Assembly (NCBI GenBank): GCA_035221665.1
Contig: CM069146.1
Location: forward strand, 15,996,001 to 16,060,000
Direction of reading: 5' to 3'
Length of the DNA stretch: 64,000 nucleotides
Source of the DNA: Okamejei kenojei
Lineage: Eukaryota
Below, one piece after another: positions 1 through 64,000 of this stretch. The position numbers and the translations under genes are program-made. The notes under the pieces are model-generated. The model made no database searches, was not told the origin of the DNA, and saw nothing but the letters and a program-made list of their open reading frames with translations. How positions within the stretch are numbered: position 1 is the first letter of the stretch; the number at the start of each line of letters is the position of its first letter.

Positions 1-562
1 GCAAGGTTATGAAATTAATGATAAATGAATACAGACTCTTGACAAAAAACAAATTAAGGAAACTCAACCTGAATTAAATTTCATTCATATTGACAAAAAT
101 TAGATTCTTACATTTTGTGGATTACGCTGTGTTATTCAGAATGCATAACAATTTGGAGCAACATTTGGTACACAATGCAGACTTTTAATGATGTTTTGTC
201 AAATTTGAAAATGGTTGTGAACAAATTTACTCCAGTGGTCTAGAACGACTTATCATTTTAAAATCTTCAGCTCCATTGGGTGCCACATACAGTACATTTC
301 CTTTCCGTGCTTCCCACGAGTCATTCCTTCCCCTTGTGTTCCTTGCTCTAAAGGGCATGTCCAGTTGCTCTGCCCACTTCACACCCTTGTTACTGTACCT
401 GCACATTAGCTTCCTGCATATCATGAAGCTGAACACTGAAGTTTATTAGTTTCCCACCATATAAAAGATAAAATGTTTCTATTCTTATCAGCAAAGTGAA
501 TAATGTTTTACCGATGCTGTATTATTCATTCACCCACTCTCCAATTTTAGATTCTGCAGTTA

Positions 563-1541
563 AGGGGCTGTCCCACTGCGGCGACCTAATCTGCGAGTTT
601 AGAAGAGTTTTTCCTCGACTCAAACTCGCAGCATGGTCGGCACGTGGTCCTATGAGGTCACTGGAAATTTTCTTTATGCTCGAGGGACGTTCCCGCATAC
701 TCGCGGCCTCAGTTTGGTCGAGGAAAAATTTTCAGCACGTTGAAACATTTTCCGCGAGTAAAAATATGTCGGCATGGTTCTTTTGAGCTCGTAGTGCAGT
801 GGAGTGGGGTCGTTATGTAGTTATATGCAGTCGAGGTAGCCGTAGGCAATCTCCTTAGCTGACCGGGCATTTTAATTGGCTCATTGGAGTTTTCAGGACC
901 AAGGTAAACCGATCGGTAAGTTAAATGGCTGCTAAACTTTAGTAAAAGTTGTCTGACTTCTCAATAGTGTGTGTGTGTGTCCCCCTTCTTTCCCCCCTTC
1001 CCCCCCTTTTTCCCCCCTTCCCCCCCTCCTCTACCCCTCCCCCCTCTTCCCCCCTTCTTTCCCCCCCCCTCTACCCCTCTTCTTCCCCCCCTTCTTTCCC
1101 CCTTCTCCTCTTCCCCCCCTTCTCCTCTTCCCCCCCTTCTCCCCCTTTCCCCCTTCTCCCCTTCCCCCCTTCTCCTCTTCCCCCCCCTTCTCCTCTTCTT
1201 CCCCCCCTTCTCCTCTTCCCCCCTTCTCCTCTTCCCCCCCTTCTACCCCCCCTTCTCCTCTTCCCCCCCTTCTCCTCTTCCCCCCCTTTCCCCCCTCCTC
1301 TCCACACTCTCTAAAGGACTTACCGTACACTGTGCAGCTGTCTTTTACCTTCCTCTTCATTGAGGTTGTGAATTTCAGACAGCGCTCCCCCGCTTTCCCT
1401 GGCGCTGTGTGTGTGGCCGGTCGATCCAGCTCGCGGTTTCATCGCTGACGGTCGATCCAGCTCGAGATTTTCCAGGCGAGTGCCCTCGTGCTTGAAGGCC
1501 GAAGGCACTTGTTGTAAAGTCGCGTCAGTGGGACAGGCCCT
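563..1541. mobile_element. Non-autonomous PIF/Harbinger-like DNA transposon (MITE)
   Basis: 16-bp TIRs AGGGGCTGTCCCACTG (563-578) and CAGTGGGACAGGCCCT (1526-1541). TTA direct flanks at 560-562 and 1542-1544. No transposase. Confidence 0.75.
980..1303. repeat. C/T-rich low-complexity tract
   Basis: About 320 nt of almost pure pyrimidine with a recurring cccccccttctcctctt unit. Source of the Pro/Ser/Gly-rich ORFs in the track. Confidence 0.95.
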
Positions 1542-3177
1542 TTATGGAGAAAAAAATAATCATGCACAGTTAGGCAAAGACTCGGGGGAATTACTGACTC
1601 ATAAAAGCAAACAAGCAGGCAAGTCTGAGAGAGCTTGGTGGCCCATAGTTTACTAATAGTTCCAGCATTCAATTTATGCTCTATATTATAAACTTGTTAG
1701 GTTATAGAGATTAGAAAACCGTAATGGAGCATTCGGTCTAATTACTGTTTGTTGTATTTATGCAGCAGATAAACCTCCTTCCACTGATTGCTTAATTCAT
1801 TTCTAATCTTTGCTCTTGCTTATTTTATCAGCATGCTTTTAGCAAGGCCTTTTTTTAAACATTTACAAGTTTCCCATTCTGATCTCTCATGGGATAAGGA
1901 GTTTTTCTTGGGTGTCTGTTTTGACAATGACCAATTTAGATTTATAAGCCCTAGTTTTGTTTTCCTCCACAAGTTAAAATAGCTTCCATGTGTCAATACT
2001 ATAAAATCCCTTTAGCAGCATTAAAATGGTAGGATTAGGCAAAAAGGGAAACGTTTGTCAGACTCTGAGAGAGAATACCCCAGGAAGCTGGGAAGAGTAT
2101 TGAGTGTTGGAGTGCAATTGAAAGGAAAGCAAAGAAAGGGTATGGGGGCTGCCTTGGGAAGATTAGGGTGATTGATGGGCTGCCAATTAAGCAAAGGCAG
2201 CTTTGTACTGGATGGTGTTGAGCTTCCTGAGAGTTGTTGGTGCTGCACCTGTCCTGGCAAGTAGAGAAGTGGAGCATTTAACAGGTCACCGATAGTAGGC
2301 GAGTAGCAAAGCGTACAGTTATGAAATTCCTCTTGAGAAAGGAATTACTGCAAGAAACATGTTTTTTTTCACTGAAGCTGTTTAGGCTAAAGTTAAAGGC
2401 AATCTCGAAGAAATGTAATTAAATCATTCATTCACCATTGCACGCCTGCTGCCTGGTTTACCTAGCAGCCACAAGATACCTTCAATGCATGACAATGTTC
2501 TCCTCAATGCACATCCATCAATGCGATGTTTCAAGCTGAAAAAAGTTGAATTGTGCAAACCTTTTATCATTTCTTCCTCTTGCCACCCCGACCTGAAAAT
2601 GAATTTAATGCCTGAAAGAAAGTTTTTCATGTGTTGCTTTGATGTTGATCTGTATTCTTCATTTGTCCCGCAATACCTTGGGGTTGTGTTTTGGATTTGG
2701 ATTTTGAGAGTGAATGTTTTGCAACCCATTCACTTTACTTGAGCAGTAATGTGCTTAAAAATGATTGAAGCATAATCAGGCACGTTTCCATCACGTGTGC
2801 GTTATTACAGTGTTTTAATCTTTTGTCAACCTCGCGTTTTGTGGCTGTATATCAGGAGATCCACCTTGGGTATGTGCTGGATAATTATGCCAAAGAAAGA
2901 GTCTCAATTACATTCTCATTGCCCTGTCGATATCTGAAGTTCTATTTATTTCTTCACGTCACACTCCTCTTGCATCAGCACAGGAGCTTCAGTTAACTCC
3001 AGCATGTGATAAACCTTATGGAAGGAATTTAGGTTGAACCCAAAAATGAAGTTTATTTAAAGAACACCAGGTTTCTTTTTGAAACTCTCCAATAAAACAA
3101 TACTTTCATCAACCTTAGAACAGGACAGGAACAGGCCTTTTGGCCAACAATCAAAGCCAACCTTGGTAAATGTACAA

Positions 3178-3679
3178 AAATAGACCATAGGTGCAGGAGT
3201 AGGCCATTCGGCCCTTCGTGCCAGCATCGCCATTCAATGTGATCATGGCTGATCATCCACAATCAGTACCCCGTTCCCGCCTTCTCCCCATATTCCCTGA
3301 CTGCTATTTTTAAGAGCCCTATCTAGTTCTCTCTTGAAAGTATCCAGAGAACCGGCCTCCACCACCCTCTGAGGGAGAGAATTCCACAGGCTCACAACTC
3401 TCTGTGAGAAAAGGTGTTTTCTCGTCTCCATTCTAAGTGGCTTACCCCTTATTCTTAAACTGTGGCCCCTGGTTCGGGACTCTCCCAACATCGGGAACAT
3501 ATTTCCTGCCTCCAGCGTGTCAAAACCCTTAACAATCTTATATGTTTCAATAAGATCCCCTCTCATCATACTAAACTCCATAGTATACAAGCCCAGCCGC
3601 TCCATTCTCGCAGCATACGACAGTCCCGCCATCCCAGGAATTAACCTTGTAAACCTATGCTGCACTCCCTCAATAGCAA
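3178..3679 (-). mobile_element. CR1-like LINE 3' fragment
   Basis: ORF2 C-terminus AIEGVQHRFTRLIPGM...RGDLIETYKI...TRGHSLRI...FSQRVVSLWNSLP, plus the 3' tail gaagggccgaatggcctactcctgcacct. Confidence 0.9.
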
Positions 3680-3949
3680 AAAAAATTCTATTCTTATTGT
3701 GTGGAGGTGAATGACAGAACACAGATTTTTTTGTCATTCGAATGAGAATTCTGTAGTGATCATCCTGTGTAAGCAAGGGCTTGAATTTGCCAGCAAGTAT
3801 ACTTACATCCTTTTGCAAATTATTTGAATCATGGGATGATTTTGCTATTTTTTCAAATGATGATTTTCTATGTCCACCATATGCTCTTGTATTTTTCTGA
3901 AAAGGTATAAATCTCTCCGAAAGAGTTCTTCTGTTCATTTTTCATTCTC

Positions 3950-4847
3950 CGGATATTCATTCCAAAGCACAAGCGCCATGTGCCGATGCCTCATAGAAGT
4001 TGTTTCGGCTATACGATCGACTTCAAACTGCTGCGATGAAGAAGAAATGATACCAATGGGCCTTAGAATATAAAGGTTGGGACATCTGAGTTCAGGAGAA
4101 AGGTGTAATTCAGTGATGAAAGCCATTCCCTGGTTCAGGACCAACGTAGCCATGTTTGGAGAGCCGGTGAGAAATGCCATATCCACCAGTTTGTCAAACA
4201 TCCTGAAAAGATGACAGCTGGATTTACTCAGCAGGTCAGGCAGCATCTCTGCAGAACGTGGACTGGTGACCTTTGGGGGTCAGGACCCTTTGAAATCATG
4301 AAAAGAAGATATTCTGGGGTTGTTTCAGTGACTGTTGTGTTGAGTTGCTGCACCCAATTGAGGGATGATGACATTGCTGCAATATATCGAAGTGTTGCAG
4401 AGACGAGTAGTGCCAGAGATAGCGAGGACTTTTCCAGATCTGGGATATTCCAACAAGACCTTGCATCAGCGACGCATCAAAGATGGTGACCCAATTTTTC
4501 CAGCAAGGGGATATGTGTCTTGGACTGATAACTTGCCTGATCAGAATCGGATTGCAAATTTGTAGTCATTTATCAAGGAGAGACTACAAGGAAAGGACTG
4601 TTCCATGAGACAGAAGTTCATTGAGGCCATAATTCAGCTGTGGTATTGAGATGAAAAAATTCCTGCGGAATTGCAAACTCTCAGAATTTGGTCGATTCCA
4701 TGCCAAATCGTGTCAAGGTCTTGATAAAAACCATGATGGACATATGATGTACTAAAGATATAATGGTGCGGTGATAATGAATAAAAGGTAGCAATGCAAA
4801 GTGTATTTTGGCGTGTTATTCTTGATTCAATTAATTGTGCACAGATA
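3950..4847 (+). mobile_element. Degenerate Tc1-like transposase fossil and 3' end
   Basis: Frameshifted motifs FSDESH, VKHP, IFWGCFS, QYIEVLQRRVVPE, GIFQQDLA, PDQNRIANL (cf. SPDLNPIENLW) and LVDSMPNRV. Ends at a (TA)n run. Interrupted by a Penelope-derived piece at about 4212-4297. Confidence 0.8.
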
Positions 4848-4869
4848 TATATATATATATATATATATA
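4846..4869. repeat. (TA)n microsatellite
   Basis: About 12 AT/TA units at the end of the Tc1 fossil. Confidence 0.9.
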
Positions 4870-7181
4870 AGCCGAAATCTTTAGCAAGCTAAAAATTGAT
4901 TAATCTTTAGCTGTAATTTGTTTATGTGGATTATGTAGTGTTTTGCAGAAGAAATTATCTTTGCATTTGGCATGTGTGATGATGAAGTTTGTTGAATCTC
5001 AACTGGTGTCTATCTGTTTCTGTGGTGAGCATTTATCTTTTGACAAATCCATTGCGCAGACACCCTGAAAGTTGTTACAAAACAATTTGGCTGGATAAAA
5101 ACCAGATATGCCCGCTTACACTGTTCATACAAACAGGTCTTTTGGTGTATATAATTAGCGATGAGGTTTTTAAAGTGATTGGATATCTTGTAAATGGAAC
5201 CACTTACTTTCTATCTTCTCACCATTACAAAAAAATGGCTGCATTTAACATTTTGTGGTGACGTTATGGTACTTGCGACCTTTTTTACAGAGCTGAATCA
5301 AATACTGCATTATTCTATCCATGCACGGCATGCTAACAACTAAACCTTTTAGATTATTTTGCTAATGGTATCAGAATTTCAAAGGATGTTGGTAATAGTA
5401 ATGGATAACGCTCCTTGTGAATTTCATTAAATATTAACCGCTCATAGAATTGGTAAAGGTTGAGAGGCAGCTTGAAAGATTTGAGGGAGATAAGGCATGC
5501 ATCATTATGTTCCTAACTGATAATTTAAGGTATTAGTGCTTAAGTTCTTTTTGTGTCTTTGGTTGAGGAATTACTATCGTCCAAGACATGACTGCTCTGC
5601 TTTTCGGAAGAGCCTTCCCATCTTTTATGCCAGCCTGAAAAAAAAACCTTTCTACATCATTCTCATCTGAAATACTGCTTGCTCCTTTTATTTTAAATAT
5701 GTACTTTGGAAGGTGTGTGTACATGATGGGCTTATGGGGTAAGTGAGAGGGTTGATAAGAGCTGACGTTATTGAAATGAAGGGTGTGTGAGAGCAAGTGG
5801 GTGGATCAGAAGAACGGAGAAAGGATCAACAAAAGCAGGTTAGCGGAAATCAAAGGTGATATTCATGCCATTGGTTTGTAGACTACTCTGGCAGAATATG
5901 AGATGTTGTTCCTCCAGCTTAGAATTAATTATTTTAATTGAACACATGTGGAAATATATTTGTTTCACCTGGAAGGATGTGTTGATAACTGTATGCCTCT
6001 CTCATGATTTATTAGATATTTTCACTCATCAAGTTCCCCTGCCTTATTATAGTGCACTCAGTGGTGCAGGTTTACCAGATTATTTGCTGCCATCTACTGG
6101 TGGTTCATAATAAATCATGCAATTGCCTACGTATGCGATTGAATGACCCAGAGGAAACGAGGAAAAAAGGTTGGTTTACAAAAAAAAGACACAAAGTTTT
6201 GGTGTAGCTCAGAAGGGTGGGCGGAAGGAAGTTTAATAATCACTTTTTAAAAGGGAATTGGATATATTTAAAAAGGAAGGGAAAAAATGCAAATTTATCA
6301 GGAATGAGGAAAGGGACAGATTCTGAGATGAATACTTATGTCAGAAAGCCAACATGATGGGTCAAACATTGCGCCTTTTATGTCATCTACCATTACATAG
6401 GAATTGAAAGGAAAGTCATTACCCAGTTAGTGATATAATAGCACATGTTATCTTGGAGAGTGATTGAAGTAAATAATAAGATGCATCTAAGGCGAGGCTG
6501 GACAAGATACAGGGAAAAAGGAAACAAAGGGTTTACGGTGGGTGAAAGGAAAGACTTTGTTCTGCAGAACTTAAACCAAGTGAGGCAGTACGTAGGTTTA
6601 ATGCGATCAAGGCGAGCTTGGAGACTTTTAAAGCAAAACGAAACATTAAAAAAAAAAAAATTCTCAATTGTTTCCTGTGGAATTGCAAGCTTGGCGTCAA
6701 GGCAACCACAACCAGATGGAGAAGTAAGGAGGGGGGGTGGTAGGAGGGTCTGGTTCACACCAGTGGCATTTTAGACTGTGCTTGTGGGAAGTAAATTGTC
6801 CTTGGTGTGTCAGACAGCGCTAGTGTACGGGGATCGCTGGTCGGTGCAGACTCGGTGGGCCGAAGGGCCTGTTTCTGTGCTGTATCTCTAAAGTAAACTA
6901 AGCCTCCCTTTGCCAGAGAGTCCCATAAAGGCATTACTTAAACTGGTGCATTGGCCTGAACTTGGAAAGTAGTGGTTCTGTAATGTTTCAATACTGTGCA
7001 TATTGCACAAGCAGGACTGCAAACAGTGGTTGAAATTCCAATGAGTAATAGAGTGGAAATGGCATGAAGCAATTTTAGTGATGGAAAAGATATTGTGTCC
7101 AAACTTCAGTTTAAGTTTCTTGTGTAAATGTCGGAGAGCAGTTGGGTTTAGAATTAGACACTGATCATAAGATCACAAGAC

Positions 7182-7347
7182 GGGTACAAAATGCGGGAGT
7201 AACTCAGCAGGTCAGGCAGCATCTCTGGAGAGAAGGAATGGGTGTCGTTTCGGGTTGAGACCCTTCTTCAGACTGTTCCGCTGAGTCACTCCAGCATTTT
7301 GTGTCTATCTTTGGTTTAAACCGGAATCTGCAGTTTCTTCCTACACA
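7182..7347. mobile_element. Short Penelope-derived insertion with inverted arms
   Basis: Family motif ...gagtaactcagcaggtcaggcagcatctctggag. Direct repeat taagatcacaagac at 7168-7181 and 7348-7361. Confidence 0.8.
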
Positions 7348-7598
7348 TAAGATCACAAGACATTAGGGCAGAATTAGGCCATTCGGCCCATCAAGTCTGC
7401 TCCGCTATTCGATTGTGGCTAATCTATTTTTCCCGCTCAACCCTATTCTGCCTTCTCCCTGTAACATTTGACACCCTTACTACTAATCAAGAAGGTATAA
7501 TTTTCCAATAGTATTTGATAAAGAGTTTGGAACTGGTTGGTAAGTTTTGAAAGATTTGATGTTTCTCATGGAGGTTGAATAAATGGCCTCAGCCTTAA

Positions 7599-7820
7599 CT
7601 GGTCCCCATCCTCTTGGACTCACCCAGATGGCTCTCTACCCTCTTTACACCTTTTTATTTCCAACTGTTGGCGGGACATCAACCGTCTTAAAAAAAGAAG
7701 GGTCTCGACCCAAAACGTCACCCATTCCTTCTCTCCAGAGATGCTGCCTGTCCAGCTGAGTTACTACAGCATTTTGTGTCTACCTTCGATTTAAACCAGC
7801 ATCTGCAGTTCTTTCCGACA
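7599..7820 (+). mobile_element. Penelope-derived insertion with an unrelated 5' segment
   Basis: Family 3' end from about 7695. Near-identical 15-bp flanks tggcctcagccttaa (7584-7598) and tagcctcagctttaa (7821-7835). Confidence 0.7.
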
Positions 7821-9166
7821 TAGCCTCAGCTTTAATTTGAGTGGAAAAATGTCTTGCTCTCCCAGTGGTGCGTGTTGGACAGTCGTTGTGACAGATTAGT
7901 GGCAGTGGAATAATTGGCAGATGCGATGATCAGGTGGAGTTGGATATTCGTGTGGAATCTAACTGTCCAGATTATGCTGGTAAGTGCTTGAGTCCCGAAC
8001 ATTTACCTATTTAGACATCAGCAGTCTGGTGTCTTTCACGCACATCAATTCATTACACCAGTCCCTTCTGCTGCTTGTTTTGATGTGGCACTAAGTCATG
8101 TAGATTAATCTTGCTGAGATTCCCCCAGCTTTTACTCTGAAGAATTGAACAGTTGGAATGCAAATAAGAAATAATGTTAAATTATTTATAAGCCATTGGG
8201 TGCTTTAAATTTTTTTTTTTTTTTTTGTAAAGCCATGCATGTCATTTTTTATATTTCTGAATGTTAGAAACATTGACCGTTGCAGAACCTGTTAGCTTTT
8301 ACTGCCGGCAGAATTTTAAGGGGCACTTTAGGGTGCTGCCTCAGTGCACTGCTGAAGGTCCTACTGCTACTTAAGCCACAACCATGGATTCTAGGACACT
8401 CTGAGCCTGCCGCATTTGGACAGGGTTGGGGCTGTGTGAGTGTGTGGGGGGGATGGTGGTGATGTTAGGGCAATAGCAGAATGCAGGAAACATGACGATG
8501 ATCTCGGGGTATTCATCTATGAGGTCCTGAAGTAGCAGCTTCTGAGAATTGCAGATCTGTACAGCCTAATCTTAAAATAGACCACTGCCCCTGCATGTAT
8601 TGGCACAAACGTGTTGTGGTGGGTGACAGGCTGCAAGGTGAAGAAACCTTCATTGAAATGGGATATTGTGCTCAGTATGGAAAAGGGGGCATTTCTTTGT
8701 AATGTTATTGCCCTCTGGTGGTGTGATATAGAAATTGCTTTGGAAAGCAATGAATCGTTTTCTATTTAATCACTCTGTACTTGCTGTATACCATGCAGCA
8801 GAGGCAAATGATGTGTTATTTTGTGTACCTTTTAATAATTGACCATTGTCATTCTGTGCTCTATAATCAATGCAATTCTGTGCCTTTTCATAATTTTATG
8901 TAATTCCACAAACAAATTACGGACATAAAATACTTTTAAATATAGGCCCCATTGTAATATTCTCAAGCTCTTATCTCCAATGTGTGTGCAGTCAAGTCCA
9001 GATCGTTTTTTTATGGTTCTAATGCTTTGATAAATATTGGCCTGGACTAGTTTGAGTGGTTACATGACTTTCGCCAAACTAAACCGATATATTACCCCCA
9101 AAGATAGACACAAAGTGCTGGAGTAACTCAGCGGGTCAGGCAGCATCTCTGGAGAAAAAGGATCGG

Positions 9167-9194
9167 GACGTTTCGGGTCAGGACCCTTCTTCAG
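9167..9194 (-). ncRNA. Minimal hammerhead ribozyme-like core in a Penelope-derived repeat
   Basis: Minus strand reads CTGAAGA-A-GGGTC-CT-GACCC-GAAAC-GTC: CUGANGA box, stem II, GAAA box and GUC triplet. Stems I and III are minimal. Activity untested. Confidence 0.6.
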
Positions 9195-9658
9195 ACTGAA
9201 GCCCGAAATGTCACCCATCTTTTTTGCTGTTCTGCTGTTCATTTTGATGGCACCAAGTCCTGTCGATGAATCTTGCTGAGATTTCCCCAGCATTGACTTC
9301 AAAGAGGACAGTTCCAATAGCACACTACATTGTGATATTCGGCTAAAGTGCATGGCTGTCTGATATTTTAACCCACAAACAAGGTACTATTACTGAATAA
9401 AAGCAAAAAAAGTTGCACATTAGTGTGACTTTGCAGGAAGATAGACACACAATGCTGGAGTAACTCAGCAGGTCAGGCAGCATCTCTGGAGAAAAGAAAT
9501 AGGTGACGTTTCGGGTCGAGACCCTCGGTACAGTTTGATACTAAAAGGAAGAAGAGAACATTTTTATTTGATTTGTAAAAGATCCAAGTAAACAAAAGCT
9601 ACATCAGTAAAACTAGAGAACTAATTTTGTTTTGGTTTTGGCTTCATTTTTTTTTTAG

Positions 9659-9764
9659 CCCAGAGTCAGTGGAAGCTAGCCCTGCGGTTGCTGAGAAGAA
9701 CAGCTATGCAAATCACAACTATGGAAGTGCACAACATCATGGGTACCGAGGTCTGCCATATGCG
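9659..9764 (+). CDS. SETD5: SETD5 coding exon A (first coding exon in the window)
   Basis: Acceptor ttttttag| and donor GCG|gtgagt. Encodes [35 protein letters not shown], matching the SETD5 N-terminus ([10 protein letters not shown]...HNYG...GLPYA). 106 nt, phase 2 to 0. Confidence 0.95.
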
Positions 9765-10262
9765 GTGAGTAATCAAGCCCTGTTTCACCAGCAACTATGC
9801 CATGTGTACATTCTGTTCTGACAGGTTTAAATCAAAATGGCATGCACCTGAAAGAGTAATTTCCTCCAAATAGCCATATTAGTCCTTGAACTTACAACTA
9901 TTATATAGTTAACCTTGTGTGCGATTACTGGAAAGATTTACGGGTATGAACCAGCCATGTGGATTATTTAAAAAAAAAAAAGAAAATGAGTAGAAATTAT
10001 GGACAGTTTGTGGGCAGCAATATTTGGTAAGATACTGTTTTAGTATTTTTGTCTGTTTCTGTTTGCTATGTACTGTAACAATCTGAGACGAGGCTTAAAA
10101 AGGATGCAAATTAAATTAGCTGATTCAGCTTAAATGGCAGACGTACCAAATAATTCTGAGATCATTAAGACATCAGATAAGCTGAAATGGACGAAAATGT
10201 GGTGAAGCAGTTGAATATCAGTTAATCACATTTGGAGGAATAAACAAAATGTGTAGGAAAGA

Positions 10263-11140
10263 TCAATAGTCAATGGTTAATTTTATTCATCACATAAACC
10301 CAAAGGTGCAGTGAAATGAATTTGCCAGCAGCAGTACAATTTTAAAAAAGAATATACAATAAGAGTTAACACTAACATCCACCACAGCATTCTTCACTAT
10401 GGTGGAAGGCACAAAGTTCAGTCAGTCCTCCTTGTTCACCCGTGGTCGGGGCCATAAACCTCCGCAGCTACGGACAGCCAGATGTACAGGCCCTCTCGTC
10501 GGGACGGTCGAACACGCTCCATGGCTTGGAGGTCCCGAATCGGCTTCAGGGTGTTGTAGGCCGGCGGTCGGAGCTCTTCTCTGGCTATCCTCGGCGAGGG
10601 ATCCCGCTTCAGATGGTAAGTCCACGCCGCGCCAGCGGCTAGAAGCTCCGCAGACCGCAGCTTCAGGATGTTAAAGGCCACGGGCTGGCGGTCGGAGCTC
10701 TGCTCCAGGGATCTCTGATGAGGGATCCCAGGCTCCGGACGCCGCGCCCGCGGCTAGAAACTCCGCAGACCGCGGCTTCAGGATGTAACAGTTCGCGGGC
10801 CAGTGATCGGAGCACTCCCTTCTGGCGACACCCAGCAAGGGCTCGCCTGCTCCGCAATGAAAAGGCCACGCTGCGCCCGCTGCTGAAACTCCGGGAAAGG
10901 CCGCTCCAATCCGTGGTGTTAGGCAGCGAGTGAGGCGACATGGAAAAACGTGGTCTCTCAGTGGAGGAGGCAACCAAAAGCAGTTTCCCCCCCTTTTCCC
11001 CACCTCACCACCCCCCACACAAGACACACCGAGAGACATTAAAACAAACATTTGGACACATTAAAAACATTTTTTTTAAAAAGTAGAAATAACGAACATG
11101 CTGATGGCAGGGCAGCCGTCTCGCAGTGCCCTCACCGACC
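10263..11140 (-). mobile_element. GC-rich non-coding SINE/LINE-tail-like element nested in a Penelope-derived repeat
   Basis: Minus-strand tail ...gcaaattcatttcactgcacc...gaataaaattaaccattgactattga. Splits the motif tgtgtaggaaaga|actgcagatg with aaaga duplicated. Internal tandem units of about 117 bp at 10540-10815. Confidence 0.6.
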
Positions 11141-11302
11141 AAAGAACTGCAGATGATTTTTTAAATCGAAGGTAGACACAAATTGCTGGAGTAATTCAGC
11201 GGGACAGGCAGCATCTCTGGAGAAGGAGTGGGTGACGTTTCATGTCGAGAACCTTCTTCAGTCTGAAGAAGGGTCTCGACCGGAAACGTCACCCATTCCT
11301 TT
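11141..11302. mobile_element. Penelope-derived palindromic repeat with a hammerhead-like core (11263-11290, +)
   Basis: Inverted arms centred near 11260. Core CTGAAGAAGGGTCTCGACCGGAAACGTC. Confidence 0.75.
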
Positions 11303-11557
11303 GGGACTACTTTTGGTGGAATAAGGCTAGCTAAATAGCTTGGAAACGTGGTGGAATTTATAAATTCATATTCACAAGACATTAAAAATAATGCCTCGGT
11401 GTGGATTTTGTAATGGATGAAAGCTAAAGGAATATTGTGATTTATGGAAAGAGTTATTTAATATTAAAGTTGACTTGTAACTATGTCAGTGTAAAACATA
11501 AATAAAACGTATAGTGAGTATTTTGTGCGGCTTTGGGATATGAGCATATTGTACCAT

Positions 11558-13307
11558 TGTGGCGTCAGCTGATGGTCAGACCAGTTACGGTCGAACCCTC
11601 GTCAGTGGTTAATTGTTCGCCACGTTTGGTACCACCGCATTGGTGACCCGCAATGATCCAAATTGGGATTTTGGATTTCTCCCGACTCACGCAGCCTCGG
11701 GAGACCCGATGTCTGCAGCCGACAGCCCAGCCCTGCTGAACGACGCTGCCGCCAACCCGGCCCTACCATCAGGTATACCGCAGGCCGCCTGAATCAATGG
11801 GCACGGTCCGGGCCTTGTTTGACAGCCGCCAATCTCTCCCGCCTGGAGCCGACCACTGGAGCTGAGAGGCTGCGGCTGCCGCTGTTCCCTCACCAGCTGC
11901 TGCAGGATCTCCGAGTTTAGCAGCTCTCTCCCCCACCCCCAGCATCACCGCTGCCCACCCCGGGAGCGGGGAGAGAGCAGGCCCGCCCATTACCCCGCCG
12001 GCCGTTGCTCGAGGTCCTCCCGATCGAGCGGGCCTACCTGCCCGAAGAAGGCCTTCTGCTCCTCACCGGCGCAAATTTCAAACATCCCCTGGCTGCCCAT
12101 CCGGCGGGGCTGTGGTCGGCCCAGGTGCGGGGTGGAGCCTCCGCCGGGCATGAGTTGGCGGTCCCGCGGCAGTGCAGCCGGTCTCCGATGACACTGGCAA
12201 CGGTGGATGGAGTCCCTACCTGCAGCGGTGGGTTGAGGTTCTTCGATGCCGGCCGCCTCAGCCTGTCGCCAAAATGGTCGCCGGGGCCTACTACCACATG
12301 GCTGCCGGCTGGAAGCGACGCTCGATCTGCAGTCTGACCGCCGTCATCAGGGTCGCCTCAGATCGATGGCGTCTCTACATCCTGACCGCCGGCAACAGCG
12401 CCGCTTTAGGTCGGATGGTGTCACTGCAACCTCCTGTTTTCCAGCACAGCTTCTCATCAGACATTGGATTCCTGAGCATCCTGCACCATGGACATTGGAC
12501 AATTTGCACTTTTAGATTCCTACCACTATTGGACTTGTTTGCTCACTGTAGTTTTTTTTCCCTTCACTTTTTTTTTACACTGTAATGACCTCGCCGGGTT
12601 TAGCTACTAGTTTATTCTTATTTCTTGGTTGTAATTTATTTGGTTTGCTCTGTTGCCGATGTCTCCCAGCCATTGTTGAGTGCTGTATTTTTCGGGACAC
12701 TATCCATTGCTGGTCGATGAGATGCAACTGTGTCTCGTCCATCCTGCGGCTTTTGCATTGGTCTCCTCGCAACCCTCAGCATACGGCCGGGATGGCATAC
12801 GGCCGGGATGGCACACAGCCGGAGCGTCGACTGCGCCCACAGGCCCCACCGTCCCGACCCACGGGCCAGGGTGCTCCTGACCCACAGCAGGAGCTGCCCT
12901 CGACCATACTTTCACACCTTCTTGTAGAAGATTAGCGCGTTCTATTCCTTTTCGCCTGTGCATTTACGAGTTTTGGCTGCCACGTTTTGTTGGCCTGCTC
13001 GTTTTCCTTCCTCTGGTTCTGGGGGGGTCCTGTGGTGTCACTTGATGGTCAGACCACTTGTGGTCGAACTCTCGTCAGTGGTTACGAGGGTTGTCATGTG
13101 ACGTCATGGGTTAAGGGGAGTGTCCTGCAAGATAAGCAAATCTCACCTTGAGATAGGGATTTGACAGGTAGCTGAGCTCAAGACAACACCCTCGCTCAGC
13201 AGCAGCAACAATAACTGAATATGTTAGAGGACCAAACTTGCATGTACACCAACCATGTAATGTCTAAATTACTCAACTGTTTGTTCACCACGTTTGGTAC
13301 CGCTACA
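11558..13307 (+). mobile_element. Non-autonomous Ty3/Gypsy-type LTR retroelement
   Basis: TG...CA LTRs: 11558-11639 (internally deleted) and 13031-13307. PBS TGGTGACCC (tRNA-Trp-like) at 11641. G-run PPT just before 13031. 4-bp flanks ccat and cctt. No recognisable gag or pol. Confidence 0.8.
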
Positions 13308-16300
13308 CCTTCAATGTAAAAGTGCAAAGGCATGTTGGTTAACTGATATTAAATCAGAAAATGCTGCAGACACTCAGCAGGCCAGGCAGCATCTGTGAGA
13401 AAAGAGAGTTAATGTTTGAAGTCAAAGATTTTTTTCCAGACCTTGGAAAGAGAAAATATGTTGATTTTTGACAAGACCTTGATCGAAAATGTTAACTCCA
13501 TTTCTACTTTCATAGATGCTGCCTGACTGGCTAAGTGTTTTATTTCAGAGTTTTTCTTGTTCAACTGAGGTATCCATTCAAATTGTAGAGAAATATTTGG
13601 TATAAATGTTTAAAAGAAAGGTATAGGAGAATTGATAGTTTGTGGAGTTTAGGATGAAGAGGAAGGTGAAAGACTAAATGTAAAATCTTGAGAATGGGGA
13701 ACTGGACAATTTTATTTGAACACAATGACACATGAAATGAAGTTCCACCACCAATAAGTACTAATGCACATTGGATAGTTAAATGTTACAAGTTCTACAG
13801 ATGCGTTCTGTTCAATGCGATTGCTAGATATTTTCTTGTATAACCAAACAAAACAATAACAGGAGCTCAAATTGATTTTTTTTAAGAGTAGGAAGAATTC
13901 CTTATCAAATATATTCATCATCCAGTATTCTGAATAATCTGGATCTATATCCCTAATTTTCTTCTGTTCAGATTTTATTGAGGAATACCATGCACATTTT
14001 CCATTATTAGATTACAAATCTGTTATTAGAATATAAACATTCTATCATTTATATTTTAAGTGCACTAATAATTAAAATAATGCTACCTTTCCACTGAAGA
14101 GTTAAAATAATTAACGATGGCATTTGAGTGAGTAGTGAATATTTTGGACTTCCGGGGTATGAAGTGGGGCTCTAATGTATTGATATTGTTGTTGATCGGA
14201 CAATATGAATTTGTAATTTGAGAACTGAAATCAATTTTTAAATAAATCTGGAAATAAAAAGCACTGTTTCTGCTCCTGCATGTTACTGTGGTTCCTGTTT
14301 TATAATGGTTTTTGGAGAACAAAAATGAGGAGCAAAAGGAGATGTGTGGGGCAACTTTTTTTTTGCACAGGGTGGTGAGTGCCTGGAACACATTATTAGG
14401 GTTTGTGGTTGAGGCAGATACAATAGTGGTATTTAAGAGGCTTTTGGATAGGTATATGGTATATCCAAATGGATATATGGCAGGGAAAGGAGGGAAATGG
14501 ATTATGCGCAGATGATGATGGTTTTGGCATCATGTTTGGCACCGACAGTGGACGAAGGGCGTGTTCTTTTGCTCACTGTTCTTGTGCTGCATTGTTCTAT
14601 GTTCAATAGCACTAAAGGCAGCAACTTTAGTTTAGAGATACAGCGCGGAAACAGCCCCTTCGGTACACCTAGTCAGCGCCGACCAGCACTGTAAGGCAGC
14701 ACCATCACCGTGCCGCCCTATAAGCTTTCTTTTTGTATGTAACCTAGCTAAAACTTGTTGAAACTTCATCAGATATAAATTATGTTTTCCATTGGAGATT
14801 TGCATTTACAAAAACTTCTTTTGCAAAGATGTCTACTCTGTACACAGATTTAATTAGAATTGATCCTGTGGGTTTTAGCAACTCAATACACCATAGCCTT
14901 CTGCAGGAAAGAATTCAACCTGATTAAGTTGGTGTACCATGCTCAAGTATACATTTTCCTTTCCCTACCAATTTCCCTGTACTATAACCATCAATAATAT
15001 TGTTAAAAACAATATTTTTTGTGCTAATTCAAAGCAATCAGTTATGTTCCATTGGATTTAAGTGTGACTATGCCCAAAACATACTTATTATTCTTGGTAA
15101 ATGCAGTTAAAATCCTTACGTAATTGTAAATGTATACCACCACCACTGCGGGGGGGGGGGGGGGGACACTGCCTGGTGAAAAATGCAGCCTTATTTGAAC
15201 TTTTCTCTGTTTTCTTTGCATTCCGGTTTCTTTTCTATGCTTCTCTCTTATTCAGAAAAGCATAGAATTTTATGCATAGAAGGTTTGTCATGTTTACGAC
15301 CATGCAGGGATTTCTTCTCAACCTTCTGTCTTAACGCCATATCTCTTGCCTTTCTGTGTTTTTTTTGCTTTTTTACTCACTGATATTTATAAAACACTGT
15401 TCTCCAGATAATGTAATTAAGTTGATTTGGAGCTTTCTATTTTACTAAAAACACCATATTTAGCTTTACTGACTAATCATTTACAGCCTGATAAACAAAT
15501 GGGTGTTATCTTTCTCCTGCTTTATTTTCATTTGTTTGGGTTTCTCTGTTCTTTGTGAGCTGAGATGTGCCATATTGTAATGACAAACATTTCAGTAGAA
15601 ATTGAAGAGTCATTAAATCCTTTTTTCTAAAATCCTTTTAACTGCTTATGTCAGTGGCTTCTATTGTTGGTGCAGCAGCTCCATAATTCCATAACTATCT
15701 GAGAAGATTCCTGTACCTTATGCCTTGTATCTTTGAGATCTATCCCCATAGGTAGTTTCCATAAGTACTAAATTAGGATGATTGTTTGCTTGTGGAAAAA
15801 GACCCACCCTGCAGGGTTTTAAAGAGCTGATTGCCTCAAAATTGTTTATAATTTTTACCTGCATCTTAAAATTAAGGTCAGATTTCTGAATTCTTGCACC
15901 TCTCTACAGTTTCCATATGTTTGGTCGGAGAGGTATTTTTGGCTATTAATGCTCTTCATTATGAGAAAAAAAGCACGATTGAAATGAGATAGTTTCTAGA
16001 AGGAAAATCCTCTTCTTGGGATATCATAATTCAGTGCTGCATTCAAAGCTCAGTTTAATAAGAAAACATGGGTGGTTTGTTAGGTTTTGTAACCAGCTTT
16101 AATTTTAGTTAACAAATATGCTTAAAACTATTGCCTCAGAATATAGTGTTCTCTTCATGGTGAGTTTGTGTCTTGGCTCCATTATTTCCTCATGTTTCTT
16201 GGCGCCCAATTGCATATAGTCTCTACCCTGGGAACATTGTCACATTTAGGAAATGATGAGCAGTTATTGTCTATAAAACACTTTAAAGGGGAAATAAAAA

Positions 16301-16919
16301 ATTCCAAAGAAATTGGATCAAACTAAAGTTAATGCATTAACATTAGATCGAAAGAAACATCTTGAGATAGAAAAATATTCAAATCTTGTAAATCTTCTTA
16401 AAATTAATTTGCTCTAACTTCAGAATATGCTGCAAAAAACTTAGTTTATTACTTTTAAGGTGTCTCCCTGGCCAACTCTTATCACCAAGTAACTACACTC
16501 TAGTTATGTGTATTGGAACTATTATCTAGATTGATTGAATTGAAGGGAACAAAATCAATCCAGTACATTTTTTCTTAAGATTCTGTACCTTTGTTTGGGC
16601 TTGCATAAAACCTATGTTCTTGATGAGATGGCTGATATTAGGAATGGTTCATGTGGGGATTCCATGCACAATACTTATTTCTGAAATAAGGAAGTAGAAA
16701 AACCTTTTTTTCTACCAGTAATAAACGTTTGTTACCAATTTCCTTTCAAAATATTCCAATCATATATTGACTGTTACATGCAAATAAGGAGATTGTTTAT
16801 ACTGTTGTTGAAATAAGATTGTTTTAATCACTGGATTGAAAAGCCAAAGGCAGGAGTAGCTAACTCATTGATACTTTATTTTCTGTTGTTTTTTTAAACT
16901 TATTTCATTTCCTAAAAAT

Positions 16920-17071
16920 NNNNNNNNNNNNNNNNNNNNNNNNNNNNNNNNNNNNNNNNNNNNNNNNNNNNNNNNNNNNNNNNNNNNNNNNNNNNNNNNN
17001 NNNNNNNNNNNNNNNNNNNNNNNNNNNNNNNNNNNNNNNNNNNNNNNNNNNNNNNNNNNNNNNNNNNNNNN
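16920..17071. other. Assembly gap (152 N)
   Basis: Run of n ending 15 nt before exon B. Confidence 1.
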
Positions 17072-17086
17072 TTGTTTTGTTTAAAG

Positions 17087-17298
17087 GACCATAACTATGG
17101 TGCTCCTCCTCCTCCAACACCCCCAGCTTCACCACCCGCACAGACTATAATCGCCCGAGTTGAGTTGAATCGATTGCGTTGCCAGCGATATGATGACAAT
17201 TCCGAGGATAGTGACAGTTCATCTGAGGACGAGAACCTTCCCTGGTGTCATTGTAGCTTAACCCAGGATGGTTTTATTATCACATGCGAGAACTGCAG
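17087..17298 (+). CDS. SETD5: SETD5 exon B: DHNY motif, Pro-rich tract, half-PHD Cys pairs
   Basis: ttaaag|GAC...TGC AG|gtacga. Encodes DHNYGAPPPPTPPASPPAQTIIARVELN...WCHCSLTQDGFIITCENC. 212 nt. An alternative in-frame acceptor is possible at 17144. Confidence 0.93.
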
Positions 17299-17504
17299 GT
17301 ACGAAATAAACTGAATGAACAGAATCATGTTTGTTGGCGCACCAATTTAGTAGCATTCAATGCTAAGGTCAGCAACAGTTTGATTGAAGTTATTGCAATT
17401 TGTCTACCTGTGTTTGGAAGTGGGATTCAGCATAATCCACAAAATGTGTTCATGATAACGTTGAAAACAATTTCAAAATAATTCCTTTAATTTTAATATT
17501 TCCT

Positions 17505-17790
17505 CATGACGCAGAAGGAAGCTATTCAGCCCATAATCTATGCCAACTCACAGACCTATTGTTTTTCACTAATTTTCCTTTTAACATACCCCCGAATTCC
17601 CATCAACTCTACTCTCCTCCATAGGCCAATTAGACTTTTGGCTCACATGTCTTTGGGGTGTGGGAGGAAACCGGAGCACCCAGAGGAAAATCCTGTGGTT
17701 ACATTGCATGCGTTCAAATGTATCGCTGACAGCACTGGATGTTTGGATCGAACCCAGCTGCTTAAGCTGTGAGACGGCCGCTCTGTTACA
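17505..17790 (-). mobile_element. Diverged HE1/V-SINE-like tRNA-derived SINE
   Basis: Core tgtgggaggaaaccggagcacccagaggaaa and a B-box-like ggatcgaaccc on the minus strand. Confidence 0.7.
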
Positions 17791-18015
17791 TGCACTTATC
17801 GTATTATCCTAAATCTCCCAATGAAAATTTTAGCAATATTTAACAATCCCATTTTATGTCTTTGAATTAGATTTTCAGGGTAGCGTCTTAAAAATGTTTA
17901 AATGGTTTCTCATGATCCTTTCGCAGATGCTATATTTATGCTGGTTTTAAGATATTCTGTCACAACTTTGGTTGTCAGTTACTCATTGTGTTGCTGTCTG
18001 CATTGACAATCACAG

Positions 18016-18074
18016 GGGCCTAGACAGGCGAAAGGTTATCAGACTCCAGCGCAGGAAGCAGGAGAATGTGTCTG
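18016..18074 (+). CDS. SETD5: SETD5 exon C
   Basis: cacag|G GGC...TCT G|gtaagt. Encodes (R)GLDRRKVIRLQRRKQENVS, similar to SETD5 KVIRLHRRKQDNIS. 59 nt, phases fit both neighbours. Confidence 0.93.
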
Positions 18075-18651
18075 GTAAGTTAAAAAAAAGTTCATTTAGA
18101 AATTTCCTTTAGTCCATATTTTATTTTATTGATACTAACTGACATCAAAGAAAATAATTATTTGACATTATTATGTTTTTCTGTTCCATTTGTATTTTGT
18201 ACTTCACTTTCTGATTCATTTGAATTTTGTATTTGAAAGAACTATGAATGATTTCACTGACCAGCTTGGAGTTTTTCCCTGTATATCATTGTGAAAGTCA
18301 AATACATCCTATGAATCGGTTAACATTCAGCTGAAGCGCATTTAAATTTCCCTGCACCATTGATGGTTCCATTCTTCCACAATTGTACATGTATTTCTTA
18401 TTTAAAAAAACAATACATTTCACAGAAATTTGAAATTGACATTGTGATGCATTATATACATCAGCTGTTGAATATTTTAAAAGCTTGCAGTGCTGTTACA
18501 GTTTTTACAATTGTTTTATTGTTCTCAAACACTAGCTATTTAAAAAAAAAAAATGCACTTACCCACTACCACACTGCGGCACCTTTTGCAGGTCAAAGTT
18601 GGACAAGCCTAGTGTTTAAAGGTTTGCTTAGTTCTGTGTTGTAGCTCCCAT

Positions 18652-18990
18652 TTAGCTTAGGTTCATTATTGTCCTGTGGACCAAGGAAGAGTGAAAAGCC
18701 TTGTCTGACATGCTATCTAAGCAAATTAAATAATAGCAAACATAAATCCAATCAAGCCAAACTCAGGTACAATAGGTAGAGTGAAAAATACAGAGTGTAG
18801 AATGTAGTTATCAACATCGTAGAGCAACAGTTCCCGAGACGGGTCTAACGTCCGCTCTGAGGCAGAGAAGAATCAGACTGTGCCCAAGCTCATGGAAGGA
18901 CGGTTCGGAGGCTTGATAATAGAGGAGAAAAACCTGTTCCTGAGTCTGGTGGTATGCGCTTTCAAGCTTCTCTATCTTCCGCCCGGTGAT
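18652..18990 (-). mobile_element. Rex1/Babar-like LINE 3' end
   Basis: Minus strand gives GGR*RSLKAHTTRLRNRFF (cf. SGRRYRS...TTRLRNSFFP), followed by a 3' UTR. Confidence 0.65.
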
Positions 18991-19299
18991 TTTCCTGTGT
19001 TAAGAAAGCTAAGCACAATAGTCAGTAATGTATTTTTTGCATAGGCTCTAATTTTGAAGTCCAACATAGATATTTGAAGTTGGTTCAGGAAAAAATCTAA
19101 ATAGTATATCTCACAACTTGATAGCATTCAGAGGCACTATGTACAACACCAAAATATTGAAGTCTTTTAATGTATACATTTTTGTACTCGTACAGTTTTG
19201 TTCGAGCAAATGGATGAAAAAAAAAAATTAAAAGTGGAAATAAAGTCAATTTTTTTTTAAATACACCTGACAGCGCAGAAAAGGAGTTGAAAGGTGTAC

Positions 19300-21134
19300 T
19301 AGTGGCAGAGGACATAGGGTTACGGAGGAACTGAAGGAAATTAACATTAAGTCTGAAATGGTGTTGAATAGACTGATGGGACTGAAGGCTGATAAATCCC
19401 CAGGGCCTGATGGTCTGCATCCCAGGGTACTTAAGGAAGTGGCTCTGGTAATCGTGGGCGCATTGGTGATCATTTTCCAATGTTCTTAGGATCAGTTCCT
19501 GTGGATTGGAGGGCAGCTAATGTTATCTCACTTTTTAAGAATGGCGGCAGAGAGAAAACACGGAATTGTAGACCAGTTAGCCAGACATCGGTGGTAGGGA
19601 AGATGCTGGAGTCAATAATAAAACATGAAATAGTGGCATATTTGGAAAGCAGTAGCAGGATCGGCTCAGCATGGATTCACGAAGGGGAAATCATGCTTGC
19701 CTAATCTTCTGGAATTTTTTGAGGATGTAACCAGGATAATGGACAAGGGAGAGCCAGTGGTTGTAGTGTACCTGGACTTTCGGAAAGCATTTGATAATGT
19801 CCAACATAGGAGATTAGTGGGCAGAATTGGAGCACATGGTATTGGGGGTAGAGTGCTGACATGGATAGAAAATTGGTTGTCAGACAGGAAACAAAGGGTG
19901 GGAATTAACGGGTCCCCTTCAGAATGACAGGCAGTGATTAGTGGGGTTCCGCAAGGCACTGTGCTGGGACCTCAGCTATTTACAATATCTATTAATGATT
20001 TGGATGAAGGGAATAAAAGTAACATTAGCAAATTTGTAGATGACACAAAGCTGGGTGGCAGTGTGAACTGTGAGGAGGATGTTATGAGGATTCAGGGTGA
20101 CTTGGACAGGTTGGGTGAATGGGCAGATGCAGTTTAATGTGGATAATTGTGAGTTTATCCACTTTGGTGGCAAAAACAGGAAGGCAGATTATTATCTAAA
20201 TGGTGTCAAGTTGGGAAAAGGGAAAGTATAACGGGATCTGAGGGTCCTTGTTCATCAGTCACTGAAAGTAAGCTTGCAGGTACAACAGGCAGTGAAGAAA
20301 GCGAATGGCATGTTGGCCTTCATAACAAGAGGAGTTGAGTGTAGGTGCAAAGAGGTCCTCCTGCATTTGTACAGGGCCCTAGTGAGACCACACCTAGAGT
20401 ATTGTGTGCAGTTTTGGTCTCCAAACTTGAGGAAGAATATTCTTGCTATTGAGGGAGTGCAGCGTAAGTTCGCCAGGTTAATTCCCAGGATGGCAGGACT
20501 GTCATATGTTGATCGATTGGAGCGGCTGGGCTTGTATACTCTGGAATTTAGATGGATGAGAGGGGATCTTATTGAAACATAAGATTATTAAAGGTTTAGA
20601 TATGCTAGAGGCAGGAAACATGTTTCCAATGTTGGGGGAGTCCAGAACCAGGGGCAATAGTTTAAGAATAAGTGGTAAGCTATTTAGAACGGAGATGAGG
20701 AAAAATGTTTTCACACAGTTGTGAGTGTGTGGAATTCTCTGCCTCAGAAGGCAGTGGAGGCTGGTTCTCTGGATGCTTTCAAGAGAGAGTTAAAGTAGAG
20801 TAAATTTTATTTGTACAGCACGTTTAAATCAACTCGCGTTGAAACCAAAGTGCTTCACATAAAATGAAATAAAGTTTCCGTACATCCATAGAAAAATAAA
20901 AAAATAACATGAATTTTATAGATTATAGAATTCAACATGAACGTCTCCCCACAACAGAAACAAAATTTTCCACTGTGGGGAAAGGCATCAAATAGTTAAG
21001 TCCTCTTCCTCTGTGAATCACCAGTTAAGGGATATGGGGAGAAGGCAGGAACGGGGTACTGATTGTGGATGATCAGCCATGATCACATAGAAAGGCAGTG
21101 CTTGCTCGAAGGGCCGAATGGCCTATTGTCTATT
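19300..21134 (+). mobile_element. 5'-truncated CR1-like LINE (RT domain to 3' tail), degenerate
   Basis: KSPGPDGLHPRVLKE, VPVDWRAANV, CRPVSQTSVVGKMLE, YLDFRKAFD, SGVPQGTVLGP, FVDDTKL, LVRPHLEYCVQFWSP. Contains stops and frameshifts. An antisense L2-like tail is inserted at about 20793-21022. Confidence 0.92.
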
Positions 21135-21805
21135 TAAACATGTAATCCTATTGTATTCCTTAGCTCCTCCAAAGAAAAAGAAGTGGAGTTTAAAATAGAG
21201 CAAAGAGAACATTTGTTTTATTCAGCCCTTGTTCATGAGGGGATGAATTTAGAAACATAGAAAATAGGTGCAGGAGTAGGACATTCGGCCCTTCGAGGCT
21301 GCACCGCCATTCAATATGATCATGGCTGATCATAGAAAAAGCAGAACATTGGATTAAATAGTAACAATGAAGAAACATAATCAGCTATTAACGTAAGGGA
21401 CTAATGTCAGTCAGGGAAGTCAGGTGAAGTAATTTGGTTTGTGAACAAACGCAGCGCATTGAACATGCTGGCAATTCATTTCCTTGCATTTAGTTATTTT
21501 GGGTTCTAAATCTATGAACAACACGTTTAACCTATTTTAGGAAAAGTAATCTTTGTTATCAGAAGGAAAGTAAGTAATATAATGTATGTTTGGTGTTAAA
21601 ATCTTAAGTGGCAGGTACTTTTGCAATTAGATGATGCAACTAATTGATGCAACTTGTGGCTCTATTGCATGATTGAGTGCTGGTGAATTTTATTGACTTT
21701 CTGTCTCCAGCACTGTAGCACACCAAGTTTAAGGTAATTCTGCAGGCCAATCGAAGGAAATTAACTACTTTAAAAAATATATCATGTGATTCCTTTACTG
21801 TATAG

Positions 21806-21993
21806 TTGGAGATAGCAGTGCAACCGAGAGTGGGGATGAGGAGGTGTCACCATCAACCGTGTCATACACAGCAACGCAACACACGCCGACTAGCATCACA
21901 CTCACAGTCAACCGTGTGAAGAGAACCAAGGCAAAGAAGAGGAAGAGAAGTACAGAAAAATCAAAAAATGCCCCCAAAGCCAAAAAAATAAAG
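21806..21993 (+). CDS. SETD5: SETD5 exon D
   Basis: tatag|...AAG|gtgggt. Encodes [34 protein letters not shown]...KKRKRS...KKIK (basic, NLS-like). 188 nt. Confidence 0.95.
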
Positions 21994-22647
21994 GTGGGTG
22001 TTTCAAAAAACACTTGTGCACTTTTGTCAGTACCTTTTTTGTTCCGGGATTGCACCCAGAATATCTGAAAAGTGGTGATTTATGAAGAAAATATCAAACA
22101 TCTAATTTAATCAAATGAGCAGAGCCTGTATTGTCCGCAAGTAGTCAAATAAATAAACAGTGCACGGCTTGTCATCATGAGTTGTTTTTATATTTACTAG
22201 AGAGAAGGAGATAGTGCTTTTGGAAGACTTGCTCTATAATATGCAGTTATTGAAACAGTTGGTGGAACAATCATATATGTGTAGAATACATAAGTCACAG
22301 AAGCATATTAGAAATAAAACTAATATATGAGTGAATAGCGGTGCTGGCTTGAAGGGCCGAATGGCCTACTCCTGCACCTATTGTATATTGGTCTGTTAAA
22401 TGGAATTCAACTCGGACAAGTTCAAGATGTTGCATTTTGTTAAGTTATTGTGTCTCAAGAGTTTGAATACGTTTTTTTTTTAAGAGGTGACGAAGAAGAT
22501 TGAGGGCTATGCAATAGACATTGTCTACACGGACTTTAGCAAGGCCTTGTAACTTGGTTTGGAAAGTTGTAATTCATGAGATTCGGGATAAGCTGGCCAA
22601 TTGAATACAATATTGGCTAGGTTGTAATCAGAGGGTGGCAGTGAATA

Positions 22648-22853
22648 TAGCGGTATGACTTCTCTAACCAAGTAATCCTTGCCTTCCCTCTCTCTCTCCA
22701 GCCCTCCCCCTTCCCAGTTCTCCGACCAGTCTTACTGTCTCCAACTTTTTATCTGTTAGCTTTGTTGTTACCTTCTCCCAGCTAACAATGATCTTTTCTA
22801 CATTTTCCTTTGACCTGTTTTCACACCTTCACACTTCCTTATCTATGTATTTC

Positions 22854-22897
<44 letters not shown>

Positions 22898-23000
22898 CAT
22901 CAGTCTGAAGAAGAGTCTCGACCCGAAACGTCAACCATTCCTTCTCTCCAGAGATACTGCCTGTCCCACTGAGTTACTCCAGCATTTTGTGCCTATCTTC
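22648..23000 (+). mobile_element. Penelope 3' end (pseudo-LTR) insertion with a hammerhead-like core at 22905-22932
   Basis: Exact 14-bp TSD ggtggcagtgaata (22634-22647 and 23001-23014). Contains a run of about 41 C and CTGAAGAAGAGTCTCGACCCGAAACGTC. Confidence 0.85.
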
Positions 23001-23184
23001 GGTGGCAGTGAATAGTTGTTTTTCAGATTGGATGCTGTGGCCAGTGCTATGCCGCAGGGTCCACTCTTGTTTGTCATTATGTTAATCATTTGGATGAGAA
23101 TATAGACGGCATGCTTTCTCAGCCTGCAGATGACACCAAAACCGGTGGTATAGTGGACAGAAGAATTTACAATAGGATCTAGAG

Positions 23185-24286
23185 CAGGGGTCGGCAACCT
23201 TGTGCATAGGGGCCGGATCCCATGTCTGTGAGTGGTTAGAGGGCTGCATCAAATAAAGTGTATTTAATAAAACTTGACATATCTAAATATTTATTAATAC
23301 AATGCGCTGTGAGGTTCAGGTCTGAGGGACGGGGACTTCCTGGCTCAGGGAGATCACATAACTGGGAGAGAGAGCGAGAGAGAGAGCCTGGGACGGAGCA
23401 GCCAGCCTTCCGTCCAGTAGCTTCCCGCCAACCACCACCTCCACGGGAGGAAATCTTCCCCCCCTCCAGCGGCACTGTCCTTTTACAGCCGTTTCCCATC
23501 TCACACAGTTGCAGGGTTGAAGGTGTGCCAGCTTCCACGGAGCAGTCGCTACGAGAGTGGCATTGCTCGGCCAACTCCACTCCAGTGGACGGCCACTGTC
23601 CCTGCTGCCCCGGCGGAAAGCTGCTCCGTCTTCCCGCCCTGGGAGCCGTACCCGAGTCCTGCTAGAATGTCGCCATCAGCAAACTGGACCTAGCCACCCA
23701 GCCAGAGATTGTAAATCAGCTGTCAGCAATGAAGGATAGACTTGGCTATCCCTCAGTATAGCAACATCGTTCTTGATGTTGCTGTACTGAGGGATAGCCA
23801 AGTCTACCTTTCTTGGCTAACAATCTAACCTTTGGCCTCCAAGACGCTGATAAATACACACCATACAGCTACACTAAGTGCAAAAACAACGATTTAATTT
23901 AACACATCCATTAACACAATTTAACATAAGCATCCACTACAGTGGAATCAACATTGCTCACTGACGACGGTCCGATGTTCAGGCTAAGCGTAGTTTTGAC
24001 ACACTCACTGTCTGCGCTTGTTCTAGGTCGGCCTTTTGCTGATACAAAAAAATAGTGCCCACCAAAGTAGGCGCGGGGGGGGAAAAATACGCCTGCTGGC
24101 CGGAATGGTTCCGGGGCGCGCTGAGCAGCAGGCACTGCAGCCGCTGCAAATGCAACTTCACTTTTAGATCATAGGTGCAGGAAAAAAGGTATACGACCAC
24201 GGGCCGGATGACTGCGGGAAAAGAAACGCCTGAGGGCTGGCCGGATGATTTCCAGTTTGGGCCACATTTGGTCTGGGGGCCGTATG
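23185..24286. mobile_element. Non-autonomous hAT (Charlie-like) DNA transposon
   Basis: Starts CAGGGGTCGGCAAC. 8-bp flanks atctagag (23177-84) and atctggag (24287-94) fit the NTCTAGAN target. Subterminal gggccg motifs. Right TIR partly deleted. Confidence 0.75.
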
Positions 24287-25214
24287 ATCTGGAGCAACTG
24301 TGAAAGTGGGCCAAGGAATAGCAGATGGAATTTAACTCCATCTTCAAACTGCAAACTGTTGCATTTTGGTAAGATAAACCAGAGTAGGATTTGCACAATA
24401 AATGCAGTGCTGTGGGGAGCTTGTTCTAGTACATATAAGTATGCAGACCTCTGCAAGGGGCAACAAAGACAAATGGTGGTGAAGATGGCATTTGACATGT
24501 TTGTCTTCATTGGTCAGGGCAATAAGTATAAATGTCGGGAAGTCAAAAAAGTCATGTTACGAACTTTTTTAGGACCAATAGGCGGAGGAGTCATATGGGT
24601 TTGCTCCTCTGGTCGAGGAAGAAAAACCGTCCTGGTGGGGGAAACGTAGAATATCTTGTGCAGTACTGGTCACCAAACTGTTGGAAGAATGTCATTGAAT
24701 TGGAAAGGTTGTAGGAAAGATTCACAAGGATGTTACTAGGACTAGAGGGCTTGGGTTACTAGGATAGACAGGCTATGAGGGGTATAGATAAATTGAATGG
24801 CCAGAGTCCCTTTCCCAGCGTAGGGGAGACTAAAATGAGAGCCCATAAGGTTATGGTGAGAAGGGAACATTTTAAAAGGAACGTGAGGAACTAATTTTTT
24901 TTTCGCAAACTGGGTGTGGGTATGAGGAGCAAGCTGCCAGAGGAAGTTGTAGAGGCATTTCAGCAGGTACATGAGAAGGAAAGGGATATGGCCTAAGCAC
25001 AGACAATGGCTTGGTCAGGTGGTACAATTGCTAATGTAAACAATAGTTTAGCAGAATATTAATTAAACTTTACACAGACACTGCCTGATCTGAATGTTTC
25101 CAATATTTTTTGTTTTTAATTTCAACTGAAAGTAAATCATTTATTGTGAAAGATTGAGATTGTCTATGGGACATAAATGCTTAGATGAGATAGGAATTGA
25201 GGCATAAATGTAGT

Positions 25215-25633
25215 CATGCAGCATGGAGACAGGCCACTCCTCCCAACCTGTCCACGCCAACAAAGATGCCCCATCTAAGCAAGACTTATTTGAATGCATT
25301 TGGCTCTTAACCTTTCCTGTCAATGTTGCTATCCAACCACCTCCTCTGGCAGCTCGTACCTTATACCCTCCACCCTCTGAAATAAAAAGTTTCCCCCTTC
25401 AGGTTCCTATTGCATCTTGCTCTTCTCACCTTAATCCTACGTCCTCTGGTTCTTGAAACCCGTACCATGTGCAAAAGAGTCTCTGCATTCATTCTATCTA
25501 TTCCCCTCATGATTTTATACATATCTAGAAGATCACCCCTCGGTCTCCTGCGCTCCAAGGAGTAAAGTCCGAGCCTGCTCAAGTTTTCCTGAAACCTCAG
25601 GCCCTCGAGTCTTGACAACATCCTCGTAAACAT
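25215..25633 (-). mobile_element. CR1-like LINE 3' fragment
   Basis: MFTRMLSRLEGL...LGLYSLERRRPRGDLLDMYKIMRGIDR...SRTRG. Confidence 0.85.
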
Positions 25634-25821
25634 TTTTACTCAAAAGTGGCTCCACCAACATCTACAAGAAAAGGCAATGAAGCCACAGTTTGTATTGTTA
25701 AAAGGTTTTTCAGCGTTTCCAAAATTCCTGTGTGAGCAGATTAGATGGATAATTAATGAAGGACAATTGATTGATTAAATACACAATTCCACAATAACTA
25801 CACTTATTTTGTTGTTCATAG

Positions 25822-25860
25822 GCCTTTCGAGAAGGTTCCAGAAGATCTATGAGGATGAAG
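25822..25860 (+). CDS. SETD5: SETD5 exon E (39-nt symmetric exon)
   Basis: ttcatag|GCC...AAG|gtaagg. Encodes AFREGSRRSMRMK, matching the AFREGSRKS motif of SETD5/KMT2E. Phase 0-0. Confidence 0.9.
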
Positions 25861-26083
25861 GTAAGGCTCGAGAGGTTTATAATGTTAATGTTATCTCTAG
25901 AGTGAGCAATTTTAGCTGAGTAATTGCCAGATTTAGTTCTTGTTTCATCAGGAGTACTGGTCCACTACTGTTCACATATTTAGCATGCCATTTTATACTT
26001 CCCACTCAGATACCTATTTTACAGTGGGTTTTAAACAGGTTTGGAATATAAAGTTATTATGCCACTGAATACTGCTACAGCTA

Positions 26084-26206
26084 CAGTGCCCTCCATAATG
26101 TTTGGGACAAAGACCCATCATTTTTTAATTACTAATCTCAATTATGCAGTATAGAGGCAAATAAATAAATGATGGGTATTTGTCCCAAACATTATGGAGG
26201 GCACTG
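26084..26206. mobile_element. Tc1/mariner-type MITE (123 bp)
   Basis: TIRs of about 39 bp (CAGTGCCCTCCATAATGTTTGGGACAAA... and ...TTTGTCCCAAACATTATGGAGGGCACTG) with TA flanks. Confidence 0.9.
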
Positions 26207-26977
26207 TAATTCTCAATGGCAAACCTTTTTATAAATATTATACTCCCATCTCAGATGTAGTAGGCAGCTATGCTTGGTGTTGCAGCAATACATTAAGCAG
26301 AAGAAAGGCTAGGGAAATTCATTTGGCTTTTAAAGAATGGATAGCTTAATTACAAAGAATGATTTGAAGCACAGAATTTTACTTTTTTTTTGAATGAATA
26401 AACATTAAAAACAGAGGAACATGAAAGTTCACGGAGAGGGATTTGGGCAGTTGCTTTAGTTAAGGATGATCTAGCAAAGATAAAAGCCAAGTGTGTAGGA
26501 AGGAACTGCAGATGCTGGTTGACATTGAAGATAAAATGCTGGAGTAACTCAGTGGGTTGCTGAGTAGAAGGATCTGTCTGAAGAAGGGTCTCGACCCAAA
26601 ACATCACCTATTCCTTTTCTCCAGAAATGCTGTCTGACCCGCTGAGCTACGCCAGCATTCTGTGCCTTAGATAGAGTTTAGGGTCAATTGATCTTTCTAA
26701 TGCTCTGAACTGTTTTGATTTATTCCCACTCTTTCAATGAGCAAGAAGATTTAGTTGAAGCTTGTCGGCCTTTCAATAATGGAAGAGTCCTCAAGAAATG
26801 ACTTGTGCTGCACCGTATAGTGAAAATAACTTTGGAAGGGAAAATGTAAAGAATGATTTTACTGAGAAACTGCCACAATTCTGCAGATTAAAAGGACATA
26901 TTCCAAAAGCAACTATAAGATATTAGAAGAGTGTTAAAGCAGGTGATTGAGTTTGATCAGTTTTCTTTTTAAATTAG

Positions 26978-27220
26978 AACTCATTGTCAGAAGCTCATGC
27001 ATTGGATGAAAATACTGCAGAAGGTTGGGAGAACAGGATTCGACTCTGGACAGATCAATTTGAAGAATCTTTTGCAAATCAGTACAGTGCAGATGTACAG
27101 AACCTCCTGGAACTTCATCGGTTAACCATGAAAGACTCTGTGGGTAAAGATGTTGTGTTGGACACTATTAATAAAACGGAACTAGCCTGTAACAACACAG
27201 TTCTTGGCTCCCAGATGCAG
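26978..27220 (+). CDS. SETD5: SETD5 exon F
   Basis: aaattag|AAC...CAG|gtaaga. Encodes [30 protein letters not shown]...[20 protein letters not shown], which is SETD5-type rather than KMT2E-type. 243 nt. Confidence 0.97.
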
Positions 27221-27469
27221 GTAAGAACAGAGGACTGGCAAAGTGTTAGAAATGTTCGTCAAGCAACTGCAACTAGTATATAATTCTGATAGTATGTTTT
27301 CAATTTTAACATGATATACTGCCTTGTATGCACTTTAAAATAAAAATGTGATTTACTTTAATTTATTTTCTTTCACATGTGTTTTGTGCTATTAAGCCAT
27401 CACACCTCTCAGTATAAACAGGAAAGTAATAATGGTGTGGCTTCAATGTTATGTTCCTCCTGTTGACAG

Positions 27470-27618
27470 CTACAACTTGGTAAAGTCACAAGAGTTCAGC
27501 GGCATCGCAAAATTTTGAGAGCAGCCAGAGACCTAACACCAGACATACTCATTATTGAATACCGTGGGAAGGTGATGCTGCGGCAACAGTTTGAAGTCAA
27601 TGGCCATTTCTTTAAAAG
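27470..27618 (+). CDS. SETD5: SETD5 exon G, start of SET domain
   Basis: gacag|CTA...AAA AG|gtagga. Encodes [49 protein letters not shown]. 149 nt. Confidence 0.97.
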
Positions 27619-27896
27619 GTAGGACGGTGTCAAGTGCGAGTAACACGCTGCTAACATAATGGTAACTGTGGAGGCTTGACCTTCCTGGCTTTGTCAGTTT
27701 GGAGCAATGCTACATTAATTCATGCTAACTAATAGGTGTATTTCCAAGATCTAATTAACCATGTCCCCTCAATTTGCCAGTCAAATGATTACATTCTTGG
27801 GTTCGCGCATTGGCTGATATGATTTACTAACTGCTCTCTGTCAAGTTAGTTTCAAATTTCGGTCATACAAAGAATAAAATTGATTCTACATCTTCA

Positions 27897-29025
27897 GTAG
27901 ACAAAAATGCTGGAGAAACTCAGCGGGTGAGGCAGCATCTATGGAGAGAATGAATAGGCGACGCTTCGCGTCAAGACCCTTCTCCAGACTGATGTGGGCG
28001 GGGGGGAAGGGGGTAAAGAAAGGAAGAGGCAGAGACAGTAGGCTTGTGGGAAAGCTGGGAAGTAGAGGGGAATGAGGGAGAATGGGAGGGGGAGTTGAAT
28101 TGCTGAGCCACCGGGAGATAGGTTGGTTATTGCGATTGAGCGGAGGTGTTGGGCGAAGCGATCGCCAAGCCTGCCTTTGGTCTCGCCGATGTATAGAAGT
28201 TGACACCTGGAACGGCGGATGCAGTAGTTGAGGTTGGAGGAGGTGCAGGTGAACCTCTGCCTCAACTGGAAAGACTGCTTTGGTCCTTGGATGGAGTCAA
28301 GGGGGGAGGTAAAGCGACAAGTGTAACATTTCCTGTGGTTGCAAGTGCCAGGGGAGGGGGTGGTTTGGGTGGGAACGGCGAATTGACCAGGGAGTTACAG
28401 AGGGAATGGTCTCTGCGGAAAGCAGAAAGGGGAGGAGATGGGAAGATGTGGCCAGTGGTGGGATCCGTTGCAGGTGGCAAAAATGCTGGAGGATAATATG
28501 TTGTGGGGTGGAAGGTGAGGACAAGGGGGACTCTGTCCTTGTTAAGAGTAGGGGGATGGGGAGTGAGAGCGGAGCTGTGGGATATAGAGGAGACCCTGGT
28601 GAGAGCCTCATCTATAATAGAAGAGGGGAACCCCCGTTCCATAAAGAATGAGGACATCTCTGATGCCCTGGTCTGGAACACCTCATTCTGGGTGCAGATG
28701 TGGTGTTGACGGAGAAATTGGGAGTAGGGGATAGAGTGGGAAGAAGTGTAGTCCAGATAGCCATGGGAGTCAGTGGGTTTGTCGTCTCCAATTTCAGGTA
28801 GTCCTTGCTTTCTCCCTCCTTCCCCTTCCCAGCTCTCCCACAAGCTTGCTGTCTCCGCCTCTTCCTTTCTCTTTCCCGCCCCCCCCTGACATCAGTCGGA
28901 AGAAGAGTCTCGACCCGAAACGTCGCCTATTCCTTCTCTCCATTGACGCTGCCGCACCTGCTGAGTATCTCCAACATTTTTGTTTACCTTCGATTTTTCC
29001 AGCATCTGCAGTTCTTTCTTAAACA
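27897..29025 (-). mobile_element. Penelope-like retroelement fragment flanked by inverted pseudo-LTRs
   Basis: GIY-YIG endonuclease FTCTSSNLNYCIRRSRCQLLYIGETKGRLGDRFAQHLRSI and RT thumb KPTDSHGYLDYTSSH..SIPYSQFLR. 27897-28075 is inverted relative to about 28810-29000. Degenerate flanks ctacatcttca and ttacatcttaca. Confidence 0.9.
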
Positions 29026-29183
29026 TTACATCTTACATAATTTGGGTTAGTATCAGTTTCAGTTTAATTTATTGTCACGTGCTATGCAGTCAGTAGAAAG
29101 ACAATACATGATTACAATCAATCCATTTACAGTGTAGATACATGGTAAGGGCACTGTTAAAGCATGATATGTTGCTGTCGGAA

Positions 29184-29431
29184 TAGAGATTTGAGGGAAC
29201 AGGCCCTTCGGCCCACCATGTCTGTGCCGACCAGAGATCCCTGTACACTAGCACTATCCTACAACTGGGGACAAACCTGTACATCTTTGGACTGTGGGAG
29301 GAAACCGGAGCACCCGGGGAAAACTCATGCGGTCATGGAGAGAACGAACAAACTCTGTACAGACTGCACCCATAGTCAGGATCGAACCCGGGTCTCTGGC
29401 GCTGTAAGACAACAGCTACCACTGTGCCACC
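29184..29431 (-). mobile_element. HE1/V-SINE-like tRNA-derived SINE
   Basis: tRNA-like head (ggtggcacagtggtag...gacccgggttcgatcctgac on the minus strand), central tgtgggaggaaaccggagcacccg core, CR1-like tail gaacaggcccttcggccc. Confidence 0.8.
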
Positions 29432-29617
29432 TGTTCGGATAGATAGCCAGGCCATAGGTGATAATGGATGCTGGATCAGATTTGGATGTTTTAACTATTC
29501 CCTCCCCCTCTGATTGAATATACTATCGATATTCGTTATGTGGTCTTGCATATAAAAAATCAGTCTCTTAGATAAGTAGAGAATTAAGAGGATTGCATTT
29601 TTCGCTTTGGTTTACAG

Positions 29618-29735
29618 ACCCTATCCCTTTGTGCTCTTCTACTCAAAATTCAATGAGGTGGAGATTTGTGTTGATGCCCGGACGTTCGGGAATGACGCTC
29701 GGTTCATTAGAAGGTCGTGTGCCCCCAATGCAGAG
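29618..29735 (+). CDS. SETD5: SETD5 exon H, SET domain core
   Basis: tttacag|...GAG|gttagt. Encodes [39 protein letters not shown]. 118 nt. Confidence 0.97.
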
Positions 29736-30291
29736 GTTAGTCTTTTCTATTTATGTGTACATTTATTTACTTTAACTTTATACTTGTATGATGATTGGCA
29801 AAATATAATTTTGGTGTAGTTAAAAATTACCCTTGGCCTTTGTAATATATGGATCGCACTTCTATTCACGCATTGTATTAAATTTACAACGCATAAGATC
29901 TATTGCTACTACTTCACATAAATGTTGTATTAATGTCAGGGTTTGACCCAAACAGTGATTCAGTCAATTAGTATTTATGATGAGTTTACATAATGTATAA
30001 TTATTAAATGTATAATTAAATTATGCACAACATCACCATTCTGTGGCATAATTAAAATTATTTGCTAGTAATAATTTTAACAGTTAATGAATGTAGGTTC
30101 TGTTTACAATGAGTAAGCAGGAGGACTGCCTAGTGTCTTAGGGTTTCGGCCGGAAACATTGCCTGTTTCCTTTGCTCCATAGGTGCTGCCTCACCTGTTG
30201 AATTTCTCCAGCATTTTTGTCTACCATCTTATTTATCAAGTTTAGAGACAGGTAGGAGCAACATTTTGATAAGGGAACAGGATGAATTGAC

Positions 30292-31790
30292 AAGAAACAA
30301 GGAACTGCAGATGCTGGTTTTCCAAAAATTAGACACTAAGCACTGGAGTAACTCAGCAGGTCAGGTGGCATCTCTGGAGAACATGGATAGGTGATGTTTT
30401 CAGGTTGGGCCCTTCTTCAGACTGATTGCAAGAAATGGGGAAGAAAGGTGCAAAATATGAAGCAGGAGGAGTGGAAGAGGAGGGGGAAAATGGGTGTGTG
30501 TCCAGGTGGGGTAAGGTGGGTGGGAGGAATGTTGTTTAATGTTGTTACCTAAAATGGGAGATTTCAATGTTCATACTGTAAGCTACCCAAGCAGAATATG
30601 AGGTGCATGTCCTCCAGTTTGCACGTGGCCTCACTCTGGCAATGGAGGAGGCCCAGGAAAGAAAGGTCAGTAATGGAATTGGAGGAGGAATTAAAATTGT
30701 TAGCAACCGGGAGATCCCGTAGACCTTGGCAGGCCGTAGGCATGCGTTCAGTGAAACTGTCACTAAGTCTGGTCTCACTAAGGTGGGAGGCCACAACAGG
30801 AACTGTTGTGCAATAAATGAGGTTAAAGGAGGTGCGTGTGAACGTCTGTCTCATCTGTAAGGATTACTGTGGTCCCTGGATTGAGATGAGGGAGGAGGTA
30901 TAGGGACAAGTGTTACATCTCCTGGAATTGCAGTGGAATGTAGCTGGGGAGATGGTGGTTTGGGTGGGAAGGGATGAGTGAACCAAGGAGTTGTAGAGTG
31001 AGCGGTCTCTGCGGAAGGTGAGGAGGGGTGTGACAGGAAGATGTGGCTGATGGTGAGATCACATTGGAGGTGACAGAAATGTTAGAGGATGATGTGTTGG
31101 ATGCGGAGGCTGGTGAGGTAAAAGGTAAATATCAGGGGAACTCTATCCTTGTTCCGTCTAGGAGGACGGGGAACAAGAGCAGAACTATGGGACACAGATA
31201 AAACACAGGTGAGGTATTCATCTACAATAGCAAGGGGGAGCCATGTTTACTAAAGAAAGACGACTTTGGATGTCCTAGAATGAAAGCCTCATCTTGAGAG
31301 CTGATGTGATGGAAAAATTGAGAGTAGGGAATAGTATCTTTGCAAGAGGCAGAGTGGGAGGAGGTGGAGTTCAGGTAATTGTGGGAGTCGGTAGTAGATG
31401 TCATTCAATAGTCTGTCTCTTATGATGGAGACGGAGAGATCAAGAAAGGGGAGAGAGGTGGCAGAGATAGTCCAAGTGAATTTGCAGGCAGGATGGTAGT
31501 AAGTGGTAAAGTTAATTAAATCAATTATTTTTGCACGGGTCCAGAAGACAGCCTTGATGTCGAGAGTTGGGAGGATGGTGCCAGTACACGTTTGGACTTT
31601 TCAATGTAACCAACAAAAAGGCAGTCATAGCTGTGGCCCATGAGAGTGCCCATTGCTGCACTTTAACTTGAAGAAAGTGAGAGGAGTCAAAAGATAGGTT
31701 TGGTGAGGGCGAGGACAAGTTCCGCAAGGCGGAAAAGGGTGTTAGTAGACAGAAATTAATTGGGTCTCTGTTCTGAGAATGCATATAAAA
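30292..31790 (-). mobile_element. Older Penelope-like retroelement fragment (RT plus GIY-YIG)
   Basis: NLSFDSSHFLQVK, TDSHNYLNSTSSH..CKDTIPYSQF, FTRTSFNLIYC, CKLEDMHLIFCLGSLQ. Pseudo-LTR motif at 30292-30425. Confidence 0.85.
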
Positions 31791-34275
31791 CGCTGGCAGT
31801 TTGCAGCCTAAGGTCTTTCACAATTGTAAATGAACTCTACAGGATTAGTCCACTGATTTCCACTGTTGAAAATCCATGCGCAAGGTTATTAGTAACAGCT
31901 CCTTATTTGCAGTGTTTTATAATGTTTGCGTGTTCACATGATCAATATAGAGGCTAAGTACTATAAATAGACAACTTTGATAGTCACATAAAATTGGCAC
32001 ACTTAAATAGAATTTTTTTTTTGCTGTGGAATGCATTTCCATTCTGAGTATTGTATTCTCTAGATCAAAAATGAGACAATATGATAGACAATATGGGTGC
32101 AGGAGTAGGCCATTCAGCCCTTCGAGCCAGCACCACCATTCAATGTGATCATGGCTGATCATCCACAATCAGTACCCCTCATCCACGATCAGTATGGCAA
32201 TGCCTTGCAGCTAAAAAAAAAATCCTCCTCTTCCACCTGTCTTCATTTTATTTATTTGCTTAAGCAGTCCTTATGCAACACCAATTTAATTGCTCAGAGA
32301 TCCATAAGTATGTACATAAACTTTATCTTGATTTTAGTCTTCCTGAATAGTTTAATTATTTTGGGCAGTTTGGCACCACCAGTTCTGTTTTCCAACTGCA
32401 GCCTCAGAAATGTAGTGTAAATAAATAAAACTATGCCTTTCAAGAGATTTAATTCAATCAGTCTTTTAAACGTCACAGACTCGAGGTTTAAAATTTGGCC
32501 TGCCTGAGGACAGGTTTCCTCCCCTACCTTGCTAGCTAGCCAGCTGGCTGGCCGACTGAATTGCTCTAATCTTAAGTGTTCACAGGAAATGGAATGCAGC
32601 ACCTATGATTGTTTTTTACCATAGGGCAGGCCAAACAATGACCCTGTCTTCCAAGAGTTGATTCTTGGCAAGGCACCACGTGTTGGATTCATATCAACGC
32701 TTCTCTGCAGTTTTTTGGATTGTCCACACTAATATTCACCGTGTAAAGAATTCTGATTTCAACTCCTCATTTGGACTCCTGGATGGACTGAAGTTACGTA
32801 TGTGGAGAAGAAGATGGAGCATAATGCACACTTCAATTTGCAATGACAAATATAAAATATTTTCATTATAGCTGGTAGGCGGTAAACGTGTATGTGTAGA
32901 AGGCTCTTAGTCCGTTGGTTCACGAAATACAAGTAAACGTGTAGGTATATCAAGAAATTAGGATGTTAAATTGGTTTGTTTGCCTTAATTCCAGGAACAA
33001 ATGTATAGAAAGACTCGCTGTAGTTATAAAGAAGTTTGCTGACACAACAAAAGTTTTGTGTTTAATTTTGGTCTTCATGTTTACGTAATAATGTTTGTCT
33101 TGGAATTGTTAATTGTTGGAATCACTGGATTGTGTCTTGACATGAGCTAGTTGAGTTGTTGAATAAGTTCGACCTATGCATGGTGTAATTTAGAAGAATA
33201 TGAGGTGACCATGTTCCGATAGTGGGATTTGAGAAAGGTTGGCAGGATGGATGCTGAGAGACACAAGAGACTACAGGTGATAGGGCTTGGAGAAAAAAAC
33301 AAATTACCGGGGGAACTCAAGCAGCAGATTGAGGAAAATGGACAGTCAACGTTTCGGGATGTGGCCTGTAATATGGACTCAGTCCATTTTCTTCCACAGA
33401 TGCTGCCTGACCTCCCTAATATGGGATTCAGTAACAAATAAACATGATTAATCAAAATCTTCTTGAAAAACAAAGGTAGATTGAGCAGTCACGTGGCTTT
33501 CACCTTATTTGATTCTTACATTCTTATCTGAAACCTATGCTACATTTCATGCCCGTTGTTCTGTGAACTTAAGCCTTGGAGATCCACAATAAAGTTTTTA
33601 GTACGAAATGTATGAAAGCCAAATGTAGGTTCAAAGCCAAAAATCTGCTTCCTCTCGGAAGAGGTTTCTCTCATTAGTGTGCAAACCTACCTGTGTAAAC
33701 ATTAATTTTTATTCTTAGTAAAAGGAAGACTGAGTGCCTTTCTGACTCTTTCCCAGTGAGAAATAAGTTTAGTTGCGTGAGATCTCTCTTGATATTTAAG
33801 AAGCTGTAAGTTTTGAATTACTTTTATTCCTCTTTAGCTGCCAACTAATGTATTAGGGAAACATCCATACCAGCTTGTAAACCTTTTATGTTAAGTCGTA
33901 GACATTAACCTCTTCAGTGGAATAAGAATTTTGGAATAAATAGTCTCTTCAGAAGTAACATTTCTCATTTGGGCTCATCTGCCTGCTAGTTTAGTTTAAA
34001 GACACAGCATGGAAACTGGCCTAGTTTAAACATAATTTAATCATGTATTTTGTATGTTCCTTTGCTTTTACCTGCTGTTGTTAGCAAGAATATGCATAGG
34101 TAATGTAGTCAGTTATGGTGCTGCTGCATATGTTTGATCGCTGAAACCAAAAATTGCAGTGTGTTAGCACAAATAGTGTGGCTGAAAAATCTGAATGGAC
34201 ATGTGAAATACTTAAAATGGGTTTAACCTATTTAAGAATCTGAAAAGATAAAAGCTTACGTACTATATTCCCCAG

Positions 34276-34385
34276 GTACGGCACATGATTGCTGATGGAA
34301 TGATTCACCTTTGTATATATGCCATCACAAACATCCCAAAGGACAATGAGGTGACGATTGGCTTTGACTATGAATACAGTAGCTG
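34276..34385 (+). CDS. SETD5: SETD5 exon I, end of SET domain
   Basis: cccag|GTA...TG|gtaagt. Encodes [36 protein letters not shown]. 110 nt. Confidence 0.97.
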
Positions 34386-34473
34386 GTAAGTGTGATCAGG
34401 AATATATAGATTTATTAAAATGTTTAAAAAAAATTAGAAACAATATTATTAAAAAAATGTTATTGCAAGGACT

Positions 34474-34706
34474 GACACAAAATGCTGGAGTAACTCAGCA
34501 GGACAGGCAGCATCTCTGGAGAGAAATGGGTGACGTTTTGGGTCGAGACCCTTCTTCAGACCCGAATCGTCAGATCTGAAGAAGGGTCTTGACCCAAAAC
34601 GTCACCCATTCCTTCTCTCCAGAGATGCTGCCTGTCCTGCTGAGTTATTGTAGCATTTTGTGTCTACCTTTGATTTAAACCACCATCTGTAGTATTTTCC
34701 TTCACA
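34474..34706. mobile_element. Palindromic Penelope-derived insertion (arms of about 88 bp)
   Basis: 34474-34560 is the reverse complement of 34575-34664. Exact 14-bp TSD ttattgcaaggact (34460-34473 and 34707-34720). Confidence 0.9.
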
Positions 34707-34957
34707 TTATTGCAAGGACTTGCAGCCCAGAGACTAGTGAGACTATCTAATTCCTTCATCACACTCTCTCATAAACGGTGCAAATATGGAGTTAATGATG
34801 ATATTTAAATCAAATGATGTTTGTGTGAAGATGAGTTGGTGGACTGGGTGTGGGATGGAGTTGGGTGTCGAAGGCAAGGAAGATCAGAGGGAGGAACAAA
34901 TCACATCCTGCATGTCCAAGGAAGAATAGTTTGCCCGCTGGAGAAGGAGGATAATGA

Positions 34958-35190
34958 AGAAACTGCAGATGCTGGTTTACCAAGGGAAAACAGAAAATGC
35001 TGGAGTAACTCAGCGGGTCTGGCAGTATCTCTGGAGAACCTGGATAGGCCACGTTTTGCGTCGGGACCTTTCTTCAAATTCAAGTCCATCAGTCTGAAGA
35101 AGGGTCCCGACCCGAATCATCGCCTCTCCATGTTCTCCAGGGATGCTGCCTGACCTGCTGAATTAATCCAGCATTTAGTGCCTTTGCTGG
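34958..35190. mobile_element. Palindromic Penelope-derived insertion (diverged)
   Basis: Same family motifs in both orientations, with ggataatga repeated at both flanks. Confidence 0.7.
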
Positions 35191-35771
35191 GGATAATGAG
35201 GAAGTACTTTTAAGCAGCATATCTGACAAAAGGGCAACATTTCTGTATGGGTAGTAGAAGAGTAGAAGAAAATTTTGTGACTAGAACTACAATAATCCAG
35301 CATCCATTTATCTGGAATTCTGATGGTTCCGCATCTGGCTCACACTAAAGCCCAGAATGCGAGCCAGAGGTCAACAGTGTAAGCTGGTTGTGTATCCAGA
35401 GCCAGGATGCAGCAAGGACCAGTGCAGAGATTCCTGTGCTTTTGAAGTTCAGCCATGTTCTTATCAAATGGTGGAGCTGGCTAGAGGAGGCATGTGACCT
35501 ACTCCAGCTACTACTTGGCTGCTGGATTCCTCAAACCTTTCTGTGGCTGTGAAGTCTTTCTGTTTTTGTGACACCTCTTTCAAACTTGTAACTTAATAAC
35601 ATCCCTGATTAATACAGAGAACCTATGCATCTTCATTGAAGTAGTATAACTTTTATGTGAACTATGTGCAGGAAAAAATGGTTAAATATATTCAATTGTC
35701 AATGATTTGCACCTCAAAATGAACCAGATAGATTAATTTAATAATTGTTTTAATCTTTCACTTCATAATAG

Positions 35772-36021
35772 TAAATATAAGGTTGACTGTGCCTGTCACA
35801 AGGGGAACCAGAATTGTCCTGTACAGAAACATAACCAGGGATCGATGGAGCCCCCAGTAGGCGCAGAGACACGGCGGAGAAAAGCCAGGCGGAAAGAATG
35901 GGAGATGGAGTCTGAGCTCAATCAGGGCTCTGATGAAAATAGCAGTCAGCAACAGGAGGAAGCGGCAGAACCTAAAGACCAACAGGAGTTACCTGCACAA
36001 AATCCAGCAAGTGACAGTGAG
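35772..36021 (+). CDS. SETD5: SETD5 exon J, post-SET Cys cluster
   Basis: aatag|...GAG|gtatgg. Encodes [19 protein letters not shown]...[17 protein letters not shown]...SDSE. 250 nt. Confidence 0.95.
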
Positions 36022-37228
36022 GTATGGACACACATGCTAAGGAAAGTAACTGGTGCAGTAGAGTTTGTCCAGATATATGTGAAGTACATTTGATCATTTT
36101 TATTCATCTGCATCTAAAACAGTGACAAACTACCTTTGTTTTTCTTTACTAATTTTGTGTAACAAGTGAAAACGAAAAGTGAGATACCAACAAAATTACA
36201 GACTAGAAGAGGGGATAAGTATATCAAGGCAAAACATTTTTGAAATACATTTGTGTAAAATTAGTCTAATGTAAAAAGCACCGACTAGTTTTCTGTTGAT
36301 TCAGTTGTTGAACATCAAGTTAGACTTTTTAACTTTGTAGAATAGTTTGATTGTACAACCATTTTTTTTTCTCCCCTTTCCCATGATGCACATGCCATAG
36401 GCAATGCCAGCATTATTGCTCATTCCTAATCGGACCTTAACTAAGGAGACTGTTGTGAATCAGAATATTTGTCTCCTTTGCATGCAATCATCCAGCAATA
36501 CAGATTCTGGCAGCTTGGTAAGGTTGAGCTATTAGCTCAGGGTTCATGAACTTAAAGTATAGGGTAGTAATAGGTAGTGGAGTTACGCCCAGTATCCATG
36601 CTGATATTTATTCCTCGGTAAGTATTGGAAGTACTCGTGCTGCTTTCTGTAATAACTTGAAGTTTCTTGCTGCTATACCTCGAAAATTCCTTAATAATTA
36701 GCATTTAGAGCAGGTTTTTGTGACAAACATGATGTGTGCAGTTACACTACATGAACTTTATTAAGAATCCACTAGATGAATAATAAAATTCTTCTGATTT
36801 CATGAATTAAATCAATCCAATCAATAATTAATATATCTATACTGTGCGTACTATGCAAAAAGAGATAACTACGGTTGTATAGGTTTAACTAAATGGTTAT
36901 AAAACAGTGCAAAACTTTGACAACTTCCACTCAAGATGACTTAAACTCAAAAACTTAACAGTTTTATGAGTTGCTGCTTGTTTTTAAAAAAAATGTGAGG
37001 AGGAGAAAAAGGTAAATAATTCAAGCAAAAGCTAACAATTTAGTGGTTGGGTTCTTTTATGATGTCACAAGGCAGGGCTGTGACATAAGTAATATCATTA
37101 TAGGAGTAAAATATTAGTTTATATTTTACTGATAGCGTTGAGAAACATCACATTAGTTTTGCAATTGTGTTGCTGGCAGTTTTTAAGTGCAGCACAACTC
37201 ACTGTCTCACCCAATCCTCTGTAAATAG

Positions 37229-37324
37229 GAAGGTCCTGGAGAAGGAGATCAAATAAAAGTTGAAGAAGAAAACGAAGAGTCAGAAATGGATGAACAACTC
37301 CGTGCCTTAGCACAGAATAAACTG
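37229..37324 (+). CDS. SETD5: SETD5 exon K (acidic linker)
   Basis: gtaaatag|GAA...CTG|gtaagg. Encodes EGPGEGDQIKVEEENEESEMDEQLRALAQNKL. Phase 0-0, 96 nt. Weak sequence conservation but expected position and composition. Confidence 0.85.
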
Positions 37325-37625
37325 GTAAGGGACATTCAGAGAAAAATACATTTGAGAAGTGAAGAATTTCTCAGCAACTGGAACACTTGCAACCATAACC
37401 ATATGCCTAGCAGGCAGTGCAATGGCACCTACAGGTGTAGGGAAAATAATTTGTTCATTTAGAAGGAATAATGTTTTCAAAACACATAATGGTCATTTGA
37501 TATGGAGAATGGAAGATCACCAATGCAGGCTACTGTATTTGGGGAAAGTGAAAAGTATAACAATAAGATGCTTTTGCATCGGACAAAATGTGTGACCGGA
37601 AAATAATAGCTTGTAAAATCATATA

Positions 37626-38013
37626 CAGGTCCACCACCGATTTTCCGGCACCCTTTGTTCCAGAGCCTTTCTGGATTATCTGTTTTGATGGGCCAGCAGA
37701 GGTTATGGCCTCCGTGAGGAGACCAACGATACTGGAACGGTCCTCCTAGTCCGCCGTGGGGCCGAGATACTGGCCCGCAAATTCTGCCTCCGAAGTCAAC
37801 TTTGGGAACATCGGGCTGGAGTTCCAGAGCCCGGGCAAATCGCCGATCGGCGTGGAAGTCCCAATGAGATTGAGATCGGCCGCCTTGCCTGGCCAATGCG
37901 GTAGATTTACGGGGGTCATCTGGAGGGGGGCATTTCAATTGTTCTCTCATGATTTGTTGTGGACTAAAGGAGATTTTTGCGGAGTTGCTGGTGAATCGGT
38001 GGTGGGCCGGCTG
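37626..38013. mobile_element. Tigger/pogo-like MITE
   Basis: TA|CAGGTCCACCACCGATTTTCC at the left end; degenerate inverse aatcggtggtgggcc..ctg|TA at the right. GC-rich interior. Confidence 0.55.
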
Positions 38014-38178
38014 TATAATGACTCTTAACATTTCTGAAAACAGTCACTGCTGGCTGCACTGCTGTAAATGCTTCAACTCGGCCAAAACTATTTCTGTGAC
38101 AAGGAAACAGTGCACTTGCACAGTGTTCTACAAATTATGTCCACATACATTTGAAGTACAGAGCACTGACTATAACTT

Positions 38179-38281
38179 GAAGGTAGACAAAAATGCTGGA
38201 GAAACTCAGTGGTGAGGCAGCATCTATGGAGCGAAGGAAATAGGCAACGTTTCGGGTCGAGACTCTTCTTCAGACTTAAGG
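38179..38281 (-). mobile_element. Penelope-derived short insertion with a hammerhead-like core at 38246-38273
   Basis: Exact 13-bp TSD ctgactataactt (38166-38178 and 38282-38294). Minus strand reads CTGAAGAAGAGTCTCGACCCGAAACGTT. Confidence 0.85.
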
Positions 38282-40246
38282 CTGACTATAACTTAGTGTT
38301 TTCCTGTTTATATGTTAATAAGGCATTACCAATCTGACTGCTGTTATAAATCAGGTTTCTTTGCTAGAAATGAGCAGTGATGCACAGTCCTCATGATCCA
38401 TTGATTTGCTATTTATAGATCGGTGTTCTTGTGAATTTGGTCAGTCTTGTCTCAAATCTTTTGATCAAAATATCTTTTATACAAATACAAATTGAGGAAC
38501 CAATCAATGCCTGTATAAATATAATGATCAGTTTCTAGACTTTTGTGTCATTTGGTTTCCTGTTGAGTACCGTTCTCTAACACAGCTCCACTTCTATGTT
38601 TCAAATGTTTACGCTACTTTTAGATTTCAATACAAATCAATTTTTCTATTGCTAGATGATATCTTTTCCATTTAGGTAGTTCTATACTTTAATGTTTAGT
38701 AATATATTCTGATTATGTTTATTTGCGGGAGTGTATTACAGGGTACGGAGGAGAGAATCATAGTGACATCCATGTTTTTTGTTATCTGTGGGAAGCCTCA
38801 GCCCTTTCCCTTTCAGATCATGAAGACATGGTGAAAACAGTTTATAATGGCTCCAATTTAATGATGGTAATACATCAGATATTTGTTCTAAGAATTATTC
38901 CACTTAAAAATACATTTTGCAGTTGGTTATTTATTGATCTTAGTTAAGCAAATATGTGAATGGTGTATTATCATCATTACCACCAATCAGTCAATGGTGA
39001 TGTATCTTTTCTGGTTTGTTGACCTCAATTGAAGGCTCAAGTGTGTTGATGATGCAATTTGGGTGTATCCATTCCTAAGTCTATCTCTTACTCCAAAAGG
39101 CAACGGCCACATCTAGTTATCCTGAGAAGGAAATAGATGCTTGTCAGCCTATTCTGAGAACATTAACATACAATTGTTGAAGTTGCATATCGGTTCTGAA
39201 GGATTGTGCTAAGGATGTTAGAAACAGTTCATGAGCTTTTGTCTCCTCCTTTGCGATAGACCATATCTCGGGTTTATTGAATTCATTTTTACATCCTGCC
39301 ATGGTGGCATTTGAACTCTCAAACTCCAGTCTGCCATTTAAGGACCTGGCCATCACTGTACTGACTGTGTTTAGCAAGCTTTGTCTAATCAAGACCTACA
39401 TTCTACTTTTTGCAATAAAGGGAGCTGTTGCTATGGTCAGAATACATCAGTTGTATGTAACATTATCCAAATGCTTTTTGTGTTGGAATCCGTCTACATC
39501 AAATAAGTATTCAGCCTATCTAGACCGTGGCAACAGAGCCTTGCTGCACAGGTGTCAGCATGTGATGGCATTTCTTTCTGCTGATGAATACAAAAAAGCT
39601 GTGCTGAAATTGTGATTGTACAAATGTGAAGTACATCCTCACTTGTGTTGACATACCATTTAATTGCAATTATTATGCATTCTTGTGTGCTGTTAAACTT
39701 TCCAAGAACTCATTCCAAACTAGTTTTAGCAGAATTAAACTGATTTGCAGGAAGGTAATATGCCATAAATACTGAAAATATTTGAGGAGAAACAGCTATC
39801 TACATGAGTGACAACATCCATCACAAGACCACAGATTACTATAGCTACCCTGACTATATCTCTTCCCACTCTTCCTTCCACATGGACTCTATTCCATTCG
39901 CTCGTTCCCCTGTCTCTGACATATCTGCTCCAATGATGAGTTTTGCTGTAAACTTGTGAAATAGCACATTATCTTCTGCCTGGCCACACTACAGCCTCCC
40001 AGACTTAAAATTGAATTCTACTACTTCAGATAACTTCCACTATCTGTATTCTGTCTCTAAATTTCCCTCATCAACCTGTCAACCAGAAGACTAATTTACA
40101 GCTAATCCTCAGGACAGCCATGGTTTTATCCCACAGTCCTTGTGTCTCTTGGCCTCATCCTATTGGAGATGTGCACGATGTCATATTCATCCCTCCTTAA
40201 CCCACTCTGCAATCTAAAGCAAACCTGTTTTCTTTCTTGCTTTGTT

Positions 40247-41007
40247 ATAAATGAGTTCAGTATTCCGACTGCGCATGCCCAGGTCAAAGGTCACTGCATA
40301 AACACCCCTGGAAAGCTGTGAAGCAGTGGACCTTCATTTCCTCTGTTTTTTCCAGCTTTGAATCTTCTAGGAAGGAAAGTATTGCTTTCAAACTATGAAA
40401 ATTATTGTTCCTTTGTTAAAAGCTAAGATTATTTTGTTGTTTTTATTGCTTTATTATGCTTTGGTGAGTGAGCGAGATTGTGCTCGTCCGTGGTTGGTGT
40501 CGGGCCTGGGTCTGTTGAGTTGCTGCTGAGCCGTCCCATCTCCGTTCCTTCCTGGATGTCTCGTCCCTGTCTGGGGGCGGCCGGAGGTGTTGGGCCGGGC
40601 TTGCAGCCGACGCAGGGAGAAGGCCGAGTTGCTGCAGCCGTTATGTGTGTATGGCTGGTGCTCGGCTTTCACCGGTGCCAGGGGGTTGGCCGCTGGCGGT
40701 CCCCGGCCTGTCGTCGGTCACAGCCAGCACGGAGAAGAAGCGCCAACACCAGCCCAAACCCGCTCCCCGACAGCATAATAAAGCAATAAAAACGACAAAA
40801 TAATCTTAGCTTTTAACAAAGGAACAATAAATACACCTATTTCATAATTTGAAAGCAGTATATTACCTAGAAGAATCAAAGTTGGAAAAAACGGAAGAAA
40901 TGAAGGTCCACGTCTTCACTGCTTTCCAGGGGTGTTTATGCATAGTGACCTTTGACCCGGGCATGCGCAGTGGGAAGGAGTCAGAATACCTGCACTCGCT
41001 CATTTAT
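40247..41007. mobile_element. Unclassified foldback DNA element with TIRs of about 210-240 bp
   Basis: 40247-40460 pairs with about 40772-41007 around a GC-rich spacer. Sits inside an old Penelope fragment (about 39770-41125). Confidence 0.8.
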
Positions 41008-42998
41008 GTTGGATTTCCCATTCAAAACCCAGTAATTCTGTTCTCTATCCACAATGCTATCTGACCTACTGAATGTTTTATTTTCTGACATCAGACTTCC
41101 AGAAATGCAAGTTTCTGATTTTCAGAACGTTTAGATTAAAAGCTCTTTCCCTTGAAGAACACAAACTTAATAAATGATGTGGTACTGTGCAGGGCAGATA
41201 GAGCGACACCATTTCTCTTGATGTGACTAGAAGTTCGAAACAAAGATAATTGTCCACTTTCTATGTAAGATTTCAAACTTATTTTGCATTCCTTACAAAT
41301 ATGTTTATCCCTAGAATGAAGAAGTGGCTGAGTAAACTAATATGAATTGTTTACTGATTACCGACCCTTTGGTAAAGCATTGTTAAGATGTTCTTGCCTG
41401 TGAGGGATTACTTCCATGAATTACTACTTCAAATGTTTGTATTCACAATGGTGATTTGCCTTGGGCAAGGTGAATCTGCTGGATATTGCATATATTCAGT
41501 TATGTTGCACCTTTACTGCACTGTATAATTGCATAATTTATGTAGGATGATATTACTTAAAATTGAGTATGACATATCCACCTCCAACTAGTAATGTAGT
41601 ATATGTGTAAAATACTAATGGTTCTGTAAAACTCAAATTATTTCCTCATATTCTTGCAATTCGATACCAGCTCAGTTAGGCAACTTGGTTGGTATGGACA
41701 ATTTGGGATGACTGAGCTCTTTCTGTGCCCCATAGCTCAGATCAGGAATCATGATGCAAAATGCCACTTCAAAATATGTATTAGGACTATAATATAGCAC
41801 ATAATACTCTATATAGAAGAGATTGCAATTCAAATATAACTTGGAAATGTGCTGAAGGGTGGGGCCTCTTTGTAAAGTTTGGCCGTATCAACTTTATGAC
41901 ATCCTTGGATTTAGGAGGACTTACAAGACTTTATAAGGACTTTCAAAAGTTTGTTCTGAGGTATAAATTCTAGCAAGGTTTATTTGAAACCTGTGTACAA
42001 TGCAGCTTTTTAACATCTCAGCAATCACCTCTATGTAAAATTCTTTAGATCAGGGCCTTTGGGTAGTCTAATTATAAATGCCTACTTGAAAATTATCCCA
42101 TGTCTTTCCACACTTATTTTCCCAGCTCCCTCCATCCCGTCAACTCCAATAAAATCAGTTCCAAGGGCACTGTTATTATATTATCTCTAGTCCACATATC
42201 AAATGGGAAACATTTAATTATTTGATAATTTATAATGTGCTAGACTCTTAAGATCACCAATATTACCTGCATTGAAAATTTGTAGGGGGTTCCTTTAAAT
42301 GTCTGGAATTCAGTGTTCAGTATACCCTTGAGGGATTGAGTGTCTCTCAATTTTAGTGTTAAAGTATTGGTGTGGATAGATCATTTTACCAACTGCAAAT
42401 GTCAACATGGACAAACACAGCGTGCTTTCAGCTTGGGAGCACTGGTGTAGAAGGAGCACAGTATGTCTTCTTGGGAATGCCTGTGTGGACAGATATTGCT
42501 GTTAGTTATTTGTAGTGGGCAGCCGCTAGAGCTTTCGCTGTTTGGAGAGTTTGTTGTACATCAATATTAACACAACTCGACTTATTGATATCCAAAATGT
42601 GCTATTTTTCAGACAGCTGAACCAGAATGACTCCGCAATGGATGGGCATGTTGGGTGTTAAGGGTTGCAATGGGTTTTTTTTTTAATCAGCTGTGAGCAT
42701 ATTTTGTTTTCGTTGCCGCTATGATAATTTGGTATTGATGTAGTGATTTATAAAAGCATAATGATAGAAAGTAACAACAAAAAAGAAATAGAAAGAGCGT
42801 TAAGAGTTATAGTATTAATCCAAACTGCATACAATGGTTCTATCAAAACTAGTGACACAGAAAAGCCACTCGCCCTTTAGGAAATGAGCAGTACGTTTGC
42901 GCATCTTGAGCCATGAAAGAAAGTTGTTGAGGATAAGATTTTGATCCTGTAAGTGGATTGTTTATTGTTTTGTTTTCTTTGACGCTCATTGTTCACAG

Positions 42999-43253
42999 TC
43001 ACGAGAGCAGCGGAAGATGGAAGCCATCATGCAGGTTTTTGAGAACTTAGAGAAGAGAAAGAAAAGGCGTGAACAAGTGGTTGAGCGCAGTACTAGTCAC
43101 CCAGGCGTCGATGGCGATCCGGAGACTCCGACCACAGATGTGGAGGAGGTGAAACTGGAACCTGCAGCAGAAGAAGAACCACTGCCCAGTGAGGCAAGAA
43201 CACCACAGCCTGTGCTTGCAGGGGTAAGCACACGGCGAACTTCACAGCTAGGG
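42999..43253 (+). CDS. SETD5: SETD5 exon L
   Basis: ttcacag|TCA...GGG|gtaagc. Encodes SREQRKMEAIMQVFENLEKRKKRRE...GVSTRRTSQLG. 255 nt. A second identical donor lies at 43224. Confidence 0.93.
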
Positions 43254-46200
43254 GTAAGCAGAGCATTTAATTGGCAAATGGGCCGGTGCAGCATGATAAC
43301 AGATATTGGTGTTAGTGGCATAATTTGAGTAGTGAAGGTTTGGATTTTCCTGGTATTAATTGTCTTATAGTCTTCTGTGCTTCATTGGGCTTGGATACTT
43401 TCAATTATAGGGCTGAGCAGCCCAACTTTTGTTCTGTAGTTAGTTGTTTGGTGTATAAACAGTTAAAAAGCAAGATGGCATGTGAGATGATCAGAAGACC
43501 TTGTACCTCATCTCTTTACAAAATGTAAGACTAATTCCATCAATCTGTCCAACACTAAGAGGGAACAAAACTCACTGTCAGGCTCTTGTGATTGGACATA
43601 TTTTTGGCTCCATTGTTTGCTGGACTACCATAAAGGTCGTGTGATTTGTGGGCAAAAGTTAAACTTGAGGTTATTAAGCCCTGGTGTCTTATATGTACTA
43701 CTTATATGACTGGAAATGGCTGAGATGGTGTTCCATTTTCCCAGTTGAGAAATATCATCTCACACCCTCGACTGAAGTAGCATTGGGTTGAAAAGCATCC
43801 CAGTGTCAGTACACTTTACACCTTGTGATCGGTGGATGTATGTTTGAAAAATGCTGGTGAATCCAGAAGGCATGGTTATCTTTTGTATAAAACAAATGCA
43901 CAAAATTAGGAAAGACAATACAGAATATATAGGTTCTTTTTTTCATATCTAGGGACATCCTTTTCCTCATACTTATGGTTCAGTTTTATCATTTTTCATA
44001 ATAAGTGACGTGTCTGCTTGCACTTAACAAAAATATTCACAATGGTAAATCTGGTGCACCAATAACTTGGGCGTTCTGAAGCATCAAACTAAATGACTAA
44101 CTTGTGATAAAACCATGGGAAACAAATCTGCTAGCACATCGTTTACCAACTCTAAAATCTATAGAATAAAAAGAGAAAATGCTGGTAATTCTTCTCAACC
44201 TGAAATGTTAAGTATTTTTTTTCTCCACAAGTGTATTCTGATCTGTTGAGTATTTCCAGGGTTTATTGTTTTTATTTCAGATTTCTAACATGCCATTTTC
44301 ATTTTTTCCTTTTCATACAAATAATTATATGGGGTATTACTAAATGTATCTATTAAATATGTAACTTATTTTCTATGCTGTATATAGAATATTAAGATTT
44401 ATACCACAAATAATTTCCAAGTAGTAAAAGGTTTGTACAAAGTAACTAGTTAAATCTTTGTGTCTTAATCGTATTTGAGACGATCTGGCATTCCTCAGAT
44501 TTCAACCAAAAGTGAGAATAAACAAATCGACAGAAAAAACAGCTTACAGTTTGTAATTGTTTAACAGGTGACATTAAAACATTCCATCCAACATAATGTC
44601 TTGTACAAACTAGGCATAGCATTTATAAAACTTTTATCTAACTGTTGGATCACATACACTTCTATTTTTTGACAACAATTGTATTTTTAATGGCAACTTT
44701 TTTTAAATCTCCCTTCCACCCACTTTATCTCCCCCTGCAGGCTTCAAAATCTTTATTTTTGTTTAATTTCTCTCACTATTCTGTGAATTTTCAAATGTAC
44801 ATGCAATTAGGAAGCTGGGTTGTCACTTGGCAGTCATAGGATTAGAGAATTACAGTAAGATGGCAGCTATTAGCAATTCAACAGTGTGATGGTGCTGCAC
44901 AGTTGTTAGTCCCAAGGAACAAATATTCTCCCTCAATGGAAAATATCGATCGGTGCATTTTATTTGTGTATAAGAAAACCTCTTGTTTTCAAGCCTCAAA
45001 GAAGCATAAATTGCAAGTGAATGCATTGCAAAACTTGGCTATGTAAAATCATGTCTTGCCATCTTACAACATGCTGACGTTTTCTTGTGATCTTCAAGAG
45101 CGTGCTCTATGCTTTTTCAGTGGAAGGGAAAGTAAGATTGGTTGAGTGCTGGAAAAGGATAGTAATGTATACATCTGCTGGTAGATGGTTGCAGAATGGG
45201 ATGTGTTATATGCCTTTTTCATTGGAGTATATTTGTACTTTTGGAGAAGCAAAAACGTCACCTAATATTTTCCATAAGAACTTGCCAGAACAACTAAAGT
45301 TAATTTTGAAATTAGCTAACTAGATAGTGTGTGAGGGGAAGGAAAACAAATCCAGAATGACTTTCTTAAAGCATAGGAGAAGTAATCATAAGGAGCCATG
45401 TGAATGTGATTTTTGTTTCAATCTGCAAAACAAACCACATGTTGAAGTGATTGTCAATGGCAATTTTCAAATAAAAACGTTCAGAATGTAATCTCCCTTC
45501 ATGAATTATAGACCCTTAAATGGAAAGCTTATGAAATATTGACCAACAAGCAATGGTTGTTGCTTCTTTGTGTTCCTAAAGAAAATATTAAGAGAAATCT
45601 GGTGGTCAAAGTACACAAAATAACCTCAAAGAAACATGCTTAATTTCCAATGCTGGCATAAACCAGAAAGGATAATTGGAGAGCATGGTTGAGATATAAA
45701 TCATGCCATTTAGAATCAAATGACTGAGAATTTTAACTGAGGGTGTTCTCATCAGGTTTTATAGGCATGCTTGTGTATATAATGCCAACTGACTGGTTCA
45801 GTTGAGATTATCTGGCAAACAGGTCAACGGGAACTGACTGATCTTAAATTTGTATTTGTGTACCAATGAATGCCAGAAATGTAGGAAGACATTCTTGACA
45901 GCTTGTCTACAGTTCAGTACTTTTATACACTAAATATGATTGGGGGGAATTAACTTGATTTTTACAAAGGGATGATCAAAGGATCAATCCCAGTGGTCCA
46001 TTTGTTACTTAAGCGTTAAAAGAGGTTTAAAATAATTGAAGATTGTATCCTCAAATTCTTCCGAGCGAGAGATATATGTGCAGAAGTAACCAATCGTGTC
46101 CATCTATTATTATCTGATCAGAGATATTTCTTCCCATTATGTATCTGTTGCCTTTTGAACATGATAGTGCTTTAAAATAATAGGATTTGTGCATGTATGC

Positions 46201-46667
46201 AGGCGAGGTTAAGATATGCATATTTCTTTATCAAATTTAACTGTGCGGTGCGGAAATCTAAATTCCAGAAGTTACTATTTTCTGGTGGGTGTACAGGACA
46301 CTGTCTTTCAGCAGTATAGCAAAGTGCATTGAAACTTCTGGGACAAAAACTTAATTTCCCCAATCTTTCTGTGTTTCTGACTTGATGCACTGAAGAAAGA
46401 AATCAGGTAACTTTACAACACTGCCCTTCATTAAAGAAAGTGCGTAATATAAGGAAAAGCAATCAAAGGAAGAAAACAGAGAGGCCAATTCTAATTTCTT
46501 GGTTTTTGTTTGGTCTGATTATCACTCGGCTATATTCTCCTATTTTTCAATGTGCCTTCTGTCTGTATTTGACAAAACATATACTGTATATGTAAAGTTT
46601 TAACTTTTGGAATGCATTTACTTGAAGATGATTTAATGTGGTTAATTACGTTACATCTTTAAAATAG

Positions 46668-46976
46668 GAGCAAGTTCAAGAGAAGCCTACTAAGCCTCCT
46701 GCATCCAAACCAACCAAGCCCCGACCCAAAAATCGTTTCTCACGCTATCGCTCCAGTTCAGCTCAGCGGCTACGTAGACAGCGACAAGCCAGCTGTCAGT
46801 CAGAGCCAGCACCGGTGGTAGCAGTGGATGAGGGAGCAGCAGGGACTGTGGTGACAGAAACCACATCTACAGAAGGTGTACCCAGTGTCGGAGCCCCAGG
46901 AGTGGAGACCATATCAGAAACTACCATTGTCTCCCAACCAAATCGAACCAATGTCAAGTATCCTAAAACCAAAAGA
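46668..46976 (+). CDS. SETD5: SETD5 exon M
   Basis: aaaatag|GAG...AGA|gtaagt. Encodes EQVQEKPTKPPASKPTKPRPKNRFSRYRSSSAQRLRRQRQA...KYPKTKR. 309 nt. Confidence 0.94.
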
Positions 46977-47789
46977 GTAAGTGGATGTGTGAATGTATCT
47001 GTCTCATTTGTCGATTGAGGAACTTCTTAATTATCTGACTGTTTCCTAAACAATTTTTGTACAAATTGATCAATTTGAGTAAATATTAAATACATTTATA
47101 AAACCTGGTGTATGATTCTACCTGTATCATATGATCTTGGCTGATCTATGCTGTCCTCAACAACTCTTCTGGCCATTTTTCCACACCTCTCTTCTTCAAT
47201 ATGTATCCCCTCCACTTGAATGATCTAGCTCACCACCTGCCAGGGCAAAGAATTCTAATGGATCACCATCCTCTGTGAGAAGAAGTTTCCATGCACTTCA
47301 GTTGCCCCTTACCTTGTAGTTCTGTTGTGTGAGACTCTTCCACTGTCGCTACTATCTACTCTGTAAAGCCCCCTTCAGGTCTTGTATGTTTGAATGAGGT
47401 TATATCTCATTACTCTAAACTAAATTAAAAGTTGTTTTATTTGATCTTCCCTTGGATAATTGATGGACTCCCATCGAATACCAGATAATTCAAGTACCAG
47501 AACTCTGGCAAGGGCGTTTGTGCAGAGCTCTGTGACATAGCACTGCAGCCATCTAGCTTTATTGCAATGATACACAATTCATTGCTGGGTGGTCCTAGGC
47601 CTCTGTTGTTCTTTGTTTCACTTCCTTGTTCAAAAAGAATATTGATGTCACATATTTTTGTCTTTAAATGGAGTGGCTTTCAACTTGGGCCTTCATATTT
47701 GTACGTTTCAACAGCCGTTGCAGAGCCCTGCCAATTTAGTCACTTGGATATTTTACTGTTTCTCTTAAATGGAAGGGAACTCTTTCTGA

Positions 47790-48700
47790 GTAAAAATAGC
47801 GATAGGATTCATTTGGAAAATCTTGTACTTATTCGGGATAGTCAGCGTCACTTAATTCAAGGGAACTTTATTCAGTTTGTTGAGGTGACAAAGATTATTG
47901 ATGAAGGTCGAGCAGTGACTTGTCTATGTGGATTTTGGTAAAGCATTTGACAAGATCCCTCATGGTAGCCTGAACCACAGGATAAAGACACGTTGATCCA
48001 TGGGGACTTGGTAGATTGGATTTAAAATTGGCTTAGCCATAGAAGACAAAGGGTAGTGCTAGAGGGATGTTATTCTGACTGAGTCTGTGACCAATGGTCT
48101 GCAGGGATCAGTGGTGGGACCTCTGTTTGCAATATTTATAATTAATTTGGACAAAAATGTGGTCTGATTAGTAAATTGGCAGATGACAGAAGTGGAGTGT
48201 TTGTATAGTGAAGAAGGTCATCAAACAGTACAAATAGATAATCAAATGATACAAATAGATCTGTTGGAAACATGGGCAGAGAAACGACAGCTGGAGTTTA
48301 ATCCAGTCAAGTGTGAGCTTTGCACTTTGGGAGGTCAAATTTAAGAGAAAAGTATGCAGTAAATGGGCCTTAGGAATATTTGTGTACAGATGGATCGTGG
48401 AGTGCAAGCCCATTGATTCCCGAAAGTAGCAATAGAAATGGATAGTGGTAAAGGCAGCATTTGGCATGCCTGCCTTCATCGGCCGATGTATTGAATATAA
48501 AAGTTGGCAAGTCACCTTGCATCTTAGAAGCTTTGGTTAGGCCACATTTTGAGTACTGTGTACAGTTTTGGTTTCTGCATTACAGGAAGTGTGTGGAGAT
48601 ATTGGAGAGGGCACATAAGATGTTCACCAGGATATTGTCCGGAATAGAGTATTAGCTAGAAAGAAAGGTTGGACAAACCTGAATTGTTTTGGCTGGAGAT
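47790..48700 (+). mobile_element. Old CR1-like LINE RT fragment
   Basis: VTKIIDEGRAV, KAFDKIPHG, QGSVVGPL, LVRPHFEYCVQFW...LERAHKMFTRIL. Heavily frameshifted. Confidence 0.8.
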
Positions 48701-49307
48701 GTTCCTACATCTTCTATGTTTTCTGTGGATGTAACAAATAACATAGTTAAAGAGGGCTCTAATGAATGAAGTGTGTTTGAATTTCCAAAAGTGCCACACA
48801 TAGGATTGTTGCACAAAATAAGTGGGTTGTGGGTTATAATAATAACATGGATGTGAGATTAGCTAAGTAACAGAAAACAGTGATGAGGTAAATGTGTCAT
48901 ATTCATATTGGCAGTCACTCACTCGTAGGATACCAAAGAGTTAATTGCTGAGGTCTCAATTGGTGGGCCGATGGGCCGGTGATGAGGACTTTTGTTTTAC
49001 TTCACTGAGTTGCAAAAGTTTCCAATTCTGTAGCCCAGCGAGCTGTGGAGACAATCATTGCCTATTTTCAAGGTAGAAACTGACTGCCAGCTACAAAGAT
49101 CAATGGGCGCCGGAGTGAATAGGAAAGTGACGTTGAGGCCAAGATTGATTGGCAGAGCAGTCACAGGGAGCTGATGACCTACAAGTGTTTCTTCCTAAAA
49201 TCCTAGATTCTTATTTTGTGATAGCTCACTGAATCAATTGGGAGCGGGCCTTTTAGTTATACCGAATGACTATATCATTTTTTTTTTTCAACCACTTTTT
49301 GTTTTAG

Positions 49308-49550
49308 TATTTGGTTACGGAATGGTTGAACGACAAGGTAGAGCGACCTGACTGCCCATATGATCGTCCATTACGCATCACAACGGATCCCACGGTATTG
49401 GCAACAACACTGAACATGCTGCCAGGTCTGAGCCATAGTCCTCATATTTGCACAACCCCTAAACACTACATCCGCTTTGGCTCCCCCTTCACTCCTGAAA
49501 GAAGGAGGCAGAGAGTTGTGTGTGATGGCAGTTACGGATCCTGCAAGAAG
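49308..49550 (+). CDS. SETD5: SETD5 exon N
   Basis: gttttag|TAT...AAG|gtaagc. Encodes [10 protein letters not shown]...[21 protein letters not shown]...[14 protein letters not shown]...SCKK. 243 nt. Confidence 0.97.
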
Positions 49551-49828
49551 GTAAGCATGTACTTTATCTCTACAACAATTTGTGTTGCATAATATAGCCT
49601 CATGAATTTGGATTTAAGTTGAAATAACAGATAAAAGATCTTTGAAAGTGATGATTTACAGCCAGTGTTATCTGCTATATTCATGAGCAAGGATGCTCAT
49701 CAAACCCTCTTGGCAGAGAATGCTTGATATGATATTGATGTATGATATGGCTGTAAATGTATATCTGTGTTAGTTTTCGTAACATTTTTCAAACTTAGAT
49801 GAAATTAAACCATGACTAAATTTAATTA

Positions 49829-50550
49829 CCGTATTTCCTGGCAATGAAGACGCTATTTTTCACCCAAAAATAAGGCACAAAAATTTACCTGCGTCTTGGA
49901 GGCCGAAGGTTAGGTTGTTAGCCAAGAAAGATAGACTTGGCTATCCCTCAGTACAGCAACATCAAGAACAATGTTGCTATACTGAGGGATAGCCTGATGG
50001 GAAGTGGCTCTAAAGTGGGAAGCCTCTGTAAAGGGACAGCACCTCTGGGGCGGGGGGGGGGGAGGGGAAGGGAAGAGTTCCTTCCATGCGTGTGGGGAGT
50101 CTGGCCCGGATCAGCACAGCCTGGGCTGCACAAATTGGCTGGGCCGCCAGGGGTAAAGTTGCGGGGAGGGCAGTAGTGTTGTGAAGGAGGAGTTTGGGGA
50201 TCATGCCAGCAGCTCACTCACCGCTGCCGCGGCACTCCGGGCGTGGAGCGACCGCATTGTGGCCGGGGAGGAAGCAGCTCGGAACCTGCTGCCACCTTAG
50301 ATCCTTCTGCTGGCCTGCGCCTGCCAGCCAGCCACAGTGTCTTTCGGCACAGGCGCAACCGGTGGAGGTCTCTGTCTCTTTTTCTCTCTTTCTCTCTTTC
50401 TTCTTCTCTCTCTCTACCCCCCCCCCCCCCCCTCCCCCCGGACTAAAACAAACCCTTGATCCTGTCCCGCCTTCCGCTTCTCAAAATTTAGCAACTTAAA
50501 TTGGGTGTGTGTCTTTGACGCCGGTGCATCTTCATTGCCGGGAAATACGG
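49829..50550. mobile_element. Tc2/pogo-like (TcMar) MITE
   Basis: 25-bp TIRs CCGTATTTCCTGGCAATGAAGACGC and GCATCTTCATTGCCGGGAAATACGG with TA flanks. Confidence 0.88.
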
Positions 50551-50970
50551 TAATCAAGTTGGACAAAATATATAATGCTTTTGTTAGTATCTGCATGTGC
50601 AGTAATTGTGTTAATGATCTCGCTTCAGACTCCTTTGCTTTAAAATGGCTTAAAAACTCCTTCCAGCAGATAGCTGATTAGAACTAGGAATGTGGTCTAC
50701 AGTAATTCTTAAGTTGTTGGTATCTCCAGTGGCCACTTTTGATTGTTATCGCTAGGTAAGATTTGTGCATTGAACACTATCATCATTACCTTCATTTTTC
50801 CATTGTGCTCTTTTCAACAGGCCTTTAGGCTGATCCAATTAAATCAAAAGAGCTTGTATGTTATTTTACTGTTGACAGTTTGGATTTGCAAAGAATTAGA
50901 CAGTTTCATTACATATTTTTGACTTTTTTGGGAAATAATTTTTTGGTTATGCCTGCCAAGACTGAGAATA

Positions 50971-51220
50971 GACACAAAAAGCTATAGTAATTCAGTGGAT
51001 CAGACAGCATCTCTATGAAAAGGAATAGGTGGCATTTTAGGCCGAGACCCTTCTTCAGGAGAAGGGTCTCGACCTGAAACGTCACCTACGGTATTCCTTT
51101 CCTTCTTCTGAAGGGTCTTGATCCGAAACATCACGTACTTCTTTTCTCCAGAGATGCTGCCTGACCCGGTGAGGTATCTATCATCGGTGTAAACCAGCAT
51201 CTGCAGTTCCTTCCTACACA
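50971..51220. mobile_element. Penelope-derived insertion with an inverted arm and two tandem hammerhead-like remnants
   Basis: 15-bp flanks ccaagactgagaata (50956-70) and cctagactgagaata (51221-35). Degenerate cores at about 51059-51083 and 51107-51132. Confidence 0.8.
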
Positions 51221-52345
51221 CCTAGACTGAGAATATTTTGTTTGAAAGGGAAGGCTTGATAAACAACTAAACGCATTTCAAGAGGAGTATTGTTTTGTTT
51301 TTTTTCCCCTGCTGCACCAGATGCTTCACATTTAATAGTAGGTTACTTTTAATATGCTCCTCTTTTTCTCGGATAAATCAGTTGACAGTACCTTTGGTTC
51401 TTTTTTAGCATGGATTCCACAGGTTTAATTACTTTACAGCAACAACATCAAACGTTGAATAAATTAGTTTTTTCCCCTTTGTACTCAAATGTGCATCAGT
51501 GGGAATGATATTTTGAAAGAATGCATTTCTTGTTTCAAGCAGCTTCATAATCTAATTTGTTTGGTTACTAAGTCAACATGGGAGTTACCTCTCTTGAGTT
51601 TTATGTTATTGAACAATCCTTTGTGCGTTTAATCCAGTGTTACAATTAATTATTTTAAGGAATTAATTTAGTCATAATATTATGTATATGATGAGGTGAA
51701 TGAGATTCCATAATTCTGACTACAATCTTGAAGAAATTGTATTTTGTTCCATGATAGAGTTGCAAAATGCACTGTGTTCAGATTTGAATTAACATAGTTT
51801 GGGTGTTGGCTACAATGAATAAAAATCCACTGGAGCTTGAGAACTTCATAGATTTTGCTACCATCTGGTATTAAGTATGTCAGACTGTTATTGTTAATTC
51901 GACTTGAATTCTTATCACACAGGCATTCCATCTGGAACATCTTAGTGAAAATTACATATTTGAATCTGGCTCGATATTTAAATGGGAACATTTCCTAGGA
52001 TGCTGTTACAAATTAGATACATATTCATGAGGCTGTGGTTAATGGAAATACAAATATTCATGGTTCGTAGTAGACATTATTGGTCTAGCTTAAATCCAAA
52101 TTTGGCTCGATATCTTGCTTCAAAAGAAAACTTAACATTATCAAATTTTAAAATATGAGACTCGTGCATTTGTCACATAACATCTTTGATAGTCATTGCC
52201 TTTATAGTCAAATGTTTTACATTTATTTATAGTTCTGTGTACTGCATTTTCCTCAATTATGCCACTTTCACACAGATGTTAGACTGGTAGAAGTCTGCAG
52301 AATTGTGCTTAAACCATTTTGGATAATTAACCTGGTACTTTTCAG

Positions 52346-52487
52346 CGATGGATGAAACAGGCAATGGATGAGGCCATGGTGCAACTTCCGCTCACACCAG
52401 ATATAGGACAAGAAACACCACCTATATACCACAGCAATGACAGCAGCAATGTGCCTGACGAACTGGATGACACCAATACCTCAACAG
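52346..52487 (+). CDS. SETD5: SETD5 exon O
   Basis: ttttcag|CGA...ACA G|gtaagt. Encodes RWMKQAMDEAMVQ...TST, similar to RWIKQALEE. 142 nt. Confidence 0.92.
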
Positions 52488-53012
52488 GTAAGTTTAAAAA
52501 ATAAAATGTTTCATTATTATATGCAGTCAGCCTATCACTGCAGGCCGAGCTCTTGGGAGCCATTCGGCAAAATAAACAGCAATCTGAGGCAGACAGTTTA
52601 ATGGTTGTTCCCTCAGCAAGTGGGTGAGATTAAGAACTGAAAGGTGAAAGTGAAAGGTGTCATTGCATAGCCTTCCCACACCCATCATAAGCAAGCAAAA
52701 TAATTAATATTTCCAAGGCCATATTATTGACCATAAGATGCAACAAAGCAAAGATGTTCTCATTACACATTAATCATAACAATATTTCAAATATAGTAGT
52801 ACATTTCTGCTCATTGCAACAGCATCAGACAGGACTTTTGCAATGTATATTGGACGCAGCTGTTACTGGGTAACTCAGCGTTTAAAGTAGGAGTTGTTTG
52901 AAGGCCAACTGGTCAAAATTAAAGACTGATGATCGTCCTGTTAGGAAGGAAGACGGGTTCAGAATCCTTGATTGATGATATATGTTGAAATTGTAGTCAA
53001 AAAGAGAAAGGA

Positions 53013-55550
53013 AGCGACTTCCGGTGGCGCTATGGAGGGCTAGAGAGTAACGCCAGCCAGCTCCTCGAACAAAACGGAGAAAAATCGGGGACAAACCGAC
53101 CTACCTGCTGCCAATCTGCACCGATTGCTGTGAGTGACGTCATCAGGCACGCGGCTTACTATGTCTACACAGCGCAGCCCACTCCTGGATAAACCGGAAA
53201 GTCGGGTTACCAGGCAGAAAACGGTGGAAGGCCCGACTGAAGCCTCGGGCTCAGGTAGGACGCTATTCCAAGAAGATGTGTCGAAAAAAACGACGAAAAA
53301 ATCGGAAGGTGAAGAACTTAAAACTTTTATTGCAAGTGAAATTGCTGGTTTAAAGGAAGAAATAAAGCTGGAACTAAAGAATGAACTGGCAAAAACGAAC
53401 GAAGAATTGAAGAAGATGAATTTTGGGGAAGAAATAAAAAAAAATCAAGGAGGAAATTAAGGACTTAAAGCATGAAATTAATACCACGGCTAAGAATACA
53501 TTGGATGAACTGAAGAAAGAAATTGCAGAAATATTGACTGGTCTGACAAATGACATGAATGTTAAAATCAGAAATGTGAAAACTGATTTTGAAGAAAGGC
53601 TGAATCCTGTGGAGCAGGCACTGAACCAACAGACGGCTGCCATAAAATGGCCTTGAAGAACTAGCCGAAACAAGTGCTCAGACTACAGCAAAGCTTATCA
53701 CAGAAAATCAACATCTAACTGAATTACTGGGCAAAATAACCGAGAAATATACTGAATTGGAAGGTCGTCAGAGAAGACAGAACCTAAGAATTGCGGGTAT
53801 TCCAGAAGGGAAAGAGGGGGATCAAGATCCCTGAGAATTCACTGCAAATATACTGCAAAAAGTTTTATCTCTGGAACAAAAGCCTTTACTTGCCCGAGCA
53901 CACAGAGTGATGAGACAGACGTCAGACAAGACAAAACGCTCCCCCAAGACAAATGATAATAAAAGTACAGTACGACCATGTCTTGGAGGAGATAATGCAA
54001 AAAAATCAAGAAACAGAAATCTTGCATTTGAAGGACACAGGATCAGTATTTATCGAGACTATCCAGCAGAGGTCTCCGGAAACGAAAAGCGTTTAATGAG
54101 ACCAAAAGTGTCTTGAGGGAAGTGGAGAATTTGATATATGGTCTGAGGTATCCAGCTACTCTAAGAGTCACTTACAACCAGAAGGAATGCTTTTTCACCA
54201 ACCCTGTGGAAACATTGGACTCATCCAGAAGATTAAGGCTCAAGAGGATGCTTGAATAATACTTTAAAACTGAGCCTCACCATTGAATAAACTGATTTTG
54301 CAGGACTGGATGGAATTAAAGTGGTGACTAAGGAAGCTGGAGAAAGACGTGGATCGGAAACTCTCCCATGGATACTAATAATTAGTATAACTGCACTACT
54401 AATACAAATAACTAATAAATACTAAAATTATAGCGTGGTATCTTTACTAATCAGAGTTAATAATTATCACTAATGACTAATACTTACTTATAATGGAATG
54501 ATTAGAGTCAAATATAGAGTTTGATTTCATTTGCCCCCTTTTTTCTTTTTTATTAGTAATTTTTATTTTTATTTTATTTTTTTCTCTCTTTTCGTTTTTT
54601 TTATTAAATTTTCAAACAAGTTTTAAATTTATGTATCCTCACATTTCCGACTATTGGAACCAGAATATTTTAACATTTAATAAATAAAAACATTTATGTA
54701 AATCAAAAATAAATGGTGGTCTAGCACTGTGAACTTTATGTTTTATTACTGGGCAGTTAATATTAAAAATATGAATTTTTGGTTAGTAGAGACAGATAAA
54801 CAACCAATCTGGTTAAAAATGGAAAAAGAAAATGTTCGCCTTTAGAAATTAGCTCGATTTTATTCGCTAATATTAAACTAGGTAAGAAAATCTATAGTGA
54901 AAATCCTATAATAGAAAGTGGGATACGTATCTGGAAACAAATAAAGAAAACATTAAAATTGAAATGTATACCACTAGCCCTAACCATTGTAAATAACGTT
55001 ACATTTAAACCTTCAATCATGGACAAAGGTTTTTTACAATGGAAAAACTATGGAATTAATAAGATGGGCGATCTCAATAGGGAAAACTCCATGTCATTTC
55101 AAGAATTACAACAAATTTATGGATTACATTCAAAAGATTACTTTAAATATTTACAAATTAGAGACTATGTAAAAGCAAACACACAAGAAATCAGAAATAG
55201 AAAGACAGAAATTTTAGATGAATGTCTAAATAAACACCTGAACACAGAAAAATTGATATCATATATTTATAACATTTTATTGGAAAATGATGTCCCAATG
55301 ACAGAAATATACAGACAATCATGGGAAAACGAATTAGGTCAATTAATCAGACTAGAAGTATGGGATGAAAGTTTACAACATATACACCATTGTTCATTAA
55401 ATGCTAGACACTCTCTTATACAATTTAAAATATTGCATAGATTACATTATTCAAAATCCAAATTACATAGTATTTTTTCAAATGTATCTGCCATATGTGA
55501 TAAATGTCAGCACTTAGAAGCTAACTTAACGCATTCATTTACAAATTGCC
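53013..55550 (+). mobile_element. L1-clade LINE remnant with an internal deletion of EN/RT
   Basis: 5' end gacttccggtggcgc. ORF1 coiled coil plus LEGRQRRQNLRIAGIPEG, FEGHRISIYRDY and YGLRYPATLRVT. ORF2 C-terminus GGLAL..FYYWA...IQFKILHRLHY...CDKCQHLEANLTHSFTNC (CCHC). Confidence 0.88.
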
Positions 55551-56170
55551 AGTGCAATTTCTTTTTTTTAAGAAGGGCACTTGGGATAATACAACAAATT
55601 ATAGGCCAGTGAGCCTTCCATCAGTGGGAGAGAAATTATTGAAGAATTTTAGTAATAGGATTTGCTCAAGTTTGGAAAAGCATGGGAATATCAATGTGGC
55701 TGTGCGCGAGAGGTCAAGTCTTCAGAACATGATTGTTCAAGGAGGTGTCAGAGATGATTGATAAGAGTAGGATCGTGGATGCTCTCCACATTATCCATAA
55801 AACCTCTAAATGATTTGGACAAAAATGTTGGTGGGCTTAGTGATAACTTTGCAGATGATGCATAGCAGCTTAAGTGCATAGAGTGACAAGTAAAGCATAT
55901 GGCATGTTTCTCTTCATCGGTCAAGGATTTGAGTATAAAAGTTGGTATGTTGCAGCTGTATAAAACTTGGCTTGGGCCACATCTGTCTACGGTTCTGATT
56001 GCCACATCATAGTATGACGTGGAAACATTAGAGAAGATGCAAGGGAAATTCTCTGGGATATTGTCTGGATTAGAGTATTTTAGATATAAGAAAAAGTTAG
56101 GGAAACTTGGATTGTTTTTTCTGGGCAACTGAACGGATGTGTATAAAATTCTGTAGATAGGGTAGATAGG
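55551..56170 (+). mobile_element. Degraded CR1-like fragments
   Basis: FKKG..DN..NYRPVSL.SV.EKLL followed by eroded ORF2 pieces. Confidence 0.65.
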
Positions 56171-56219
56171 TTTGTTGTTAGGGTAGACAATCAGCGACTA
56201 TTTCCCAGGTGGAAATGTC

Positions 56220-56435
56220 TGCTGCCTCATAGTGCCAGAAACCCGGGTTCGACTCTGATTGTGGGACTTTGCGTGTGTGGAACGTTCTCCAGCATCCCAA
56301 TGACGTGTGTTTGTAGGTTAATGGGTCTCTGTAAATTGCCCCTAGTATGTATGGAGTGGATGAAAAAGTGGGATAGCATAGAATGGTTGGCATGGACTTG
56401 GTGGGCCAAAGCACCTGTTTCCATGCTAAAACTAA
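56220..56435 (+). mobile_element. HE1-like SINE
   Basis: gctgcctcatagtgccagaaacccgggttcgactctga head, gtaaattgcccctagt core, CR1-like tail. Confidence 0.7.
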
Positions 56436-56846
56436 AAAACTTGGCATCATGGTTGGCAGAGATACCAAAGGGCCTGTTTAGTGCTGCACTGATCTGCGTT
56501 TATGTTCTAAGAGCCATATTTGTTAGCAGTGGGAATTACAACACAAGGGATCCAGATGATATTCTTTCATTAGTATTTTATTGCACCAATTGGCTGTTAC
56601 GTCCTTTTTACTTTTGAGTGTTTACATGGTTGCTTGACAGATCATCATGATCCAGCAGGGATCCGAGATACTGACCTGCAAAGTCAGGCTTGGAAGTCGG
56701 GAAAATGGGACACGTTTAGATGGAACATCTTGGTTGGCATGGTCAGGTTGAGCCGATGGGTCAATATCTCTACTGTGTTACTCTGTCTCTAAAATGTACC
56801 TGTGTTCATTCAGTAATGGATGTTTGATAATTTCTTTATTTTCTAG

Positions 56847-57097
56847 AGTTGATTGCGCCTCTGAAGAAACGAAAGGCACGGTATCTGTCAGACGTGAGTT
56901 TGACCGATTTGCCCGGACCTTGTAGTCCTCTGTCAGCACCAGCATCTGTCACGGATACGGCCATGTCCAGCCCAACCATAATGACGCCTTGCACCTTGTT
57001 TCCAGGAGAAGAGGACAAGAAAAATGGATATAATACAGTTTACTCACCCCTTCATTCCCTTGCTGCTAGCAGATGTAATACTCCACTACAGTTTGAG
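56847..57097 (+). CDS. SETD5: SETD5 exon P
   Basis: ttctag|...GAG|gtaaat. Encodes LIAPLKKRKARYL...GEEDKKNGY...ASRCNTPLQFE. 251 nt. Confidence 0.94.
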
Positions 57098-57959
57098 GTA
57101 AATATATCTCCAGCAGCAGGAATGCCAATTTCATTCATGAGGAAAATTAATCTTTTGTTCTCTCTCAGTAAATATAACTCTTCTAATAGTGTTCTTTGTG
57201 AGACAAAATTAGCTTTCTTTTTAATTTAAATGTGATCAAATGGATGAAATATTTATGCTAGCTGATTTAAAGTGCACTGCAATGACTCATTTTGATATCA
57301 GCGGTGTTTTCCTCTTGGCTATCTAAATGTATGTGGCATTAAAAGTTTTTGTTTTTACTGATTGCTTTGGTCAGTGGGTTTTAAGCTTGCCTGTTGGTTT
57401 CTTGATACCCAAAATATCAAATATGTTTACCTCTGTTTCCATAAGTTGTTTATTTTCTCCTTTAAATATAGGCTAAAAATGCAGATCAGAGAATGATCTT
57501 GAAGTTGCACGGCACTTTGTAAATCATTTTGTAATACTAACAAATTCATTTTGAAAGGTGCAACTTTCAGAATTCAGGTACCCCATAATCTAGTTTGACA
57601 GGTAATACTTAAGAAAGACAAGAATATTTCGAGAATATTTAAACTTATTTGAAAAAAAGGAAATTTGATAAGACCGATTTAAATATAACAGGATAGAAAA
57701 TAGTGTATTTTGCATACAATTAGAGTAGTTCTTCCCAGTGCATTTTCATTAATGATAGAAAATAGAATTATTGTATATAACATAATTTAACTGCATTCTC
57801 ACTTTTAAAAACAAAAATAGAAATAGCTGCTGTTGCTACTGAGAGTAAAGTCTGGGTAATTCTGATCATTTCATTTTCCTGCATATTTGTTTAAAATTAT
57901 ATTTAGCTTGGTTTATATTTTTCTCCTCCTGACCAGTACTTTAACAAAAGTTTTTTTTA

Positions 57960-58490
57960 AAAGAGGTGAGACCACACTTGGAGTTTTTATGCAGGTTTGG
58001 TCACCCAACTGCAGGGAGGATGTTATTAAGCTGGAATGAGTATGGAAAAGATTCAGAAGGATGTTCCCAGGACTGGAATGCTTGTTGTATAAGGAGAAAC
58101 TGGGTATGCTGGGGGAGTTTTCTCTGCAGCTTAGAAGGCTGAGGTGACTTTATAGAGGTATACAAAATCATGAAGGTCAAGATGATCAGTCATCGTCCCA
58201 GCATGGGTGAGTCTACAATATGAGGGCATAGATTTTGACAGAGAGGGAAAAAATTAAAGAAGACCTCAGGGGCATCTCTTTCACCCAGCGGGTATTTGGA
58301 ACGAGTTGCCTAAGGAAGTTGTGGAGGTGGGTACAATTAGAGTATTTAAAATGCATTAAGACAGATGCGTAGATAGGAAATAGAAGGATATGGGACAATT
58401 GGGTAAAAAGGACAAGCTAAGGTAGGCAACTTGCTTGCCTTTGATGAGATTGTCCAAAGGTCCTGATACAATGATGTGTAACTCTAATGT
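57960..58490 (+). mobile_element. Old CR1-like LINE 3' fragment
   Basis: VRPHLEFFMQVWSP..REDVIKLE and eroded RGDFIEVYKIMKG motifs. Confidence 0.7.
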
Positions 58491-60578
58491 GTAGAGGTTT
58501 GAGGAGACTTAGGCAGAGTTGGAACATTATTAGTTGATTGCATTGTGCAAATCACCAACAGTATTAAAACAATAATTAAAATAAGGGAAATGGAGAAAAT
58601 CAACAATATTTTCCTGCATGTCTGTCCCTTTTTTTTAATGCAGGTAAACCTATCAACATCTCATAATCAGACAAGTTTTGTAAAAAAAAAAACGATAAGG
58701 TGAACAAGAAGTATTTGAAGTACAAGGCTGTATAAAGTGTACTTTCAAAGTTTTAAAATACATCGGGGAAAGCTTTTAATTGTTTTACACAAGTTTGCAG
58801 TGTTGTGACAAACATAAATCATTTACCTGTTCACTTGGTGAATACGGTGGTTGGCCTAGACTTACCCACTTCCAAACAGTCGCTTTGTCTGAAAATGTGT
58901 GGAGGTGAAAAAAGCCAGTGTCTAAAGCATTCCATATTTTCTGTAGCATGTTTCAAAGATCTTTTTTTTAATACTATAGCTTCCGATCCAATAGAATCAC
59001 CTATCCAATGGTTTTGTCCATGTGGCTTCCTTTACCACTTCCTTACTTCAATGGAAGGTAATAATTTGTTGTTCAGCCAAGTGTAAAGCTTTCTTTTTTT
59101 TATCTGGTAGGACTTTAGAGGAAAGATTTCTGTGGTTTGGATTCTAAATGGCATCAGAACAGAAGATGTGGCACTTTTAAAACCTCCTTGCACTAACTAT
59201 ATACTGTGAGCATTGGCATTAATCTCTCACATTCGGATATTGATACCTGTGTAATATTTTTATTACTTTCTGGTGTATTTATTATGCTTGTGCTTCACAC
59301 ATCCTGATTTTTTTTGAGTCATACAAGAAATAAGGATTGAAGATACTTAGAAGTCACTTGACAAAACCGTGTTTGTCAGCCTGCAATGTTTAATTTAAGT
59401 TTAACTAATGCTTCAAAATTTTCTTCTCCCCAGTTTGAGTCCTGGCAACATAGTTTCTAACATTGTTTTCATCCCAACTTGCCTTTAAATCAATTCTAAT
59501 TTTAGGAGGTGGACAAGGGTATCTGATTGATTTATTTGATGAATTTGCTTCAGTGTTTCCAAGTGAGAGAGATCTAAGAATCTCATTTGATTCCTTCCTG
59601 GTTGATTGGTGAAGATCTAGAATGTGTGTACAGTCTTAGAGGTGTGAGTCCATGTTATCACCTTTGGAGTTGCTTCAAATCACTTGACCACCCGAAGTAC
59701 TGAAGGTCTTTTGATCTGACGTAAGATTTTGACTTGAAGGCAAGGATGCTACTACTGTCATTTGGGCTGAAGGTTATCTCAAAGTTTGTGAATTATGTTT
59801 TTTCTTTCGTTACCTTTAAGTTCTTTGTGGCACACTACAAAATATTTTTTCCCACCAAAATTTTTGCGGCATTGTTTGTAAAGCAGGCCTAAAAGAATTA
59901 TATACAAAATGAATTGGAAATGATTTGGATATATTCCAAAATCTGGTTCAGATCCTTAGTTTGCAAAACAGACAAAAAATTGGCATCAAATGTTCTCAAA
60001 GACTAGGAACTGTGAACAAATAAGTTCTACTGTGATCCCAACTTAACCCAGAATTAAGCGGAGATTCAATTTTCTCCTTTTCATCTCATGAAGTTGTAGA
60101 TCTCTTGCTAAAATATATTTTTTGCGTGTAGCAAAAGTTCATTATTCATATTCACATGTTGATGACAATTTGACAGTAGGTCCAGCAACATAGCTTCTTA
60201 TTTTAGCCCAGGCAATACACAAAGCACTTCCTTAAATGGTCACTTGATAATGATCACAAGTGGATAGCCGACTATCCCATCAGATAAGGCTCATGGTAAC
60301 CAAATCAGTCCAGTGAAAGCTATAATGAAAATTGTTTCAGCATTTTCGATTTGTGCTTCCCAGCTGTCCCAGTGGGATGAACACTATTGATGTACAAGTT
60401 TCTATAATTAAACTGGTCCAAGTTTATGATGATTTCAGTAACAATTAAAGGGTGTAAAATCTATGTCAGAAAGCGAAAAATGCAATGGGATTCGTCACTT
60501 CTAACTATTTGATGAGCTGATAAGTCAGCTAACACCACATGGTTTCATAAAGAAGTAACATACACTGGTTTAAAACAA

Positions 60579-60800
60579 TAGACACAATATGCTGGAGTAA
60601 CTCAGTGAGTCAGGCAGCATCTCTGGAGAAAAAAAATAGGTGATGTTTTGGGTTGGATCCTTTCTTTACTCTGAAGAAGGTTTCCGATCCAAAACCTTAC
60701 CTATTCCTTTTCTCTAAAGATGCTGCCCAATCTGCTGTTACTCCAGTATTTTGTGTCTTTCTTTAGTACAAACTAACATCCGCAGTTCCTTCCTGCACAT
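60579..60800. mobile_element. Palindromic Penelope-derived insertion (diverged)
   Basis: Inverted arms of the gctggagtaactcag...cagcatctctggag family centred near 60670. Confidence 0.75.
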
Positions 60801-63773
60801 TTTGACTATTGGTTTGAAAAGAAATGTACTACGCAATGCATTGTACTGGTAACATTTAATTTACTTTAAAATCTAAAGCAAACTTTTACAGATGCTGGAA
60901 ATCTGATCCGAAGTAGAAAATATGGAAATTCTCAGTAGGTTGGGCAATATCTGTGCAACAAAAAAAAAGTACATGTTGTGAGACACTAAAATGTTAACTC
61001 TGTGTCTCTACTGAGTGATTGTACCCAATGTACTGAGTATTTTTGTACTATTATTAAATTATTGTGGTAAGAGAAAATTTTAATTTATATAATAGTACAA
61101 GTATTAGATCCAATTCATTGTACAATTTCAATAGATGTGACTGAGAACTGTCATGTCTCCATCCATCGACTCATGAAAAACAAAATTATTTCAAATGTAA
61201 TCCCAACAGAGAGAAAGTTATTTAACAAGATATTCCCAATAATAAATGCAATTTTAACAAAGAATACCTTTTATAATTTTAAGGATGTTAAAATTGCAGT
61301 CTTGTTGACACTAATATTGTTGACACTCATCTTCATTGTTAATGTCACAGTTTTTTAAACCGTTTACAATGAAGAAAGGAAGAACAGCAAGTCCCTTCTT
61401 CCTTCGGAGTAATTCTCCATTCTAAATTCGAAAGCAAAACTAATGTGCACATTTCTCCACAAATGTCTTTTTATTTCTAGTCCGTCAAATCAGAAGTAAT
61501 TTCTGACAAGAAGCAACTGGAATGATTTTTCTTCAGCTTCCTTCTAAAGTTTATGCAGAATAGTTCAATGTTTGCATTAACGAGAAACATACCGATCTAT
61601 GATTGCTATGCACGCATACACTTAATAAATACCTTTTTGATGTTTTGCAGAGTAAGGTCTTAGATCATATTTGCCACAATTGCCCCCCAGAAAATTCAAA
61701 TATATCTGGATCAGCTAAAACTCTTGCAGGTTTTGCATCACAGCTGATGCACAATGAGTGTTCATATGAGACTTTTGTTTCAATCTGGCCATGACAAATT
61801 ATTTTCTATGACATAAATTCTTAATCCTGATGTTAGGTTTTAAAACTTATCCCTTGTGAAGTGTGTTCTTAATTTTTTTCCTGAGCAGAGCAAAATGTAT
61901 TTAGCTAACCTTATATTCTTCCAACATGTGGGTTCAGGGTCCAATTCGGTTTATTGTGTCAGAAAATTATTATATTATAAATCCACATTTGTTTCGAGAT
62001 ACCCTTTTGTATAAGTCTTACAGGTTCTAATAAAATAAATAGGACCTAAATAAATCTGTTGACCAATGTTATTGTTTAGTTTGTATATATTGGTGTTCAA
62101 GGAGAATTGTCACATCACCACCTTTGTTCTGCAAGTTATGTGTAAAAAAGCTGAAAGGGCGTGTTCGGATCTAAGAAATGCTGGCAGGATAGAGTTCAAT
62201 TTATGCCTGAAGTATAGAGTGGGCAATATTTTAGTATACTAGTAAAGCTCATTGAGAATATATAATAATCTCTTTTATCAGAAACCATTCCAAGTTTACC
62301 ATAGGAAAATGCCAAAGGAAAGATGTTTCTCTGAGCTGTGTCTCCTTAATTGTGTTGTCTTAAAGATGATCTCAATGTCAATATGTTGCAGCCCTTGTCT
62401 TTACAATATTGCTCTTTGAATTTTATTTGTTACTGTTTTGTTTGATTGCAAATATTATGATTATCAATATGAACTAGTTATGGATGGACAAATAGTATGT
62501 TAATAAGGCTGGATAATTTTTAACCGCTATTTTGTAATTGCATTCCACAATCAATCAACCCATGCATATTGCTGATAATATAAAGGACTGTATCACTGAT
62601 AACCTAACCAGTCATATTTCACAGAATAATTTTTAACTGCCTCAACCAGCTTTAAGACCGAGAGGCATTGTGGATGGAGCCTGTTTCCTGAGAGAGATTT
62701 TTGACATTGGCTTTCCCAGTCCCAGTGAGCCTGGAACATATGACTTTAATCTGGCAATTGTGCACATCCAGCTTCTGACATGCTTGCCACAGCAGACTCC
62801 AAGCAGTCTGAACTTTGACACATTGCCCTTTTTAATCTTCTAATGCTTCTTCATAGATCAAGAAACACTTCAGATTAGTTTTGCATTGTCATTTTATTTT
62901 AATAAAGCCTAACATTAAGCCACAGGTTATTGTTTTATTCTCGTTGTGCTTTGGTTTACAAACAAACACTGCAAAAGGGGATTTTGAATTGGCATCTACC
63001 TCGTCTAATTCAACGAACAAGGTGGACATGGCAGAGTTAAACTTGATTGTCAATGACAGTTTCGTTTTCCATGTTGCCAAATTGGCTAATTACCCATTTT
63101 ATTGGTGGGTTCTTTTTCTCCATGCTTCAAATTTTATCTTTAAATACTATTGTTTTTGTGTTTAGTACTTCTTTAGCCAACTCTCGCCACCTTTTTAGCT
63201 CTATTGTAGCAAGATGCTGCTTTTAAACCATATCTAACAGTCCCTGGATCTGTCAGCTGTTGTTGTATAGGGCAGAGGGTGCAGAACAAAACCCTTCATT
63301 TGGTAACACCAGTTCAACCTTTAATGAGACATTTATGATAACCTTTGAACATTTATTTCATTTTCAGTTTTGGTCCTCAACCAAATTGTGGTCCAACTAA
63401 GTAACACTGATTACATTTCTCTTCTTTGCTAGGGTTGGAATTTTTTAAATACATTTATACCAATATTATTAAAAAAGCACTGAAAATTAAGCAAGCATTC
63501 CTAATAATAAAATGGAAATGGTTTTATTTCCATAAACAAATCCCTTTTTAGAACAATGTCATGTTGCACAATGGCAAGTTGTGTAATTACAGCCATTCTT
63601 ATTTGGGCATGTAAGTTCCTAGATGATTGTCTTTGTGTTAAAGAAAATACATTTTCACCCTTGAGTTTGTTTGTAACTAAATCAGTTTACAATAAAAGAC
63701 TGTGGCTTTCTCTTGCTTTTGCTTACTCAACTTGTGAGTAGAGTTCTAATAACATGCTTTTCCCTTCTCTTAG

Positions 63774-63830
63774 AACATTTCCTCTCCTGAGAGTTCCCCA
63801 GTGCATAGGCCTGAGCCGTTTTCACCAGAG
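63774..63830 (+). CDS. SETD5: SETD5 exon Q (57 nt, symmetric); gene continues past the window
   Basis: cccttctcttag|AAC...GAG|gtagtt. Encodes NISSPESSPVHRPEPFSPE; NISSPESSP follows PLQFE in this family. Confidence 0.88.
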
Positions 63831-64000
63831 GTAGTTATCCCAGTATCTCATTTAAACTCGCAAGGCTGAAATAGGTTCTTGCGGCATCTCTCCCTCTCTC
63901 TCTTGCTCTGTGATTCCAACACAATCTTTTTACAACATGATTCTTATATTGTATTCATCTGGTTGAATTTGTGCATGTCTGACTCAAGTCATTAATTTTT

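Follow-up and report, generated by a model that had tools for sequence, protein, structure and literature searches.

An exon-like 27-nt segment with an in-frame stop in an intron of SETD5 of the skate Okamejei kenojei

Does an intron of SETD5 in the skate Okamejei kenojei hold a regulated poison microexon, or a decoy that splicing almost always passes over? The original prediction saw in a 27-nt segment of this intron a neural microexon of the SRRM3/4 type, lowering SETD5 through nonsense-mediated decay (NMD) and possibly ancient in jawed vertebrates. Here we examine the segment within a window of 64,000 nt (assembly GCA_035221665.1, contig CM069146.1, positions 15,996,001 to 16,060,000); unless another locus is named, coordinates are window positions on the + strand. 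Our preferred reading, at a probability of roughly 0.55, is a cryptic (decoy) exon, almost always skipped.

The host intron and the signals of the segment

The window carries the middle part of SETD5, with 17 coding exons mapped in order. The best matches of the exon B peptide are skate and ray SETD5 at 99-100% identity, which together with the ordered exon map bears out the gene assignment. Coding exon A (9659..9764; 106 nt, phase 0, ending ...GLPYA) is placed by exon mapping and by contigs from two sequencing runs, X5 and X11, on 9659-9763, and coding exon B (17087..17298; 212 nt, starting DHNYG) by protein match, contigs and exon mapping. The intron between them, partly N in the window, measures 7,322 nt, the candidate lying 5.5 kb past exon A and 1.8 kb short of exon B. 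The 371-nt candidate region gave one match only in a search of the genome, and an Rfam search of the window returned none.

The candidate exon (15256..15282), whose inclusion was seen in none of the contigs and proteins examined, has 27 nt between its AG and GT, within the 3-27 nt range of microexons. It is preceded by a pyrimidine tract (15200..15253; 46 of 54 positions C or T, 85%) with five YTCTY words of PTBP type, and the span from 15189 to 15253 is free of AG over 65 nt. A putative SRRM3/4-type TGC (15238..15240) stands 18-16 nt upstream of the candidate, with a second TGC at 15217 within the tract and TCTCTC at 15242-15247. The acceptor AG (15254..15255, context ttcag) scores 10.1 bits, the highest value in the 7.3-kb intron. 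The donor GTTTGT (15283..15288, context AAG/gtttgt) is weak at 4.6 bits, being off consensus at +3 and +4, and the donors after it score lower (3.1 at 15412, 0.6 at 15576). By motif scan, a single branch-point-like yUnAy motif is predicted upstream of the tract, at 15190..15194, about 63 nt from the exon, and no RBFOX site is present within 300 nt on either side. The predicted RNA fold of 15150-15340 is dominated by a G run pairing with the tract and carries no weight as evidence. Tract, TGC, TCTCTC, acceptor and donor all stand where they had been described.

Spliced after exon A, the segment reads K-S-I-E-F-Y-A-stop, which confirms the stop that had been proposed; the TAG (15277..15279) is codon 67, CDS nt 199. 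More than 20 exons lie downstream, so that the stop precedes a downstream junction by more than 50 nt. NMD would still be uncertain, because the stop sits at the edge of the start-proximal escape zone of about 200 nt, whose boundaries run from about 21 to 100 codons in the available part of PMC12776119. Reinitiation would hardly rescue the protein, since the first in-frame AUG comes about 490 nt after the stop, and nine out-of-frame AUGs, counting from the start of the exon, precede it.

How close is this arrangement to known neural microexons? Those described in excerpts of PMC12871342 have an extended pyrimidine tract, a distal branch point, high conservation and, as a tendency, weaker 3' splice sites, and the portion of bioRxiv 2024.09.17.613571 consulted gives UGC in 74-79% of SRRM3/4 microexons and a cis-regulation conserved from shark to mammals. 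The skate candidate resembles them in its length of no more than 27 nt, its long U/C tract, its distal predicted branch point and a UGC between that point and the AG. It differs in that SRRM3/4 microexons, according to the same partial sources, are conserved across jawed vertebrates and included in neurons, whereas the candidate is a sequence pattern only. Its stop also requires comment. Most SRRM3/4-dependent microexons preserve the protein. A microexon acting as a neural NMD switch is nevertheless said to exist in Bak1; that one is reportedly 5 nt long, frame-shifting, controlled by PTBP1 and experimentally proven, whereas the skate candidate is a predicted segment of 27 nt with an in-frame stop.

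Rarity of the pattern and signs of its use

To score splice sites, we used a weight matrix trained on this genome's own SETD5 and its paralogue KMT2E (23 acceptors and 23 donors), a small matrix that favours its own training sites. Seven of the 23 true acceptors score higher than the candidate acceptor, and every one of the 23 true donors, themselves part of the training set, scores above the candidate donor. Of the window's 6,658 AG..GT pairs that lie in introns and span 3-30 nt, the segment ranks 11th by summed score; on the antisense strand, 4 of 5,020 AG..GT pairs reach or exceed it. The tract stands out more clearly, its 85% pyrimidine over 54 nt comparing with a maximum of 70% at the 16 true acceptors scored.

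A background of 800 kb, from 40 stretches of the same genome and both strands, contained 13 sites equalling or exceeding both splice scores (six with TGC) and 24 sites combining a tract of at least 80% with an acceptor of at least 8. The latter corresponds to 1.9 expected per window, and two were seen. None of these 24 adds the donor, and the full pattern does not occur in the 800 kb. Multiplied by a donor rate of 13% and by the 30% of intronic AGs that have a TGC, this gives about 0.08 full patterns in a window of 64 kb and about 0.01 in an intron of 7.3 kb, the thresholds having been set after the candidate was seen. An in-frame stop turns up by chance in 40% of random 27-mers from introns and carries little weight. 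As to the SRRM3/4-type signature, the resemblance of the long U/C tract, the AG-free span and the UGC near the AG to the microexons of PMC12871342, so far as its excerpts describe them, holds, but dependence on SRRM3/4 finds no support in a TGC as common as this. In all, the full pattern is only modestly rare, which is suggestive but short of decisive.

Use of the segment was sought in transcripts. Among 24 listed sequencing runs, none of which gives a treatment such as NMD inhibition, four runs of relatives were aligned to the intron: three contig runs (X4, X5 and X11, whose RNA status was guessed) and one raw-read run. One contig joins exon A directly to exon B in X5 and again in X11, and in X4 the two exons have equal contig depth. 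The depths predicted from the skip contig are 37.49/29.64/52.63 for X4 (observed 37.5/29.6/52.6), 14.80/11.56/20.78 for X5 (14.8/11.6/20.8) and 5.15/4.02/7.23 for X11 (5.16/4.03/7.24). The skip contig thus explains the depth on exons A and B to rounding in all three, and no inclusion contig is present there. This skip-only result, from runs of relatives whose tissue is not stated, is a weak one, because assembly into contigs loses minor forms and any included form would be thinned out by NMD.

In the raw-read run, five reads cover the start of exon B, and exon A has none. The alignment of the whole intron is crowded by repeats, with 343 minor joints outside the view. The bin 15081-15341 has depth, but it also holds a 16-G run and the tract, from whose matches those of the exon are indistinguishable; in the stranded run this depth is mostly in the non-sense orientation, and we do not count it as support. 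Almost no read or contig depth falls on 15342-15602. A search of sequencing runs based on the terminal exon plus 3' UTR listed no RNA run and is not used as evidence.

Proteins point the same way. The microexon peptide is found in none of 339 SETD5-family proteins (the best 120 of 591 matches, cluster members and ten short ones): 276 join exon A directly to exon B, 25, all from ray-finned fishes, have an insert, and 38 are not scorable. Nor does any of the ten short N-terminal SETD5 matches end in this peptide. Protein models are poorly suited to reveal an exon that carries a stop. Even so, the proposal that the segment is included as an exon found no confirmation in the contigs or the proteins.

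The matching intron in other vertebrates

At a teleost locus (L017) the orthologous intron is 427 nt long. In similarity to it the microexon region ranks 35th among 425 window tiles, a chance level, and the best small AG..GT pair of this teleost intron scores 10.5 against 14.8 for the skate candidate, so that no comparable small exon is seen there. Teleost introns lose elements easily. The same intron has its own tract of 85% pyrimidine with TGC, serving an alternative acceptor that precedes exon B by 30 nt. In ray-finned fishes, alternative acceptors lying 30 and 21 nt ahead of exon B (L017 1751-1853), preceded by a long pyrimidine tract with TGC, add MQQSSVVCCQ or SSVVCCQ, and the added Met is annotated as start in several species. 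We considered the 10-aa insert MQQSSVVCCQ as a microexon and rejected it, the insert being contiguous with exon B and due to the upstream alternative acceptor. Positions 16727-16919 resemble the first half of the teleost intron weakly but in collinear order (fourth among the 425 tiles) and may mark the older part of the skate intron. The paralogous KMT2E intron holds no counterpart and no homologous segment beyond a G run. Scans of metagenomes with the exon-B alignment gave 593 pattern matches and no relative, and with the exon-A alignment 1 locus of 89.

In mammals the matching intron carries a different exon. The supplementary tables of PMC13078869, covered for 30 of 31 places in one file and 21 of 26 in another, with the main text by term, list nine human SETD5 events, among which five distinct exons of 225, 193, 137, 41 and 97 nt are flagged for NMD on inclusion; the smallest of the nine rows is 39 nt. 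No SETD5 microexon is among the human and mouse rows inspected, in event lists that reflect particular samples and could overlook very short exons. The 137-nt exon (hg38 chr3:9434044-9434181; mm10 chr6:113110084-113110221; Tables S5a and S2a) is very likely in the same intron as the skate candidate, because the sizes and order of the flanking exons match (106/209/59 nt in human, 106/212/59 in skate), the intron itself being 326 nt in human versus 7,322 nt in skate. Its inclusion likewise brings a premature stop early in SETD5, but it does so by shifting the frame over 137 nt and not by an in-frame stop within 27 nt. Together with the lack of a donor at +137 in the skate, this speaks against orthology of the two, though a skate orthologue of the 137-nt exon may lie in the stretch of the intron that reads N. 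In these tables its inclusion in mouse is 0.05-0.34 over 46 samples (adult brain 0.14-0.24) and is not neural-specific, and its change under cycloheximide in human neurons is not significant (FDR 0.39).

The neural function once proposed for the skate segment is matched, in the same tables, by the 225-nt and 193-nt exons, which also stop SETD5 early and are brain-enriched in mouse. Their inclusion in adult brain is 0.66-0.77 and 0.50-0.68, and their change under cycloheximide 0.35 (FDR 3e-6) and 0.43 (FDR 4e-4), respectively. They differ from the candidate in lying one intron upstream, in not being microexons and in being supported by data. The view that SETD5 dose is under the control of alternative splicing and NMD thus holds for human and mouse, as far as the tables of PMC13078869 go. 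The 225-nt exon, identified by length and offset, is the only SETD5 exon in the part of PMC12129014 covered; it also figures in a list of PTBP-knockdown events. According to partial text of PMC10132239, a SETD5 exon that is not named there is included more often after Matrin3 knockdown. The 97-nt exon in human SETD5 intron 17 has low-level inclusion in controls according to extracts of PMC9912651; as a cryptic exon with good splice signals, little inclusion and a stop it resembles the skate candidate, for which no inclusion at all was seen.

Other lineages also place sequence here. A mormyrid SETD5 model has a 42-nt in-frame insert at the matching intron, a chimaera model (XP_007888443.1) starts M-DHNYG, and two lizard models (one of them XP_032997321.1) start MW-DHNYG; such starts need another exon upstream of exon B. 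With the mammalian 137-nt exon, these models indicate that the matching intron hosts optional exons in several lineages.

The conservation of the microexon itself in jawed vertebrates is not borne out: in a comparison that covers one teleost intron and the human and mouse rows inspected, it is absent from the former, and the latter list the 137-nt exon instead. SETD5 was not found in the supplements of the zebrafish and retina microexon papers PMC12626420 (12 of 13 files) and PMC9303857 (12 of 18 files), nor in those of PMC11188260 (12 of 13 files) and PMC11632617 (1 file). No published SETD5 microexon turned up in a literature search of partly covered sources, VastDB and the bioRxiv supplements, which may bear on the point, lying outside it.

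Several exon-like features of the skate gene deserve mention in their own right. Upstream of exon A, the top-scoring cassette candidate (8233-8458; 226 nt, acceptor 13.6, donor 5.5, one genome match) has the RBFOX motif TGCATG at its start and is, by size, like the brain-enriched 225-nt mammalian exon of the matching intron. A second cassette candidate shares the intron of the 27-nt segment (15910-16159), with an acceptor at 15910 (6.9) that could pair with a donor at 15932, giving 23 nt, or with one at 16159 (ATG/gtgagt, 7.9), giving 250 nt. A 20-nt version (16140-16159) is also present, and no contig depth crosses 15910-16159; an exon ending in ATG at 16159 would explain the chimaera M-DHNYG model. 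At 9825-9962 an acceptor 60 nt after exon A is followed, 138 nt on, by ATG TGG, the codons needed for the lizard MW-DHNYG models. The length is near that of the 137-nt mammalian exon, but these codons have no GT after them; a donor at 9943 gives 119 nt. The feature is possibly a remnant, possibly chance. At 15467-15486, about 190 nt past the candidate, branch-point and QKI-like words (ACTGAC, ACTAAT) precede an AG at 15485-86 that has no good donor after it. Near position 5682 of locus L002, an exon further downstream in SETD5 seems to have a GC donor (AAG/gcaagt), as in a GC-AG intron. Lastly, in two catshark models the reading begins within exon B in another frame and returns to the normal one through a 10-nt addition before exon C (18016-18074); a frame-shifting acceptor of this type was rejected for the skate, which has no AG at that place.

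Cryptic exon or poison cassette

We consider that U2AF could bind the strong tract and AG, and that the weak GT 27 nt later would seldom suffice: with so tiny a segment and so poor a donor, exon definition would rarely succeed. The U/C-rich tract may in addition bind PTBP-type repressors, the rare included transcript would be predicted to end translation at codon 67, and no regulated switch would be involved. Against this cryptic reading stand the top acceptor of the intron, a tract richer than that of any true acceptor scored, a full pattern unmatched in 800 kb, and a matching intron that carries optional exons in several lineages. That the segment is a real poison cassette of any kind is a clear minority prospect, divided about evenly between neural use under SRRM3/4 and a general or repressor-controlled use. 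In the latter version, which we hold unlikely, a cassette of cartilaginous fishes, included at a low level and either broadly expressed or repressed by PTBP or Matrin3, would reduce the dose of SETD5, the role predicted for the 137-nt exon in mammals. The shared intron, the chance of about 0.01 in one such intron, the YTCTY words and the Matrin3 effect reported in PMC10132239 would suit it, but inclusion contigs are missing from all three runs, the donor is weak, the teleost intron offers no match and the stop lies at the start-proximal edge.

The model of the original prediction, an SRRM3/4-activated microexon whose stop would lower SETD5 in neurons via NMD, we judge a little less favourably still. 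Its size, the UGC between predicted branch point and AG, the extended tract and the brain-enriched poison exons that partial records place one intron upstream in mouse Setd5 agree with it. Yet the acceptor is strong where neural microexons, in the excerpts of PMC12871342, tend to weaker 3' splice sites; their high conservation contrasts with the absence from the teleost intron and the mammalian rows inspected; setd5 did not appear in the searched supplements of the two zebrafish and retina microexon papers; and RBFOX sites are lacking nearby. An ancient SRRM3/4 microexon is not supported. Alternatively, tract and AG would serve as the acceptor of a longer optional exon (e.g. 157 nt to the GT at 15413, frame-shifting) or of a terminal exon, the GT at 15283 being incidental. 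An acceptor far stronger than its donor and the 41-225 nt range of mammalian SETD5 NMD exons in the tables covered lend this some appeal, but with lower-scoring donors downstream and almost no depth on 15342-15602 we regard it as the least probable of these accounts. The cryptic exon thus remains our preferred reading.

Poison-exon control of SETD5 is in itself not a new concept, five NMD-flagged human events being already tabulated in the part of PMC13078869 covered. If the segment is cryptic, it illustrates that chance alone yields a pattern of tract, TGC and stop in about one of every twelve windows of this kind. If it is real, dose control of SETD5 by unproductive splicing would reach back to the cartilaginous fishes and could be re-created by a new exon within the same intron; a rare stop-carrying target would also be added to those of SRRM3/4. 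In its boldest form, which we think quite improbable, cartilaginous fishes would have independently placed an SRRM3/4-driven stop microexon in the very SETD5 intron that holds the mammalian 137-nt NMD exon, a repeatedly re-invented dosage valve of a haploinsufficient neurodevelopmental gene whose position would be conserved while the exon turned over.
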